From: an uncultured delta proteobacterium
GTDB lineage: Bacteria > Desulfobacterota > Desulfobulbia > Desulfobulbales > SURF-16
Reading direction: 5' to 3'
DNA length: 64,000 nucleotides
NCBI GenBank assembly: GCA_963729825.1
Contig: CAVSQR010000077.1
Coordinates: 19,132 to 83,131 of the forward strand
Of this stretch, positions 1-64,000 are shown in pieces. The position numbers and the translations under genes are program-made. The notes under the pieces were generated by a model. It saw nothing but the letters and a program-made list of their open reading frames with translations, did not search any database and was not told the origin of the DNA. The first letter of the stretch is position 1. Every line of letters starts with the position of its first letter.

Positions 1-839
1 GGCTGCTTGATTGCCGACAGGATCTTCAGACCACTGTTCACCGGCAGCGCCATCACCACATTTTTGGCTGAAAAAACCCCTTTTGCCGTGGTGACCCGCC
101 ATCTGCCCTTCTCCCCACTGAGCGCGGTTACGCCGCTGTCAAAGGCAATATTTTTCCCCTGCTCCAGCACCCCCACCAGTCGATCCAGCCCCTGGGGGAA
201 ATTGTTCATGGCCGGCAGTCTTTTTTTGAGGGAACCCTTCTTCTCTTTCATCTTGCGGATAATGCCGCGAATAACCGAGCCATGCTCGCATTCGAGCTTA
301 CGCAAACCCGGCATGACCGAATCAATGCTGAGCAGGTTGTAATCACCGGAATAGCTGCCGGTGACCGCCGCATCAATTAAAGGCAGCACACTCCTGCCGA
401 ATCGCCGGCCGGCCCATTGCCCGAGAGTCTGGTCTTTTGGGTCGGGCTTGATCCACAGATCCCCCAGCACCCGGAGTTTCCCCCAGAAAGGCAGCAGGGG
501 GGTGAAAAGGATCTTCTTTGGTTTCTGCGGTATCTGCACGAGCCGGCCCCGGTGGCAGACATAACGGTGGAAATCACCTAAAGGGGCCTGCTGGGCCTCA
601 CTGTAAAGACCTGTATCTTCCAGGATTTCCCTGCTCTCCTCCGCATTGTCCAGAAAACCGTGGGGGCCCCATTCAGCCAGAAAACCGTCCTGATGAAATG
701 ACTGGATCGCCCCGCCGGCCCGCCCACTGGCCTCCAGAAGCATGACCTCCAGGGAAGGGGCCAGCTTTTTGATGAAATGGGCCGCGGCAAGGCCAGAAAT
801 TCCGGCCCCGATGATGATGACATCTGAGATCTTTTCCAT
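1..839 (-). CDS. hemY: FAD-dependent protoporphyrinogen/coproporphyrinogen oxidase (HemY/PPOX family), N-terminal part; gene runs off the window start
   Basis: Absent from the ORF track because it has no stop inside the window. Manual minus-strand translation from ATG 839..837 gives MEKISDVIIIGAGISGLAAAHFIKK..LLEASGRAGGAIQSF..GFLAEWGPHGFL. That is a GxGxxG FAD fold plus a PPOX-type N-terminus. The frame stays open to base 1. Confidence 0.6.
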   Translation of the reverse strand, partial: MEKISDVIIIGAGISGLAAAHFIKKLAPSLEVMLLEASGRAGGAIQSFHQDGFLAEWGPHGFLDNAEESREILEDTGLYSEAQQAPLGDFHRYVCHRGRLVQIPQKPKKILFTPLLPFWGKLRVLGDLWIKPDPKDQTLGQWAGRRFGRSVLPLIDAAVTGSYSGDYNLLSIDSVMPGLRKLECEHGSVIRGIIRKMKEKKGSLKKRLPAMNNFPQGLDRLVGVLEQGKNIAFDSGVTALSGEKGRWRVTTAKGVFSAKNVVMALPVNSGLKILSAIKQ

Positions 840-877
840 AATGAAAAATTCCTTTTCATGAGGTAAAATCAGGCCTC

Positions 878-1591
878 ATGGAAATAACTGCAGCAAAGAA
901 AATATTAATTATCTGCTATTCCTTAAGCGGCCAGACGAGTAACCTGCTGGCCAGACTGACCAACGGGCTGGAATCGGCCGGGGTAACGGTAATCATCGAA
1001 AGGCTGCGCCCGGTAAAGCCGCTGCGCTTTCCCTTCGGATCCATCCGGGCAACTGTGCGCATGATGCTGCTGACCTTTTTCAGAAAGCGCATTCCCATAG
1101 CACCATTGTCAGATAAATGCAAGGGCTGCTATGATCTTATCATCCTCGCCGGTCCCACCTGGTCCTATCAGCCAAGCGGCCCGGTCCTGTCACTTATTGA
1201 CCGCGACGGCAGCACCCTTTTTGCAAACCGGCCCGTGATCACCCTCATTTCCTGCCGGGGATACTGGCGGATGCACTGGCTCGGCCTGCGCGCCCTGCTG
1301 CAAAAAAGCGGGGCAACCGTGGTCAACCGTATTGTCTTTACCCATCCCAGCAGGGAGCCCTGGCGCACCCTTGGCGTATTTTTGAAGCTTGCCGGCAGAT
1401 CCCCGGAGAGATCGAAATTCATCGGCAGATATTACCCCCGGTACGGCCATGAAAAAAATCAGCTGGACGAGGCCGACCGCTTCGGCGCCATGCTCGGCCA
1501 GGCCCTGACCGGGGGAAAAGATCTTGCCGCCCTCAATTTCCAGACACCGCTGGCCATCATCCGCGGCGGCAACCGGCAGAGGCCCCGCTAA
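878..1591 (+). CDS. flavodoxin-like fold protein, function unknown
   Basis: 237-aa ORF. The N-terminus KKILIICYSLSGQTSNL resembles a flavodoxin-type first strand and loop. It is divergent from the hemY-like gene. No catalytic motif recognised. Confidence 0.4.
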   Translation: MEITAAKKILIICYSLSGQTSNLLARLTNGLESAGVTVIIERLRPVKPLRFPFGSIRATVRMMLLTFFRKRIPIAPLSDKCKGCYDLIILAGPTWSYQPSGPVLSLIDRDGSTLFANRPVITLISCRGYWRMHWLGLRALLQKSGATVVNRIVFTHPSREPWRTLGVFLKLAGRSPERSKFIGRYYPRYGHEKNQLDEADRFGAMLGQALTGGKDLAALNFQTPLAIIRGGNRQRPR

Positions 1592-1631
1592 GCCCTTACC
1601 CGCGTTTCACCGCAATCAGCAGCTGATCCGG

Positions 1632-2186
1632 TTAAAATTCAATCCCCTTCTGCGCCCGCACCCCGGCGGCATAAGGATGCTTGATCATCCGCACCTCTGA
1701 CACCAGGTCAGCGGCGTCCACAAGTTTCTCACTGGCATCGCGGCCCGTGATAACCAGATGCAGGCCGGCGGGACGATGCCTGATCAGGTCAAGCACCTCG
1801 GCCTCCCCTACCATGCCATAGCTGACCAGATAGGTCAGTTCATCCAGCACCACCATGTCATAACGGCCGCTCATGATCTTTTCCCTGGCAAAGTCAAATG
1901 CCTGCCTGGCAACTCTTATCACTTCGTCCTTATTCTTCTGCTGCCAGGTAAAGCCGCTGCCCTTGACATGAAACTCCACCTGGCCGGCCAGGGCCTGAAA
2001 TGCCCTGGCTTCACCGGTCTGGTGCTGCGCTTTGATGAACTGCACGATGCACACCCGCAGCCCCTGGCCCGCCGCCCGCAGAGCCTGGCCAAAGGCGGCC
2101 GTGGATTTCCCCTTGCCATCGCCGGTATGCAGCAGCACAAGGCCCCGGCGTTCTCCCTTATTTCCCTCTTGATTTTCCATGGTCAA
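1632..2186 (-). CDS. cobO: cob(I)yrinic acid a,c-diamide adenosyltransferase (CobO/BtuR type)
   Basis: 184 aa. Contains LLHTGDGKGKSTAAFG P-loop-like motif, VLDELTY and VITGR motifs, and the C-terminal KHPY..G..A.KGIEF typical of CobO. Confidence 0.85.
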   Translation of the reverse strand: MTMENQEGNKGERRGLVLLHTGDGKGKSTAAFGQALRAAGQGLRVCIVQFIKAQHQTGEARAFQALAGQVEFHVKGSGFTWQQKNKDEVIRVARQAFDFAREKIMSGRYDMVVLDELTYLVSYGMVGEAEVLDLIRHRPAGLHLVITGRDASEKLVDAADLVSEVRMIKHPYAAGVRAQKGIEF

Positions 2187-3988
2187 TCAATCCGCGCAGG
2201 AGTGGTAAATTTCCCCAGCTGCTTTTCATAATATGCACTGTTTTCAGGATCGACCGCAATCGCCTGTTTTTCCGCCTGCCGGGCTCTCTCGGAAAAACCG
2301 TTGCGCCAGAAGGCCAGGGCCAGGGTGTCAAGGATATAGCCCGCCGGTTTGGCGACGGCAGCCTCCCTGGCCAGCATGAGGGCCTTTTTCGGATCAACAA
2401 TTCGCGGATCACCGGCCGTGAGCAGAACCCAGGCAAGATTATTCAAGATCTCAGGGTGGTTCGGGGAAATACGCAGCCCCTGCTCATAAGAGGCCACAGC
2501 CTCTGCATACAATTTCCTTCCCTGCTGCAGGTCGCCGAGTAACTGGTACCAGAGGGGATTATCGGGCTGCTCTGCTGCTTTTTCCGCATAGAGCCTGGTC
2601 AGATGATCCAGCGGGGCTCTCTGCAGCAGATCATCCGGCATCTTCCACAGGGTGAAGCCGGTGCCGGCCAGGACAAAAATATAGAGCAAAAGGGCTCCAT
2701 AGACTTTGCGGTGATGTCTGGCGATCTGCCTGCGGTCATGCTCGCAGCGGTCCAGAAAGGTAACCCGTTGGGCGATACCGAAGTGATGCCAGCTGGGCAA
2801 CTCTCTGATATTGCCGCTGAGCCAGGCCACCTTTTCCAGGGCATTGACGATACCCTGGCTGCTCCCCATACTTTCCATGGCATGCAGATCAGCCTGCCGT
2901 TCAAAATTACGCATGAAAAAGCCAAACACAACGCGGAAATAAAAAATCAGCAGAAGCAGCAGGGCAAAGGTGCTGGCAAATATCAGCACCACATCCGTTT
3001 TTTTGCCAAGCAAAGCGCTTAATTCGTAAAAATGGTCGGATTTCAACAGAACATACATGAAGAGATAGGAGCCGAGCTGGGCAATGAGGCTGAAACCCAG
3101 CAGCAGGACAATGTACAGCTGGAGATGGTAGCGTTTCACATGGCCGATTTCATGGGCCATCACCGCATCCACTTCCTCAAAGGTCAGGTTTCTTAACAGG
3201 GCAGGGGTAAAGAGGATATAGCGGAACCGCCGGATAAGCCCCATGACCCCGGCAGTGAGAACCAGCCCCTCAAACAGGGGCCAGACAAGAATATCGGCAT
3301 ACTTGAGCCCCTGCCGGCTGCAGAAGTCCTCGATATGGCTGCGCGTAAGCCCCGGCGGCATGGAGCTGCACCCCCACAGGCGTCTGATGATCTCGGGAAA
3401 GGCAACGGCCAGCAGGATAAAAAAGGTGAGAAAAAAAAGCGGTTCTCCCCAGGATGATTGAAAAAAGTTTTTAACCGCCGGAAAGGGAAGCAGCAGCAGG
3501 GCATCCGCCAGCAGCGAAAGGGTCAGCCATGGCAGGATGATGGGGATATTATTTTTGAGATTGGTTTTAATAAAGGCGAAACCGGAGTGCTGCCGGCCGA
3601 AAACCTGGCCATAGCTCTTTCTGGCCCCGTACCAGATCAGGCAGAGATAGAAGAAAAAGAGCAAAAGGCCGGCCAGGCTGGTCAGTACCGGTAAGCTGTG
3701 AGTGCCTGGCAGCAAGGCGAAATAATATTGACAGTCCAGGAAATAGACATCAATGGCCAGAGAAATGATGGCCAGGATGGAAAGTTTCTGTTCAGCGGAA
3801 AAGTAGTCCGCCGCCTGTTTTATCCGATTCCTGCCGTAGGTGAGTGTCACCAGCAGAAAAAAAAAGGCCGCCTTCAGCACAAAAATCAGGGAGGTAAACC
3901 CTGCGCCCAGCAGCGGAGTATCCGGGATACTGTTGGTGGAGAGGATAAAAATGACTACGACAAGATATATGAGATTGTTATAAATCAC
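2183..3988 (-). CDS. M48 family zinc metallopeptidase, polytopic membrane protein with C-terminal TPR repeats
   Basis: 601 aa. HExxH motif AHEIGHVKRYH sits among many hydrophobic segments. The C-terminus has TPR-like repeats (AEAVASYEQGLRISPNHPEILNNLAWVLL...). The GTG start overlaps the TAG of the upstream J-domain gene by 1 nt. Confidence 0.8.
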   Translation of the reverse strand: MIYNNLIYLVVVIFILSTNSIPDTPLLGAGFTSLIFVLKAAFFFLLVTLTYGRNRIKQAADYFSAEQKLSILAIISLAIDVYFLDCQYYFALLPGTHSLPVLTSLAGLLLFFFYLCLIWYGARKSYGQVFGRQHSGFAFIKTNLKNNIPIILPWLTLSLLADALLLLPFPAVKNFFQSSWGEPLFFLTFFILLAVAFPEIIRRLWGCSSMPPGLTRSHIEDFCSRQGLKYADILVWPLFEGLVLTAGVMGLIRRFRYILFTPALLRNLTFEEVDAVMAHEIGHVKRYHLQLYIVLLLGFSLIAQLGSYLFMYVLLKSDHFYELSALLGKKTDVVLIFASTFALLLLLIFYFRVVFGFFMRNFERQADLHAMESMGSSQGIVNALEKVAWLSGNIRELPSWHHFGIAQRVTFLDRCEHDRRQIARHHRKVYGALLLYIFVLAGTGFTLWKMPDDLLQRAPLDHLTRLYAEKAAEQPDNPLWYQLLGDLQQGRKLYAEAVASYEQGLRISPNHPEILNNLAWVLLTAGDPRIVDPKKALMLAREAAVAKPAGYILDTLALAFWRNGFSERARQAEKQAIAVDPENSAYYEKQLGKFTTPARID

Positions 3989-4881
3989 TATCTTGTACAG
4001 GCGGGACGGGAGCGGGTGAGACTGGCATTATGGCGCTGAAAACGGACCAGATGCTGCAGCAGCTGCTGGGAGGTCAAAATATTCTGTTGGACGAAAAACT
4101 CGCCGATTTTCCTATGCAGGCGCCTCTGTTCAAATAAAAGGGCGAGAAGTTGCGACTTGGTCAGCAATCCCTGCTGCAATGCCTGTTGGCCAAATGGCAG
4201 GGATGAGCTGACACAGCCCTTTAATACAAGAAAAATTTCGTCACTGCTGAGCAAACCCCGTGACCGGGCGATTTCCCCCAGCCGAGGCCGCTGCGCCTTC
4301 TGCCACATTAATGCCTTGATAACACACTGCCAGCTGACCTGGCCGGCATAATAGAGATAGTGTCCGAACAGCAGCTGCCGGTCCGGGATTGTCCCGCGAT
4401 AGAGGTCCTGGGCATAAAAAGGCCTTTTAACCTGCCCTTCCTGGTAAAATTTCCCGGGCCTGCCCTTTCTCTCCCACATTCCGGAAGGCTCGGAAAATTT
4501 GCTTTTGGCAACAGGGCCTTTCCCCCTCTGCGGCTTTGCTGGAGCGGAATTGCGCCTGGCCGGGCTGAACGTGGCAGGAGAAGAGGGACCGCCGCCGTGA
4601 AAACGAAACCCATTTTCACGGGCCTCAAGGTATTGCAGCAACTGTTCATAGGCCTGCCGGACAGAATGAAACATGCGGGCGCTTCTTTTTCTCGCCAGTT
4701 CATCATGGCCGGCCAAGCGGTCCGGATGGGTTTCCATGGCCTTTTTGCGAAAAGCGCTTTTTACGCCGGAAAACTGGATATATTCGAGAAATTCCCGCGA
4801 AACCGTTAAATCGGGCCCGAATATAATCCGGCAAGCGCGGTATAATTCCTGCTCTGCGGCAACTCCAGTCATAAAAATCAT
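3988..4881 (-). CDS. J domain-containing protein (DnaJ-like co-chaperone domain)
   Basis: 297 aa. J domain with HPD tripeptide (FRKKAMETHPDRLAG...QAYEQL). The C-terminal half has two LGEI..GLL...QL helical repeats reminiscent of T2SS-E N-terminal/MshEN-like domains (inference). Confidence 0.7.
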   Translation of the reverse strand: MIFMTGVAAEQELYRACRIIFGPDLTVSREFLEYIQFSGVKSAFRKKAMETHPDRLAGHDELARKRSARMFHSVRQAYEQLLQYLEARENGFRFHGGGPSSPATFSPARRNSAPAKPQRGKGPVAKSKFSEPSGMWERKGRPGKFYQEGQVKRPFYAQDLYRGTIPDRQLLFGHYLYYAGQVSWQCVIKALMWQKAQRPRLGEIARSRGLLSSDEIFLVLKGCVSSSLPFGQQALQQGLLTKSQLLALLFEQRRLHRKIGEFFVQQNILTSQQLLQHLVRFQRHNASLTRSRPACTR

Positions 4882-4934
4882 CTCCGAACTCAGCTAAGCC
4901 GTTGTAACAAAATAATGTCCTTATCTGGCTTGTA

Positions 4935-5028
4935 AAACGGCACTCTTTTCAGTACCCCCTTGAGGGGTATAAGGAGCCGTAACGAAATGGTTCAGAAAGC
5001 CGAGGTTATTTCGTAACGGCTCCTAAAC
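4935..5028 (+). repeat. Interspersed ~93-bp hairpin repeat, copy A (partner at 56791..56882)
   Basis: Copy A and copy B share near-identical modules: aaacggcactcttt.cagt.cccccttgaggggtataaggagccgtaacgaaat, a variable loop, then tt.cgtaacggctcctaaa. The arms AGGAGCCGTAACG / CGTAACGGCTCCT form a 12-of-13 bp inverted repeat. Confidence 0.8.
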
Positions 5029-5181
5029 ATTCTTTTACAGAAAAATTCCGCCATTTATTCTTACAGCTCAAAGGGATGTCAACAATTATTACTTCCAAGC
5101 AGAGAATACCACACAAGCTAGGGAAGCTAAACGTTTTTTCTCAGGAAAAAAGGCGGGTGAGAAGGGAAAAAAGGGAGGGAA

Positions 5182-5490
5182 CTACGGCAGGACAATGTCA
5201 ACTTCTATCTGATCAGCCTCGGACTTGCTCAAAATGAGATTCGATTCACCGACACGCAGCTGGATGGGGCCGCCAAGAGGGGCCTTGTTCACCACATTAA
5301 CCCTGGCAAAAGGGACGAAGCCCAGATCAAGCAGGCGCTGCCGCACCGCACCGCAGGAGTGGTGCCTTTTGATGCAGACACAGCTTCCCGGGGTAATGTC
5401 GCTGAGCAGCCGACATTTTTCCCCGCACTGACTCTTACCGCACTGCGCGCCATGATGGGCACATTTCTTTTTCGTCCACCAGAACTTCAT
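5182..5490 (-). CDS. feoA: FeoA family protein with Cys/His-rich N-terminus
   Basis: C-terminal FeoA-type domain (RQRLLDLGFVPFARVNVVNKAPLGGPIQLRVGESNLILSKSEADQIEV). N-terminus is CAHHGAQCGKSQCGEKC. ATG at 5490 is preceded by a GGAAGG RBS. No feoB in the window. Confidence 0.65.
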   Translation of the reverse strand: MKFWWTKKKCAHHGAQCGKSQCGEKCRLLSDITPGSCVCIKRHHSCGAVRQRLLDLGFVPFARVNVVNKAPLGGPIQLRVGESNLILSKSEADQIEVDIVLP

Positions 5491-5602
5491 CGCCAAACCT
5501 TCCAGCCTGTCATTTCTATATTTACCATTAAGTAAAGAATTACTCTTCTAAATTTTTGCCTGTGCCACTCTGTCAAGCAAAAAGACCTTACACAGGCTGA
5601 GC

Positions 5603-5812
5603 CTAACCAAATGTATTTACTTTACTTCCTTTCATCTGCAGCAAAGCTTTATCCCAGGCCCGGCGACCTATCTCGGACTCAACCTTGTGCGCCCGGTCCG
5701 CCTGATCCTGCAGATTCCTCTGGACAATGCGGCTGCTCTGTTCCGACAGGGTAAATGAGGTATAATGAGCTGCCGTTTGGCTGATATAATCGATCTTGAA
5801 ATCAAACTTCAT
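5603..5812 (-). CDS. hypothetical small protein
   Basis: 69-aa ORF in an otherwise empty intergenic stretch. No recognisable motif; coding status uncertain. Confidence 0.25.
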   Translation of the reverse strand: MKFDFKIDYISQTAAHYTSFTLSEQSSRIVQRNLQDQADRAHKVESEIGRRAWDKALLQMKGSKVNTFG

Positions 5813-6036
5813 ATCGCGCTTCTTTTCCGCAGGCCGAACTCACCCGCTTTCCCCCTTGCCTGCAACCTTTCCGGGCCAACCGTTACAGGTACAAATCTCC
5901 GGCGCTGCCTGTCTCGCCTCTGTTACAGTATAATTCTCTTCCTGAAAATATGCCAGGGGGCAGATAAGAATTATTCGCGGCAACACGTTCACGTGGGGCC
6001 GGCAGCTGCATAGTCCGACTGTTGCAACCAGACAAC

Positions 6037-6318
6037 TCAGGAAATCCAACCCTGCAGGGCATCAACAATTTTTTGCGCCTGCTCCTTGCTGGAAATGTTA
6101 AATTTCCCCTGGGCCTGATAGATCCCCTTCAGCTTGCGGTACCGGCGGATGGTATAGCGGTCAGGCCCATATTCATTTAATTTAGTGTCCCATTGCTGAT
6201 AGCGGAAGATGATGGTCGACCACGCCCCTTTGGACAGCACAACCTTATCCAGCTCCTTGACAATCAAAACACCATCTTCTTCATAATTAATTGAAATCTC
6301 ATCAATATTTTCAGCCAT
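6037..6318 (-). CDS. hypothetical protein
   Basis: The ORF track gives 6037..6354. ATG at 6318 (MAENIDEIS...) has an AAGGAAA RBS 7 nt upstream. The composition looks like a globular protein. No family recognised. Confidence 0.45.
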   Translation of the reverse strand: MAENIDEISINYEEDGVLIVKELDKVVLSKGAWSTIIFRYQQWDTKLNEYGPDRYTIRRYRKLKGIYQAQGKFNISSKEQAQKIVDALQGWIS

Positions 6319-6755
6319 CGCCCGTTTCCTTTCTCTTTTAAAGTCGTTGCTCACTGCTTAAGCAGCCATAACAAAAGCGGATTCCCCGCCTGGGAAAATC
6401 CGGCCCTATCTTAGCAGTCAACTCAAAAAATAAAATTATTTTTTTATCACCCAGCCGTTTTATCATGATAAACCCACCCACGTTTACCATTCAATTGCAG
6501 CCCGGGCAAGGCAGAAATCCCTGCGCGGCTTGGTTCCGGTTGCTCCAGCCAATCACCCTGGCAAGGATCATATCAGCATTTGCCTGCTTGCCGCTGAAGC
6601 TTTGTGCCGTCTCATCATGGAAGACCACTCACCCCTTCGTCAACCGCGGATATTTCATTTTGCCCCATGAAACACGCTTTAACTCATGCATTAAAGGTTT
6701 ACATATGCTAAGATGTAACGATTAAATCCTTTGAAATAAATGGAGCTTGGAAAAT

Positions 6756-8136
6756 ATGCTGGAGCAAATCTTTGCCACAAATGGTCACAAAATTATCGAG
6801 ACCATGACCGATGGCCTGATGCTGGTGAACCCGTCCGGCAAAATCCTCTATGTGAATAATGCCCTGGAAGAGTTGCTGCGCTACCAGAAAAGCGAACTCA
6901 TCGGCAAAAGCTGTGACATTCTGGGCTGTGACATTTGTGCCAGAACAAAAAGAAGGGGGAGAGCCTGCGACCTGTTTACCAAGGGTGAGGAAAAAAATCA
7001 GCGATGCACTTTCCGCCGCAAGGATGGAACGGTGGTAACCGTTCTGAAGAACGCTACGACCTTACGGGACGAAAAAGATACTTTGGTGGCTGCAGTTGAA
7101 AATCTGACCGACCTGAGTTCCGTTGAAGAAAAAGACAGGGTTATCACTCACCTGAAGCGTCACATCGCATACGAAGAAGGGTTTCAGGGACTTATCGGCA
7201 ATTCAGAGGCCATGCGTAAAATGTTTGATCTTACCAGGAGCGCTGCCCATTCCGATGCGCCGGTTATCATTTATGGAGAGAGCGGCACCGGCAAGAAGCT
7301 TGTCGCCTCCGCCTTACACCGGCTCGGCACCCGACGGGAAGGCCCATTTGTCCAAGTCAACTGTGCCTCCTTGAGTGAGGAACAACTGGAAAGGGAACTG
7401 TTCGGCCAGGCCAGGGGCGGCTTTACCGGTGCTGATTCATCGGTGGTCAGCCGGCTTGAAGCGGCAAACGGCGGCGATCTCTTTCTTGATGAAATCGGCG
7501 ATATGCCCCCGGCCCTGCAGCTAAAACTGCTTCGCGTCCTGCAGGAGCGGGAAATTGAAAGTGCCGCCGATCACCGTCCCGTCCCTTTACTGCTCCGCAT
7601 TATTTCCTCAACCAGTAAAAATCTGCCAAAACTCATTAAGGAGGGTGCGCTTCAGGGAGGATCTTTTCTATCGAATCGGTGTCATTCCCATCAATCTCCC
7701 CCCGCTCAGTGAAAGGAAAGACGACATCCCTGCCCTGGTTGAATCCTTTATCAACAGCACCAGCATTAAAACCGGCAAAAAAATCAATCGCATCAGCAAA
7801 CAGGCCCTGGAGATTTTTCATCAATACAGCTGGCCGGGCAACGTGAGAGAACTGATCAATGCCATAGACTATGCCTTTGTCCTCTGCCCCGGCGATGAAA
7901 TTCTAGCGGAACATCTCCCCCCCCATTTTGCCGTTCAGCTCAAAATACTGAATATCCCCGTGGTCAAATCCCAATTAAACAAAACCGAAGATGAACGGCA
8001 ACGCCTGGTCAAGGCATTAAAGGCAACGAACGGCAACAAATCCGAGGCTGCCCGCCTGATGGGCATCAGCAGGGTAACACTTTGGAAATATTTAAAAAAA
8101 TACCAGATAGAGGTCAACCGGAAGATTCAGGAATAA
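6756..8136 (+). pseudogene. PAS-domain sigma-54-dependent transcriptional activator (NtrC/AtoC-like EBP), one frameshift near 7650
   Basis: PAS region, then an AAA+ sigma-54 interaction domain (GESGTGK Walker A, GGFTGA loop, DLFLDEIGD Walker B), then a Fis-type HTH (NKSEAARLMGISRVTLWKYLKK). ORFs 6747..7712 and 7555..8136 join as ..KLIKEGA|FREDLFYRIGVIPINLPPL.. with an extra base at about 7650. Confidence 0.85.
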
Positions 8137-8326
8137 CCCCATACCCCGGTTAGCCGCCCAGCCACCTGCCTTCCCCCGCAGGGAGTCCCAAAAAAAAATT
8201 CCTTTTTTCGAAAAAAAATAGTAAAGTACCTCCTTTTTTTAACAACATCTGCTAATCATCGCTGACGCATTGCGGTTGACGAAAATTACCATGGTGCTTA
8301 ATTGGTTTTAAAATAGAGGACATATC

Positions 8327-9734
8327 ATGGCTCCACAAGAAGCCTCATTACGCCCCCGCGAGGAATGCGGAATCTGCGGTATTTACGGTCACCCTGATTC
8401 CGCCAAATTGACATATTTCGGTCTCTACGCCCTCCAGCACCGGGGCCAGGAAAGCGCCGGCATCGTCACCACGGACGGCAAACAGGTTTTTGAACATAAA
8501 GGCATGGGGCTCGTCTCCGAGGTTTTCAGTGAAAAGGACCTGCAGCGCCTGCAGGGCGCCCTGTCGGTGGGGCATGTCCGTTACTCCACCACCGGCGCTT
8601 CCAACATTCTCAACGCCCAGCCGTTTACCGCCCGGCACCGCGATCAGTTTTTCGCCGTGGCCCATAACGGCAATCTGGTCAATATCCGTCAGTTACGTGA
8701 CGAACTGGAAACCAGGGGATCCATCTTTCAGTCCACCATGGACAGCGAAGTGGTTGTCCATCTCCTGGCCTCGTTCAGCCATCTCCCCTTTAACGAGGCC
8801 ATTACCGAGACCTTCAAGCAGATCAAGGGCGCCTACTCAATATCTGATTTTAACCCATAACAAGCTGGTGGCCATTCGCGACCCCAACGGTTTCAGACCC
8901 CTCTGCCTCGGCAAAATCTCAAACGGCGCCTATGTCGTTGCCTCGGAAACCTGCGCGCTTGACCTGATTGAAGCAAATTATATCCGCGATATAGAGCCGG
9001 GCGAGGTATTGATCATTGATCATAACGGGCTTGAGTCCTTCTTCCCCCAGGAAAAGCGGGCCACGAGCTTCTGCATTTTTGAGCATGTCTACTTTGCCAG
9101 ACCGGACAGCGACATCTTCGGCCTGAATGTTTACTCGTGCCGCAAGAGAATGGGCCAGATACTCGCCAGGGAGACCAATATTGACGCCGACTTTGTCATG
9201 CCCTTTCCCGATTCGGGCAACTATGCGGCCATCGGCTTTTCCCAGGCCTCCGGCATTCCGCTGGAAATGGGGGTTATCCGCAACCACTATGTGGGCCGCA
9301 CCTTTATCCAGCCGACCCAATCCATGCGGGACTTTTCCGTGCGGGTGAAATTAAACCCGGTGCGCTCCTTTCTCAAGGGAAAACGTGTTGTTATTATCGA
9401 AGATTCCATTATTCGCGGCACCACCGGCCGCAGCCGTATCCGCTCCCTGCGCGCCTCCGGGGTCAAAGAGGTGCACATGCTGGTCAGTTGCCCGCCGACC
9501 CGTTACCCCTGCTATTACGGCATTGATTTCCCGTCCCAGGACCAGCTGATTGCAGCCAAAAAATCCATCGCTGAAATCCGCGATTTTCTGCATCTTGACA
9601 CCCTGCACTATCTCAGCCTGGAAGGCCTGGTGGAGGCAACCGGCATGCCTGCCGAATCATTCTGCCTGGCCTGTTTCAACAACACCTATCCGGTGGAGCC
9701 GGACACCGGCTTCCACAAACTGTCCCTCGGTTGA
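8327..9734 (+). pseudogene. purF: amidophosphoribosyltransferase PurF, one frameshift near 8843
   Basis: N-terminal Ntn glutaminase (EECGICGIYG, HVRYSTTG, AHNGNL). C-terminal PRTase (VVIIEDSIIRGTT) and Cys cluster (CPPTRYPCYYGID). ORFs 8327..8860 and 8490..9734 join as ..KGAYSI|LILTHNKLVAIRDPNGFRPL.. Confidence 0.9.
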
Positions 9735-9758
9735 CGCTGTGGAACATGGGCACTGATC

Positions 9759-10739
9759 ATGTCATCACTTAGCCTGGCAAAAGAAGTTTTACAGATTGAA
9801 GCGGAAGGCATCCAGGCCTTAATCGAGCAGCTTGACGCCAACTTCGACAAAGCCGTTTCCCTGATCATGAACTGCCCCAGCCGCCTTATCATCACCGGCA
9901 TCGGCAAATCAGGCATCATCGGCCAGAAAATTTCCGCCACCTTAAACAGCACCGGCACGGCATCTTTTTTTCTCCATCCGGTGGAGGCAATGCATGGCGA
10001 CCTGGGCATTGTCGATCACAACGATGTGGTGCTTGCCCTTTCTTACAGCGGGGAAACAACGGAACTCAACATGCTGCTGCCGGTCCTCAAAAAGCGGGGG
10101 GTGAAAACCATCGCCCTGACCGGCAACAAAAATTCCACCCTGGCCTCCTTTGCCGACGTTGTGCTGTCTGCCAAAGTCCCGCGGGAGGCCTGCCCGCTGG
10201 GCCTTGCCCCCACGGCAAGCACCACTGCCGCCCTGGCCCTCGGCGATGCCCTGGCGGTGGTGCTTATTGAAAAAAAGAAATTCGCGGCCAGCGATTTCCG
10301 CAAAAATCACCCCGGCGGCAGCCTGGGGGAACGCCTGAAAACCAAGGTGCAGGAGGTGATGATCACCGGCCCCCTGCTCCCTCTTACCGCACCGGATTCC
10401 TCTTTGCGTGCAGCAATCAATGTCTTGAACGAGAAGAACCTGGGGGCTGTTATCATCGCTGACGACAAGAGCAAACTCTGCGGCATTATCACCGACGGCG
10501 ACCTGCGCCGCCTGCTCAGCCTGACCAAGCCCCTGGATATTGACCGCCTGCAGGTCAAAGATATCATGACGCCCTCGCCCAAGACCATCCAAGAGGATCT
10601 CCTGGCCGCAGACGCTTTGAGTATCATGCAGCGCCATGAGGTGACCATCCTGCCCGTCCTGAACAAAGCCGGCCTGCTGGCCGGGATGCTGCACCTCCAT
10701 GATCTGCTTGGCAAAGGGGAATTCCGCCTGTTGGTTTAA
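9759..10739 (+). CDS. kdsD: KpsF/GutQ family arabinose-5-phosphate isomerase (SIS + tandem CBS domains)
   Basis: 326 aa. SIS motif ITGIGKSGIIGQKISATLNSTG and ALSYSGET, with two C-terminal CBS repeats. Confidence 0.85.
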   Translation: MSSLSLAKEVLQIEAEGIQALIEQLDANFDKAVSLIMNCPSRLIITGIGKSGIIGQKISATLNSTGTASFFLHPVEAMHGDLGIVDHNDVVLALSYSGETTELNMLLPVLKKRGVKTIALTGNKNSTLASFADVVLSAKVPREACPLGLAPTASTTAALALGDALAVVLIEKKKFAASDFRKNHPGGSLGERLKTKVQEVMITGPLLPLTAPDSSLRAAINVLNEKNLGAVIIADDKSKLCGIITDGDLRRLLSLTKPLDIDRLQVKDIMTPSPKTIQEDLLAADALSIMQRHEVTILPVLNKAGLLAGMLHLHDLLGKGEFRLLV

Positions 10740-10953
10740 CTGCCGCTGAGCCGCCAGGCCTTACCCGGTAGAAATACCTATAATACCAACAGGTTATTTC
10801 TTTTTTGCTGTTCAAGTCATATTGACAAACCTGCTGCTTTTGGTTAGCATCCCATTTGTACTTCTTTCATGCTCGGCACGCATTTTAAGAGCTTGTTCGG
10901 AAATAAGCTCTCACTCAAATGCCTTTATTTCTACCTTAAACACGAGGTTAATA

Positions 10954-11514
10954 ATGGGAATCACCAGTAAAGAAATCAATCCAGCCTTCAGCGCTGAGGT
11001 GACCAATATCCCAGGTGGTGAATATCTGAATCGATGTTTTTCCTGTGGGGCCTGCAGCGGCATCTGCCCCGTGAGTCAGGCAATCCCTGATTTTGATCCG
11101 CGGAAAATCATCCACATGGTCCGCATGGGATTAAAGGACCGGCTGCTCCACTCTGATCTGCTCTGGTTCTGCTCACGCTGCCGGAGCTGCATCTTCGTCT
11201 GCCCCCAGGATGTCCGTTTTGCCGATATCATGTCCGCCCTGCGGGACCTGGCCATGCAGGAGGGTATTATCACCGAGGAAAACCTGCGCGAAAAAGGCAA
11301 GGCCGCCTGGGTGGAACGGGATCTCTGCGTATCCTGTCTGACCTGCGTCCGGGTCTGCCCCTGGGAGATCCCGAAGATTGACCGGCAGGGGGTTGCCGAT
11401 ATCAATGCCAGAACCTGCAGGGGTTGCGGGATCTGCGTTGCAGAATGTCCGGCTCAGGCCATCCGGCTCAATGAGTCCGAAGACGAGAAACTTATCGCCG
11501 CCTGCGGCGTTTAA
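10954..11514 (+). CDS. HdrC-like / 4Fe-4S dicluster ferredoxin fusion protein
   Basis: Four CxxCxxCxxxCP motifs (CFSCGACSGICP, CSRCRSCIFVCP, CVSCLTCVRVCP, CRGCGICVAECP). ATG 10954 has a GAGG RBS. The 44-aa N-terminal extension in the ORF track looks non-coding. Confidence 0.7.
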   Translation: MGITSKEINPAFSAEVTNIPGGEYLNRCFSCGACSGICPVSQAIPDFDPRKIIHMVRMGLKDRLLHSDLLWFCSRCRSCIFVCPQDVRFADIMSALRDLAMQEGIITEENLREKGKAAWVERDLCVSCLTCVRVCPWEIPKIDRQGVADINARTCRGCGICVAECPAQAIRLNESEDEKLIAACGV

Positions 11515-11532
11515 AGCCGAGTGGAGAAACGC

Positions 11533-11955
11533 ATGACTTTTACTCCTGATATCCAAGCATTTTGTTGCCACTACACTTCCCAGCAGACCATTGCCGAGGG
11601 AAGAGAAGGCCTGAAACAAGACGGCCTGCCGGGAAACGTCACCTTCCATCGCGTGGTCTGCACCGGCAAACTGCAGGTGAGCACCCTGCTCAAGGCCTTT
11701 GAAGAGGGCGCTGACGGGGTCTATGTGGTCGGCTGCCCGGCAGACCAATGCCATAACGTCAAAGGCAGCCAGCGGGCGGCAAAGCGGGTGGATGCCATCA
11801 AAAAGGCCCTGGCCGAACTTGCCGTTGAACCGGAAAGAATAGAAATGTTTCACCTGGAAAGAGGCTTCCACCCTGAATTTGTTGAAGCCGCCCAGCTCAT
11901 GAATAAGAGGATCACCGATTTAGGCCCGAGTCCGTTTAAGGGGGAAGCAAAATGA
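11533..11955 (+). CDS. mvhD: MvhD/FlpD-type hydrogenase iron-sulfur subunit-like protein
   Basis: AFCCHYTS...VCTGK...GADGVYVVGCPADQCHN is the MvhD family signature. GGAG RBS 6 nt upstream of ATG 11533. Confidence 0.75.
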   Translation: MTFTPDIQAFCCHYTSQQTIAEGREGLKQDGLPGNVTFHRVVCTGKLQVSTLLKAFEEGADGVYVVGCPADQCHNVKGSQRAAKRVDAIKKALAELAVEPERIEMFHLERGFHPEFVEAAQLMNKRITDLGPSPFKGEAK

Positions 11956-12620
11956 TCATCGCCGACAGAAAACCTGTGGATGAAATACTGGGCATGGTAA
12001 GCGATGCCAAAAAAATTCTGGTCCTCGGCTGCCGGGGATGCGTCACGGTCTGCTCCGCCGGCGGCGAGCGCGAGGTGGAGATCCTGGCCTCGCTCATCAG
12101 ACTGGGCATGCTGAAACAGGGCAAGAAGATTGAAACCATTGAAGGATCCCTGGTCAGACAGTGCGACAAGGAATATATCGATGCCATTGATGAGTGGGAA
12201 GGCCAATACGATGCCATTGTTTCCATGGCCTGCGGCGTGGGCGTCAATTTCATCGCCAATCTCCGCCCCACCACCAAGGTCTATCCCGCGGTGAACACCA
12301 GCTTCTTCGGCGGCTCCGCCGAGCAGGGGGTGTGGAAGGAACAGTGCGCCGGCTGCGGCAACTGTGTGCTGCATCTGACCGGCGGACTCTGCCCGGTGGC
12401 CCGCTGCGCCAAAAGCCTGATGAACGGCCCCTGCGGCGGCTCGGTCAATGGCCGCTGCGAGATCCACCCGGATGTGGAATGCATCTGGCAGTCAATCCAT
12501 GACCGTCTCGGCAGAATCGGTAACGCCGAAGCCATGAACGTCATTGCCCCGATCCGGGACTGGAGCACCGCCGGCCATGGCGGTCCCCGCAAAACCATGC
12601 GGGATGATCTGACCATCTGA
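11952..12620 (+). CDS. metV: methylenetetrahydrofolate reductase C-terminal domain protein (MetV-like, Cys-rich)
   Basis: 222 aa. Contains LGCRGCVTVC and CAGCGNCVLHLTGGLCPVARCAKSLMNGPCGG motifs typical of MetV. The start overlaps the mvhD stop (ATGA). Confidence 0.7.
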   Translation: MIIADRKPVDEILGMVSDAKKILVLGCRGCVTVCSAGGEREVEILASLIRLGMLKQGKKIETIEGSLVRQCDKEYIDAIDEWEGQYDAIVSMACGVGVNFIANLRPTTKVYPAVNTSFFGGSAEQGVWKEQCAGCGNCVLHLTGGLCPVARCAKSLMNGPCGGSVNGRCEIHPDVECIWQSIHDRLGRIGNAEAMNVIAPIRDWSTAGHGGPRKTMRDDLTI

Positions 12621-12645
12621 GCAAACCGCCCGCCACTCTTGCCAT

Positions 12646-12680
12646 AAAAAAAGGCCGCTTAGGCAAGCGGCCTTTTTTTA
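12646..12680. terminator. bidirectional intrinsic terminator between convergent metV and PilZ genes
   Basis: Perfect 10-bp stem AAGGCCGCTT / AAGCGGCCTT (12651-12660 / 12665-12674) with loop AGGC. An A-run lies upstream and a T-run downstream. Confidence 0.85.
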
Positions 12681-12693
12681 TTGGCTGTTCGCA

Positions 12694-13386
12694 TCAATCC
12701 TTTTCAGTAAAGTCGAGCTTGACCTCCTGGGCCGGAATAAATTTCTCGATGGTGGAAATATACCAGGTAATGATTTTCAGGGTGACATCCGGGATATTTT
12801 CATGAAACTGCAGGCCGACATTTGCATCATATCTGCTGGTACGCAGATTTTTCACCACCCCGATAATTTCCAGGGTCTGCTTGACCCCGGGGAACTTGCA
12901 GTTCAATTTGACCTGGTCGCCGATCTTGAAGTGAATGAGCCGCTTGTTATTCTTGCCGCGCACCAGGAAATGACAGCCTGATTTGGCAATATCGACAATG
13001 GTGCCGTTGTTCTCATTGTCGCCCACTTCAATGACGGCGGGAATATAGCAGAAGGAGCGTTTTTCGCTGCGCAATTCACTTTTCTGAATAAGTTTCGGGT
13101 AATAAATAAAAAGAAGCCGCACCGGCTGGTCAATCAGCGAAAAGAGTTTGGTCTGGAAGGCATAGATGGTGCCGTGATAGAAATAGCGCACCACCAGCTC
13201 CGCACCGCTGAAAAGCTTATGCTGAATCTGGTGATAGGGCGAGGGCGGGGTGATAATAATGTAATTATCCACAAAACCGCAGAAGGTGCTCTCCAGAGGG
13301 ATATCCACCCCATCAAGCTCTATTTTCAACCGAATTCCCAGCTCCAGCGCCAGCCGGATGCCCTGATCAAATATTTTTTCATCCAT
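12694..13386 (-). CDS. YcgR-like flagellar brake protein (PilZN + PilZ c-di-GMP-binding domain)
   Basis: 230 aa. RSEKR (RxxxR) followed by a DIAKSGCHF (D/NxSxxG-like) PilZ signature, with an N-terminal YcgR-type domain. Confidence 0.65.
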   Translation of the reverse strand: MDEKIFDQGIRLALELGIRLKIELDGVDIPLESTFCGFVDNYIIITPPSPYHQIQHKLFSGAELVVRYFYHGTIYAFQTKLFSLIDQPVRLLFIYYPKLIQKSELRSEKRSFCYIPAVIEVGDNENNGTIVDIAKSGCHFLVRGKNNKRLIHFKIGDQVKLNCKFPGVKQTLEIIGVVKNLRTSRYDANVGLQFHENIPDVTLKIITWYISTIEKFIPAQEVKLDFTEKD

Positions 13387-13455
13387 GTCTGTCTGTCCTG
13401 CCTTTGTCCGCTTCAGCGGATGCCAGCCGTTGCAAACCCTGCCGGCTTCCGCGGT

Positions 13456-14058
13456 TTAAATATTAGGGGCTATCATCCCGAAACGGAGCAGATCCGTTAT
13501 CACCTCAGCCACCGGCAGGCCGATCACATTGCTGTATGATCCATCAATTTTTTCCACCAGAAAGCCTCCCCTGCCCTGCAGTCCGTAGCTGCCGGCCTTG
13601 TCCAGCGGTTCGCCGGTGAGGACATAAGCCCGGCAGAGATCAGCCGTGAGGGGCCTGAACAATACCCTGGTGCAAACCGCCTGTTTGACCATTAATCTGT
13701 CCGATTGACGGCACAGACAGTAGGCGGTCCACACCTCATGCCAGGTGCCGGACATCTTGCCGAGCATTGCCTCCGCATGGGCGGCATCAGCGGGTTTGCC
13801 AAGAATTTCACCGGCCAGCACCACAATGGTATCTGCCGCCAGAATGCAGGCCTGATCATGGTGGACGGCCACGGCCAGGGCCTTTTCCCCGGCCAGCCGC
13901 AGGACATACTCCTCCGGGCCTTCGCCGGGCCGGTTCTGTTCATCCACGGCAGCGGGCACGACCGTAAAAGCAAGGCCCAGTTCCCGCAGAAACCGCTGCC
14001 GCCGGGGCGAGGCCGAGGCCAGTATCAGCGGGCAAACGGTACGAAAACCGCCCGGCAT
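13456..14058 (-). CDS. maf: Maf family nucleoside triphosphate pyrophosphatase
   Basis: LILASASPRRQRFLRELG...DKAGSYGLQG motifs. I prefer ATG 14058 (MPGGFRT..) because the longer ORF-track start (14163) overlaps the upstream reductase gene. Confidence 0.85.
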   Translation of the reverse strand: MPGGFRTVCPLILASASPRRQRFLRELGLAFTVVPAAVDEQNRPGEGPEEYVLRLAGEKALAVAVHHDQACILAADTIVVLAGEILGKPADAAHAEAMLGKMSGTWHEVWTAYCLCRQSDRLMVKQAVCTRVLFRPLTADLCRAYVLTGEPLDKAGSYGLQGRGGFLVEKIDGSYSNVIGLPVAEVITDLLRFGMIAPNI

Positions 14059-14116
14059 GCCCACCCCGGCATGGACATGCACTGACGCTGACGGCTGCCG
14101 GTCCGCAGCGACAACC

Positions 14117-14869
14117 TCAGGCCCTGATTGCATAGCCGCCATCCACCACCAGGGTCTGGCCATGAATCATCTTGGCGAGATCGCTGCAGAGAAACAAGGC
14201 CAGATCAGCCACATCCTCGGGTGTGGTCAGACAGCCAAGGGGAGTGCGTTCCAGAGCGGTTTCCAGAATCTGGGTGCGGTTGGGGAATTTCTTCAAGGCC
14301 TCGGTATCCACCGCGCCGGCACTGATGGTATTCACCGTAATTTTGCGCGGCCCAAGCTCCACGGCCAGATGGCGGACCAGGGATTCCAGGGCGGCCTTGG
14401 AGGCCCCCACCGCCGTATAATTCTCCACCGCCCTGACCGAACCGAGACTGGATACCGCCAGTATCCGCCCGCCCTGCTGCATCAGGGGAACCGCCTGCTG
14501 GGCCAGGGTGAGCAGGGCCCTGGCATTGATATCCATGGCCCAGTTCCAGTGCCGGGTGCTCAGCTCCATAACCGGCTTCAGCACCCCGGAGGCGGCATTG
14601 CTCACCAGAATATCGATCCGGCCGAACTCCTCTTTTATCCGCTCGAACATGGCCAGCACATCCTCGTCATTTGCCACATTGGCCTTGACCACCAGGCATT
14701 TTACCCCGGTACTTTCAATATCCTTTGCCGTGTCCTCGGCATCCCGCTTATGGCGAACATAGTTTACCACAAGGTTGATGCCGTTCTCCGCAAAACGTTT
14801 GGCTATGGCCCGGCCTATGCCGCGGGAACTTCCGGTTACCAGTGCAACCTTTCCTTCGAGATTATACAT
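14117..14869 (-). CDS. fabL: SDR-family enoyl-[acyl-carrier-protein] reductase, FabL type
   Basis: 250 aa. From memory, colinear similarity to Bacillus subtilis FabL: VTGSSRGIG, VVKANV, NAASGVLKPVMEL..HW.W.M.INA.ALL, SSLGS.R..ENYT.VG.SKAALE.L.R.LAVEL. Not verified by alignment software. Confidence 0.65.
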   Translation of the reverse strand: MYNLEGKVALVTGSSRGIGRAIAKRFAENGINLVVNYVRHKRDAEDTAKDIESTGVKCLVVKANVANDEDVLAMFERIKEEFGRIDILVSNAASGVLKPVMELSTRHWNWAMDINARALLTLAQQAVPLMQQGGRILAVSSLGSVRAVENYTAVGASKAALESLVRHLAVELGPRKITVNTISAGAVDTEALKKFPNRTQILETALERTPLGCLTTPEDVADLALFLCSDLAKMIHGQTLVVDGGYAIRA

Positions 14870-15000
14870 TTATCAAGACTCCTTCATTTACGGAATTGGA
14901 TGATGATTTTTAGAAGATAAAATGATAAGATTTTCACGAAAGATTGTAAAGATATCTTCACGATTCTTCTGGCATTTATCATAACCGTTAAGGCAAAAAC

Positions 15001-15504
15001 ATGCGCGGAATTCTCAAAAAACGGCAATACCTCCTGCTCCCCGTTCTTCTTTTCATCCAGCTGCTGGGCGCGGCGGGTCTGGGCCTGGCCGGCAGCGAGG
15101 GCGTTTCCGCCAGGGGACAGCTTCTCTATGTTCCCGTCTATTCACACATCTATGGGGGCGACAAGGCGGAAGGCAATGAATTTTACCTCACCGCCATCCT
15201 GAGCCTGCGCAATACGGACCAGAGGCATCCCATAACCTTTTCGCAGGTCGATTACTATGATGCCGATGGCAAGCTGGTGAGGAAATACCTGGACAAGCCC
15301 GTGACGCTCGGCCCTTTCTCATCCTCCGAGTACATCGTGAAAGAGTCGGATACCAGGGGGGGCCTGGGCGCCAAATTCCTGGTGCGCTGGCAGGCGGATA
15401 AAATGGTCAATGCCCCGCTGGTGGAAACCGTGATGATCGGCACCAAGATGCAGCAGGGCATTTCCTTTACCTCCCGGGCCATTGTGCTGCAGGAATCCCC
15501 GTAG
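15001..15504 (+). CDS. DUF3124 domain-containing secreted protein
   Basis: 167 aa with a signal-peptide-like N-terminus. The LYVPVYSHIY motif is one I associate with DUF3124 (memory-based). Confidence 0.55.
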   Translation: MRGILKKRQYLLLPVLLFIQLLGAAGLGLAGSEGVSARGQLLYVPVYSHIYGGDKAEGNEFYLTAILSLRNTDQRHPITFSQVDYYDADGKLVRKYLDKPVTLGPFSSSEYIVKESDTRGGLGAKFLVRWQADKMVNAPLVETVMIGTKMQQGISFTSRAIVLQESP

Positions 15505-15577
15505 GGGCAGGCCTTGTGCCTGCCCGATCTTCTCCCGTCCCCGGTTTCTCCGTGACGGCAGGGCGTGCAACCTGTGA

Positions 15578-16429
15578 TTAATGACGGAGAGAGAGCAGAC
15601 GCTCAATGCGCTCCCTGATCGGCGGATGGGTGGCGAACAGCCCGGCAATCCGGTCCCCGGACAGGGGATTGACGATATACATCTGGGCCGTGGCCGGGTT
15701 GACGTTCATGGGCTCGCGGCGATTGCCCTGCTCAAGCTTGGCCAGGGCATTGGCCAGGGAATGGGGCCGGCCGCAGATGGCGGCGCCGGTGGCATCCGCC
15801 TGGAATTCCCGGCTGCGGGAAATCGCCAGCTGGATGATGGTGGCGGCCAGCGGGGCGATGATCATCATGGCCAGTCCGGCCAGCATATTTCCCCCGCCGC
15901 CTTCCTCGTCATCCCCGCGCATGCCGCCGAAAAGCATGGCCCACTGGGCCATGGTGGCCAGGTAACTGATGGCGCCGGCCATGACCGCGGCAATGGAGCT
16001 GATGAGGATATCCCGGTTTTTGACATGGCCCAGCTCATGGGCCAGCACCCCTTCCAGCTCATCCCGGCTGAGGAGCTGCAGCAAACCGCTGGTCACCGCC
16101 ACGGCCGCATGCTGGGGATTGCGTCCGGTGGCAAAGGCGTTGGGCGTATGGTCATTGATGATATAGACCCGGGGCTTGGGCAACTGAGCCCTGTCGGCCA
16201 GGTAACTCACCATCTGATGCAGATCAGGCGCTTCCTGTTCACTGACCTCCCTGGCCCGGCTCATGGCCAGCGCCATCTTGTCGCTGAACCAGTAGGCAAA
16301 AAAGTTCATGCCCAGCGCCATCACCAGGGCAAAGGTCATACCGCTCCGGCCGCCTAAAGCCTGGCCGGCCACCAGAAAAAGGCCGGTCAGAACAGCCATC
16401 AGGATGCCGGTTTTAATCATACTTGTCAT
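15578..16429 (-). CDS. htpX: zinc metalloprotease HtpX
   Basis: [10 protein letters not shown] zinc motif, four TM segments and C-terminal [19 protein letters not shown] 6 nt before ATG 16429. Confidence 0.9.
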
Positions 16430-16545
16430 CACAAACCTCCATAAAGTCTCAACCAAACGTAAAGGTCGCGGGCATGGCCCGCTCGTTTACCCCCCAACTT
16501 TCATAGGTGCATAACGGCTGGAATTCGTAAATTATATGCCTGAGG

Positions 16546-16626
16546 TCGTCATTCCGGCATGTTTTCAGCCGGAATCCAGAAAAACCAGTGGATTCCGGGT
16601 CGCGCTTTACTTGCCGGCAATGACGT
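16546..16626. repeat. MITE/REP-like palindromic element
   Basis: Terminal inverted repeats CGTCATTCCGGCA / TGCCGGCAATGACG. Internal perfect 10-bp hairpin CCGGAATCCA-N10-TGGATTCCGG. ORF 16536..16844 is just its translation. Confidence 0.6.
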
Positions 16627-16999
16627 CCTTACTGCAAAATTGTGTAATCCTGCCTGGTTACTTAAAATTTAGAGTGTTACTGTACAAAAAAGTTCTCCTT
16701 CTTCACATGAAAATCGGCAGCAGCAACCCGGCAAGCCGAATGCTGAGGGAAAATGGAAAAAAGGAGAGAAGATTGATTTTTTCTTGCGGATTCAATTTTA
16801 TCGTTTTAACAACAAATGGAGGAAATAAGTTTCTTTGGAAATAGATTGACTCTGCGAAAAATAAATTAGTGGCCTTTTTCGACTTTTGGCGATTGAAGTT
16901 AACTCCTATTGTAAGAGAACCTAATGACTTACTTGCGATGCAAGTTGCAGCGTGATATGAATAAGAAACGAAAATAAACAACGTTTTGAGGATTAAAAC

Positions 17000-17995
17000 A
17001 TGGCATCTGGCAAGTTGTTAAGGCAGTTGATTAAAACTGGAGCAGAAGGCAATCTAGGGGCCTTTCGGGAAACCAGTGAGCAAGTTATTCGTGACGAACG
17101 GGCGAAAAAACACCACATGCTCGCCAATGATCTGGAGAAAATTCTTTATGGCCGTTCAAGCGGCAACTCATTGGTACATTCTGCATTAAAGGATCAACTG
17201 CCCAAAGACCGGGAGCGTAATATGCCCCTAGTTCAGGTTCGTAATCCGACGCGCAGACTGGAAGACGTAGTCCTTTCAGACGACAATAGTTCGTTGCTGG
17301 ATGAACTGCTTGAAGAACACCATCGCGTTGAAGTGTTGAAAAGTTATGGCCTACGCTCTGCTGATCGCCTATTATTTTGTGGACCGCCTGGTTGTGGCAA
17401 GACTGTAACCGCTGAAGTCATAGCCAGTGAACTGGGGCTCCCTCTTGTCGTCGTGCGACTGGACAGTGTTGTTTCATCATATTTAGGCGAAACTGCCTCT
17501 AACCTGCGTCAAGTTTTTGATTTTTGCACGTCGTATCCCACCGTCACATTATTTGATGAATTTGATGCTATTGCCAAAGAGCGCTCAGACGCTTCTGATC
17601 ATGGAGAACTCAAGCGAGTGGTTAACGCTTTTCTCCAGATGCTTGATGATTATGAGGGTAAAAGTCTGCTGATAGGAGCCACTAATCATGAGGGTATCCT
17701 TGACACAGCTGTCTGGCGTAGGTTCGATGAGGTTTTGGTGTTTGAAATGCCCAATCTGGAACAACTTCGTCGTCTTCTTACCATCAAATTACGGGGACTC
17801 CGGCGGGAATTTAATCCTGAAGATAATCGCATTGCTAGCTTATTCAAAGGAATGAGCCACGCAGATGTAGAACGCACCTTGCGCCGTGCAGCCAAAGATA
17901 TGATTCTTGCTGGCCAGGAATTTTTAACTGAACGGCATCTTATGTCTGCTTTGCAGCGTGAAGATGCAAGGAGAGCCCGGTTTAAAAGGAATTAA
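17000..17995 (+). CDS. AAA+ ATPase (classical AAA clade), IetA-like partner of the downstream S8 protease
   Basis: 331 aa. Walker A GPPGCGKT, Walker B TLFDEFDA, sensor-1 GATNH, Arg-finger region VWRRFDEV. Stop is 2 nt from the next ATG. Lies in a low-GC islet. Confidence 0.85.
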   Translation: MASGKLLRQLIKTGAEGNLGAFRETSEQVIRDERAKKHHMLANDLEKILYGRSSGNSLVHSALKDQLPKDRERNMPLVQVRNPTRRLEDVVLSDDNSSLLDELLEEHHRVEVLKSYGLRSADRLLFCGPPGCGKTVTAEVIASELGLPLVVVRLDSVVSSYLGETASNLRQVFDFCTSYPTVTLFDEFDAIAKERSDASDHGELKRVVNAFLQMLDDYEGKSLLIGATNHEGILDTAVWRRFDEVLVFEMPNLEQLRRLLTIKLRGLRREFNPEDNRIASLFKGMSHADVERTLRRAAKDMILAGQEFLTERHLMSALQREDARRARFKRN

Positions 17996-17997
17996 TC

Positions 17998-20379
17998 ATG
18001 GATGATACATTTCCCCATCTCCCTTTGCAACGGGAGGAGCCTGTTAATGATAAGCGCCCATCTGGCTTTCCCCGTTCTAATCCGCCTGATAATCCCGCCG
18101 CCCATGGTGCGGCTCTTCGTCAGTGCCTCGCCAGCGCTAAAGAAGAGCCTGCTGCTGAAGGTGGTTTTGATGAACGACATCTGTTTCGCTTTACAGTTGA
18201 CAAAGGTTTTTCGCCTGATGAACTGCCCAAAATCGTCAGCCCTGAATTTCGAGACCAAATCGAGGTTGTAAGCCAGGAAGGTGAGGAGATTATAGTCGCC
18301 TTTATTAGCGATGCGGCCCTAGAGTCATTTGAGGCATTACTTACAACCCTGGCCGGAGGTGGTGTCCCCACCAATAAGCAAGTTTTTTTCGCCCTGCAGG
18401 GAATCGACAGTTGGAAGCCAGATGAGCGCATGGGCTGGGCTCTGAAACGGGAGGGATTTCCGGATAAAGAAACTTTTTTGCTTGATGTTGAACTATGGCC
18501 CCTTGAAGACAATCTCAAAGAACGCCGAGCCTTATGGACCAGCTTCGAGAGATGGCTTGACCAACATGCCATTTCCTCCATTGATAGTGTCAAGCAACCC
18601 GGTATCTCTCTCTATCGGGTTCGCTGTAACCATGATCAGGCTGAACGTTTATTGCACCACCGGGATGTACGAGCGGTTGATCTCCCCCCTCGTTATGGTA
18701 TTGGTCTGAGTTTACGTTATATCGATATCCAAAAACTGGGTGATATACCTCACCCACCGGCCAACGCGCCCGGCCTCACCGTGCTCGACAGTGGACTCAC
18801 CACCGGTCATCCCCTTATTGGACCTGCAGTTGGAGAAGCAGCAAGCTTTTTGCCGGGAGAAGACCCAGCCGACGAGAATGGCCACGGCACCCTTGTTGGC
18901 GGTCTAGCCCTCTATGGTGATGTGGAAGCCTGTATTAAGAGTGGAAAATTTATGCCGGAACTTCGACTGTTTAGTGGCCGAATTTTGGACGATAATGCAG
19001 AGAACCCCACCGGCTTTGTCGAAAATCATATTGCCGAGGCAGTCCGCTATTTTCACCATGAATATGGCTGTCGTATCTTCAATGTCTCCTTCGGCGACCT
19101 CAATAAGCCATATTTCGGGGGACATGTCCGGGAATTGGCATTTACTCTTGATACGCTTTCCCGTGAATTAAAGGTTTTGTTTGTTGTTTCTGCCGGTAAT
19201 GTCTTGGGCTCCGCCCTTAATGGTCTGGAATGGCGGGAGCGTTATCCGTTCTACCTGAATGAGACGGATTGGTCCATCCTTGATCCGGCTCCAGCTCTGA
19301 ATGTCCTTACCGTTGGGAGTCTGGCTCGCCATGATCTGACCTCCAATAGTCAACGCTTTAGTGGCGACCCGGCAGAGGTGCCAATCGCCGCCATTAACCA
19401 ACCTTCACCCTTTACCCGCCATGGCCCATCAGTGGGTGGAGCAATTAAACCTGAGTTGGTTGCCTATGGCGGTAATTGGGCTATCAACACCCGCGCTGGC
19501 GCTAATGTTCTGGTAGCCAACAGTGGCCTAGGCGAGTTATCCACAAATTGGCAGTCCACGACTGACGGGAGACTGTTTGCCGATGAAAGCGGTACCAGTT
19601 TTGCTGCACCCCATGTGGCATATCTTGCCGCCATGCTCCAGCATGAAGTGCCCCATGCTAGCCACCACCTGATACGAGCATTGTTGGTGCTTCATGCCAG
19701 AGTACCGGATGAAGCGCGGCAACTTTTCGAACAGGAAAAAGATTCTCTCCGCAATATATGCGGCTATGGGAAGGTTGACACCATTGGTCTTTTCCGCTCA
19801 CTAGAAAACGAAGTGACCATGATTGCCGAAAGTACAATTGCCAACAAGAAACACCACTTTTACGAAGTGCCCGTTCCAGAGGACTTTGTTAGCAAGGGCC
19901 GCAGGGTTCGCGAGATTTCTGTGGCCCTTGCCTATACCCCTTATGTCCGCTCCACTCGCATTGATTACCGGGCAAGCCGAATCAGTTTTAAGCTGGTGGC
20001 GGCAAAAGACCTGGCAGAAGTGACAACGATTTTTAACCAGGCAACGGACAAGGAGACCTACGACGCCATTAAGGAAATCGGTACGGAACTGGGAGCAAAT
20101 AACCGAAACGTCACAAGTGACCAGCGCAACCGGGGAACTGTGCAGGGTGGCCGCTGGCGGTTTATACAATTTAATGCCAATGCCAAACTAAAGCAAAAGC
20201 GTTTATTTGTTGTAGTGACTCGCAACGATTTTGCCTGGGCCGAACCGCATAGCTCTACAGAGGAGGATTATGCTCTTGTAGTCACCTTTCGTGATCGGGA
20301 AAATGAACAAGCGCGGCTTTATACCCAGATCCGCAACCGCCTCCAGGCACGGGTAAGGGGAAGGGCCATGAGTTTCTGA
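17998..20379 (+). CDS. S8 family (subtilisin-like) serine peptidase with unassigned N- and C-terminal domains, IetS-like
   Basis: 793 aa. Catalytic motifs VLDSG (Asp), NGHGT (His), SAGN (oxyanion Asn) and GTSFAAPHV (Ser). No signal peptide or TM segment evident. Confidence 0.85.
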   Translation: MDDTFPHLPLQREEPVNDKRPSGFPRSNPPDNPAAHGAALRQCLASAKEEPAAEGGFDERHLFRFTVDKGFSPDELPKIVSPEFRDQIEVVSQEGEEIIVAFISDAALESFEALLTTLAGGGVPTNKQVFFALQGIDSWKPDERMGWALKREGFPDKETFLLDVELWPLEDNLKERRALWTSFERWLDQHAISSIDSVKQPGISLYRVRCNHDQAERLLHHRDVRAVDLPPRYGIGLSLRYIDIQKLGDIPHPPANAPGLTVLDSGLTTGHPLIGPAVGEAASFLPGEDPADENGHGTLVGGLALYGDVEACIKSGKFMPELRLFSGRILDDNAENPTGFVENHIAEAVRYFHHEYGCRIFNVSFGDLNKPYFGGHVRELAFTLDTLSRELKVLFVVSAGNVLGSALNGLEWRERYPFYLNETDWSILDPAPALNVLTVGSLARHDLTSNSQRFSGDPAEVPIAAINQPSPFTRHGPSVGGAIKPELVAYGGNWAINTRAGANVLVANSGLGELSTNWQSTTDGRLFADESGTSFAAPHVAYLAAMLQHEVPHASHHLIRALLVLHARVPDEARQLFEQEKDSLRNICGYGKVDTIGLFRSLENEVTMIAESTIANKKHHFYEVPVPEDFVSKGRRVREISVALAYTPYVRSTRIDYRASRISFKLVAAKDLAEVTTIFNQATDKETYDAIKEIGTELGANNRNVTSDQRNRGTVQGGRWRFIQFNANAKLKQKRLFVVVTRNDFAWAEPHSSTEEDYALVVTFRDRENEQARLYTQIRNRLQARVRGRAMSF

Positions 20380-20401
20380 GAAAAATAGCCAGGCCCACTT
20401 T

Positions 20402-20707
20402 ATGCGTGACTCAAAAGTCAAACTATCTCCCTACTACCTGTACATAAAAGAAAAGTTTGCTATTGATGAGACAATTCTGGTTTCCACACGGGTAACAGCA
20501 GAAGTGGCTGATCGCTTAAATGCCTTGGCGAAATCAACCCACCGTTCAAAGTCATTTTTAGCCGCACAGGCCATTGAGGAATTCCTTAATGTACAGGAAT
20601 GGCAGGTGGAGGCGATAAAGAAAGGAATAGCTGCAGCCAAAAAGGGCGAGGTAAAAAGTCACGAGCACGCCCTCGCCATCTTGGACACCTGGGGCAAGAG
20701 TACATAA
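20402..20707 (+). CDS. ribbon-helix-helix (CopG/ParD-like) antitoxin-type protein
   Basis: 101 aa. ILVSTRVTAEVADRLNALAKSTHRSKSFLAAQAIEEFL is a typical RHH strand plus two helices. Confidence 0.6.
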   Translation: MRDSKVKLSPYYLYIKEKFAIDETILVSTRVTAEVADRLNALAKSTHRSKSFLAAQAIEEFLNVQEWQVEAIKKGIAAAKKGEVKSHEHALAILDTWGKST

Positions 20708-20844
20708 ATGAGAGTGGACGGTTCCTGCACTTCAGGATCTGGTTGCTGCCAGTGTCGATACCCTCTCACGAATGCAGCAGCAGCCGGACCCGTTTGACCA
20801 TACTGTTGAAAACCTGCAGGGGCTTAAACGGGATCGGTTTTAAT
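20708..20844 (+). pseudogene. possible remnant of a ParE/RelE-type toxin gene
   Basis: ATG 20708 abuts the antitoxin stop. After a frame slip at codon 3 the reading ..WTVPALQDLVAASVDTLS resembles the W-T-x-x-A-x-x-DL N-terminus of ParE/RelE toxins. The frame then stops after about 45 codons, and the segment overlaps the 3' end of the minus-strand DUF362 ORF. Confidence 0.25.
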
Positions 20845-21701
20845 GCCGACGGCAGGACAAAGCCATCGACCGGTATATCCTGCGGCTGAAGTAACGGAAA
20901 AACAAGCTTCTCCGGCCTGGCCCCGGCAAGCTTCTGCCTGGCTGTCTCCCGCCAGATCATGCTCTGCTCAGGGGCGACACCGAGCAGGAGCAGCATGGCG
21001 GTATCCAGGGCCACGGGATTGACCGAGCCCGCCACCACCCCCAGGGGAAACATCTCCCCTTTCATCGGCCCTCTTCGGTGCATGGCCTGCACCCCGTCCA
21101 GCAAACTTATCCCGCCAGGCAACACAGCCAGCAGATCCACCAGCATGCGGCAGAAAGACTGCTCATCCTCCCCCAGTTTCTGATGGAGCAGGGCCTTGCC
21201 GAAGCCTTTCACCGTGCCGAAATAGTTTTTCACCGCCAGGCTAATCAGGGTCTGGGAATGGGCCTTGAATTTGGGGAGATTGATCAGCACATCGCAGTCC
21301 AGCGGCTCGGCGGCCAGGGTGATCCGCTCGCCGCAGGCAAGCCTCACCTGCCGGGCGGTGCCGAAATGAATCAGCTCAACCGGCAGGCCCTTGAGGCTGT
21401 CGGCAATGCCGCAGGCCCGCATCACCGCAGGCGCCCGGCCAAAGGCGGGGGAATCGCCTACGGCTACCCTGGCCCCGCAGTCCAGACACCACTGGGCAAC
21501 CGCGGCCACAAATTCGGGATGGGTGCAGGCCAGGCCGTTGTGGCCGCGGCCGGCTACCAGGTTCGGTTTCAGCAGCACCCTGCTGCCGGGCGTGATACGA
21601 AAACCCAGAGCCTGGGCCAGGGTGGCCACCTGCCCTTTAATCGCCCGCCGGTCATAGGCGGGGCAGCGCAGGATGCCTACTTTTTGCGATGAAATTTCCA
21701 T
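20766..21701 (-). CDS. DUF362 domain-containing protein
   Basis: 311 aa. VLLKPNLV...HP..V.AV....G.....GDSP...KFK.H motifs typical of DUF362 (memory-based). Confidence 0.65.
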   Translation of the reverse strand: MEISSQKVGILRCPAYDRRAIKGQVATLAQALGFRITPGSRVLLKPNLVAGRGHNGLACTHPEFVAAVAQWCLDCGARVAVGDSPAFGRAPAVMRACGIADSLKGLPVELIHFGTARQVRLACGERITLAAEPLDCDVLINLPKFKAHSQTLISLAVKNYFGTVKGFGKALLHQKLGEDEQSFCRMLVDLLAVLPGGISLLDGVQAMHRRGPMKGEMFPLGVVAGSVNPVALDTAMLLLLGVAPEQSMIWRETARQKLAGARPEKLVFPLLQPQDIPVDGFVLPSALKPIPFKPLQVFNSMVKRVRLLLHS

Positions 21702-21756
21702 GGGTGGTCAGCAGAAAAAACAGGGGGAAGAGGAAGACAATTGCCGGTACAAAACG

Positions 21757-21795
21757 AAAAAGGCCGATCCTGGGGGGACAGGATAGGCCTTTTTC
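21757..21795 (-). terminator. intrinsic terminator-like hairpin (bidirectional shape)
   Basis: AGGCCGATCCTG-gggggа-CAGGATAGGCCT, 11 of 12 bp, flanked by an A-run and a T-run. It sits between the aconitase 3' end and the DUF362 start, so it probably ends the aconitase transcript. Confidence 0.5.
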
Positions 21796-22118
21796 TGGAG
21801 AAAGGAGATAAGAGTTGTTATCTTGCTTTGTGGTAAAAGCAACAGGCGTGCCAAACAGCTCATAAAAAAAAATTTCTTCTCAATCCCTTGCGGCACAAGG
21901 GAATAGGATTTTTTCTCAAAACTGAACCATTCCTCACTGAATACAATTTTTTATACTCCCTGACATTTTCCGTGGGTAAAACAAAATAATTCAATAAAAT
22001 CAAAATATTAGGCAGAAGTCTAATTTTTTGTACCGCGCCTGTCCCCCGTTGCTGCAGCAGAAAAACCACCTCTGGGCGATAGCTTGCCCAAGTTGCGCGG
22101 CACAAAAGTACAATTTTT

Positions 22119-24038
22119 TTAATTTCCCTTGGCCCAATTGAGCAACCCGCCGGCCAGCAGGATCTGCCGATGGCGCTCGGAAACATCGAGAACCGTCACA
22201 ATAGCCTGGCCATCGATCTCCACGGTAATGGTCTGCGCCCCACTGGCCAGGGCCTGGCGCAGGCCGGGGATGACCACCTTGGCGCCCTGCCTGACCCGGC
22301 CATAATCAGCAGAATCGGCAAAGGTCAGCGGGAGGATGCCGAAGTTGATCAGATTGGCCTTATGGATGCGGGCAAAACTTTTCACCAGCTTTACCTCCAC
22401 CCCGAGATAGCGGGGGGCCAGGGCCGCATGCTCCCGGGAAGAGCCCTGCCCGTAATTCTCGCCGCCGACAATCATGCCGGTGCCCGCCTCCCTGGCATGT
22501 TGGCTGAAATGCTCATCCAGGGCCTTGAAGACAAATTCGCTGATCGCCGGGATATTGCTGCGCAGGGGCAGGATCTGGGCCCCGGCCGGCATGATATGAT
22601 CCGTGGTGATGTTATCGCCTGCCTTGAGCAGCACCGTGCCCTGCCAGGTTTCCGGCATGGGGGCGAAGGTGGGGAACGGGGCGATATTCGGCCCGCGGAT
22701 GATCTGCACCCCGCTGCCGTCGGCAAGCGGCGGCTCGATGCGGGAGTCGCCGGGCAGATATTTATCCGGCAGGGTAACCGCCGGATAATCGCCCAGGTCC
22801 CGGGGATCGGTGATTTTGCCGGTAATGGCTGAGGCAACGGCCACCTCCGGGCTGCAGAGATAGACCTGATCGCCCACCGTACCGCTGCGGCCGGGGAAGT
22901 TGCGCGGGAAGGTGCGCAGCGAGATGGTGCCGGTGGCCGGGGCCTGGCCCATGCCGATACAGCCGAGGCACCCCGCCTGGTGCACCCTGGCCCCGGCGTG
23001 GATCAGGGGCAGCATTTCCCCCATGGCGGTGAGATTCTCCAGCACCTGGCGGCTGCCCGGGTTGATCTCAAAACTCACCTCGCTGCTCACCTGCCTGCCT
23101 GCCAGGGTTTTGGCCACCACCAGCAGATCCCGCAGGGAGGAATTGGAACAGGAACCGACCAGCACCTGGGAAACGGGCCGGCCGGCCACCTCACTCACCT
23201 TCACCACGTTATCCGGCGATGAGGGGCAGGCAATCATGGGCTCCAGGGTGGAGAGGTCAATTTCAATGATCTTGTCATATTGGGCATCGGCATCGGCAAC
23301 GATCTCCACCCAGCAATCTTCCCGGCCCTGGCTTTTGAGGAATTTCAGGGTATTCCCGTCCGAAGGGAAAACAGAGGTGGTGGCCCCGAGTTCCGCCCCG
23401 AAATTGGTGATGGAGGCCCGGTCTGTGGCGGAAAGCTCTTTCACCCCCGGCCCGAAATATTCGATGATGTAGCCGACCCCGCCTTTAACCGTGAGCTGGC
23501 GGAGCAGCTCCAGCAGCACGTCCCGGGCCGACACCCAGGGAGAAAATCTGCCGGTGAGCTTCACTCCGTAAATCTTCGGCATGACCAGGTAAAAAGGCTT
23601 GCCGGCCATGGCCATGGCCACATCGAGTCCGCCGGCCCCGATGGCCAGCATGCCGAGCCCGCCGCCGGTGGGGGTATGGCTGTCCGAGCCGAGCAGGGTC
23701 TTGCCCGGCTTGCCGAACCTCTCCAGATTGATCTGGTGGGAAATGCCGTTCCCCGGAGGGGAAAAATAGAGGCCGTATTTTCTGGCAATGGTTTGCAGAA
23801 AACGATGGTCATCGGCATTCTTGAAATCCGACTGCAGCAGATTGTGGTCAACGTAACAGACGGAACACTCGGTCTGCACCCGCGGGATGCCGATGGATTC
23901 AAATTCCAGATAAGCCATGGTCCCAGTGGCATCCTGGGTCAGGGTCTGATCAATGCGGATGCCGATTTCTTTGCCTTTCATCATCTCACCTTCAACCAGA
24001 TGAGCTGCAAGTATTTTTTCCGTAACGGTTTTACCCAT
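22119..24038 (-). CDS. aconitate hydratase (about 640-aa aconitase family protein)
   Basis: Fe-S ligand and substrate motifs (DHNLLQ, GSDSHT, VGSCSNS, CLGCIG) and swivel domain GENYGQGSSREHAA. GGAGTGGAG RBS before ATG 24038. Confidence 0.85.
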   Translation of the reverse strand: MGKTVTEKILAAHLVEGEMMKGKEIGIRIDQTLTQDATGTMAYLEFESIGIPRVQTECSVCYVDHNLLQSDFKNADDHRFLQTIARKYGLYFSPPGNGISHQINLERFGKPGKTLLGSDSHTPTGGGLGMLAIGAGGLDVAMAMAGKPFYLVMPKIYGVKLTGRFSPWVSARDVLLELLRQLTVKGGVGYIIEYFGPGVKELSATDRASITNFGAELGATTSVFPSDGNTLKFLKSQGREDCWVEIVADADAQYDKIIEIDLSTLEPMIACPSSPDNVVKVSEVAGRPVSQVLVGSCSNSSLRDLLVVAKTLAGRQVSSEVSFEINPGSRQVLENLTAMGEMLPLIHAGARVHQAGCLGCIGMGQAPATGTISLRTFPRNFPGRSGTVGDQVYLCSPEVAVASAITGKITDPRDLGDYPAVTLPDKYLPGDSRIEPPLADGSGVQIIRGPNIAPFPTFAPMPETWQGTVLLKAGDNITTDHIMPAGAQILPLRSNIPAISEFVFKALDEHFSQHAREAGTGMIVGGENYGQGSSREHAALAPRYLGVEVKLVKSFARIHKANLINFGILPLTFADSADYGRVRQGAKVVIPGLRQALASGAQTITVEIDGQAIVTVLDVSERHRQILLAGGLLNWAKGN

Positions 24039-24322
24039 TTGCTCCACTCCTGTTATGTCGCTGATTCTCAATATTGCCTAAGATACATTTCAAAAATATC
24101 GTTGCCCTTTACCATAAAAGGTCTTTTTTGTCATCGCCCATGCCTTTTTATTCATGGCCCTGGAACCCTTCATTTTTTTGACTTTTCTCCGGCCGGGAGT
24201 CAGAAAAATGACCATTGCCGGCTGCTGCGGGCCGAACCAGCAAAAACAACCGGGCGGGATGATCGCGGACTAGCCGAATAAAAACAGCCTGTTATCGGCA
24301 GATTTACTATTGCCGGCAACTG

Positions 24323-24338
24323 TGGCATAATACTCGCA
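24323..24338 (+). promoter_or_regulatory. sigma-54-type promoter candidate upstream of fliL
   Basis: TGGCAT-AATAC-TCGCA with correct GG-N10-GC spacing, 55 nt upstream of the fliL ATG. Confidence 0.4.
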
Positions 24339-24393
24339 GAAGGGGTAAGCAGATAACTATAACACCTGATTTTTTCTTTGGGGAGACAATACA

Positions 24394-24894
24394 ATGGCAG
24401 AAGAGCAGGCCAAGGCCGGAGAAGGGACGGTAGAGCCCATCAAGAAGTCAAAGACAATTCTCTTTATTATCCTGGGGGCGGCCATCCTCCTTTTAGGCGC
24501 CGGCGGCTATTTCGCCTACACCAAGTTCCTGGCCCCGAAACCGCCGCCGGTTGAGCACGTCCCGGTCAATCCGGCAGACGCGCCGGAATCGGTGGGCGAA
24601 ATCGTCACCCTCGATCCTTTTGTGGTCAATCTGGCCGACCCGAAGGGAAACCGCTACCTGAAAATGAAAATCAGCCTGGAACTTGACACCAAGGAGACGG
24701 CGGACAGAGTGCAGAAGGTAACCCCCAAGCTCAGGGATATCGTCATCATGATGCTGACCAGCCTCTCCTTTGAAGAGGTGATGACGCCGGAGGGCAAACT
24801 GCGGATCAGGGATGAACTCCTCGAGCGTTTCAACCGGGTAACCCGTCCAGACAAAATCAAAAATCTCTACTTTTCCGAATTCGTCGTCCAGTAA
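24394..24894 (+). CDS. fliL: flagellar basal body-associated protein FliL
   Basis: 166 aa. Single TM segment, then the FliL domain (LDPFVVNLADPKGNRYLKMKISLEL...LYFSEFVVQ). Confidence 0.85.
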   Translation: MAEEQAKAGEGTVEPIKKSKTILFIILGAAILLLGAGGYFAYTKFLAPKPPPVEHVPVNPADAPESVGEIVTLDPFVVNLADPKGNRYLKMKISLELDTKETADRVQKVTPKLRDIVIMMLTSLSFEEVMTPEGKLRIRDELLERFNRVTRPDKIKNLYFSEFVVQ

Positions 24895-24948
24895 TGCATT
24901 CACAACAGAACCGGCATTTTGCCACTAACTGAAAGCCGATAGATCTCC

Positions 24949-25938
24949 ATGGAACAAATCCTCAGCCAAGACGAAGTTGACGCCCTATTAAAAGGAATTG
25001 CAGGGGGCGACATTGAAGAACCGGAAGAGCAGCTTGACGAGGAGGCCCTCGAATACTCTTCCTATGATTTCAGCCGGCAGGAACGTATCGTCCAGGTCAA
25101 AATGCCGGCCATGGAGGCAATCAATGATGTGTTTCTGCGTTCCATCAGGTCATCGATCTCCGCCTCGCTGCGGCGCATTCTGGATATTACCGCGGTCCCC
25201 ATGGAACTGGAACGCTTCGGCGCCTTTGTCCGCACCCTGCCGGTGCCCAGCAGTCTGCAGATCTTTAAAATGGATCCGTTTCGCGGCCACGCCCTGTTCG
25301 TCATTGAGCCGAAACTGGTCTTCGCCTTTGTGGAAAGCTTCCTGGGCGGCAGCGGCACCCGGAACGTCAGGATTGAGGGGCGGGATTTCACCGGCATTGA
25401 ACAGCGGCTGATCCAGCGCATCGTCAACCTCATCCTCAGTGATCTGGAAAAGGCCTGGTACTCGCTGCAGCCCATCAAGGTTCAGCATATCCGCAGCGAA
25501 ATCAACCCGCAATTCGCCAAAATCTGCGAACCCGAAGACGTGGTCATCATCAACCGCTACGAAGTGGATATGGACCGGGCGGTGGGCAGCATTACCTCCT
25601 GCATCCCGGTCACCAATCTGGAATCCGTCAAACAGAAGCTGATGACCACTTTCCAGCGGGAGCAGAGCGACGAGGATATCAGTCTCAAACGGATACTCAC
25701 CGAAAATATCAAAAATGTTTCCGTTGGCTTCAAGGCGGAATTGGGCCGGACCATCCTCCCTGCCGGGGACATTCTCAGCCTGGAGGTGGGGGATATTATC
25801 CAGCTTGATAAAAGAAAAGATGAAATGCTGCCGGCCTTTGTCAGCGGCATCAGAAAATATATGGGATCACCCGGAATTCACCGGGGCAACAAGGCCTTTT
25901 TAATCAAACGCAAGGTCTTTGACCGGGAAAGAGATTAA
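24949..25938 (+). CDS. fliM: flagellar motor switch protein FliM
   Basis: N-terminal CheY-P-binding motif LSQDEVDALL. Middle and SpoA-like C-terminal domains present. Confidence 0.9.
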   Translation: MEQILSQDEVDALLKGIAGGDIEEPEEQLDEEALEYSSYDFSRQERIVQVKMPAMEAINDVFLRSIRSSISASLRRILDITAVPMELERFGAFVRTLPVPSSLQIFKMDPFRGHALFVIEPKLVFAFVESFLGGSGTRNVRIEGRDFTGIEQRLIQRIVNLILSDLEKAWYSLQPIKVQHIRSEINPQFAKICEPEDVVIINRYEVDMDRAVGSITSCIPVTNLESVKQKLMTTFQREQSDEDISLKRILTENIKNVSVGFKAELGRTILPAGDILSLEVGDIIQLDKRKDEMLPAFVSGIRKYMGSPGIHRGNKAFLIKRKVFDRERD

Positions 25939-25952
25939 CGGAGAAACAAAAA

Positions 25953-26393
25953 ATGGCTGATGAATCTTTGGATGATGCATGGGCAAACGCCTTGGAAGAG
26001 GCAAAACCGAAAAACGGAGCTGGCACTGCCGCCGGCGGAGACGACTGGGATTCCCTGGCCAAAAACAATGGCGGAGCCTCCCGGCCCGCCAGCTTCAATG
26101 AGATTGAGGACAGCGGCGCCCCCCATACATCCAGCCACAACCTTGATTTCCTGCTGGACATCCCGCTGGATGTCACGGTGGAACTGGGACGCACCAGCAT
26201 GATCATCGACAAGATGCTGCAGTTGACTCAAGGGTCTGTGGTCGAACTGGACAAAGCGGCTGGTGAGCCGGTGGAAATATATGTCAACAGAAAGCTGCTG
26301 GGCAAAGGCGAGGTCATTGTGGTCAATGACCGATTCGGCGTGCGGATCACGGAGATCATCAGCCAGGCAGACCGCATTAAAAACATGGCATAA
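25953..26393 (+). CDS. fliN: flagellar motor switch protein FliN
   Basis: C-terminal SpoA domain: LDIPLDVTVELGRTSMIIDKMLQLTQGSVVELDK..GEPVEIYVN..LLGKGEVIVVNDRFGVRITEI. Confidence 0.9.
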   Translation: MADESLDDAWANALEEAKPKNGAGTAAGGDDWDSLAKNNGGASRPASFNEIEDSGAPHTSSHNLDFLLDIPLDVTVELGRTSMIIDKMLQLTQGSVVELDKAAGEPVEIYVNRKLLGKGEVIVVNDRFGVRITEIISQADRIKNMA

Positions 26394-26443
26394 GCAGCTG
26401 AGCAACTTTTCGTTCCACGTTAAAATTTATTGAGCAGAAACTT

Positions 26444-26950
26444 ATGAGAGGTTCCCTCCTGCACAGATCAGCACTGAGAACCGGACGGTTGCTCCGGGCA
26501 ATGCTGGTAACCCTGGCGGTTTCCGCCATACCTGCCTGGGCGGCGGACGATCAGGCGGCAAAATCGGTAACCGACCCGGTGCTGGATCTTGCCCAGACAA
26601 CCTCGCTGGCCCTTACCATCATGAAGGTAATGGGCGCCCTGATACTGACGGTGGGGATCATGCTGCTGCTTGCGGTCTGGTTCAGAAAACTCGGCCTGAG
26701 CCGGGCAGGTCTGCAGCAGGGAAAGCTTATCAGCATCATCGATACCAAGATGATCGCCCCGAAAAAGTATGTCGCCGTGGTGCAGGTGGCGGATGAAACC
26801 CTGGCCCTTGGCATTACCGACCAGCAGATCACCATGCTGACCCGGCTGGAGACGAGCGCAACCCAAGTCCGGCAAAGCCCGGAAGACAGACCTCAGCAGA
26901 CATCTTTCGCCACCCTGCTCGGCAAGGTGGTCAAAAGGAGCGGCCAATGA
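26444..26950 (+). CDS. fliO: flagellar biosynthetic protein FliO
   Basis: Position between fliN and fliP. Single TM segment (LILTVGIMLLLAVWF) then ...VVQVADETLALGITDQQITMLTRL, typical of FliO. Confidence 0.7.
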   Translation: MRGSLLHRSALRTGRLLRAMLVTLAVSAIPAWAADDQAAKSVTDPVLDLAQTTSLALTIMKVMGALILTVGIMLLLAVWFRKLGLSRAGLQQGKLISIIDTKMIAPKKYVAVVQVADETLALGITDQQITMLTRLETSATQVRQSPEDRPQQTSFATLLGKVVKRSGQ

Positions 26951-27695
26951 AAAAATTTCTGCTGCTGCTCACTCCTTTTCTTTTGCTTCTGGCAACGGCG
27001 GACTGCCAGGCGGTCACGCTGCCGACGGTGCAGATCGGCATGGCGGATACCAACGACCCCAAACAGGTTTCCGTGCTCATCGAGATCCTGCTCATTTTCA
27101 CCGTTCTCTCCATTGCGCCGGCCATTATCTTAATGACCACCTGCTTTACCAGGCTTGTCGTTGCCTTCTCCTTTCTGAGCAATGCCCTGGGCACGCAGCA
27201 GATGCCGCCTGCCCAGCTGCTCATAGGGCTTGCCCTGTTTCTGACCATTTTCATCATGACCCCGGTCCTGAAAGAAATGAACGAGACCGCGGTCAAGCCT
27301 TACATGAATCAGCAGATTGATCTGCAGCAGGCCTTTACCCAAGGCATTAAACCCCTGCGCGCCTTCATGTTCAAACAGACCAGGGAAAAGGATCTCGGCC
27401 TTTTTCTCGGCATCGCCAAGATGCAGAAACCGGCCAACAAGGACGAGGTTCCCACCACCGATCCTGGTGCCCGCCTTTGTCATCAGCGAACTGAAAACCT
27501 CCTTCCAGATCGGCTTTATTCTCTTTCTGCCCTTTCTGGTCATCGACATGGTGGTGTGCCAGCGTCCTGCTCTCCATGGGCATGATGATGCTGCCCCCGG
27601 TCATGGTTTCTCTGCCCTTTAAACTGCTGCTCTTTGTGCTGGTTGACGGGTGGTATCTCATCGTCGGCTCACTGGTTAAAAGCTTTGGAGTATAG
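26947..27695 (+). pseudogene. fliP: flagellar type III secretion protein FliP, two frameshifts (about 27460 and 27557)
   Basis: Three frames join to the conserved FliP sequence ..EVPTT|[32 protein letters not shown]|[45 protein letters not shown]. The ORF track shows 26947..27585 and 27317..27622. The last frame ends at TAG 27693-27695. Confidence 0.9.
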
Positions 27696-27697
27696 AT

Positions 27698-27967
27698 ATG
27701 GATCCCCTGGAAGCCATCACCTTAGGTCAGAATGCCATCACCATATCCCTGCTGCTCTCCGCCCCGCTGCTGCTGATCGGCATGGTGGTCGGCCTGCTCA
27801 TCGCCATTTTTCAGGCCACGACCCAGATTCAGGAAATGACCCTGACCTTTGTGCCCAAGATCGTTGCGGTCATGCTTGCCCTGATCTTTTTTTCCTCCTG
27901 GATGCTGATCAAAATGACCGATTACACCCAGGATCTCTTTCTCAGCATCCCGAATCTCATCAGATGA
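27698..27967 (+). CDS. fliQ: flagellar biosynthetic protein FliQ
   Basis: 89 aa with two TM segments. Contains the conserved ..IAIFQATTQIQEMTLTFVPK.. motif. Confidence 0.9.
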   Translation: MDPLEAITLGQNAITISLLLSAPLLLIGMVVGLLIAIFQATTQIQEMTLTFVPKIVAVMLALIFFSSWMLIKMTDYTQDLFLSIPNLIR

Positions 27968-27980
27968 CAGAGAGATAACG

Positions 27981-28772
27981 ATGGTTGACGCCAATTTGCT
28001 GAACTGGACACTGAATCAATTTCTGGCCCTGGTCATTATCATGATCAGAGTGGGGCCGTTGCTCTTTTTCATGCCGATTACCGGCTCGCGCAATGTCCCC
28101 TCCCAGGTCAAGATTCTCCTGACGGTGGCCACTTCCCTGGTCCTGCTGCCGGTTGTCCCGGTCCATGCCGGACAACTGCCGACCACGATCCTCGGCTTTC
28201 TCGTCTTCATTGCCAGCGAGGTATGCTTTGCCGGCATTCTGGCCGTGTTTGCCCGGCTGATTTTTGACGCGGTGCAGATTGCCGGCCAGATGGTGGGCAT
28301 CCAGATGGGTATGGGCATGGCCGGGGTCATGGACCCCCAGTTCGGCAACCAGGTCTCGCTGATCGGCCAGTTCTGGAACCTCCTTGCCATTCTCATCTTT
28401 TTAGGCATTGACGGACATCATCTCTATATCAGGACCCTGCTCGAAAGCTTCAGGTGGGTTGAACCGGGAACCCTGCACGTCAGCCAGGCCACCTTTGAGG
28501 GGATGATGCAGGCTACGGGGCGGATGTTTCTGATGTCGGTCAAAATCATGGCCCCGGCCTCGGCCGCTGTTTTCTTTTCCCACGTGGCCATGGGCATCAT
28601 CGCCAAAACCGTGCCGCAGATTCCCATTCTCATTGTCGGCATGCCGATCAATATCGGGGTGGGTTTTATTTTTGTCGGATTGTCCCTTGGTTATTTTCTC
28701 CCTCTCATGATCAGCCAGTTCGAGATGATGGGAAGGATTCTGCCCAAACTTGCCCAGGGATTGGGAGGATAA
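27981..28772 (+). CDS. fliR: flagellar biosynthetic protein FliR
   Basis: 263-aa polytopic membrane protein in the canonical position after fliQ. Confidence 0.85.
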   Translation: MVDANLLNWTLNQFLALVIIMIRVGPLLFFMPITGSRNVPSQVKILLTVATSLVLLPVVPVHAGQLPTTILGFLVFIASEVCFAGILAVFARLIFDAVQIAGQMVGIQMGMGMAGVMDPQFGNQVSLIGQFWNLLAILIFLGIDGHHLYIRTLLESFRWVEPGTLHVSQATFEGMMQATGRMFLMSVKIMAPASAAVFFSHVAMGIIAKTVPQIPILIVGMPINIGVGFIFVGLSLGYFLPLMISQFEMMGRILPKLAQGLGG

Positions 28773-28775
28773 CAG

Positions 28776-29849
28776 ATGGCTGAAGAACAGAGCGGCCAGG
28801 AAAAAACCGAAGACCCCACCGGCCGAAGACTTCAGGACGCCCGGAAAAAAGGGGATGTGGCCAAAAGCATGGAGGTCCCTTCAGCCGCGGTTCTGCTGGT
28901 CGGGCTGCTGACCATCTACCTGCTCAGCGGCTTTATGCTGGAAAATTTTCTCAACCTGCTGCGCCATTATCTCACCAATCTGCATACCATTCAATATCAT
29001 ACCGGGCAACATGACGATGATCGCCCGGGAGTCCATGCAGCACGTCGCCCTTCTCACCGGGCCGCTCATGCTCGTCCTCTTTATCACCGCCCTGGTTGCC
29101 AATTATGCCCAGGTCGGCGTTCTCTTCTCCACGGAAAAAATAGCGCCCCAGCTGGATAAAATTGATCCGATCAAAGGGTTCGGCCGCATCTTTTCCATGC
29201 AGACCCTGGCAAATACCATCAAGTCGATCGCCAAGCTGATCATTGTCGGCTATGTGGCCTATACAGGAGATCATGAAAAACCTTGACGGCATCGCGCCCC
29301 TCATGGACCAGGATGCCTATGCCATCCTGGTTTTTTATGCCAAGGTTTCCTTCTGGATCTTTCTGAAAGCGGCGCTGATTATCGCTATTCTGGCCGCTAT
29401 GGACTATGCCTTTCAACGCTGGCAGTTCATGAAAAAAATGAAGATGACCAAGCAGGAAGTGAAAGAAGAGGCAAAAATGACCGAGGGTGATCCCCATGTC
29501 AAGGGCCGGATCCGCTCCATCCAGATGCAGATGGCCCGTAAACGCATGATGACCGAGGTGCCCAAGGCCGATGTCATCATCACCAACCCGACCCACCTGG
29601 CCATGGCCCTGGCCTACGACACGCAAGACCATGATCGCCCCGACGGTGATGGCCAAGGGGGCGGGCGTCATCGCCCGGAAAATCAAGGAAGTCGCCCGGG
29701 CATATAACATTCCGATTATTGAGGATAAGCCTCTGGCCCAGGCCCTGTATAAAGCGGTTGAGATAAACGAACAGATTCCCGAGAATCTCTTCCAGGCCGT
29801 GGCCGAGATCCTGGCCTATGTCTACGGTCTGAAAAAGAAAAGCGCGTAA
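28776..29849 (+). pseudogene. flhB: flagellar biosynthesis protein FlhB, three frameshifts (about 28985-29005, 29263 and 29628)
   Basis: Four ORF pieces (28776.., 29011.., 29243.., 29571..) step through frames 0>1>2>0. Joined, they carry the N-terminal EKTEDPTGRRLQDARKKGDV, the NPTH autocleavage motif ([12 protein letters not shown]) and the C-terminal [13 protein letters not shown]. Confidence 0.9.
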
Positions 29850-29916
29850 AAGATCGTGCAGAGTTGCCATCCGCAAACTTGCACCCGCAACTTTAACCTT
29901 ACACTTAATGTGAACC

Positions 29917-32030
29917 ATGGCGGAAAAAACCGACAGCACTTGGCCTGGCAGCCATCAACATCGAACCCTCAAGCCTGATGGTCGCGGTGGGCCTTGTGGG
30001 CATTCTGATGGTCATGATCCTGCCGCTGCCCACCCTCATGCTTGACCTGCTGCTGTCGCTCGGCATTACCATGAGTCTGGTCATTCTGCTGATGGCCATG
30101 TACAACACCGACCCCTTGGAGTTTTCCGCCTTTCCCTCCCTGCTGCTGCTGACCACCCTCTACCGGCTGTCGCTCAATATCGCCTCAACCCGGCTCATCC
30201 TGCTGCACGGCCATGAAGGACCCGGCGCCGTGGGCAAGGTCATCCAGTCATTCGGCAACTTTGTGGTGGGCGGCAACTTTGCGGTGGGACTCATCATCTT
30301 TCTCATCATGGTGCTCATCAACTTCATCGTTATCACCAAAGGCTCCGGCCGTATCGCCGAGGTCGCGGCCCGATTCACCTTGGACGCCATGCCGGGCAAG
30401 CAGATGGCCATTGACGCCGACCTCAACGCCGGCCTGATCAATGAGGAAATGGCCAAAAAACAGACGGGCGGAGATCAGCCAGCAATCCGAGTTTTACGGA
30501 TCCATGGACGGCGCCAGCAAATTTGTCCGCGGTGAGGCGGTGGCCAGTATCGTCATCATGGTCATCAATATCGTGGGCGGACTTTTCATCGGCGTCTTTC
30601 TGGAGAAAATGGCCATCGGCCAGGCCGCGGAAACATATACCCTGCTGACCATCGGTGACGGACTTGTTTCACAGATACCGTCGCTGATCATTTCCACCTC
30701 CGCCGGTATCATCGTCAGCCGCGCCGCCTCCGAAGACAGCATGGGCAAGGAGTTGGTCAAACAGTTCGGCAGGCAGCCCCAGGCCCTGGCCGTGTCTTCC
30801 GGCATCATCCTGCTTTTCGGCCTGATTCCCGGCCTGCCCCACATCCCGTTTCTCATCCTGGGCACAGGCATGGGAGTGCTGGCCTGGTTTGCCTTTCAGT
30901 CCATGGCCGCCGAACAGACGGAAGAGGAAATCGCCGCGGAAAAAAGAAAGGAAACAGCCCCTCCGCCTGGGCTCTCCCGAAACGGTGGAGGCACTGCTTC
31001 CCCTTGACACCCTGGAACTTGAGGTGGGCTACGGCCTGATTCCCCTGGTGGATGAATCCCAGGAGGGTGATCTGCTGGAACGTATCCGGGGCATCCGCCG
31101 CCAGTTTGCCATTGACATGGGTCTTATCGTCCCGCCCCTGCATGTCCGTGACAACCTGCAGATTAAACCCGATGAGTATGTCCTGCTGCTCAAAGGGGTG
31201 GAAATTGCCCGGGGTGAGCTGATGATGGGCTACTTTCTGGCCATGGACTCCGGGGCCGCCAAAAGAGCGATTGAGGGAATTCCCACCGATGGAACCCGCC
31301 TTTAAACTGCCCGCCCTGTGGATTGCCGGCGACAAAAAGGATGAGGCCCAGCTGGCCGGTTATACGGTGGTGGATCCCTCCACCGTGGTGGCCACCCATC
31401 TCACCGAGGTCCTCCGCACCCATGCAGACGAGCTGCTGGGACGTCAGGATACCCAGAAACTTCTCGACAATCTGGCGAAAAATCAGCCAAAGGTGGTGGA
31501 AGAGCTGGTGCCCGGACTGCTCCCCCTGGGAAAACTCCAGAAAGTTCTGCAGAATCTGCTGCGGGAGCGGGTTTCCATCAGAAATCTGCTGACCATCTGC
31601 GAGACCCTGGCTGATTATGCTCCCATGGGAAAAGATCCGGAAATTCTCACCGAGTATGTGCGGCAGAAACTGTCCCGCTCCATCGTCAGCACCATGACCG
31701 ATGATGCAGGCACCCTGTCCGTGCTGACCCTTACCACCCAGATCGAGGATCTTATCCGTGAATCCGTGCAAGCCACGGAACAGGGGTCATTTCTCGCACT
31801 TGACCCGAATCTGGGCCAGAAAATCATCGAAGCGATCCAGGCCAATGGTGGATAAAATTTCCCAGGAAGGATATCAGCCGATCATCATCACCTCTCCGGT
31901 GGTGCGGCGCCATCTCCGCAGGCTCATAGAGAGATTTATGCCCCAGGTGGTGGTATTGTCCCATAATGAACTGACCAACCAGTCAAAGATCCAGTCCCTG
32001 GGCACTGTTGACATGAAAACAAAAAAATAA
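29917..32030 (+). pseudogene. flhA: flagellar biosynthesis protein FlhA, four clear frameshifts (about 30461, 30940-30968, 31288 and 31844) plus a possible one in the A-run 29924-29929
   Basis: Pieces 29978.., 30441.., 30889.., 31271.. and 31758..32030 are colinear with FlhA (memory of Salmonella FlhA). Examples: [18 protein letters not shown]|[24 protein letters not shown]; ELEVGYGLIPLVD; EGIPT|MEPAFKLPALWI; C-terminal PIIITSPVVRRHLRRLIERFMPQVVVLSHNEL. Alternative start is ATG 29978. Confidence 0.9.
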
Positions 32031-32067
32031 CCGTTAACCAGACCAAAGCAAACTACCGACTGAACTC

Positions 32068-33222
32068 ATGCGCATAAAACGATTCGAAGCACCGGACAGC
32101 AAAACAGCCTTTGCCATGGTTAAAAAAGAACTTGGCGAAGAGGCCGTTATCCTGGCCAACAAGACCCTTGATGCCGGAACCCCCAACCAGCGCTATGAGG
32201 TGGTGGCGGCCATGGATTATGACCTCGAAACCATTACCGTTGCCGCGGAAAGCAGCTGCAACTCCATGGCAGACAGGCAACCGGCAATTTACGGCTATGA
32301 ATCGTTCCGCCGGAAAAAGGCCGATTGTCCCCCGGCAACCCCGCAAAAATCGCCGCAGCCGGCCAAAAACAATGAAATAACTCTGGAGGCCAATGACCTT
32401 CGCCTGCGCTTTGCCAGTCTCCTGCGGCAAAAGGGAGCTGAACCACCTGCCAGGAATCAGCAGAAGCCGCCGGTCGCCTCTCCTTTACCCAAGGCCAGAA
32501 AACGTCCCGACCCGGAAGAGGTCAGCCGCTGGCGCAATCAGCTCATCGACCAGCTGCAGATCAGGCCGCCGGCCATCGACAAGGCAAAGGAGCCGGTGAT
32601 ACTGGTGCTCACCGGCCCAACCGGGGTAGGCAAGACCACCACCGCGGCCAAAATTGCCGCCTGGTACAAATTACGGGAAAACTGCAAGGTGGCCCTTCTT
32701 TCCATGGACTGTTACCGCATCGGCGCAACCGATCAGATCAGAACCTACGCCCGTATCATGCAGATCCCCTGCGAGATCGTCCTGCGCAAGAACGATTTGC
32801 GCAAGGCGGTTGACCGGCACCGCGATTGCGATCTGATCATCATTGATACGGCCGGCAAGAGCCCCTATGATATGGCGCACATCGAGGAACTGGCCGGCTG
32901 GCTCTCCGTCATCGACCGCATTGAGCCGCAGCTGGTTGTAAGCGCCACCACCAAGAAAGAAGATCTGAAATACATCATCGAAGCCTATGCCTCGCTTGGT
33001 CCGACAGGCCTTATCCTGACCAAGCTGGATGAAACAAGGGCGTACGCCGCCCTGTGCCAGCAGATTGCCGGAGTTGCAATCCCCATCTCCTATGTCGCAA
33101 CCGGACAGAGGGTACCGGAAGATTTTATCGTCGCCTCAAAACCCTTCCTGGAAAAACTGTTCAAACAGGGATGGAATGCCGTTCTCGGCAATGAAAATGC
33201 TTACTCCGCCAGCGGCTCTTAA
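32068..33222 (+). CDS. flhF: flagellar biosynthesis GTPase FlhF (SRP-type)
   Basis: 384 aa with G motifs GPTGVGKTTT, DTAGKS and TKLDET. Confidence 0.9.
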   Translation: MRIKRFEAPDSKTAFAMVKKELGEEAVILANKTLDAGTPNQRYEVVAAMDYDLETITVAAESSCNSMADRQPAIYGYESFRRKKADCPPATPQKSPQPAKNNEITLEANDLRLRFASLLRQKGAEPPARNQQKPPVASPLPKARKRPDPEEVSRWRNQLIDQLQIRPPAIDKAKEPVILVLTGPTGVGKTTTAAKIAAWYKLRENCKVALLSMDCYRIGATDQIRTYARIMQIPCEIVLRKNDLRKAVDRHRDCDLIIIDTAGKSPYDMAHIEELAGWLSVIDRIEPQLVVSATTKKEDLKYIIEAYASLGPTGLILTKLDETRAYAALCQQIAGVAIPISYVATGQRVPEDFIVASKPFLEKLFKQGWNAVLGNENAYSASGS

Positions 33223-34121
33223 TGAGGAAATTTACCATGCATCAGGCCGAAACCTTGGAAAAAATCATGAATCAGAATCAGAACTCTCGCGGGCGTTATG
33301 CCCTATCGGTATCAGCAAAGGTTCCCAGGGTCATTTGTGTGACGAGCGGCAAGGGAGGAGTAGGAAAAACCAATATTGTCGTCAATCTGGCTTACAGCCT
33401 GACGAAACTGGGGAAAAAGGTCGTGGTGCTGGATGCGGATCTCAACCTGGCCAATGTGGACGTGCTGCTGGGACTGACTCCCCGTCATAATCTGCACCAT
33501 GTTTTTCTGGGGGAAAAAACGCTAAAGGAAATCCTGGTGAAAGGGCCGGGAGGCATCTCTATTCTGCCGGCAAGCTCGGGCGTTCTCGAACTCTCCGACC
33601 TGACCGAGGAGCAAAAACTCTACTTTCTCGCCGAAATGGCGGAACTGGGCGAAGATATCGATATCCTCCTGATCGATACCGCCGCAGGCATCAACAAAAA
33701 TGTCATCTATTTTACCCTGGCTGCCGAGGAGCGGGTGATCGTGCTCACCCCGGAACCCACCTCTCTCACCGACGCCTATGCGATGATCAAGGTCCTCTCC
33801 ACCCGCCATGACGTAAAAAAATTCCGCATCCTGGTCAACTCGGCCCATTCGGAAAAGGAGGCGGTTGCCGTTTTCCGGCAGCTGACCCTGGTGGCCGACC
33901 GTTTCCTGGAAACACTTTCGCTTGATTATCTCGGCTACATCCCTTTTGACAAAAAACTTCCCCAGGCTGTCAGGGCGCAACGGCTTGTCACGGAACTCTC
34001 CCCTCACTGCCCGGCATCCGCCATGTTTCACAAGCTTGCCAAATTCATTGCCGAAGAAGACAAAGTCGCCCAGAGTGATGGAAATATTAAATTTTTCTGG
34101 CAACGACTGCTTGATATATAA
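33222..34121 (+). CDS. flhG: MinD/ParA-family ATPase FlhG (FleN)
   Basis: Deviant Walker A SGKGGVGKT and the DADLNLANVD motif. Position between flhF and fliA. Start could also be ATG 33237. Confidence 0.85.
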   Translation: MRKFTMHQAETLEKIMNQNQNSRGRYALSVSAKVPRVICVTSGKGGVGKTNIVVNLAYSLTKLGKKVVVLDADLNLANVDVLLGLTPRHNLHHVFLGEKTLKEILVKGPGGISILPASSGVLELSDLTEEQKLYFLAEMAELGEDIDILLIDTAAGINKNVIYFTLAAEERVIVLTPEPTSLTDAYAMIKVLSTRHDVKKFRILVNSAHSEKEAVAVFRQLTLVADRFLETLSLDYLGYIPFDKKLPQAVRAQRLVTELSPHCPASAMFHKLAKFIAEEDKVAQSDGNIKFFWQRLLDI

Positions 34122-34160
34122 TATAGTAGGTGAGCGAAGCTATTAGCCGTCTTGGCGGAA

Positions 34161-34982
34161 ATGATCATTCAGCAAGGGACCAATTCACCCCGCGACATGA
34201 ACAAGCAGCAATCACCAAAATTCAAGGATTATACCAAGGCTTACTTCAGCCCTTCCTCCGAACTTTCCCCGGAAAAGCGCAATGAACTGATCCTGACCTA
34301 CACCCCTCTGATCAAATATATCGCCAGCCGCCTCGCCAGCCGCCTGCCAGCCCAGGTGTCCCTTGATGACCTTATCAGCTGCGGCATTATCGGACTCATC
34401 GACGCCATTGACAAATTTGATATGAGCAAAAATGTCCAGTTCAAAACCTATGCGGAATTCCGCATCAAAGGGGCAATGCTCGACGAACTGCGCTCACTTG
34501 ACTGGGTTCCCCGCTCGATCCGCCGTAAAATTACCGATCTGGAGCAAAATTACTCGGTGCTGGAAAAAAAACTGGGGCGCCCTGCCACCGATGAAGAGAT
34601 GGCACAGCAGTTAAAGGTGACCCTGGCGGATTTCCATAAACTGCTGGACGAGACCAAATCCGTAACCTTTCTGGACATCGAGCTTCTTCGCCAGAAAAAC
34701 ACCGACGGCAATTTGTCGGATACCCTGCTTGAGCCTTTCTCCGGCATCGAAACCGATCCGTTTTCAGCGATCAATCTCGCCCAGATAAGGGATCTGGTGG
34801 CCAAGGCCATTGAGGAGTTACCGGAAAAGGAACGATTAACCGTATCCCTTTACTATTATAATGAGCTGACCATGAAGGAAATAGGTCATGTTCTCGGTTA
34901 TACCGAATCACGCATCTCGCAAATGCACAGCAAGGCCATGCTGCGCCTGCGGACAAAACTGAAAAAAGCACTTGCCAGTTGA
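34161..34982 (+). CDS. fliA: flagellar sigma factor FliA (sigma-28)
   Basis: Sigma-70 region 2 (LISCGIIGLIDAIDKFD..F.TYAEFRIKGAMLDELR) and region 4 (LTMKEIGHVLGYTESRISQMHSKA). Start uncertain: TTG 34152, ATG 34161 or ATG 34197. Confidence 0.85.
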   Translation: MIIQQGTNSPRDMNKQQSPKFKDYTKAYFSPSSELSPEKRNELILTYTPLIKYIASRLASRLPAQVSLDDLISCGIIGLIDAIDKFDMSKNVQFKTYAEFRIKGAMLDELRSLDWVPRSIRRKITDLEQNYSVLEKKLGRPATDEEMAQQLKVTLADFHKLLDETKSVTFLDIELLRQKNTDGNLSDTLLEPFSGIETDPFSAINLAQIRDLVAKAIEELPEKERLTVSLYYYNELTMKEIGHVLGYTESRISQMHSKAMLRLRTKLKKALAS

Positions 34983-35153
34983 TGCAAACTTTACGTAACC
35001 TATAAAATCATATACTATTTTTGTTTGTAATTATTTTTCCCGAAAAATCCATTTTGTCCACGATATCAAGTGGAATTTACTTGCTCACAAAATTTTCCGG
35101 GTAATTTTTAAAATCAATGTCATGAAGCCGTTTTTTCATCAGAGGGGGATGAT

Positions 35154-35534
35154 ATGGCAGATACCAATATAAAAGTTCTGGTTGTTGATGATTTTGCCAC
35201 CATGAGGAGGATTGTCAAAAACATCCTGGTGCAGCTCGGATATAAAAATATTGTCGAGGCTGATGACGGTACAACCGCCGTGGATGTTCTCAAGAGCGAA
35301 AAGGTGGACATGATTATTTCAGACTGGAACATGCCCAAGATGACAGGTCTCGACCTGCTCAAACATGTCCGTGGTGATGCCAAGCTGGCCAACATCCCCT
35401 TTATCATGGTTACAGCCGAGGCCCAGCAGGACAACATCATCCTTGCCGTTAAGGCCAAGGTGAGCCAGTATATCGTCAAACCCTTCACCGCCGAAACACT
35501 TGGCGAAAAAATTAACAAGGTTTTCGGCAAGTAA
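35154..35534 (+). CDS. cheY: chemotaxis response regulator CheY
   Basis: 126-aa single REC domain: VVDDF.TMRR, phospho-acceptor in IISDWNMP, and conserved K in YIVKPF. Confidence 0.9.
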   Translation: MADTNIKVLVVDDFATMRRIVKNILVQLGYKNIVEADDGTTAVDVLKSEKVDMIISDWNMPKMTGLDLLKHVRGDAKLANIPFIMVTAEAQQDNIILAVKAKVSQYIVKPFTAETLGEKINKVFGK

Positions 35535-35626
35535 CCCCTGTCGAAAGCAATGCTCCGCTGCCAAGCCCGCGGAATGCCGCTCAGGCACGTTATGTGGACA
35601 GCCTTGTTTTCTTACATACACAATAA

Positions 35627-36538
35627 ATGGCAAAAGACTCTGATTCAAAAGATTTATTTGATTTTGAACTGCCGGAAGGTCTGGACGATGACTTAGGAGG
35701 TGATTGGGAATCGGCTTTTCAGGCAGAGGATTTTATGCTCACGCCTGAAGATGAGGCCGAAGTTTTCTTTGAAAAAGAGGCGGGGCCCAGCGGTGACGAT
35801 CTTGACCTGGCCTCCCTGCTGGAAAGCGATGATTCGCAACCGAACCATGGTTCCCCTCTCTCTCCGACAGCCCCAGCAGCAGAAACAGGCGCGGCGCAAA
35901 GCAAAAAAGCCTTCAGTCTGACCTCTTTTCTGCCAGCTGCTCTCCTGGCCCTCCTGGCCAGATATGCCGGATGGTTTCAATCCCGTCCATTTTATCAGAA
36001 AATCCTTTTCCCAAGCCTGGTTGCTGTCTCCATTATCTCCCTTTGTGCTGTTATTTTTTTCCGCTCCACCAACCAGCAACTGGCCGAGAAACAAGCCGCC
36101 TGCTCTTGCGCCGATCGTTGAAACAAAGTTACCCGCTGACCAAATAAATCAGCCGGGACCAGCTTCCTCTTCGCCCCAGCAGACCCTCCAGCAACCCGCA
36201 GCAACAACCCCGGCCCTTGCTAAAATCAGAAAGAAATGGCCCATGCCGGCTTTTTTTATTGCTGTCCAGCCAAAAGACGGCACCGAGGGACTCCTGGTCA
36301 GAATTGATTTGAATCTGGTTCTTCTTCTTGACCCAAACAGCAATATTCCCGAAGAAAAACGAGCTTTTGTTCGGGATACAATTTTTCAGTTCTTTGTCAA
36401 CCGCCCTCCTGAAGAATTACGCCGTTATTCCTTGCCAGAGGCGAAATGATCCGCAACCTCGAATCCTGGCTGCAAAAAGAATGGCCGCATAATCCCATTG
36501 CCTCCATCATGTTTGATCGCTACCAGGTCCTTAATTAA
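35627..36538 (+). pseudogene. acidic N-terminus / single-TM / FliL-like C-terminal domain protein, two frameshifts (about 36100 and 36434)
   Basis: ORFs 35627..36121 and 35964..36449 plus a third frame ending at TAA 36536-36538. The joined C-terminus FFIAVQPKDGTEGLLVRIDLNLVLLL...RRYSL|ARGEMIRNLESWLQKEWPHNPIASIMFDRYQVLN parallels the FliL domain of 24394..24894. Confidence 0.45.
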
Positions 36539-36676
36539 ATCACCCGCCCCACAAATAATACAATTCTGTAAGCAGTAGCCCATTCTTATTACAATTATGT
36601 GATAAGAATTTTACGCTTTTATTGCCAGTCATTTTTTTATAACACAAAATCAACAGGATAGCGAACAATTACAATC

Positions 36677-36692
36677 TGGCACAGTGTTTGCT
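36677..36692 (+). promoter_or_regulatory. sigma-54 promoter upstream of amtB
   Basis: TGGCAC-AGTGT-TTGCTT, a perfect -24/-12 consensus, 68 nt upstream of the amtB ATG. Confidence 0.75.
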
Positions 36693-36759
36693 TACGTGCG
36701 TAAAGGCTTTTAATCATCTTGGCACACAATGAGATTTCCACAGGGAGGAACCACAAAAA

Positions 36760-37988
36760 ATGATCTCCGGAGCCGATACCGCTTTTATCCTTATTTCCGC
36801 AGCACTGGTCCTGCTGATGACACCGGGACTGGCTATTTTCTATGCTGGAATGGTGCGCGGCAAAAACGTCCTTGCCACCATCCTGCAATCTTTTATCATG
36901 ATTTCGGTCATCAGCATCGAATGGGTTTACCTGGGCTACAGCATGGCCTTTGGCCCTGATCTTGGCGGATTTATCGGCGACCTGTCTTTTTTCTCCTTAA
37001 ATGGGGTGACCAGCGCCCCAAGCGAGTTTTACGCAACAACGATCCCCCAGAACGTTTTCATGATCTATCAGTGCATGTTTGCCATCATCACTCCGGCACT
37101 GATCACCGGCGCCTTTGCCGAACGCATGCGCTTCGGCCCTTTTCTCATTTTCGGCCTGGCCTGGACCATCCTGGTGTACAACCCGGTCTGTCACTGGGTC
37201 TGGGGCAATGGGGGCTGGCTCGGCCGCCAAAGGCGTACTTGACTTTGCCGGCGGACTGGTCGTGCATCTGACATCCGGCATGGCCGCCCTGGCCTCGGTT
37301 ATTGTCCTTGGTCCCCGCAAAGGACTTGGCCGTGAAAGCTTCATGCCCCACAGCCTGCCCATGACCCTGCTCGGCACCGGCCTGCTCTGGTTCGGCTGGT
37401 TCGGCTTTAACGGCGGCAGCGCCCTTAGCGGCCAACGGCATTGCCGCCACCGCCTTTATCTCCACCCATCTTGCCGGCATGGCCGGCATGGGGATGTGGC
37501 TGCTGGTTGAATGGGTTCACCGGAAAAAACCGACAACCCTGGGAGCCGCCTCAGGGGCCATTGCCGGCTTGGCCACCGTCACCCCGGGCGCCGGATTCAT
37601 CACCCCCAATTCCGCCATCATCATCGGTATCATTGCCGGATTTTCCTGTTATCTGGCGGTCAACCTGAAAAACAGAATCGGCTTTGACGACAGCCTGGAC
37701 GTGGTCGGCATCCACGGTCTGGGCGGCGTTATCGGCACGATCTGCCTGGGACTTTTTGCCACCAAGTCCGTCAATCCTAATGGGGCCGACGGGCTTTTCG
37801 CCGGCAACGCGGCATTTCTGGCCACCCAGATATTCGGTGTAGCGGTGGTCGGCGCCTACGCATTTCTTGTCAGCCTTATCCTGCTGAAAATCATCGACCT
37901 CATCAGCGGCGGGCTCAGGGTGAGCCGTGAAAACGAGATGCTGGGTCTGGATCAGAGTGCGCACAGCGAAACAGCTTACAACATGTGA
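36760..37988 (+). pseudogene. amtB: ammonium transporter AmtB, two frameshifts (about 37225 and 37433)
   Basis: Pieces 36760.., 37115.. and 37479.. step through frames 1>2>0. Joined: ..[10 protein letters not shown]|[33 protein letters not shown]|[32 protein letters not shown].. These are canonical Amt motifs. Confidence 0.9.
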
Positions 37989-38101
37989 AGTATTGTATTG
38001 CGCAGCCAAAAAATTACTTAGAGCAACGTGTTCTTTGCGGTAGAATGAAAAATTGATGGCTTTGTAAAAAGCTCCAGGCCCAGAATTTACGTGAGCGATA
38101 A

Positions 38102-38551
<450 letters not shown>

Positions 38552-41074
38552 ATGGTGACGGAGCTGCGCGCCAGACGTGATGCCCTGGAGACCTTATGGC
38601 GCCAGGGATTAAGCGGGCATGCCCTGCTGGAAAAACACACCGGCCTCATGGATGCGGCACTCCAGGATTATTTCAGAGAGAGCGGCGCAGACCCGGAAAA
38701 CATGTGCCTGGTTGCTTTGGGAGGTTACGGCAGAAAGGAACTTTTCCCTTACTCGGATATCGATCTCATGCTGCTTTACCGTCCGGCCGCGGAAAAACAG
38801 CTGAGCGATGTGGCTGAAGCCATATTTTACCCGCTGTGGGATGCCGGACTGGAAGTAGGGCACGGGGTAAGAACGCCGGCCACCTGCATCGAAGAGGCCG
38901 GCAAAGATTTTTTTCTGCTGGTCTCCCTGCTTGACGCAAGGCTCATTGCCGGCTCCAGCGATCTTTTCACCGCTCTGCTGGCGGATTTCCAGCAAACATT
39001 TGTGGCGGGCCAGCGCAAAACCTTTTTGCAGGACATGCTTTTTCATCGGCAGAAACGCCATGAGCGTTTCGGCAACCACACCTATCTGCTTGAGCCCCAT
39101 ATCAAGGAGAGCCGAGGCGGTTTCCGCGACATCCAGGCCATGCTCTGGTCAGCCCAGGTTCTTTTCAACCTCAAACAGTCTCAGGACCTGGAGAGGGCCG
39201 GTCTGATATCAACAGAAGAACTGCAGTCCTTTGACCAGGCCAGCGACACCCTGATCAAAATACGAAACCGGCTCCATTACATCAGCGGCCGCAAAAACGA
39301 CCAGCTTTTTTTCGAGCACCAGGAGGAGATGGCCAAGGCCTTCGGTTATAAAGACGAACAGGGCATGCTCGGGGTAGAGCGCTTCATGCGCGACATCCAT
39401 GCCCAGCTGCAGACAATCGCTCTGACCTCGGACCTCTTCTTCGAGCATGCGACAGAGGTGCTGGGGCTTGTGCAAACCGGCAAGCAGCAGGACAAGGAAC
39501 TGGAAAAAGGTATCACCCTCCGCCAGGGGCGCATCCATCTGACGGACATCGAGCTGGCGGCCAAGCGCCCCTATTTGCTCATGCGAGCCTTCACCCATGT
39601 TGCCCAGACAGGCAACCCCCTGCACCACCGCACCAAAAAACTCATCAGCGGCAATCTGCATCTTATTGAAGCAAAAACACGGAATTCCAAAAGGATGAAC
39701 AAGGCCTTTCTGGAAACCATCCAGGGGCCAAATCCGCTGCCGGCCCTCACCGACATGCTGGAAAGCGGGCTGCTCTCCGCCTATATCCCTGAATTTCTTC
39801 ACCTGAAATCTCTGGCCCAGCATGACATCTATCATGTTTTCACGGTGGACCGCCATCTGCTGCAAACGGTTGAGGAAGTCAATCAGCTCCGCTCGCTCGA
39901 GCATACGCTTTTCATCACCGTTCCTTCACCGTATATCCTTTTTCTCGCGGCCCTGCTGCATGATATCGGCAAAGGTTACGGCAAAAACCATGCGGAATAC
40001 GGCGCTGAACTGGCAAGCGATATCGGCAAACGGCTGGGCATGCCCGAGGCTGACATTAACTGTCTCACCTTCCTGGTCCGCGAGCATCTTTTTTTAGCGG
40101 AAATCGCCCAACGCCGGGATCTGGAAGATGAGGGCCTCATTCTCCGTTGCGCCAAACAGCTTAATGACCCGGACCGGCTGACCATGCTTTACCTGCTGAC
40201 CATCGCCGATGCCAAAGCAACAGGCCCCTCAGCCTGGTCCGACTGGAAGGCGGCGCTGCTGCTGGAACTTTACCTGAAGGTGGCGAACACCTTAAGTCGT
40301 GACGACCTCACCCTGCCTGATCCGCGGCAGGAGATTGCCTGGATGAGAGGTCAGGTGGCCGCCCTGCTCGGCGACAGCCCGGCGGTTCCCTTGAAAATCC
40401 TGCCGGATGACTACCTGCTCGGCAACTCTCCTGATGAGGTTGTCAGCCATATACGCCTGCATGAAGAATTGAAGAAACAGGAGGTGATCGTCAAACCAAG
40501 CCAGGAAAAAGGCCACTGGTCGATCCTGATCATGGCCCAGGACAGACCCGGCATCTTGAGCAAAATCTGCGGGGTGATGGCCCTGCACAATCTGAAGGTT
40601 CTTGCCGCGCAGATTTACACCTGGCTTGATGGCACGATTGTTGATATTCTTCATGTCACATCGATGCTGGACAATCAATTCGAGGACCAGAACTGGCAGA
40701 CCCTGGAGGATGACCTGGGCAGGGCGATCCATTTCAGAATCGGCCTCACCCATCGCCTTCATCAAAAGCTGACCGCTCTGGGCGCCGCGCCCACCCAGCT
40801 GGGCCAGCGGCCGCCGGCCAAGGTGGTCATTGATCCGGTCGCCTCTGACAATTTCACGGTTATTGAAGTATATGCCGTAAACAGGCCGGGCCTGCTTTAC
40901 GATATTACCCGTACCCTGTCTGATTTCGGCATCAACACCTTTCGAGCCAAAATCGGCACCAAGGCCGACCAGGTCGTGGATGTTTTTTATGTGCTGGATC
41001 ACCAGGGTCTTAAAATCGAGGAGCCGTCCTTCAAGAATGAGATAAAAAACGGCCTGCTTCATGCTGCCGCCTGA
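38552..41074 (+). CDS. glnD: [protein-PII] uridylyltransferase/uridylyl-removing enzyme GlnD
   Basis: 840 aa. N-terminal nucleotidyltransferase (ALGGYGRKELFPYSDIDL), HD domain (LLHDIGKG) and two C-terminal ACT domains. Start abuts the glnB stop. Confidence 0.9.
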   Translation: MVTELRARRDALETLWRQGLSGHALLEKHTGLMDAALQDYFRESGADPENMCLVALGGYGRKELFPYSDIDLMLLYRPAAEKQLSDVAEAIFYPLWDAGLEVGHGVRTPATCIEEAGKDFFLLVSLLDARLIAGSSDLFTALLADFQQTFVAGQRKTFLQDMLFHRQKRHERFGNHTYLLEPHIKESRGGFRDIQAMLWSAQVLFNLKQSQDLERAGLISTEELQSFDQASDTLIKIRNRLHYISGRKNDQLFFEHQEEMAKAFGYKDEQGMLGVERFMRDIHAQLQTIALTSDLFFEHATEVLGLVQTGKQQDKELEKGITLRQGRIHLTDIELAAKRPYLLMRAFTHVAQTGNPLHHRTKKLISGNLHLIEAKTRNSKRMNKAFLETIQGPNPLPALTDMLESGLLSAYIPEFLHLKSLAQHDIYHVFTVDRHLLQTVEEVNQLRSLEHTLFITVPSPYILFLAALLHDIGKGYGKNHAEYGAELASDIGKRLGMPEADINCLTFLVREHLFLAEIAQRRDLEDEGLILRCAKQLNDPDRLTMLYLLTIADAKATGPSAWSDWKAALLLELYLKVANTLSRDDLTLPDPRQEIAWMRGQVAALLGDSPAVPLKILPDDYLLGNSPDEVVSHIRLHEELKKQEVIVKPSQEKGHWSILIMAQDRPGILSKICGVMALHNLKVLAAQIYTWLDGTIVDILHVTSMLDNQFEDQNWQTLEDDLGRAIHFRIGLTHRLHQKLTALGAAPTQLGQRPPAKVVIDPVASDNFTVIEVYAVNRPGLLYDITRTLSDFGINTFRAKIGTKADQVVDVFYVLDHQGLKIEEPSFKNEIKNGLLHAAA

Positions 41075-41401
41075 AGCTTTACCAAAATTTATGCATTCTC
41101 GTTTTTTATTTTACAATTATGTAACAAATAAAAAACTTGCCACTCGCTGCGGAATATGGAAAATTAGGACCTGTTCAGTAATGTAACTTGAAGTGCACCG
41201 GAAAACTCCTGGTGAGACTTTTTTATACAAGGCGTCACAGAATTTGAATGAAACACATGGACATACTGCGATTAGTCGAGCAAGACCTCAGGCATCAGGC
41301 ACGGGCATGAGAGAACTTGCAGCGAAACCATCCTGAGAACATGAATATTCCCTGCAGTGGGGATCATTATTCAGCAATCATTATGCAAGGAGAAAACAAC
41401 A

Positions 41402-43540
41402 ATGTGTACCGAATGTAACTACGGAAGCTGCCCTGATCTTATCAACATCAACGTACCGGGGCTTTTCGGCTCAAATGTCTTCAACGAAAAAATCATGAAA
41501 GAGAGACTGCCCAAGGAGACATACAAGGCGCTGAAGAAAACCATCGAAATGGGGGCTTCTCTGCAGCCGGAGACAGCGGCCGTAGTCGCCAATGCCATGA
41601 AGGATTGGGCCATCGAGAAAGGCGCCACCCACTATACCCACTGGTTTCAGCCGCTGACCGGCTCAACTGCGGAAAAGCACGATTCCTTTATTGCGCCGAC
41701 CGATGGATGGCAGCGTGATCATGGAGTTCTCCGGCAAACAGCTCATTCAGGGCGAGCCGGATGCCTCATCCTTCCCCAGCGGCGGGCTGCGCGCCACCTT
41801 TGAGGCCCGCGGTTATACCGCCTGGGACTGCACCTCGCCGGCCTTCCTGAAAGAAGACGCCGCCGGCAATGTCACCCTGTGCATCCCCACCGCCTTCTGT
41901 TCCTACAAGGGCGAGGCCCTGGATAAAAAAACCCCGCTGCTGCGGTCCATGGACGCTGTTTCCAACCAGGCCCTGCGTGTGCTGAAGGCCCTGGGCAACA
42001 CCACCTCCAAGCCGAGTCACCTCCACGGTTGGCGCCGAGCAGGAATATTTCCTGGTGGAAAAGGAGTACTATCTGCAACGCCTTGATCTCCTGACCTGCG
42101 GCCGAACGCTTTTCGGCGCACCCGCCCCCAAGGGCCAGGAGCTGGAAGACCAGTATTTCGGCGCGATCAAGGATCGCGTTTCCGCCTTCATGAAGGATCT
42201 TGACATCGAGCTGTGGAAGATGGGCATCACCTCCAAAACCAAGCACAACGAGGTGGCCCCGGCCCAGTTCGAGATGGCGCCCGGTTTTCGCCACCACCAA
42301 CATCGCCGCCGACCACAACCAGCTGGTCATGGAAACCATGCAGAAGGTGGCCCTGCGCCACGGCATGGTCTGCCTGCTGCACGAAAAACCCTATGCCGGG
42401 GTCAACGGTTCCGGCAAGCACAACAACTGGTCGCTGACCACCGATGACGGCATCAACCTGCTTGAACCCGGCACACACCCCCGAGGACAATGCCCAGTTC
42501 CTGGTTTTCCTCTGCGCCCTGCTGAAGGCGGTGGACACCCATGCCGACATCATGCGCGCCACCTGCGGCAGTTCCGGCAACGATCATCGTCTGGGCGCCA
42601 ACGAGGCACCGCCGGCCATCATTTCCGTCTTCCTCGGCGATGAACTGACCGATATTCTCGACAATCTGGCCAAGGGCGAGAAGATCGCCAAGAAAGGCGG
42701 CTGCAGTTCCTGAAGATCGGCGTTGACTCCCTGCCTGAACTGCCGAAGGACAACACCGACCGCAACCGCACCTCGCCCTTTGCCTTTACCGGCAACAAGT
42801 TCGAGTTCCGCATGGTCGGCTCTTCCCAGTCGATTTCCGGCCCCAACGTGGCCCTGAACACCATCGCCGCCGAGGCCCTTGATGAGATCGCCACCCGTCT
42901 GGAGAAGGCCAAGGACATCAACGCCGAGATCCTCACCATCCTCAAGGACACCGTAAAAAACCATGAGCAGATCATCTTCAACGGCAACAACTACAGCCCG
43001 GACTGGGAGAAAGAGGCCGAGAAACGCGGCCTGCCCAACATCAAGACCACCGTTGACGCCCTGAAGGCCTTTGTCACCCCCAAGGCCATCAAGCTGTTTG
43101 GCAAGTACAATGTGCTCAGCAAGGAAGAGCTGCACTCCCGCTACGACATCTACGTCGAGCAGTACGCCAAGCATATCAATATCGAGGCCCAGACCGCCAT
43201 GCAGATGGTGCGCAGACTCTATTTCCCCGCTGCGATCCGCTACATGACCGAGCTCGGCAATTCCATGGCTGTGGCGGGCAAATCAGCCTCCGTGCAGAAG
43301 GAACTGCTGGAGGCCATCGGCAATCTGCTTACTTCGGCAAACAAGAAACTCAAAAAACTCGAAGAAGAGACGATTAAGTCTCAAGCCATTGACAAGGTGG
43401 AAAAACAGGCCGTGGCCTTCCGCGACAAGGTACGGCCCTGTTTAAACGACCTGCGGGCCGACATTGACGCAATTGAGGTGGTGATGCCCAGCGATCTCTG
43501 GCCAGTACCGGTTTACAGCGATATGCTGTTTAAACTGTAA
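41402..43540 (+). pseudogene. glnN: type III glutamine synthetase (GlnN), five frameshifts (about 41708, 42012-42016, 42283, 42478-42482 and 42700)
   Basis: Six ORF pieces are colinear with Bacteroides-type GlnN (memory). Matches include [111 protein letters not shown] and DRNRTSPFAFTGNKFEFR. AAGGAG RBS before ATG 41402. Confidence 0.9.
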
Positions 43541-43562
43541 TTCGAAGGCAGGACGAAACCGC

Positions 43563-43613
43563 GGCAGCAGAGGGGAAGACAACAGCACCCTCTCTGCTGC
43601 CTGTAAATTTTTC
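43563..43613 (+). terminator. intrinsic terminator after glnN
   Basis: GGCAGCAGAGGGG..loop..CCCTCTCTGCTGCC stem (about 14 bp with one G-U) followed by TGTAAATTTTTCG. Confidence 0.7.
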
Positions 43614-43728
43614 GTTTCCTCCTGCCGGGTCGGCGCCTGGCAGTGAGGCACAAGGCAAGATGGCCCGGGATTTGCTCAGCATCCCGGGCCTTTTTCATGC
43701 TACCTGCCTCCCACTGCGGTGATATCGT

Positions 43729-44515
43729 ATGCTTCATAACACCTTTCTCCACATCCCGGGCATCGGCGAAAAAACGGAAAAACAGATCTGGCAGTCCGGC
43801 ATTCATACCTGGGAGCAATGGCAGCCTCCCTTTCCGCCCAACCTGCCGCAGGCAAAGATCAATCTCATCACCTATCATCTGCAACACTATCTTGACGCAG
43901 CAGGACGGCTCAGCCTTATTTTACGCAAAACTCCTGCAGCCAAGTCATCACTGGCGCCTTTTTCCCCATTTTCGCGACAGGACAGCCTTTCTTGATATCG
44001 AGACAAACGGCATGGGTCCGGATCAGTGTGAAATCACCACCATCGCCCTTTACGATGGCCGGACAATCCGCACCTACGTCCAGGGCCGCAACCTGGAACA
44101 GTTCACCGGGGACATCGCGGATTATGAGGTTATCGTTACCTACAACGGCAAAAGTTTCGACGTGCCGGTGATAGAATCATGCCTGCATACCCGGCTCAAA
44201 CAGGTGCATATCGATTTGCGCTACATTCTGGCCAGGCTGGGCTACAGAGGCGGCCTGAAAGGCTGTGAAAGACAGCTGGGGATCAACAGGATGGGGCTGG
44301 ACGGAGTTGACGGCTACTGGGCAGTGCTTCTCTGGCAGGAATTTGCCCGCAGCGGCAATGACAGGGCGCTGCAAACCCTGCTGGCCTACAATATTGCCGA
44401 TGCGGTCAATCTGGAATCCCTGCTGGTCCAAGCCTACAATCTGAACATCGCCCCCACCCCCTTTGCCCTCAGCAACTACATCCCGCTGCCGGAGAGCCCT
44501 GCCTCCGCCCTTTAA
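43729..44515 (+). pseudogene. RNase H-like (YprB/PolB-exonuclease-like) domain protein with N-terminal HhH motif, one frameshift near 43902
   Basis: N-terminal FLHIPGIGEKTEKQIW (helix-hairpin-helix), then AFLDIETNG (exonuclease motif I DxE), YNGKSFD and AYNIADA. ORFs 43729..43995 and 43643..44515 join as ..YLDAA|DGSALFYAKLL.. Confidence 0.65.
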
Positions 44516-44570
44516 TCCGGACAAGGAGATTATCCTGAAAATCAGGGAGATGCTGCACTCTCCCTATAAC

Positions 44571-45034
44571 CTATAAATAGATAATGATGGCCCCGCTATT
44601 TTCCCGTTGACCGTTTTCCCATACATAATTTCTGATTTCCCTGCCGGCCTTCATGTCCTTTGCCATGCCTTCCACCAGATCCCGCAGAACAGGAAGCCCT
44701 TGGGAATGAAGACCCTTGCCGGTAATGACGGCAACTGTCCTGAGCCCTTTTTGACGAGCTGTCAGCAGAAAATTCGTCACCTTACCCTCGGCTTCCTGTC
44801 CGGTTAATCCATGCAGATCCAAGTGTTCCTGCGGAGAGGGATAGATAAATTTTTTACCGGGGTTCCCTGCCCGTTCGCGTTCTTCACCGCCGAAACTTCC
44901 CTGTCAAAAGAGGTGGAATCAAACATTTCGGCAAAGGATTCCTGTTCTCTTGCCGGCAAATCACCGCCGAAATGAAAATCATCATCCGTTAACTGCGGCA
45001 GTCCGCCCTTCTGTCTTGTTATCTTCTTTTTCAC
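44571..45034 (-). pseudogene. Smr domain-containing protein, one frameshift near 44855
   Basis: C-terminal Smr domain LDLHGLTGQEAEGKV..FL..A...G.R.V.VITGKGLHS. ORFs 44804..45034 and 44571..44822 join near the C/A run ccccggtaaaaaattt and behave as a 1-nt deletion. Confidence 0.7.
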
Positions 45035-45299
45035 GACCGGTCCCCGTAAGCCCTGCGCTAATCACTGATTATTGCCTCATAAGGCATAACTCAAATAAAG
45101 CTTTCTCATGCTTCTTTATACCCGCCGGTTCAACTTATTCACGCAAGAATTTTACCCAAGGCAAGCCTGCTGGCAAATTTTGCCCGGGGATAGGCGGGGA
45201 GATCATCGATCCGATTATTTCCTGCGTAGCGTAAAAATTGTCCTGGTTACTGTTTATTGCAGGAAATGATTATTGGCCAGGAGAAGGCAGGAGGGGAAT

Positions 45300-45354
45300 C
45301 CCAGGTTGTTAAAATCAGGCAGGGCCACCTGCCTGGCACTTTTAACAACCTGGG
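45300..45354. repeat. 55-nt nested perfect inverted repeat (long hairpin)
   Basis: Outer arms CCCAGGTTGTTAAAA (45300-45314) / TTTTAACAACCTGGG (45340-45354). Inner arms CAGGCAGG (45316-45323) / CCTGCCTG (45328-45335), loop GCCA. No flanking U-tract. Confidence 0.8.
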
Positions 45355-45373
45355 GGGGGAAGGCGGGCAAAAG

Positions 45374-45673
45374 TTAGAGGATAATCTGGTCTATCGGCCC
45401 CTGATAGATCACCGGCGTAATGCCACGACTGGCTACCGCCCTTTCCGCGGTCTTACTGATGGTTGTCATATAGACTTTCTGGCAATCCTGGATTATATCG
45501 GCAATCCATTCACACATATCCTGATCAAAAAACCCGGCAAAAAGCGGCTCTGAAACCCGTTCTCCAACAAATTGCAGACCGTTTTCCGTCTGCTCATAAA
45601 TCAAAAATCTCTTTGCCGTGCCAAAACGTTCGTTCACCACTTTTCTGTCACTCGACACAACGGCTATACGCAT
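45374..45673 (-). CDS. NifB/NifX-family (dinitrogenase Fe-Mo cofactor biosynthesis domain) small protein
   Basis: MRIAVVSSDRKVVNERFGTAKRFLIYE... matches the NifX/NifB C-terminal fold pattern. AAGGAGGAG RBS before ATG 45673. Confidence 0.6.
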   Translation of the reverse strand: MRIAVVSSDRKVVNERFGTAKRFLIYEQTENGLQFVGERVSEPLFAGFFDQDMCEWIADIIQDCQKVYMTTISKTAERAVASRGITPVIYQGPIDQIIL

Positions 45674-46036
45674 ATCTCCTCCTTTATCCAGAGAGTTGAC
45701 AGCCCGGGGAATGGAAAATAACACCCCTCCCATCATGGCAATGATGCATGGGTTATTTACAAGTTATATGCCACCAGCATCCCTTTTCTAGCGCAGGATC
45801 ACAACCAGTCGTTATCTCGCTATAAAGTCGTTGATGCCTCTTTAGCCGTTACGATAACAAATCAATTTTTTTCTACCCCGGATCTGTTGCATGATTCAAT
45901 TTTTTGAACTTTTCAGCTTGACCGCCACGCCCATTACGAATAATGTTTTTTATATTCAAATCTGCGTAAATTTTTCTCTGGGATCTCCTTCCGCCACTAA
46001 CAAAACTGATCATCAGGCAACAGTGAGGTAAGACAA

Positions 46037-46651
46037 TTGACAAACAACACGAACATCCCTGACGGATATATAAAAAAAGAAACAATGTGGTTTATTGCCC
46101 TGGTCGCTCTTGCCTTCGGCTTTCTGGCAGGAATTGTTTTCAGCGTTTATAAATCCGGTCCATCTCCGGCAGCCGTCACCCCGCAGGCCGTGCAGCAGCA
46201 AGGCCAGGCCCCGGCTGCTGATCCGCAGATCACCCAGAAAATACTGGCCCTGGAAAAAGAGGTGGTTGCCCACCCGGACAACATGGAGGCATGGACCCAG
46301 CTGGGTAATTATTATTTTGACAGCGACAACCCCGGCAAGGCCATTGAGGCCTACAACAAATCCCTTGCTCTTAACCCGAACAATGCCGATGTGCTGACTG
46401 ACCTGGGTGTCATGTATCGCCGCAATGGCAACCCCAAAGAGGCGATCGCCGCCTTTGATCGGGCCACAGCGGTTGACCCGAGCCATCCCACCGCCAGGTT
46501 TAACCGGGGTATCGTGCAGCTCTATGACCTGAAAGATCGTGACGGAGCAATCAAGACCTGGGAGGAGTTGGTGAAACTTCACCCTGACGCCAAGGCGCCA
46601 AATGGACAGCCTGTCACCGAAATCATCAAAACGGTCAAAGAACAGCGATAA
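46037..46651 (+). CDS. TPR repeat protein with N-terminal membrane anchor
   Basis: One TM segment (WFIALVALAFGFLAGIVF), then TPR repeats (AWTQLGNYYFDSDNPGKAIEAYNKSLALNPNNADVLTDLGVMY..). TTG start with a GAGG RBS. Confidence 0.7.
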   Translation: MTNNTNIPDGYIKKETMWFIALVALAFGFLAGIVFSVYKSGPSPAAVTPQAVQQQGQAPAADPQITQKILALEKEVVAHPDNMEAWTQLGNYYFDSDNPGKAIEAYNKSLALNPNNADVLTDLGVMYRRNGNPKEAIAAFDRATAVDPSHPTARFNRGIVQLYDLKDRDGAIKTWEELVKLHPDAKAPNGQPVTEIIKTVKEQR

Positions 46652-46674
46652 TCCCGGGCAAGGTCCCTTCTCCG

Positions 46675-46706
46675 AATCAGAGCAGCTCTGCTGCTCTGAT
46701 TTTCTC
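46675..46706 (+). terminator. intrinsic terminator after the TPR gene
   Basis: AATCAGAGCAG-ctctg-CTGCTCTGATT, an 11-bp perfect stem followed by TTTTCTCC. Confidence 0.75.
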
Positions 46707-46885
46707 CAATTCGTAAAAAAGTTTCCTAAACAATCTGTAATTGCTATAGTAAGTTATTGAGACAGCAATAAGCGTGGTCATTTTTGACAGCGAGGTTCAG
46801 CTCCATGCCGAGATCCAGCTTCACCTTGGGAATAGACTGTATTCATCCATTTTCTTTTTTTTAATCAAATCACTGCGCCAAAGCT

Positions 46886-48922
46886 GTGAAATCATCCCGC
46901 CAATATCCGCTTTCATCCCTCATTGTCCTTGTTGCCGTCATGCTGACCGGGGCTTTTCTGTTGATGTCCACCCATTTCTATTTCCATCATCTGTTGGCCC
47001 AACTTGAAAAAACCGTTGCCAATGAAAGGGCGAGACGCATTATCGGGGAACAGATAGTCAGCGACCTGCAGCAGGCAAGCACCCAGTTTTACCAGATGCT
47101 TGCTGAAGTGCGGGTAGAAAAACGTAAATTTACCCAAGACCTCATCCAACAGGAACTTGCGGATATCCGCGCCGCACTCAAGGTTATTGAGGTTGGCGGT
47201 GTCTTTCATAAGGCGATCCAGCTGCATTCTTCGCAAGAAGAAAAAGTGATTGACGAAATCACCTACAAAAAGACCGACAAGGAAAGGTATCTGGTCGAGT
47301 TGCTGGAGATCAACCCTCTTCTTCCTGAAATTGACGAGAAAGTGGTGATACTTGAAAATCTGCTGCGCCAACGTGATGCTCTTCAGGAATCTGCCGGGCA
47401 AAACGGTGATCTGTTCCAGATCCAGCAGGAACTTCATGGATTTCTCAAAAATACGGAACCCCTTTTCAGCAAAATCAGCGAAGCGGGTAACCGTATCTAT
47501 TATACCAATACGAAACGGCTGCAGGAACTGGACACGGATGAGAAAGCTCTCGCCAAGAAATACCAGCTGGTGGAATTGGCCATTTTTATTACCATCTTTA
47601 CCATCACCTTCTCCTTGTTTTTTGCCCTGGCCCAGAAAATTCTCACCATCAACAAGAAACTGCAGCAGGAAATCCTGGAAAAAGGACAGGCCGAAGATCT
47701 CATCAGCCGGGCGAAACAGGAGTGGGAGCGGACATTTGATGCAGTACCGGACCCCATTGTGCTGCTCGACAAAGAACACCGCATTATCCGTCTCAACAAA
47801 GCCATGGCGTCGCTGGTGGGCAAACCGGTGGCGCAATGCGTCGGCTTGAAATGTTATCAGGTCATGCACGGGACTGACAGCCCCCCTTCATATTGCCCGC
47901 ATTCCCTGCTGATCAATGATCTCAGAGAGCACAAAACCGTTCAGTTCATGGATCTTTTCGGTATTTTTTTTGAAATTTCCGTTTCCCCCCTGTTCAATCG
48001 CGAAGGGGAACTCATCGGCTCCGTTCATATCGCCCGTGATATCACCGACCAGAAACAGGCGGAAAATGCCCTGTATAAAGCCAATGAGGAACTGGAGCAG
48101 AAGGTCGAGCAAAGAACGATCGTCCTGAAAAGATTCATCGATGAACTGCAGTACGAAATATCAAACCGCATCAAGGCCGAGGAGGCCCTTTTCCAGACCC
48201 AGCACCAGCTTCTGCACGCCGAGAAACTCAGTGCCATCGGCAAACTCTCCGCCTCAATCGCCCATGAGTTCAACAATCCCCTTTTTGCTGTCATTAATAT
48301 TCTCAGCGGGGTGCAGCAACACGAATCCCTCTCCCCGCAGAATGAGAGGATGCTTGAACTGGCTATCCAGGAATGCGACAGAATGAAGATGCTGATCCAG
48401 AACCTGCGTGATTTTAACCGTCCGTCCACCGGGGTCCATGTAGCCACCGATATCCACCTGACCATCGACAACATGCTGCTGCTGTGCAAAAAAGAGTTCA
48501 CCGACAGAAAAATTAAGGTTGAAAAGAATTTCGCCGTCAACATGCCGGCGATCCTGGTGGTGAAAGACCAGATCTGCCAGGTGCTCCTCAATCTCCTGAC
48601 CAATGCCCGCGATGCCTGTAAAAACGGCGGGGCCATCAAAATCAGTACCGAAGTGCTCGACAAGCGGGTGGCCATCAGCGTGGAAGACAGCGGCTGCGGT
48701 ATTGAGCCTGATCATCTGCACAAGATATTCAAAGCCTTTTTCACCACCAAACAGGAACTTTCCGGAACAGGATTGGGGCTTGCCGTTTCGCTGGGCATTA
48801 TCGAAAAGCATGGAGGAACGATCTCAGTGAATTCACAACTGCAGAAGGGCAGCGTCTTTACCGTCACCCTGCCGATCATCCCGGAAAATGATGATCTGAG
48901 CGAATATCGCATTCTCATCTGA
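46886..48922 (+). CDS. sensor histidine kinase (TM/sensor region, PAS, HisKA, HATPase_c)
   Basis: 678 aa. PAS region with Cys-rich pocket, H-box SASIAHEFNNPL, N-box LLNLLTNARDA and G-boxes EDSGCGI / GTGLGLAVS. Confidence 0.85.
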   Translation: MKSSRQYPLSSLIVLVAVMLTGAFLLMSTHFYFHHLLAQLEKTVANERARRIIGEQIVSDLQQASTQFYQMLAEVRVEKRKFTQDLIQQELADIRAALKVIEVGGVFHKAIQLHSSQEEKVIDEITYKKTDKERYLVELLEINPLLPEIDEKVVILENLLRQRDALQESAGQNGDLFQIQQELHGFLKNTEPLFSKISEAGNRIYYTNTKRLQELDTDEKALAKKYQLVELAIFITIFTITFSLFFALAQKILTINKKLQQEILEKGQAEDLISRAKQEWERTFDAVPDPIVLLDKEHRIIRLNKAMASLVGKPVAQCVGLKCYQVMHGTDSPPSYCPHSLLINDLREHKTVQFMDLFGIFFEISVSPLFNREGELIGSVHIARDITDQKQAENALYKANEELEQKVEQRTIVLKRFIDELQYEISNRIKAEEALFQTQHQLLHAEKLSAIGKLSASIAHEFNNPLFAVINILSGVQQHESLSPQNERMLELAIQECDRMKMLIQNLRDFNRPSTGVHVATDIHLTIDNMLLLCKKEFTDRKIKVEKNFAVNMPAILVVKDQICQVLLNLLTNARDACKNGGAIKISTEVLDKRVAISVEDSGCGIEPDHLHKIFKAFFTTKQELSGTGLGLAVSLGIIEKHGGTISVNSQLQKGSVFTVTLPIIPENDDLSEYRILI

Positions 48923-48965
48923 AACCGTTCGATCAGCGAAGATGTTCGGGTTCCGCGGGCCAGGC

Positions 48966-49749
48966 TCAAAAAAATAGCGTAACGGCAAGCCAGCCCAGGG
49001 CCTCGCCAAACTCGCAACTCGCACCCAGTACATCTCCCGTGACCCCGCCCAGCAGTTCATGGGCGCGGTATCGCAGCCAGAAAGACGGCACCATGGTGAC
49101 GTAAAAAACCGCGGCAAGGCCTATCAGGATGGAAGCTTGCGCGCCCCCCGCCGCCAGCACCGGCAGCAGAAACCCAAAGCCGATCAGGATCTCCTTGGCC
49201 GTTATCTGGCCGACAAACATCTGCCCGGTTCCGTTTTTGCGGGGATAACGGCTTTTCCAGGCCAGGGTCATCATGGCCCAGCGGGAAGCTGCCGGCACAA
49301 AGGCAAGACAGACAAAGAGAACAAAGGTGGAAAAATCCTGCCAGGTCTGCACCAGAGTGAGCAGCGAAGAAAGACCGGCGGTTTTTAACAGCAGAACCAG
49401 GCACAATACCCACCACCCCGAAAGCGCCGGTGGCGGAATCCTTCATGATGGCCAGTCTTTTTTCCGCCTCAAAGCTGCCGCCCAGGCCGTCAAACAGGTC
49501 CGCCACCCCATCAAGATGCAGTCCCCTGGTCAGCCAGGCCTCAAAGGCAACGAGCAGCACCGCGCAGGCAAAAGGATCAAGCCCCACCACCAGCAGCAGC
49601 CACCCGCAGCCGGCCATTGCCACCCCGATTATCCAGCCGGCAAGGGGAAAGAATGCCCCGCTCCGCGCGACGTTTTCCTGGGTCACTCCGTTAAGTTTTA
49701 CCGGAATAATAGTCAAAAAAGATATGGCAACCGCAATGGAGCGCAGCAT
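48966..49749 (-). pseudogene. cobS: adenosylcobinamide-GDP ribazoletransferase CobS, one frameshift near 49402
   Basis: ORFs 49057..49749 and 48966..49406 join as ..GAFGVVGIV|LVLLLKTAGLSSL.. N-terminus FLTIIPV..., HLDGVADLFDGLGG motif. Confidence 0.8.
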
Positions 49750-49780
49750 GGGCTTGTTCCTTGTCTCATCGCACCGGTTA

Positions 49781-50842
49781 TCAGGCGCTCACCCCGGCCT
49801 CGGCAAAGGTGGCCATCTCATTTATAATTTTCACCCCGGCCTCGATGATGCCCATGGCCAGAGCGGCTCCGGTCCCTTCCCCGAGCCGCATGTCCAGGTT
49901 GAGGATGGGGGCAAGGCCAAGCTTTTCAAAAAAAATGCGGTGTCCCTGTTCAGCCGACATATGGCTGAAAAAACAATAATCAGCCACATGTTGTTCCAGC
50001 TGCAAAGCAACCAGGGCCCCGGCGCTTGAAATAAAACCGTCCACCACCACCGCCACCCGGCTGCGGGCACATTCCAGAATCATGCCGCAGATGGCGGCGA
50101 TCTCAAACCCGCCCAAGGCAGCCAGGGTGTCCAGCGGACCATGGAGATGCTCTTGGTTGATCGCAAGTGCTCGCTTGATCACCTCGATCTTGTGATTGAG
50201 GGTGGCATCATCGATGCCGGTTCCCCGGCCGGTAATTTCTTCCACCCGCACACCAAGCAGGGCGGCAAAAAGGGCGGCCGACGGCGTGGTGTTGGCGATC
50301 CCCATCTCGCCCGTTCCCAGAATCCTCGCCCCTTTGCTGATGGCCTCCCGGGCGGTTTCCGCGCCAACGCCAATGGCCTGCAATGCCTCATCGATCTTCA
50401 TGGCCGGGCCTTTGGCCAGGTTTGCCGTACCGGCTTTCACCTTACGCGAGAGCAGGCCTTCTTCGTTCATCTCCGCGGCCACGCCGACATCGATAACCCA
50501 CACCTCTGCGCCCACATGACGCGCCAGCACATTGACCCCGGCCCCGCCCCGCAGAAAATTAGAGACCATCTGCCGGGTGACGTCCTGGGGCACGCTGCTC
50601 ACCCCCTCTTCCGCCACCCCGTGATCCCCGGCAAAGGTGAGGATAACCTTGCGGCCCAAGTCCGGCCGGATAGTGTTCTGGATCCCGCATATCCGCCTGG
50701 CCAGCACTTCAAGCTCCCCCAGGCTTCCCCTGGGTTTGGTCAGATTGTCCAGGCGGGCCTGGGCCTGCTCCATCATCTGCCGGTCTACCGGCTGAATTTC
50801 CTGTAACCACGCGGCCAGTTCATCCCTGTTGGTCAGTAGCAT
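49781..50842 (-). CDS. cobT: nicotinate-nucleotide--dimethylbenzimidazole phosphoribosyltransferase CobT
   Basis: 353 aa. LTKP.GSLG.LE, FAGDHGV, GEMGIANTT and LDM.LGEGTGAALA motifs. Confidence 0.9.
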   Translation of the reverse strand: MLLTNRDELAAWLQEIQPVDRQMMEQAQARLDNLTKPRGSLGELEVLARRICGIQNTIRPDLGRKVILTFAGDHGVAEEGVSSVPQDVTRQMVSNFLRGGAGVNVLARHVGAEVWVIDVGVAAEMNEEGLLSRKVKAGTANLAKGPAMKIDEALQAIGVGAETAREAISKGARILGTGEMGIANTTPSAALFAALLGVRVEEITGRGTGIDDATLNHKIEVIKRALAINQEHLHGPLDTLAALGGFEIAAICGMILECARSRVAVVVDGFISSAGALVALQLEQHVADYCFFSHMSAEQGHRIFFEKLGLAPILNLDMRLGEGTGAALAMGIIEAGVKIINEMATFAEAGVSA

Positions 50843-50850
50843 ATTTCCTC

Positions 50851-51654
50851 TTATCTCTTCTGCTGTTGATAGTGAAGCCAGCTTTCTTCAAGATGTTTTA
50901 AGGAGGCCTGCAGCTCAGCGCTGCGATAAACCTCCAGGGTTACCACCCCGGTAAAGCCTGCGGCATGCAAAACCTGACCGAGACGGTTGGAGCAGGCCTG
51001 CTGTTCCGGCCCCAAGGCCTGATGGTCCCTGCCGTCTCTTATCCCGTGATAATGAATATGGGCGGCCCTGGGGATATCGGCAAAAAGGGTATCCGGCTCC
51101 TCGCCATAAAAAAGGCCATGGCCGATATCCGCGCACAGGGCAAAACCGTGCTCTCGCACCAGCGGCCGCACCTCGTTGAAAGGATAGTTAATATTTTCTA
51201 TGGCCACCAGCGCCCTTTCCAGGCCGAGATCTTTTTTGAGCCTGCCGAGGAAATCATCAATATTGCCAAGCCATTGGTCCCTGGCAAGCCCCGGTTGTAA
51301 GGCGAGATGCAGATCATAACAAAGGGGCCGAAGCGGGGCGAGCTCAGCCATCAAGCGGACAATTTCATCAACCGCCGATTGCCTTAGGGCTTCTTCACTG
51401 CTGCCGGGCTGGATATCAGAGGGGAGATGAACGGTATAACTGAGATCATGCTCCTGCGCCAGTCCCTGCAGCAGGTTGACATCGACCTGCTGCGGCAGGC
51501 GGCATTGACCGGGAGATTCGAAAAAAAGCAGCTGGATATCATCGACGCGGTCTGCCAGGTATCTGACATTCTCCTCAATGCCGGCGGGAATGACAAAGGA
51601 GGTGGCGCCGATCCTCCAGGGAAAGCTTCCTTTAATCTTCACCATGTCCGGCAC
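50851..51654 (-). CDS. xylose isomerase-like TIM-barrel (AP endonuclease 2 superfamily) protein, possible cobamide-remodelling phosphodiesterase CbiR
   Basis: 267 aa with a sugar-phosphate isomerase/epimerase-like pattern (..HLP.., ..ENI.., DIGH.., HYHG). It sits directly upstream of cobT-cobS in the same orientation. The CbiR call rests on context plus superfamily only. Confidence 0.45.
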   Translation of the reverse strand: MPDMVKIKGSFPWRIGATSFVIPAGIEENVRYLADRVDDIQLLFFESPGQCRLPQQVDVNLLQGLAQEHDLSYTVHLPSDIQPGSSEEALRQSAVDEIVRLMAELAPLRPLCYDLHLALQPGLARDQWLGNIDDFLGRLKKDLGLERALVAIENINYPFNEVRPLVREHGFALCADIGHGLFYGEEPDTLFADIPRAAHIHYHGIRDGRDHQALGPEQQACSNRLGQVLHAAGFTGVVTLEVYRSAELQASLKHLEESWLHYQQQKR

Positions 51655-52432
51655 AGTCCTTCAGGGTGATCAACTCACCGGCCCTGTCCTGCCAGGCCAG
51701 CGAGATGCCGGTCAAGGCCTCTTTCCCTGATTTCAAGGCGGCGGCAACTGTATCATAGGCCAGGTCAGGATGATTATTGGTTTCGCTGAGATGGGCAAGC
51801 ACCACATGCTGCAGGCCGTCATGCAGGAGATCGGCCACAAAGCGGGCCGCCTCCTCATTGGCAAGATGTCCGTGGCTGGAACGAACCCTCTGCTGCAGAT
51901 GGAGAGGATAGGGGCCGTTTTTCAGCATGACGGGATCATGGTTGCATTCGATAATCAGCCCGTTGCAGCCTGCCAGGCGATGCTGGATCAGCCGTGACAC
52001 CATGCCCGTATCCGTGCAGTAACCGAGTGCGCAGGAGCCGTTTTCAATGACAAAGCCCACGGGATCGACACAATCATGGCATACGGCAAAGGGATGGATA
52101 TGGAAATGATGGAGAGGAAAGCTTGAGCCGGTTTGGAATTCGCAAATGGCAGGAACAGCGCCGAGGCTTTTTGCCGCCGCGGCAAGGGTGCCTTTATTGG
52201 CATAGATCGGCAGCTTGTATTTGCGGGCCAGAACGGCAGCCCCTTTGATATGATCGCTGTGGGCATGGGTGAGCAGGATGGCGGCAAGGGAGGCGGTTTC
52301 CACGCCGATGGCGGCAAGCCTTCGCTCGATCTCCACCCCGGAGAAGCCGCTGTCAATGAGCAGGGCCCTGCCCTGGGCCGCAACATAGGTGGCATTGCCT
52401 TTACTGCCGCTGCCAAGTACGCAAAACTGCAT
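51632..52432 (-). CDS. MBL-fold metallo-hydrolase
   Basis: 266 aa. LGSGSKGN and THAHSDH (HxHxDH) motifs. Confidence 0.8.
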   Translation of the reverse strand: MQFCVLGSGSKGNATYVAAQGRALLIDSGFSGVEIERRLAAIGVETASLAAILLTHAHSDHIKGAAVLARKYKLPIYANKGTLAAAAKSLGAVPAICEFQTGSSFPLHHFHIHPFAVCHDCVDPVGFVIENGSCALGYCTDTGMVSRLIQHRLAGCNGLIIECNHDPVMLKNGPYPLHLQQRVRSSHGHLANEEAARFVADLLHDGLQHVVLAHLSETNNHPDLAYDTVAAALKSGKEALTGISLAWQDRAGELITLKDCAGHGED

Positions 52433-52492
52433 CAGTCATTCCCCGATGATCTTACCGGGGTGCCGGCCCGGACAAAACAGTTGGCCGGGCAA

Positions 52493-52954
52493 TCAGATGC
52501 CGGAATGGCCGAACCCGCCATCGCCCCGCCCGGTCTCGTCCAGGGCCGTTACCGCCAGTACCTGAGCCCGGCAGACCGGGGCCAGTACCAGCTGGGCAAT
52601 CCGGTCGCCCCGGTTGATGGTAAATGTTTTCCTGCCGAGATTGATCAACCCCACTTTCACCTCGCCGCGGTAATCCGCATCGATGGTGCCGGGACTGTTG
52701 ATCACCGTGATGCCATGTTTGATGGCAAGACCGCTGCGGGGCCGCACCTGCAACTCAAAACCCGGTGGAATGGCCACGGCAAAACCCGTGGGCACCATAC
52801 AGATATCCCCCGGCGCCAGGCACAGGGGTTCACGCAGCGCACTGGCCACATCCATGCCGGCGGCCAGGTCCGAGTGGTAGGCGGGTAAAGGCAGATCAGC
52901 GCATTGCTCCGGATCGAGCCAGCGCAGGGAAAGAGTAAGCTGTTTTTGCATCAT
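52493..52954 (-). CDS. dut: dUTP diphosphatase
   Basis: AAGMDV, RSGLA.KHGI...[12 protein letters not shown] and GDRIAQLV motifs. ATG 52954 was chosen because the longer ORF overlaps the upstream peptidase gene. Confidence 0.85.
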
Positions 52955-53003
52955 CCTGATTATTCCGCTGTGCCGCTGAGGCTGCTCCCGCCTGCTGGCT
53001 GCG

Positions 53004-54284
53004 CTACGAACCGGCTCTGCCGGCAAGAAGATTCCACTGTACATCCTTCTCCGCTACGGGGCCGAGCACCGCGGTGGTCATTCCCCTGCCGAAGAGCCCC
53101 CCGGCAAGATGACAAACATCTTCAACCGTTACCTGAGTCAGTCCGGCCACCACCTCATCAAAATCCACATCGCGGCCGAAATAGAGTTCATTTCTGGCGA
53201 TTCTGGTCATCCGCATCTCCAGATTATCGGCAGCGAGAAAAAGACCGGTCCTGGCATAATCCTTGGCATTGGCCAGTTCCGCAGCGGACACCGGGCCATG
53301 ACGCAACTTATCGAGTTCGTCTCTGATGACCGCCAGGGACCTGTTCACGTTATCCGGATTGACCCCCAGATAAATGCCCAGATAGCCACTGTCCGCATAG
53401 GCATCAAGATAGGAGTGCACTGAATAGGCCAGTCCCCGCTTTTCCCGTATCTCCTGAAAAAGTCTGGAACTCATATTGCCGCCCAGCAGGATATTGAGCA
53501 GCATCAGCCGGTAGCGTTCTTCGCTGGTGATGGGCATCCCATAGGTGCCCATGGTCACATGGACCTGTTCCAGGGGTTTGGTGAATATCTTACGGGTCAG
53601 CGGCAGTTCATGGGGTTCCTTGCGTTTGCGAGCATCAACGTCCTGCCGCTGCAGAGAGGCAAAGCAAGCGGCTATCAGATCACAGAACTCCTGATGTTGC
53701 ACGTTGCCCGCTGCGGCAAAAACAATACGATCAGGGGTATAGAATGTTTTCACATGGTCAAGCAGTTTCTGCCGGTCCATGCGGGAGACAACCTCCATCG
53801 GACCCAGAATGGTATTACCCAAAGGGTGATGGCCCCAGAGCAGCCCCTCAAACAGCTCATGCACCTGCTCTTCGGGGGTGTCTTCCACCATGCTGATTTC
53901 CTGCATGATAACCTGGCGCTCCCGCTCTATCTCCTCCTCGGCAAAGAGCGAGTTGAGGAAAAAATCGGCAAGCAGGTCGATAAAACGGGGCAGCTGGCTG
54001 TCGAGCACCATCCCGTAGTAGCAGGTGGCGTCCTTGCTGGTAAAGGCATTGGACACGCCGCCAAGCACATCGAGTTCCATGGCAATCTGACTGGCGGAGC
54101 GGCTCGGGGTGCCTTTAAAAAGCATATGCTCGACAAAGTGGGAACAGCCGTTGGTCAGATCATGCTCATCCCGCGCCCCGACATCCACCCAGATGCCGAC
54201 ACAGACCGTTTTGGCATGGGGTATGTGCTCACTGACCACACGTACCCCATTGGCAAAAACCGTTTTATGATGCATTGGCGGCAA
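53004..54284 (-). CDS. M16 family (pitrilysin/insulinase-like) zinc peptidase
   Basis: 426 aa with inverted zinc motif [11 protein letters not shown] (HxxEH). Confidence 0.85.
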
Positions 54285-54290
54285 GGATTT

Positions 54291-56384
54291 TTAACCCGCC
54301 AGCTCTGCCATGGCGGCCTTGCGGCTGAGGCGGATCTTGCCCCGCTGGTCCACGTTGAGAACCTTGACCATGACCTCGTCGCCTTCCTTCAGGATGTCCG
54401 ACACCTTCTCCACCCTCTTGTCTTCCAGCTCAGAGATATGAACCAGACCGTCGGTTCCGGGCAGAATCTCGACAAAGGCGCCGAAATCGACAATCTTCTG
54501 CACGGTGCCTTTGTAGATCTTGCCGATTTCCACCTCTGCCGTGATCTCGTGCACCCGGTCATAGACCTGCTGGCCGACAATACCGTCAGGGGCGAAAATC
54601 ATGACCTTACCGGAATCTTCAACATCGATCTTCACGCCGTATTCCGCGGTAATGGCCTTAATCATCTTGCCCCCGGGGCCGATAAGATCCCGGATCTTGT
54701 CAGGGTTGATCTGCATGGAAAAAATCTTCGGCGCATGCTCAGGCAGTTCCTCACGGGGCTCCTGAATAGCCTCGGCCATCTTCCCCAGGATATGCAGGCG
54801 ACCGGCTTTGGCCTGCTCCAGGGCTTTGGTCATGATCTCCCGGGAGATGCCTTCAATCTTGATATCCATCTGCAGGGCGGTGATACCGTCAGCCGTGCCG
54901 CACACCTTGAAATCCATATCGCCGAGATGATCTTCATCCCCTAAAATATCGGAGAGTACGGCAATGGTCTCGCCATCCTTGATCAGGCCCATGGCCACGC
55001 CGGAAACCGGCTTCTTGATGGGCACGCCGGCATCCATCAGGGAAAGGCAGCCGCCGCACACCGTGGCCATGGAGGAGGAACCGTTGGACTCCATCACATC
55101 GGAGACAATGCGGATCGTATAGGGGAAGCTGCCCACATCCGGCAGCACCGCCTGGATGGCCCGGGTGGCCAGGGCGCCATGTCCGATATCCCTTCTGCTG
55201 GGTCCGCGCATGAAGCGAACCTCGCCGACACAGAAGGGGGGAAAGTTGTAGTGGAGCATGAAGGGCAGATTTTCCATGCCCCCCAGGGTCTCCACCCGCT
55301 GTTCATCCTCACCGCTGCCCAGGGTGGTGGAAACAAGGGCCTGGGTTTCGCCGCGGGTAAACAGGGCGGAACCATGGGCGCGGGGCAGGATGGCGATTTC
55401 GCTGCTGATGGGCCGGATATCGGCAAAACCGCGGCCGTCAATCCGCTTGCCTTGCTTGACGATCATGTCGCGCATCATGACCTTTTGCAGGTCATGGAGA
55501 ATTCCCTTGGCCGCACGGTGAGCGGCAAAGTCCTCGTCCTTTTCCAGTTCGGCAAAAACCTCCTTCTCCAGTTCCTGATAGAGATCCCCCCGCTTTATTT
55601 TGTCGGCGGTGGTAATCACCTGCTGCATGCCGGCGGTGGCGATCTCGGCGACCCTCTGCTGCAGGGCCTCATCAAGTACCGGCACTGCCACCTTGATCTG
55701 CTCGCGGCCTACCTCCTGACGCAGGGCCTCCTGAATGTCAAGCAGCGGCTGCAGTCCTTGATGACCGAAATAAATACCGGACAGCACCTCTTCCTCGGAG
55801 AGGTTGTCAGCCCCGCCCTCGACCATGACCACCGCATTGCGGCTGCCGGCCACGATCAGATCCATCCGGGACTTGGTCAGCTGTTCCTTGGAGGGATTGA
55901 GCACGTACTCCCCGTCAATATAGCCGACCCGCACCCCGGCAATCGGGCCGAGGAAGGGAATGTCGGAGACGGTCAAGGCGGCGGAGGCGCCTACCATGGC
56001 CATAATGTCAGGATCATTCTCCTTGTCGGCCGAAAGCACCATGGCAATGATCTGCGTTTCATTGGTATAGCCTGGGGCAAACAACGGCCGCAAAGGGCGA
56101 TCTATAAAACGGCAGGTCAAGGTTTCCTTCTCCGTAGGACGGCCGATTTCCCGGCGGAAGTAACTGCCGGGAATTCTTCCCACCGCGTAAAACCGTTCCT
56201 GATATTCCACGGTGAGCGGGAAGAAATCAATATCAGCCTTAGCCTCTTTTGCGGCAGTTGCCGTGACAAGAACAACGCTGTCCCCGTAGGCAACGACAAC
56301 CGCGCCATTTGCCTGCTTGGCAATTTTTCCGGTTTCAATGGATAAGATGCGTCCGCCTATTTCTACTTCAACTTTTTTATACAT
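54291..56384 (-). CDS. pnp: polyribonucleotide nucleotidyltransferase (PNPase)
   Basis: Two RNase PH domains, KH (IGPGGKMIK) and S1 (GKIYKGTVQKIVDFGAFVEILPGTDGLVHISEL). ATG 56384 (MYKKVEVEIGG). Confidence 0.95.
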   Translation of the reverse strand: MYKKVEVEIGGRILSIETGKIAKQANGAVVVAYGDSVVLVTATAAKEAKADIDFFPLTVEYQERFYAVGRIPGSYFRREIGRPTEKETLTCRFIDRPLRPLFAPGYTNETQIIAMVLSADKENDPDIMAMVGASAALTVSDIPFLGPIAGVRVGYIDGEYVLNPSKEQLTKSRMDLIVAGSRNAVVMVEGGADNLSEEEVLSGIYFGHQGLQPLLDIQEALRQEVGREQIKVAVPVLDEALQQRVAEIATAGMQQVITTADKIKRGDLYQELEKEVFAELEKDEDFAAHRAAKGILHDLQKVMMRDMIVKQGKRIDGRGFADIRPISSEIAILPRAHGSALFTRGETQALVSTTLGSGEDEQRVETLGGMENLPFMLHYNFPPFCVGEVRFMRGPSRRDIGHGALATRAIQAVLPDVGSFPYTIRIVSDVMESNGSSSMATVCGGCLSLMDAGVPIKKPVSGVAMGLIKDGETIAVLSDILGDEDHLGDMDFKVCGTADGITALQMDIKIEGISREIMTKALEQAKAGRLHILGKMAEAIQEPREELPEHAPKIFSMQINPDKIRDLIGPGGKMIKAITAEYGVKIDVEDSGKVMIFAPDGIVGQQVYDRVHEITAEVEIGKIYKGTVQKIVDFGAFVEILPGTDGLVHISELEDKRVEKVSDILKEGDEVMVKVLNVDQRGKIRLSRKAAMAELAG

Positions 56385-56559
56385 ACTTTCACCTTTCGGA
56401 TTACGAACTACGCCTGAACAATAAAGAGCAGGTTGAGCACCTGGGAACACAAGTTCAAAAGAGGATTTTCACCCTCAAGGGTATCAATGCGAGACAGTCA
56501 AACTTGATCCGAGTCGTCTGCACGGCGCTTCATTACTCAGGCCTAATTCGTAATCCTGA

Positions 56560-56600
56560 TTAAAATAATAAAAGTCCAGGATTCGCTATGAATCCTGGAC
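56560..56600 (-). terminator. intrinsic terminator in the rpsO-pnp intergenic region
   Basis: Perfect 11-bp stem GTCCAGGATTC / GAATCCTGGAC (56574-56584 / 56590-56600), followed on the minus strand by TTTTATTATTTT. Confidence 0.65.
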
Positions 56601-56790
56601 CATTTACAATATCTCTCCTGCCGCATGGCGGATGATAAAGATATTGCTCCAAAAATTGCCATTACCATCGGCAGACTCGCCACTGAAAGGCGCAGAGGAA
56701 ATACGATTCTCGCGCCATTTGCGGGGTCGATTTTTATCGGTTGCACCATTAAGCCGTTGTAAAAAAATAACATGGCCAGAGAAATGCGCG

Positions 56791-56882
56791 AAACGGCACT
56801 CTTTACAGTCCCCCTTGAGGGGTATAAGGAGCCGTAACGAAATTGAAAAAATGGCCATGTTATTGCGTAACGGCTCCTAAAG
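56791..56882 (+). repeat. Interspersed ~93-bp hairpin repeat, copy B (partner at 4935..5028)
   Basis: Same conserved 5' module and arms as copy A with a different loop. It lies 4 nt downstream of the rpsO stop. Confidence 0.8.
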
Positions 56883-56885
56883 AGC

Positions 56886-57155
56886 TTACTTGCGGATACC
56901 GAGTTCCTTGATGACCTGACGGTATCTATCCAGATTTTTGCCTTTCAGGTAGTTCAGCAACCTTCTTCTCTGACCGACAAGCTTCAACAGACCACGGCGA
57001 GAATGATGGTCCTTCTTATGGGTTTGAAAATGTTCGGTCAGGTAGGTAATCCGGGCGCTGAGCAGGGCGACCTGTACCTCAGGCGAGCCGGTATCATCTT
57101 TATGGGTTGCAAATTTCTCAATAATTTCTTGTTTCTGAACAGGTTCCAGCGACAC
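56886..57155 (-). CDS. rpsO: 30S ribosomal protein S15
   Basis: 89 aa. ..[46 protein letters not shown].. Confidence 0.95.
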
Positions 57156-57201
57156 GATTATATCCTCCTACAAAATAATAGACATTCGTTACATTAAGGT
57201 A

Positions 57202-57936
57202 TTACACGTTATTCAAACATCCTGCGAGCACACCATCAACAGGAAGCATATATTCCAACAAAAGTGAAAAAACGGCCTGCCGATCCTGCATCAGGGCATC
57301 ACCCGGCAGGGCGTCCATTACGTTAAAAACACCGTTGCGCAATCTTCGCAGCTCGACGAGATGCGCGCCGCAGCCCAGGGCGGTGCCGATATCTGCCCCC
57401 AGGGTACGGATATACGTACCCTTGCCGCATACCACCCGGATACGCAGCAGATCATTCTGCCAGTCAAGCACTTCAATCTCTCTGACAAAAACCTGTCTCG
57501 GCTCTTTTTCGACCTTTATGCCCTTCCGTGCATAATAATACAACGGTTTTCCCTGATGTTTCAAGGCAGAAAACTGTGGCGGTTGCTGAATCTGTTCGCC
57601 GGCAAAGGCCGACACACAGTCATCAATCCTTGTCTTGCTCAGACCGCTGAGGTCATGCTGCCCGATTACCGTCCCGGTCAGATCCTGACTGTCAGTCTCC
57701 ACCCCGAGCTTCAAGGTGGCGGTGTACTCCTTTTCCCCATCCATGAGCTGAGGAATGATCCTGGTGGCCGGGCGGCCTGCACAGATGACAAGCAGCCCGG
57801 AAGCAAAAGGATCAAGGGTACCGGAGTGACCCACTTTCTTTACCTGCAACGCCCGTCTGACCAGCTGGACCATTCTAAAAGAGGTAGGGCCAACAGGTTT
57901 ATCAATCAGGAAAACTCCCGGGGCAACAGCTTGCAT
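57202..57936 (-). CDS. truB: tRNA pseudouridine(55) synthase TruB
   Basis: KP.G.TS, catalytic GHSGTLDP and QIQQPP.FSALK motifs. Confidence 0.9.
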   Translation of the reverse strand: MQAVAPGVFLIDKPVGPTSFRMVQLVRRALQVKKVGHSGTLDPFASGLLVICAGRPATRIIPQLMDGEKEYTATLKLGVETDSQDLTGTVIGQHDLSGLSKTRIDDCVSAFAGEQIQQPPQFSALKHQGKPLYYYARKGIKVEKEPRQVFVREIEVLDWQNDLLRIRVVCGKGTYIRTLGADIGTALGCGAHLVELRRLRNGVFNVMDALPGDALMQDRQAVFSLLLEYMLPVDGVLAGCLNNV

Positions 57937-58914
57937 CTACTTCTGTGGCGTCGCGAGCAGGATATGCAACTCTGCCAGAAGCTCGTTCTGCACTCCGGCA
58001 AGGTCTTTATCGCGCAACTTAAAGCCGGCGGCATTGCGGTGCCCCCCGCCGCCAAACATCCTGGCCACCTGCGACACATCATACAGACCTTTGGAACGCA
58101 GGCTCACGCCGATATATTCTTTCGCCTCTTTAATAAAGGCGGCAACTTTTACCCTTTCAAGAGAGCGGGGGTAATTGATGAATAACTCCGTATCCGCGGC
58201 TGTCGTGCCGGTTCTTTCATACATTTCGCGACTCACCGTAATAACAGCCAGCTGTTCATCCTCATAAAGGGCCAAGGTAGCCAGCACTTCCTGGAGAAGC
58301 TGTAAACGGTTGCGGGTAAAGTTATCAAAAATCTTTCCTGATATCTCGGCCGGCTTCACACCCTTTGCTATCAATTCTCCGGCAATGCGCAGGGTATCGG
58401 CGGTTGTTGACGCATACTTGAAGGAGCCGGTATCGGAGACAATGGCGGAATAAAGACAATAGGCGGTGTCATAATCGATATTGGTGCCCATGGCCTGGGC
58501 CAATTCATACACCATCTCGCCTGTTGATGATTTGCCGGGGTCAACCCAGCGGATATCACCGAAATTCTTATGGCCCGTATGATGATCAATCACCACAAAG
58601 GGATGGATATTGAGCAGATAATCCTTCACCTTGCCCAGCCTCATGTCATCGCCGCAATCCAAGGCCACGCCGCAGTCAAATTGATCCAGTTCCGGCATGC
58701 CGATGTTCAGTCTGCCGGAGCCGGGCAGGAACTCAAGTATATAATGCGCCGGTTCCTCGCTGTAGAGATACACGCCCTTGCCCATGGACCGCAAAATATT
58801 CCCTAAGGCCAGCTGAGCCCCCAAGGCGTCGGCGTCCGGGAAAACATGCGTGGCAATGAGAACGTTGCCGGCCTTACGGAGAACAGGAATGATTTCAGAC
58901 AGAGCCTGGTTCAT
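57937..58914 (-). CDS. nrnA: DHH-family bifunctional oligoribonuclease/pAp phosphatase NrnA
   Basis: H.FPDADALG, DHH (VIDHH) and C-terminal DHHA1 GGGH motifs. Confidence 0.8.
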   Translation of the reverse strand: MNQALSEIIPVLRKAGNVLIATHVFPDADALGAQLALGNILRSMGKGVYLYSEEPAHYILEFLPGSGRLNIGMPELDQFDCGVALDCGDDMRLGKVKDYLLNIHPFVVIDHHTGHKNFGDIRWVDPGKSSTGEMVYELAQAMGTNIDYDTAYCLYSAIVSDTGSFKYASTTADTLRIAGELIAKGVKPAEISGKIFDNFTRNRLQLLQEVLATLALYEDEQLAVITVSREMYERTGTTAADTELFINYPRSLERVKVAAFIKEAKEYIGVSLRSKGLYDVSQVARMFGGGGHRNAAGFKLRDKDLAGVQNELLAELHILLATPQK

Positions 58915-59305
58915 TTTCGCTGGCTATCTCCTGAAAGATTTTTTGCATCTTGTCATCATACTCTGTTGACGGGTCAGAAAAAAATACTAATTCCGGCGCA
59001 TAACGCATACGCAGTTCCTTGGCCAAATGGCTGCGCATAAAACCTTTTGCCCGCTGCAAACCCGAACTCACCTTGCCTTCCATTTCCGGAGCACAGGCAT
59101 AATAGATCTTGGCGCGGCTCAAATCATCGCTCATCTCCACATGCACAATAGTGACATTCCGCAGTGCCGGATCTTTCACCTTGAAGAGGAGCAGGGTGGC
59201 CAGCTCATTTCTGATCGCATCCGCCACCCGGACAGGCCGCCTCTTGGGCGTTGCAGCCAGCCCGTCAGGCAATTTGAAGCGTGATCTATCCTTTGCAGCG
59301 ACCAT
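58895..59305 (-). CDS. rbfA: ribosome-binding factor A
   Basis: RVADAIRNELATLL...V.V..DLS.AKIYY... pattern, in the canonical position after infB. Confidence 0.85.
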   Translation of the reverse strand: MVAAKDRSRFKLPDGLAATPKRRPVRVADAIRNELATLLLFKVKDPALRNVTIVHVEMSDDLSRAKIYYACAPEMEGKVSSGLQRAKGFMRSHLAKELRMRYAPELVFFSDPSTEYDDKMQKIFQEIASENEPGSV

Positions 59306-59328
59306 TACGTTCTCTTACAGAGGAAGCT

Positions 59329-62204
59329 TTACAGCTCCGCCTCTGTCTTCTCCATGATAAAACCCTCAAGCTGGTCACCCACCTTGATGTCATTGTAGTT
59401 TTCGATGCCCAAACCGCATTCATAACCTGACTGCACTTCTTTTGCATCATCTTTGAAGCGTTTGAGGGATGAAATCCTGCCGGTAAAGACCACCACACCA
59501 TCCCGCAGCAGGCGCACATGGGCATTGCGCTCAATCTTGCCATCCGTCACGTAGCAGCCGGCAATTGTCCCGATTTTGGGAACATGGAATGTTTCCCGAA
59601 CTTCAGCCTTGCCAATGACCTTTTCCTCAAAGGTCGGTTCGAGCAGGCCGACCATCGCCTTGCGGATATCATCCAGGGCATGATAAATAACATCATAGAA
59701 GCGCAGATCAACATTTTCGGATTTGGCCAGATCCGCCACCTTGCCGCTCGGCCGGACATTGAAGCCGATGATCAGGGCATCGGAAGCAGCCGCCAGCAGA
59801 ACGTCGGATTCGATGATTGTACCGGTGCCGGAATGCAGTATCTTCACCTTGATCGCATCCGTGCTCAGCTCCTGAATAGCCTTGCCAAAGGCCTCCAGGG
59901 TGCCCTGCACATCAGCGCGCAGCACTACCCGCAGCTCTTTCACTTCACCTTCCTGCAGCTTCGCAAAGAGATTTTCAAGGGAAATCTTCGTGCTGCTGGC
60001 AAGTTCCGTCTCACGGCTCTTCAACTGCCTGTCGCTGCTGACGCTTCTTGCCATTTTCTCATCCGGCACAACCACAAATTCGTCACCGGCCTTGGGCACA
60101 CCGCTCAAACCCTGTATTTCAACCGGCATAGACGGACCGGCCTCATCGATCTTGCGCCCTTTGTCATCCGTCAGCGACCGGACCTTGCCGTGATAAATTC
60201 CGGCGACAAAATGGTCACCGACCCGCAATGTCCCATGCTGGATCAGCACTGTCGCTACGGGACCGCGGCCTTTGTGCAGCTGGGCCTCAATAACCCAGCC
60301 CTTGGCTCGCCGCTTGGGATCTGCCTTCAGCTCCAGAATCTCGGTCTGCAGGATGATGTTTTCAACCAGCTCATCAATGCCGATACCCTGTTTGGCCGAT
60401 GTTTCACAATAGATTGTCTCACCGCCCCACTCTTCCGGCACCAGATTAAGTTCAGCCAGCTCACGCTTCACTCTGGCCGGGTCGGCATCAGGCTTATCTA
60501 TCTTATTGACGGCGACAAGGATCGGCACTCCCGCTGCCTTGGCATGATTGATTGCCTCCTTGGTCTGATCCATGACACCGTCATCTGCGGCAACCACCAG
60601 CACAACCACATCGGTGACCTGGGCGCCGCGGGAACGCATTTCGGTAAACGCCGCATGGCCCGGCGTATCAAGAAAGACCAGATCTCCCTTCAGGGAACGA
60701 ACATAATGGGCACCGATATGCTGGGTGATGCCGCCCGCCTCACCGGCTGCAACATCGGTATTGCGGATGGCGTCAAGAATGGATGTCTTTCCGTGATCAA
60801 CATGGCCCATAACCGTGACAACAGGAGGGCGGGGCATCTCCATGCCGCCGCTTTCAGATTCTTCAAGATTGACGATGGACTGCTCTTCTGTCATGCCCTG
60901 CTCCACCTCAAAACCGAAATCGCTGGCAACCAGCATGGCCGTATCGACATCAAGGGCCTGATTGACCGTGGCCATGATCCCGAGGCTGATGAGCTTTGCG
61001 ATAATCTCATTGGACTTTGACCCCCATTCTGTGGGCAAGGTCGCCGACGGAAATAGTTTCCAGCACCTTGATACGCTTCTTGATGGCTTTTGTTTCGCTG
61101 ACAAGCAGCTCGGCGTCTTCGCGTTTCTTCTTCTTGTAGCCGCCTCCCCTGTGCCCGCGCATAACGCGCACCCCAGAGGCGATACGGGCGCCAAGCTGAC
61201 CGATTTCTTCCACATCCACGTCAACCCCGTCTTTTCTCTTGACGCCTTTCTTGAAGCGGGCAACGCCCGGTTCAGTACTGAACTTCACAAAACGTTTGCC
61301 CTTCTTCGCTTTGCCTTTGCCTTTGCCGAGATCTTCTTCAGTGGTTTCAACGGTTTCAATTTCCGGACGCAACAACTACTTTCGGTTTTTTCGGCTTTTC
61401 AATCTTTTTGGCGCGAAGTTTGGTTTCGTCAACTGGTAGGGGTAGTTCTGTGCGCCCGATGATCTTGGCCAGGCCCTTTTTCCGTTTCGGCAGTGACGTA
61501 ATTTCTTCTGTTTTCAGTTCCGGCTCTCCCTGAGGAATCTGGTCAGGCGATTTTGCTATCTCAGCCTCTTTCAACATTGGTTCCAGTGGTTCATGCCCTG
61601 CGGTACTAACCTTTCCCGGCGCTGCAGGGGCGCCAGCGGATTCGGGTACAACATCTTCTTCCCTTTGCGGCATTCCCGCCTGATTTTCCGGAATCCGCTC
61701 ATCAGCTGCGACTGGCGGCTCTGCTTCAAGTGGTGGCTCAAGCTGTTTTCCTTCCTTGTCTTCAGCCCCAACAGTCGACTCGGCCAGCTCTTTTCCCTCA
61801 AAGGAATCAGCAGCCACTTCCGGAATTAGTTTTTCACCGATCAGCGGAGCAGCCTCTTGCTCTGTCGGTTCGCTCGACTGCTGTTTGAGTGCAACTTCCG
61901 GTTCAATCTGTGGTTCCTGAACCAAGCCCTCTGCCGCATCCTTTTCGGGGATTTCTTCTGCTAGGTCCGGAACTGCCTGGGTCCGCCTGCGAATAATCGT
62001 TGTACGGCCTTTGCTCTCAATTCTTTTTTCTTGGACATCGACCTTTTTAAAACCAAGTCTGGTGCGGATTTCCTCAGCCATATCATCTTCAAGAGTGGAG
62101 TTATAGGCTCGAACATTATAGCCTAATTCAATGAGTTGTGCGGTCAGAGTCTTACTTTCAACCCCTGCTTCTTTCGCCAACTCGTATACCCGGATTTTTC
62201 CCAT
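59329..62204 (-). pseudogene. infB: translation initiation factor IF-2, two frameshifts (about 61368 and 61015-61025)
   Basis: ORFs 61356..62204, 61007..61375 and 59329..61263 step through minus frames 2>1>0. N-terminus MGKIRVYELAKE. Junctions are ..KPKVVV|RPEIETVE.. and ..LAHRMG(VK)|[19 protein letters not shown].. GTPase motifs [14 protein letters not shown] and NKID are present. The second shift is at or next to a C5 run (61021-61025). Confidence 0.95.
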
Positions 62205-62232
62205 TATAAGCTCCTGAAACTTCCCTTCTGCT

Positions 62233-62526
62233 CTATTTTACAGCTAAACTTTTCATAAAGTTGTTCATCAAGGACGTTCTATCATCTTGCCACAGCAGGC
62301 TCTCACAATGCAGAGCTCTAGCCAGTTTTCTTTCTTTTTTCAAGAGATTGCGCAGACATTTTTCCTGCCTGCAGCAGTAAGCTCCCCGACCTGCAATCCT
62401 GAATTTACTATCAACAGCTATTTGCCCATTAAATACTGCAAATCGTACGAAACAATGTTTTTCTGCCTTTTTCCCGCACCCGAGACACGTCCTGATCGGG
62501 ACTCTTTTCTCTTTGTGCAGACTCAC
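62233..62526 (-). CDS. ylxR: YlxR/DUF448 family RNA-binding protein
   Basis: RTCLGCGKK...RGAY.C motif, between nusA and infB. Confidence 0.8.
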   Translation of the reverse strand: MSLHKEKRVPIRTCLGCGKKAEKHCFVRFAVFNGQIAVDSKFRIAGRGAYCCRQEKCLRNLLKKERKLARALHCESLLWQDDRTSLMNNFMKSLAVK

Positions 62527-62529
62527 CGG

Positions 62530-63828
62530 TTACAGTTTATCGCCCATCACCGGATCGAATGACCCTTCAGCCTCTGTTTCCCGAGGTTCCGGGGCACTTA
62601 GAAATCTGCCGGCCTCACCCTTGAGAATCTGCACTGCCTCTTCTCCAAGACCGGACAATTCGACCAACTCATCCACCTCAGCATTTACCAGTTCCTGCGC
62701 CGAGGTTATGCCGCCATCGTAAAGGTTCTCTACCAGCTTTTCATTCATGCCGCGAATACTCATCATGGACTGAAAACCGGCTTCCGTCATCTTGGCATAT
62801 TTCTGCTCGCTTTTCACATCAATTCGCCAGCCGAGCAATTGGGAGGCCAGCCGGACATTCTGCCCCTGCCTGCCGATAGCAAGCGAGAGTTGATCATCCG
62901 GCACGACAACAAGCAAGGTCTTTTTGTCCTCGTCAACCACCACCATGGAAACCTGGGCCGGGGCCAAGGCGTTTGATACATACTTGGCGGGATCAGGGCT
63001 CCAGGGAACGATATCTATCTTTTCGCCCTGCAGCTCCTGCACCACATTCTGCACCCTGGACCCCTTCATGCCCACACAGGCTCCCACCGGATCGACATCA
63101 GGCTCTGCCGAGGCAACGGCTATTTTTGCCCGAGATCCCGGTTCACGGCAGGCATTGATAATCTTGACAATGCCTTCGGCGATTTCCGGCACTTCCATCT
63201 CAAAGAGTTTTACCAGAAATTCATTGCAGGTGCGGCTTAAAATTAATTGATGGTCACGGACATCCTGACGAACCTCCATGAGATAAGCGCGTATGCGATC
63301 TCCCTGGCGATAGGAGCGTCTGGGCATCTGTTCTTTTTTGGGCAGCAAAGCATCGGTTCTGCCAAGATTAATGATCATGTTGCCGCGTTCGAAGCGCTGA
63401 ACAATACCGTTAACGATGTCACCCTTACGTTCACGGTACATATCAAAGATAACGTCACGCTCAGCATCCTTCATTTTCTGGATGATTACCTGCTTGGCGG
63501 ATTGGGCGGCGATACGGCCGAGATCAGAAACATTTTCCATCTTGGAGCCCAGCTCGTCGCCGAGTTCCACCTCTGGATCAAGCCGCATGGCCTCAAGGAT
63601 TGAGACCTCGGTCTGTTCATCCTCGACCCGCTCAACAACTTTGCGGAACTGGAAAAGTTCAACCTCACCAAATTCTTCATTAAATTTGACTTCTATCTCG
63701 CGCCGCAACCCATATCTTTTTTTAGCGGCAGAAAGCACAGCCTCTTCCAGCGCCTCAATGAGAAGCTGCCTGTCAATTCCCTTGTCACGGCTGATCTGGT
63801 CAATAATTCTTTTTAAATCTGATAACAT
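62530..63828 (-). CDS. nusA: transcription termination/antitermination factor NusA
   Basis: N-terminal domain, S1, two KH domains (..IGRQGQNVRLASQLLGW.IDV) and a C-terminal HhH-type repeat. The third ATG (63828) has the best GGAG spacing. Confidence 0.9.
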   Translation of the reverse strand: MLSDLKRIIDQISRDKGIDRQLLIEALEEAVLSAAKKRYGLRREIEVKFNEEFGEVELFQFRKVVERVEDEQTEVSILEAMRLDPEVELGDELGSKMENVSDLGRIAAQSAKQVIIQKMKDAERDVIFDMYRERKGDIVNGIVQRFERGNMIINLGRTDALLPKKEQMPRRSYRQGDRIRAYLMEVRQDVRDHQLILSRTCNEFLVKLFEMEVPEIAEGIVKIINACREPGSRAKIAVASAEPDVDPVGACVGMKGSRVQNVVQELQGEKIDIVPWSPDPAKYVSNALAPAQVSMVVVDEDKKTLLVVVPDDQLSLAIGRQGQNVRLASQLLGWRIDVKSEQKYAKMTEAGFQSMMSIRGMNEKLVENLYDGGITSAQELVNAEVDELVELSGLGEEAVQILKGEAGRFLSAPEPRETEAEGSFDPVMGDKL

Positions 63829-63915
63829 CATCATTCTCCACGATTTCAACCCATAGAGGCTTTTATAACACGGGGTGAAACCGGCAAAAATATATTAAAA
63901 ACTGCACAGGCTTGT

Positions 63916-64000
63916 TTAAAATTCAATTTCGAGCCTTGCTTTACTTATCCCGCTCAAAGGATACGACATGATACCGGCATCACTCTGCAAAAAAAGTATG
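63916..64000 (-). CDS. rimP: ribosome maturation factor RimP, C-terminal fragment (gene starts beyond the window end)
   Basis: Manual translation gives ..ILFLQSDAGIMSYPLSGISKARLEIEF*, ending at TAA 63918..63916. It occupies the canonical position upstream of nusA. Confidence 0.5.
   Translation of the reverse strand, partial: ILFLQSDAGIMSYPLSGISKARLEIEF

Follow-up and report, generated by a model that had tools for sequence, protein, structure and literature searches.

An intact Y4kK-type IetAS ATPase-subtilase pair, probably a mobile toxin-antitoxin or abortive-defence module, in a Desulfobulbaceae chromosome

IetAS, the pairing of an AAA ATPase with an S8 peptidase, was reportedly put forward as an anti-phage system by Gao et al. 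in 2020. On pTiC58 the pair was first described as a plasmid-stability toxin-antitoxin system, with a protease as toxin and an ATPase as antitoxin (Yamamoto et al. 2009, as cited in PMC8562856 and PMC13069673). The Mycoplasma module MMCAP2_0132/0133 (JCVI-syn2.0 132/133) encodes proteins of 353 and 757 aa, in the order and size range of the pair studied here, and neutralisation assays, together with a lethal deletion of the ATPase alone, identify its ATPase as antitoxin and its protease as toxin; it comes from another phylum and has no reported phage role (PMC8562856). A variant with an SNF2 helicase, ietHAS (Liu-DS4), has the IetA and IetS core in common with our pair, and in E. coli ietHAS protease activity is needed for defence and an ietA mutant was uncloneable (PMC13069673). 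In Bacillus cereus, IetAS is triggered by the phage protein SPbeta YosG, and its defence is abortive (bioRxiv 10.1101/2022.08.27.505566). As late as 2026, the literature still listed the mechanism of this widespread system as unknown (PMC13069673). The original prediction for the present locus had called the trigger unknown as well, which is only partly true because YosG is a known trigger of the B. cereus system (bioRxiv 10.1101/2022.08.27.505566).

The window (the whole 64,000-nucleotide stretch of DNA analysed) holds one such pair, preceded by a non-coding leader:

16457..16999, plus strand: non-coding leader, 543 bp, AT-rich, presumed promoter region of ietA
17000..17995, plus strand: ietA, classical-clade AAA+ ATPase of 331 aa, predicted antitoxin/regulator (PADLOC IetA, PF00004)
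17998..20379, plus strand: ietS, cytoplasmic multi-domain S8 subtilase of 793 aa, predicted toxin/effector (PADLOC IetS, PF00082)

We read the locus as a self-contained, horizontally mobile IetAS toxin-antitoxin / abortive-defence module, with a probability of about two in three. The ORF list and translations bear out two intact, same-strand reading frames: ietA runs from ATG to TAA, and ietS follows after a spacer of 2 nt (...GGAATTAA TC ATGG...), with a Shine-Dalgarno-like AAGGAA run inside the 3' end of ietA. Like IetAS as defined in PADLOC, the pair consists of two co-directional, translationally coupled genes, AAA+ ATPase then S8 subtilase, both encoding cytoplasmic proteins.

Assignment to IetAS had been proposed from architecture, and profile searches upheld it over the full length of both proteins. 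IetA matched PADLOC model PDLC02196 at E=1.1e-100 (residues 4-325 aligned to positions 4-325 of the 374-position profile) and three more IetA models at E<=1e-56. IetS matched PDLC02198 at E=3.3e-261 and 866.7 bits (residues 5-790 aligned to positions 4-787 of the 795-position profile), as well as seven more IetS models, with its first ~100 residues falling outside these other sub-models; on a Pseudomonadaceae plasmid protein, the PADLOC IetS model reached 1333 bits. The best NCBIfam matches lay below their cut-offs, both for IetA (NF042959 IteA_antiphage, E=7.6e-77, 259 bits against 510) and for IetS (NF042956 IteS_antiphage, E=1.2e-33, 116 bits against 900). These cut-offs were also missed by the PADLOC-called IetAS pairs of E. 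coli pMNCRE44_5 and Pseudomonadaceae pT75-VIM; the IteA/IteS equivalog is therefore a narrower branch, and failing it separates sub-branches without excluding a pair from the IetAS family. Adjacency, the catalytic triad with its oxyanion Asn, and the Walker A, Walker B, sensor-1 and Arg-finger region are present alongside the profile matches. Judged by its sequence, the pair is almost certainly an intact, Y4kK-type IetAS module; the IetS proteins of this subfamily fall into 566 clusters at 50% identity (E<=1e-30). It is an ordinary addition to a large known family and brings no new system. Identity of its IetS to the Rhizobium/Agrobacterium pTi/pRi type is no more than about 24-25%, and to the Klebsiella/E. 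coli plasmid type 27%, in the catalytic region only; with kinship so distant, any phenotype of the window pair is an extrapolation. Searches of literature and structure libraries turned up no experiment, phenotype or solved structure for the Y4kK-type branch.

In IetA, all the motifs named in the original prediction were located in the translation: Walker A GPPGCGKT (aa 128-135), Walker B TLFDEFDA (aa 183-190), sensor-1 GATNH (aa 226-230) and the Arg-finger region VWRRFDEV (aa 238-245). To these we add pore-loop-1 SYLGE (aa 160-164). The PF00004 match (E=4e-31) spans positions 1-130 of the 131-position profile, and an alignment of 11 full-length and one partial homologue showed Walker A and B, a pore loop SS[YF]LGET, sensor-1 and WRRFDE to be invariant. 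The nearest sequence relatives in the PDB are p97/Cdc48 D2, NSF and AFG2, and the best unfoldase relatives in NCBIfam are PAN and FtsH; sequence comparison shows that IetA homologues keep a Y/F-L-G pore loop as well as an SRH-like ATNH...WRRFDE region. By analogy with the described systems, we predict that this classical-clade AAA+ ATPase acts as antitoxin or regulator.

IetS carries the complete subtilase active site that had been claimed for it, with VLDSG (D264), NGHGT (H296), SAGN (N401) and GTSFAAPHV (S534); none of the four residues varies among 110 sequences with identities as low as 27%, and PF00082 matches residues 260-591 (E=7e-39). Neither protein showed a signal peptide or transmembrane segment by Kyte-Doolittle hydropathy (19-residue maxima of 1.66 for IetA and 1.53 for IetS, both N-termini hydrophilic), as expected from the original prediction. 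The prediction had also recognised no domain on either side of the catalytic region. This stands for local Pfam, which gave no match to the N-terminal ~255 or C-terminal ~200 residues even at E<=10, but not for the newer Pfam models PF27160 Y4kK_N and PF27210 Y4kK_2nd, which are precomputed on all close IetS homologues. A 24-sequence profile of the N-terminal region found only a chance match among PDB sequences (E=0.72). The two flanking regions are:

17998..18762, plus strand: IetS N-terminal region (AF2 secondary structure and pLDDT, conservation, Foldseek)
19810..20379, plus strand: IetS C-terminal beta-sandwich, jelly-roll-like, with terminal helix (AF2, Foldseek)

A first AF2 run with 36 close homologues was poor (pLDDT 62.5); the model built from 110 diverse sequences reached a pLDDT of 90.5 and predicts an S8 core that is preceded by two alpha/beta domains and followed by a jelly roll. 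Along the chain, a conserved tail with the pattern HLxLxR..RR (aa 1-16) is followed by a disordered R/P/G-rich linker (aa 17-28), a modelled helix (aa 33-48), alpha/beta domain 1 (aa 61-119) and a ferredoxin-like domain 2 (aa 127-228). The near-invariant VDLPP motif (aa 227-231) closes the N-terminal region ~33 residues ahead of the catalytic Asp, at the site expected for a propeptide junction. At the other end, the model places the jelly-roll-like domain at aa ~605-765 and the terminal helix at aa 774-792. With a four-part architecture that can be modelled so confidently, the branch is a clean subject for structural and biochemical study.

The best structural matches of IetS were Tk-SP (3afg), KP-43 (1wmd), SubHal (5fax), furin and PCSK9. 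They all combine an S8 core with a C-terminal beta-sandwich domain, as IetS does, and in Foldseek the catalytic and C-terminal domains of IetS matched KP-43 and SubHal with TMt of 0.72-0.73; the C-terminal domain also gave ~200-column matches to viral jelly-roll capsid proteins. Identity between IetS and the multi-domain subtilases and convertases is just 12-16%, and these enzymes are secreted and carry cleavable I9 propeptides, whereas IetS is cytoplasmic, with two N-terminal domains and a conserved tail. Inhibitor_I9 had no Pfam match in IetS even at E<=10. Pro-forms (3afg, 3whi, 2zwo, EpiP, furin) do align across the N-terminal domain, but with rmsd of 13-23 A. Since TM normalised to the query was at most 0.41, the PDB holds no full-length structural relative of IetS.

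These comparisons bear on whether the two proteins might instead work like a proteasome, with an IetA hexamer unfolding selected (phage) proteins and feeding them to IetS, so that defence would be direct and the toxicity of IetS alone an artefact of unregulated activity. The nearness of IetA to the protease-partner unfoldases PAN, FtsH and Cdc48, its aromatic pore loop and the strict coupling of ietA and ietS all favour such a pair. However, the active site of a subtilase lies in an open cleft and is not enclosed in a gated chamber, and the AF2 model suggests that IetS is a monomeric multi-domain protein like KP-43 and Tk-SP. The literature further describes abortive infection, with the ATPase acting as antitoxin (bioRxiv 10.1101/2022.08.27.505566; PMC13069673), and we consider a proteasome-like division of labour quite unlikely.

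For the toxin-antitoxin / abortive-defence reading we draw on other IetAS systems, by analogy with which IetS would be toxic, IetA would neutralise it, defence would be abortive and protease-dependent, and a phage protein may be the trigger. That IetA neutralises IetS toxicity is known solely from the systems of pTiC58, Mycoplasma and E. coli (ietHAS) (PMC8562856, PMC13069673); protease-dependent phage protection has been shown in other IetAS sub-branches (PMC13069673; bioRxiv 10.1101/2022.08.27.505566). In the present locus, ietA and ietS would be co-translated from one mRNA, and IetA would assemble into a classical AAA+ hexamer whose aromatic pore loop SYLGE grips and remodels protein with ATP. 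In uninfected cells IetA would continuously keep IetS inactive, its likeliest handle being the IetS N-terminal tail and disordered linker, the two alpha/beta domains, or both; the second of these domains appears to sit at the usual place of a subtilase propeptide. IetS would be freed once IetA is blocked or titrated by a phage product, or once the supply of IetA or of ATP fails, and would then cut cytoplasmic host (possibly phage) proteins, so that growth stops ahead of progeny release. Restraint, trigger and cleavage in this form are a tentative proposal, possible rather than probable, and the suggested handle and propeptide-like domain come from one AF2 model and from Foldseek alignments to pro-forms with rmsd of 21-23 A. 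A bolder version, which we think unlikely to be right in full, would make Y4kK-type IetS a permanently tethered zymogen, with a propeptide-like domain 2, a proline-rich and probably uncleavable VDLPP junction, and the N-terminal tail and linker as the grip for IetA. IetA would then be a mechanical antitoxin that spends ATP to keep the N-terminal module engaged or IetS partly unfolded, and a phage protein jamming the ATPase would fire the protease. If true, an unfoldase would be serving as antitoxin, a toxin-antitoxin logic of a new kind, and IetAS would have its first mechanistic model, in a branch that is large and very well conserved (52-77% identity across several phyla).

Pairing is strict in the homologous loci: ietA lies directly upstream of ietS in 19/19 other loci, with a gap of 2-6 nt in 10 of the 11 measured, the window excluded. 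No conserved third gene was found in the window or in these 19 loci, and an ietHAS-like third component was rejected, as no neighbour is common to the loci. A scan of genome contigs yielded four relatives. In nine annotated loci and three viral contigs, the flanks are never conserved and often contain defence, toxin-antitoxin or mobile-element genes. The nearest homologue (77% identity) sits inside a type I BREX operon; another pair follows hsdMSR (type I R-M) and adjoins an integrase, with IS21 and ParDE close by; a third is on an ICE with HipAB, two lie amid group II introns, resolvase and IS elements, and one is accompanied in its islet by HigB-like, BrnT and Mrr genes. Further pairs adjoin Fic or RelA_SpoT genes, three are on IMG/VR viral contigs, and homologues occur on plasmids too. 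Temperate phages carry IetA-like genes. The neighbourhoods are thus variable and rich in defence and mobile elements, as anticipated from the original prediction, and are not conserved housekeeping operons. At the nucleotide level, the 4.4-kb locus had no match in PLSDB plasmids or complete E. coli genomes.

In the window, the pair lies in a 4.3-kb islet of low GC between an M48 peptidase gene and a DUF362 gene:

16457..20765, no strand: horizontally acquired islet with ietA, ietS, relB-like gene and parE stub (GC, GC3, comparison with L017/L018)
20402..20707, plus strand: relB-like ribbon-helix-helix antitoxin gene, orphan, 101 aa (NF048017)
20708..20765, plus strand: parE-family toxin 5' stub, truncated and frameshifted, joined to the 3' end of the DUF362 gene

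The islet has a GC of 0.486 against 0.56-0.57 in its flanks, and a GC3 of 0.41-0.49 against 0.68-0.78 in neighbouring genes. Homology to two Desulfurivibrio MAG loci (L017 and L018) begins exactly at 20768; left of the equivalent point these loci have other genes and no IetAS, and these MAGs are ~87% identical in nucleotides over the block adjoining the islet. The pair was thus acquired horizontally into a variable spot of the Desulfobulbaceae chromosome. Direct or inverted repeats bounding the islet were limited to chance-level short matches. Composition and distribution weigh against an intracellular protease and chaperone for quality control or regulated proteolysis in the host: the flanking genes are indeed housekeeping genes (M48 peptidase, FabL, Maf, DUF362, aconitase, the fli operon), but the foreign composition, the related MAGs without the pair at the same site and the sporadic occurrence in different phyla (52-77% identity) amid unrelated genes make such a role extremely improbable. 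An exact look-up of the DUF362 protein returned no match.

The islet is solitary and lies outside any defence island. Elsewhere in the window, low-GC stretches encode ordinary regulators, NusA and the like, with no further defence genes. This isolation, the decaying relB/parE pair in the same islet, the homologues on an ICE and on plasmids, and the first discovery of IetAS as a plasmid-stability system (as cited in PMC8562856 and PMC13069673) would also suit a pure addiction or stabilisation module, a selfish cassette as on pTiC58 that gives this host no phage protection. Yet a chromosomal islet hardly needs stabilisation, a BREX operon and the position after type I R-M are typical sites of defence genes, and other IetAS subfamilies protect against phage in the literature. 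We regard addiction alone as rather unlikely; the addiction and defence roles are compatible and not mutually exclusive.

A silent or decaying remnant, with expression or function lost, is very improbable. The neighbouring relB/parE genes have decayed, and frameshifts interrupt other genes of the contig, such as fliP. Both ORFs of the pair, however, are full length with all catalytic residues intact, and their 3.36 kb are identical in an independent assembly (L011), while the relB-like gene next to them shows 12 differences. No plus-strand match to the sigma-70 consensus was detected upstream of ietA, in a scan that covers this organism's promoters poorly; the terminator scan likewise had no plus-strand site there, and neither scan exceeded the number of sites in shuffled sequence. 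The leader contains a palindromic, hairpin-forming element at ~16541-16631, which was rejected as a repeated MITE because the window has no second copy, and a 102-aa ORF (16536-16844) without a family match. Rfam returned only a chance-level hairpin for the locus (E=0.63).

For annotation, a defence/toxin-antitoxin label fits the locus, not that of a housekeeping protease, and the site marks a strain-variable spot beside the flagellar and aconitase block. Its relB/parE neighbour is a decayed remnant, an antitoxin gene beside a toxin that is no longer intact. The relB-like gene (GC3 0.49) matches NCBIfam NF048017 at E=8e-10 and 38.8 bits, below the cut-off of 50, and the parE stub retains ~15 codons, with a one-base indel relative to L011. 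Positions 20642-20754 are 91% identical to 1-113 of L018, where an intact 92-aa ParE_toxin gene comes next.

Both open reading frames lie on the + strand exactly where the original prediction had placed them (ORF list and translations), and a scan of the translations found every motif quoted for the AAA+ ATPase IetA and the S8 subtilase IetS:

17000-17995, + strand: ietA, ORF of 331 aa ending in TAA
17998-20379, + strand: ietS, ORF of 793 aa starting with ATG
IetA aa 128-135: Walker A
IetA aa 183-190: Walker B
IetA aa 226-230: sensor-1
IetA aa 239-244: WRRFDE
IetS D264, H296, N401 and S534: catalytic residues

Reading the sequence, two bases separate the TAA of ietA from the ATG of ietS. Translational coupling of the two genes fits the purine-rich AAGGAA that lies inside the 3' end of ietA, 8-9 nt upstream of that ATG. 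A further motif in IetA, pore-loop-1 (SYLGE, 160-164), was absent from the original list. The Pfam matches proposed as a check were both significant (PF00004 in IetA, E = 4e-31; PF00082 over IetS residues 260-591, E = 7e-39). As had been claimed for signal peptides and TM segments, neither N-terminus is hydrophobic and no TM-grade segment was seen in IetA or IetS.

The assignment of the pair to IetAS was upheld by PADLOC profiles, which both proteins matched end to end (IetA to PDLC02196, E = 1.1e-100; IetS to PDLC02198, E = 3.3e-261, 867 bits). Their top NCBIfam matches were IteA_antiphage and IteS_antiphage, at scores that did not reach the equivalog cut-offs (259 vs. 510 bits for IteA, 116 vs. 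900 bits for IteS). This was also true for the pairs on the E. coli plasmid pMNCRE44_5 and the Pseudomonadaceae plasmid pT75-VIM, yet PADLOC assigns both to IetAS, with the pT75-VIM protein scoring 1333 bits against PDLC02198. The NCBIfam models thus cover a narrower branch, and the missed cut-offs are no argument against membership of the pair in the window. In tblastn comparisons, the window IetS shares 42% identity with the pT75-VIM protein, ~24-33% with rhizobial and agrobacterial plasmid proteins, and 27% with the Klebsiella/E. coli plasmid type, in the last case over the catalytic region only. Judged by sequence, the locus is a further example of the known IetAS system, in a large sub-branch; the original observation and its interpretation both stand, now with profile evidence behind them.

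A word-indexed search with IetS returned 1,605 clusters at 90% identity, with a top identity of 77%, and when 1.84 billion representatives were searched exhaustively with HMMER, 566 clusters (50% identity) reached E ≤ 1e-30. Among the matches listed, precomputed annotation places PF27210 and PF00082 in 120/120 proteins and PF27160 in 119/120, the exception being a truncated 645-aa entry; the newer Pfam domains PF27160 and PF27210 appear in the neighbourhood tables as Y4kK_N and Y4kK_2nd, respectively. Members among the matches listed come from lineages as remote as Desulfogranum, Nitrosomonas, Mariprofundus, Magnetococcus, Acidiferrobacteraceae, Kentrum and others at 56-70% identity, which points to horizontal spread of the sub-branch. 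Across 110 aligned sequences, the most divergent at 27% identity, the catalytic triad did not vary, nor did the oxyanion Asn and a small number of structural residues; R144, G146, D163, W167, D196, R207 and P230-P231 in the N-terminal part were nearly invariant.

The solved sequences nearest to IetA are the D2 rings of p97/Cdc48, NSF, NVL and AFG2 (E about 1e-45), and after IteA the nearest NCBIfam families are PAN, Cdc48 and FtsH. Aligning 11 full-length homologues and one partial copy showed little or no variation in Walker A and Walker B, the SS[YF]LGET pore loop, ATNH, WRRFDE and a sensor-2-like ADVER..RRA, which together are the signature of a classical AAA+ ring predicted to thread protein. 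The N-terminal ~100 residues are helical and conserved within the branch, and matched no known family.

For IetS, an initial AF2 run limited to close homologues gave a poor model, and a second run with 110 diverse sequences reached pLDDT 90.5 and pTM 0.78. In the second model, the protein is divided as follows:

IetS ~1-16: N-terminal tail (pLDDT 91 over residues 1-10, lower beyond)
IetS 17-28: disordered linker rich in Arg, Pro and Gly
IetS 33-48: helix
IetS 61-119: alpha/beta domain
IetS 127-228: ferredoxin-like beta-alpha-beta-beta-alpha-beta domain
IetS ~259-595: S8 core
IetS ~605-765: beta-sandwich, followed by a long terminal helix

The tail carries a conserved HLxLxR....RR motif and forms beta-bridges in the model; residues 1-31 (tail and linker) are encoded by window 17998-18090. 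The modelled N- and C-terminal domains fall in the flanks in which no domain had been recognised. Foldseek returned no full-length counterpart of IetS from the PDB (query-normalised TM ≤ 0.41). The top PDB matches were multi-domain subtilases: ProN-Tk-SP (3afg) aligned over 671 columns, KP-43 (1wmd) and SubHal (5fax) superposed on the core and C-domain (rmsd 5.3 Å), and several pro-forms and proprotein convertases also matched. Among predicted viral structures, the non-protease matches were jelly-roll capsid proteins over ~200 columns, which fits a jelly-roll fold for the modelled C-terminal domain. Alignments to pro-forms spanned 464-671 columns vs. ~350 for mature subtilisins (rmsd 13-23 Å) and, as computed without aligned ranges, would extend well past the catalytic core towards the second N-terminal domain. 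That domain may occupy the place of a subtilase propeptide, an assignment kept tentative by the large rmsd and the absence of any Inhibitor_I9 sequence signal from IetS. A near-invariant VDLPP (227-231) lies ~33 residues ahead of the catalytic Asp, where, we infer, a propeptide-mature junction would fall.

In 19/19 other loci ietA lies directly upstream of ietS, with a gap of 2-6 nt in 10/11 measured loci (window excluded); beyond this order, nothing was conserved in the 19 neighbourhoods. The original prediction had held homologues in conserved housekeeping operons to speak against it; instead the flanks vary, as in these comparison loci:

L005 (Desulfogranum marinum): hsdM-hsdS-SLFN-hsdR with integrase, IS21 and ParDE
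L006 (closest homologue, 77% identity; JGI 3300039233 contig, 9000-12379): within a type I BREX operon
L007: lone islet amid polysaccharide-synthesis genes
L008 and L009: group II introns, resolvase and IS elements
L010 (Nitrosomonas ureae): conjugative element encoding a relaxase, a coupling protein, ArdC and HipAB
L012: RelA_SpoT gene
L013: Fic gene
L014 (2900-15800): islet with HigB-like/HTH, AHJR-like nuclease, ResIII, BrnT and Mrr_cat genes

Contexts so variable and so rich in defence genes and mobile elements are typical of an accessory module that is autonomous and mobile. Three IMG/VR viral contigs hold the pair near a contig end, and temperate phages also carry IetA-like genes. The gene order in L006 is brxB, brxC, pglX, DUF4365, ietA, ietS, pglZ, an unknown gene and brxL, one defence system nested in another; the L014 islet breaks up clustered pseudopilin genes of type II secretion.

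In the window, the pair sits in a low-GC islet (16457-20765; GC 0.486 vs. 0.56-0.57 in the flanks), and GC3 is 0.41-0.49 in ietA, ietS and the next small gene vs. 0.68-0.78 in seven neighbouring genes. The flanks are ordinary chromosome, with SIS-CBS, Fe-S, MvhD-like, MetF-C, PilZ, Maf, FabL, DUF3124 and M48 peptidase genes upstream and DUF362, aconitase and fliLMNOPQR downstream; the window FliM has matches of at least 90% identity in MAGs of Desulfurivibrio and Desulfobulbaceae. The right-hand block recurs in three related MAG loci (L017, L018 and L019), with nucleotide identity of about 87%, L019 being a contig end that begins within the aconitase gene and is uninformative on the islet site. 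In L017 and L018 the DUF362-aconitase-fli block starts exactly at window position 20768, and left of DUF362 they have amidohydrolase, T2SSB-like and GspA-like genes and no IetAS. The islet is therefore strain-specific and sits at a synteny break. The variable region left of DUF362 holds a gene of the OLD/Gabija-like ATPase family (AAA_15/AAA_21) in L017 (1-743) and an intact relB/parE pair in L018 (1-337), and the site seems to be a chromosomal hotspot of accessory genes and defence genes. A housekeeping role for the pair is contradicted, because the composition is foreign, the locus strain-specific and the distribution sporadic. The AT-rich leader ahead of ietA contains a palindrome, imperfect and predicted to form a hairpin: cgtcattccggca ... 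ccggaatccag ... ggattccgg ... tgccggcaatgacg (16541-16631). It has no second copy within the window, and its only Rfam match was at chance level (E = 0.63).

Membership, intactness, pairing, mobility and foreign origin are shown by the present analysis. Phage defence by IetAS was reportedly described by Gao and colleagues in 2020. The pTiC58 pair was first described as a toxin-antitoxin system in which the protease is the toxin and the ATPase its antitoxin, according to the accounts of Yamamoto 2009 in PMC8562856 and PMC13069673. A Mycoplasma pair follows the same logic: deleting only the ATPase gene kills the cell, and neutralisation of the toxin has been demonstrated (PMC8562856). In B. cereus, IetAS acts by abortive infection and becomes toxic upon expression of SPbeta YosG (bioRxiv 10.1101/2022.08.27.505566). 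Toxin-antitoxin behaviour and abortive defence would carry over to the window pair from this literature on its relatives. IetA would then be an ATP-driven ring that restrains IetS through the N-terminal tail, the linker or the propeptide-like module; IetS would be freed by a phage product, or once IetA or ATP is lost, and would then cut cytoplasmic proteins and arrest the cell. The ring may also work in the opposite direction, with IetA delivering substrates to IetS, and the same biochemistry would also fit a role in selfish addiction alone. The literature searched yielded no mechanistic or structural IetAS paper, the libraries searched yielded no experiment or solved structure for the Y4kK-type sub-branch to which this IetS belongs, and sequence searches found no solved structure. 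The remaining value of the locus is in how IetAS works in general, for which this well-conserved, confidently modelled branch would be good material.

Downstream of ietS lies one further gene of the islet:

20402-20707: orphan gene encoding a ribbon-helix-helix antitoxin of RelB-like type (match to NF048017 under the cut-off, E = 8e-10)

The left end of L018 matches window 20642-20754 at 91% identity and is followed there by an intact gene for a 92-aa ParE-family toxin. Of parE, the window retains only ~15 codons, which are fused to the DUF362 gene at its 3' end (within 20402-20765). This junction implies a deletion of ~5.3 kb relative to L018, which in the window lineage would have removed the parE, GspA-like, T2SSB-like and amidohydrolase genes. 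A short independent contig with the same locus (L011; Logan ERR12035932) matches the window without a single difference over the 3.36 kb of ietA and ietS. All 12 differences (nine substitutions and two indels, +2 nt and -1 nt) lie in the relB-like gene and the parE stub, within 230 bp (window 20494-20720 vs. L011 3362-3590), and the 160 bp beyond this patch are again free of them. The effector pair thus seems conserved while its neighbour decays; the cluster could reflect real polymorphism, relaxed selection, a recombination patch or an assembly artefact.

Elsewhere in the window, fliP (26947-27700) carries two single-base insertions relative to its L017 orthologue, near 27460 and 27558, that split the gene across three frames and are either assembly indel errors or the mark of a pseudogene. 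A sigma-54 activator ORF (6747-7712) stops inside its ATPase domain and is overlapped by a second ORF (7555-8136), which suggests another frameshift.
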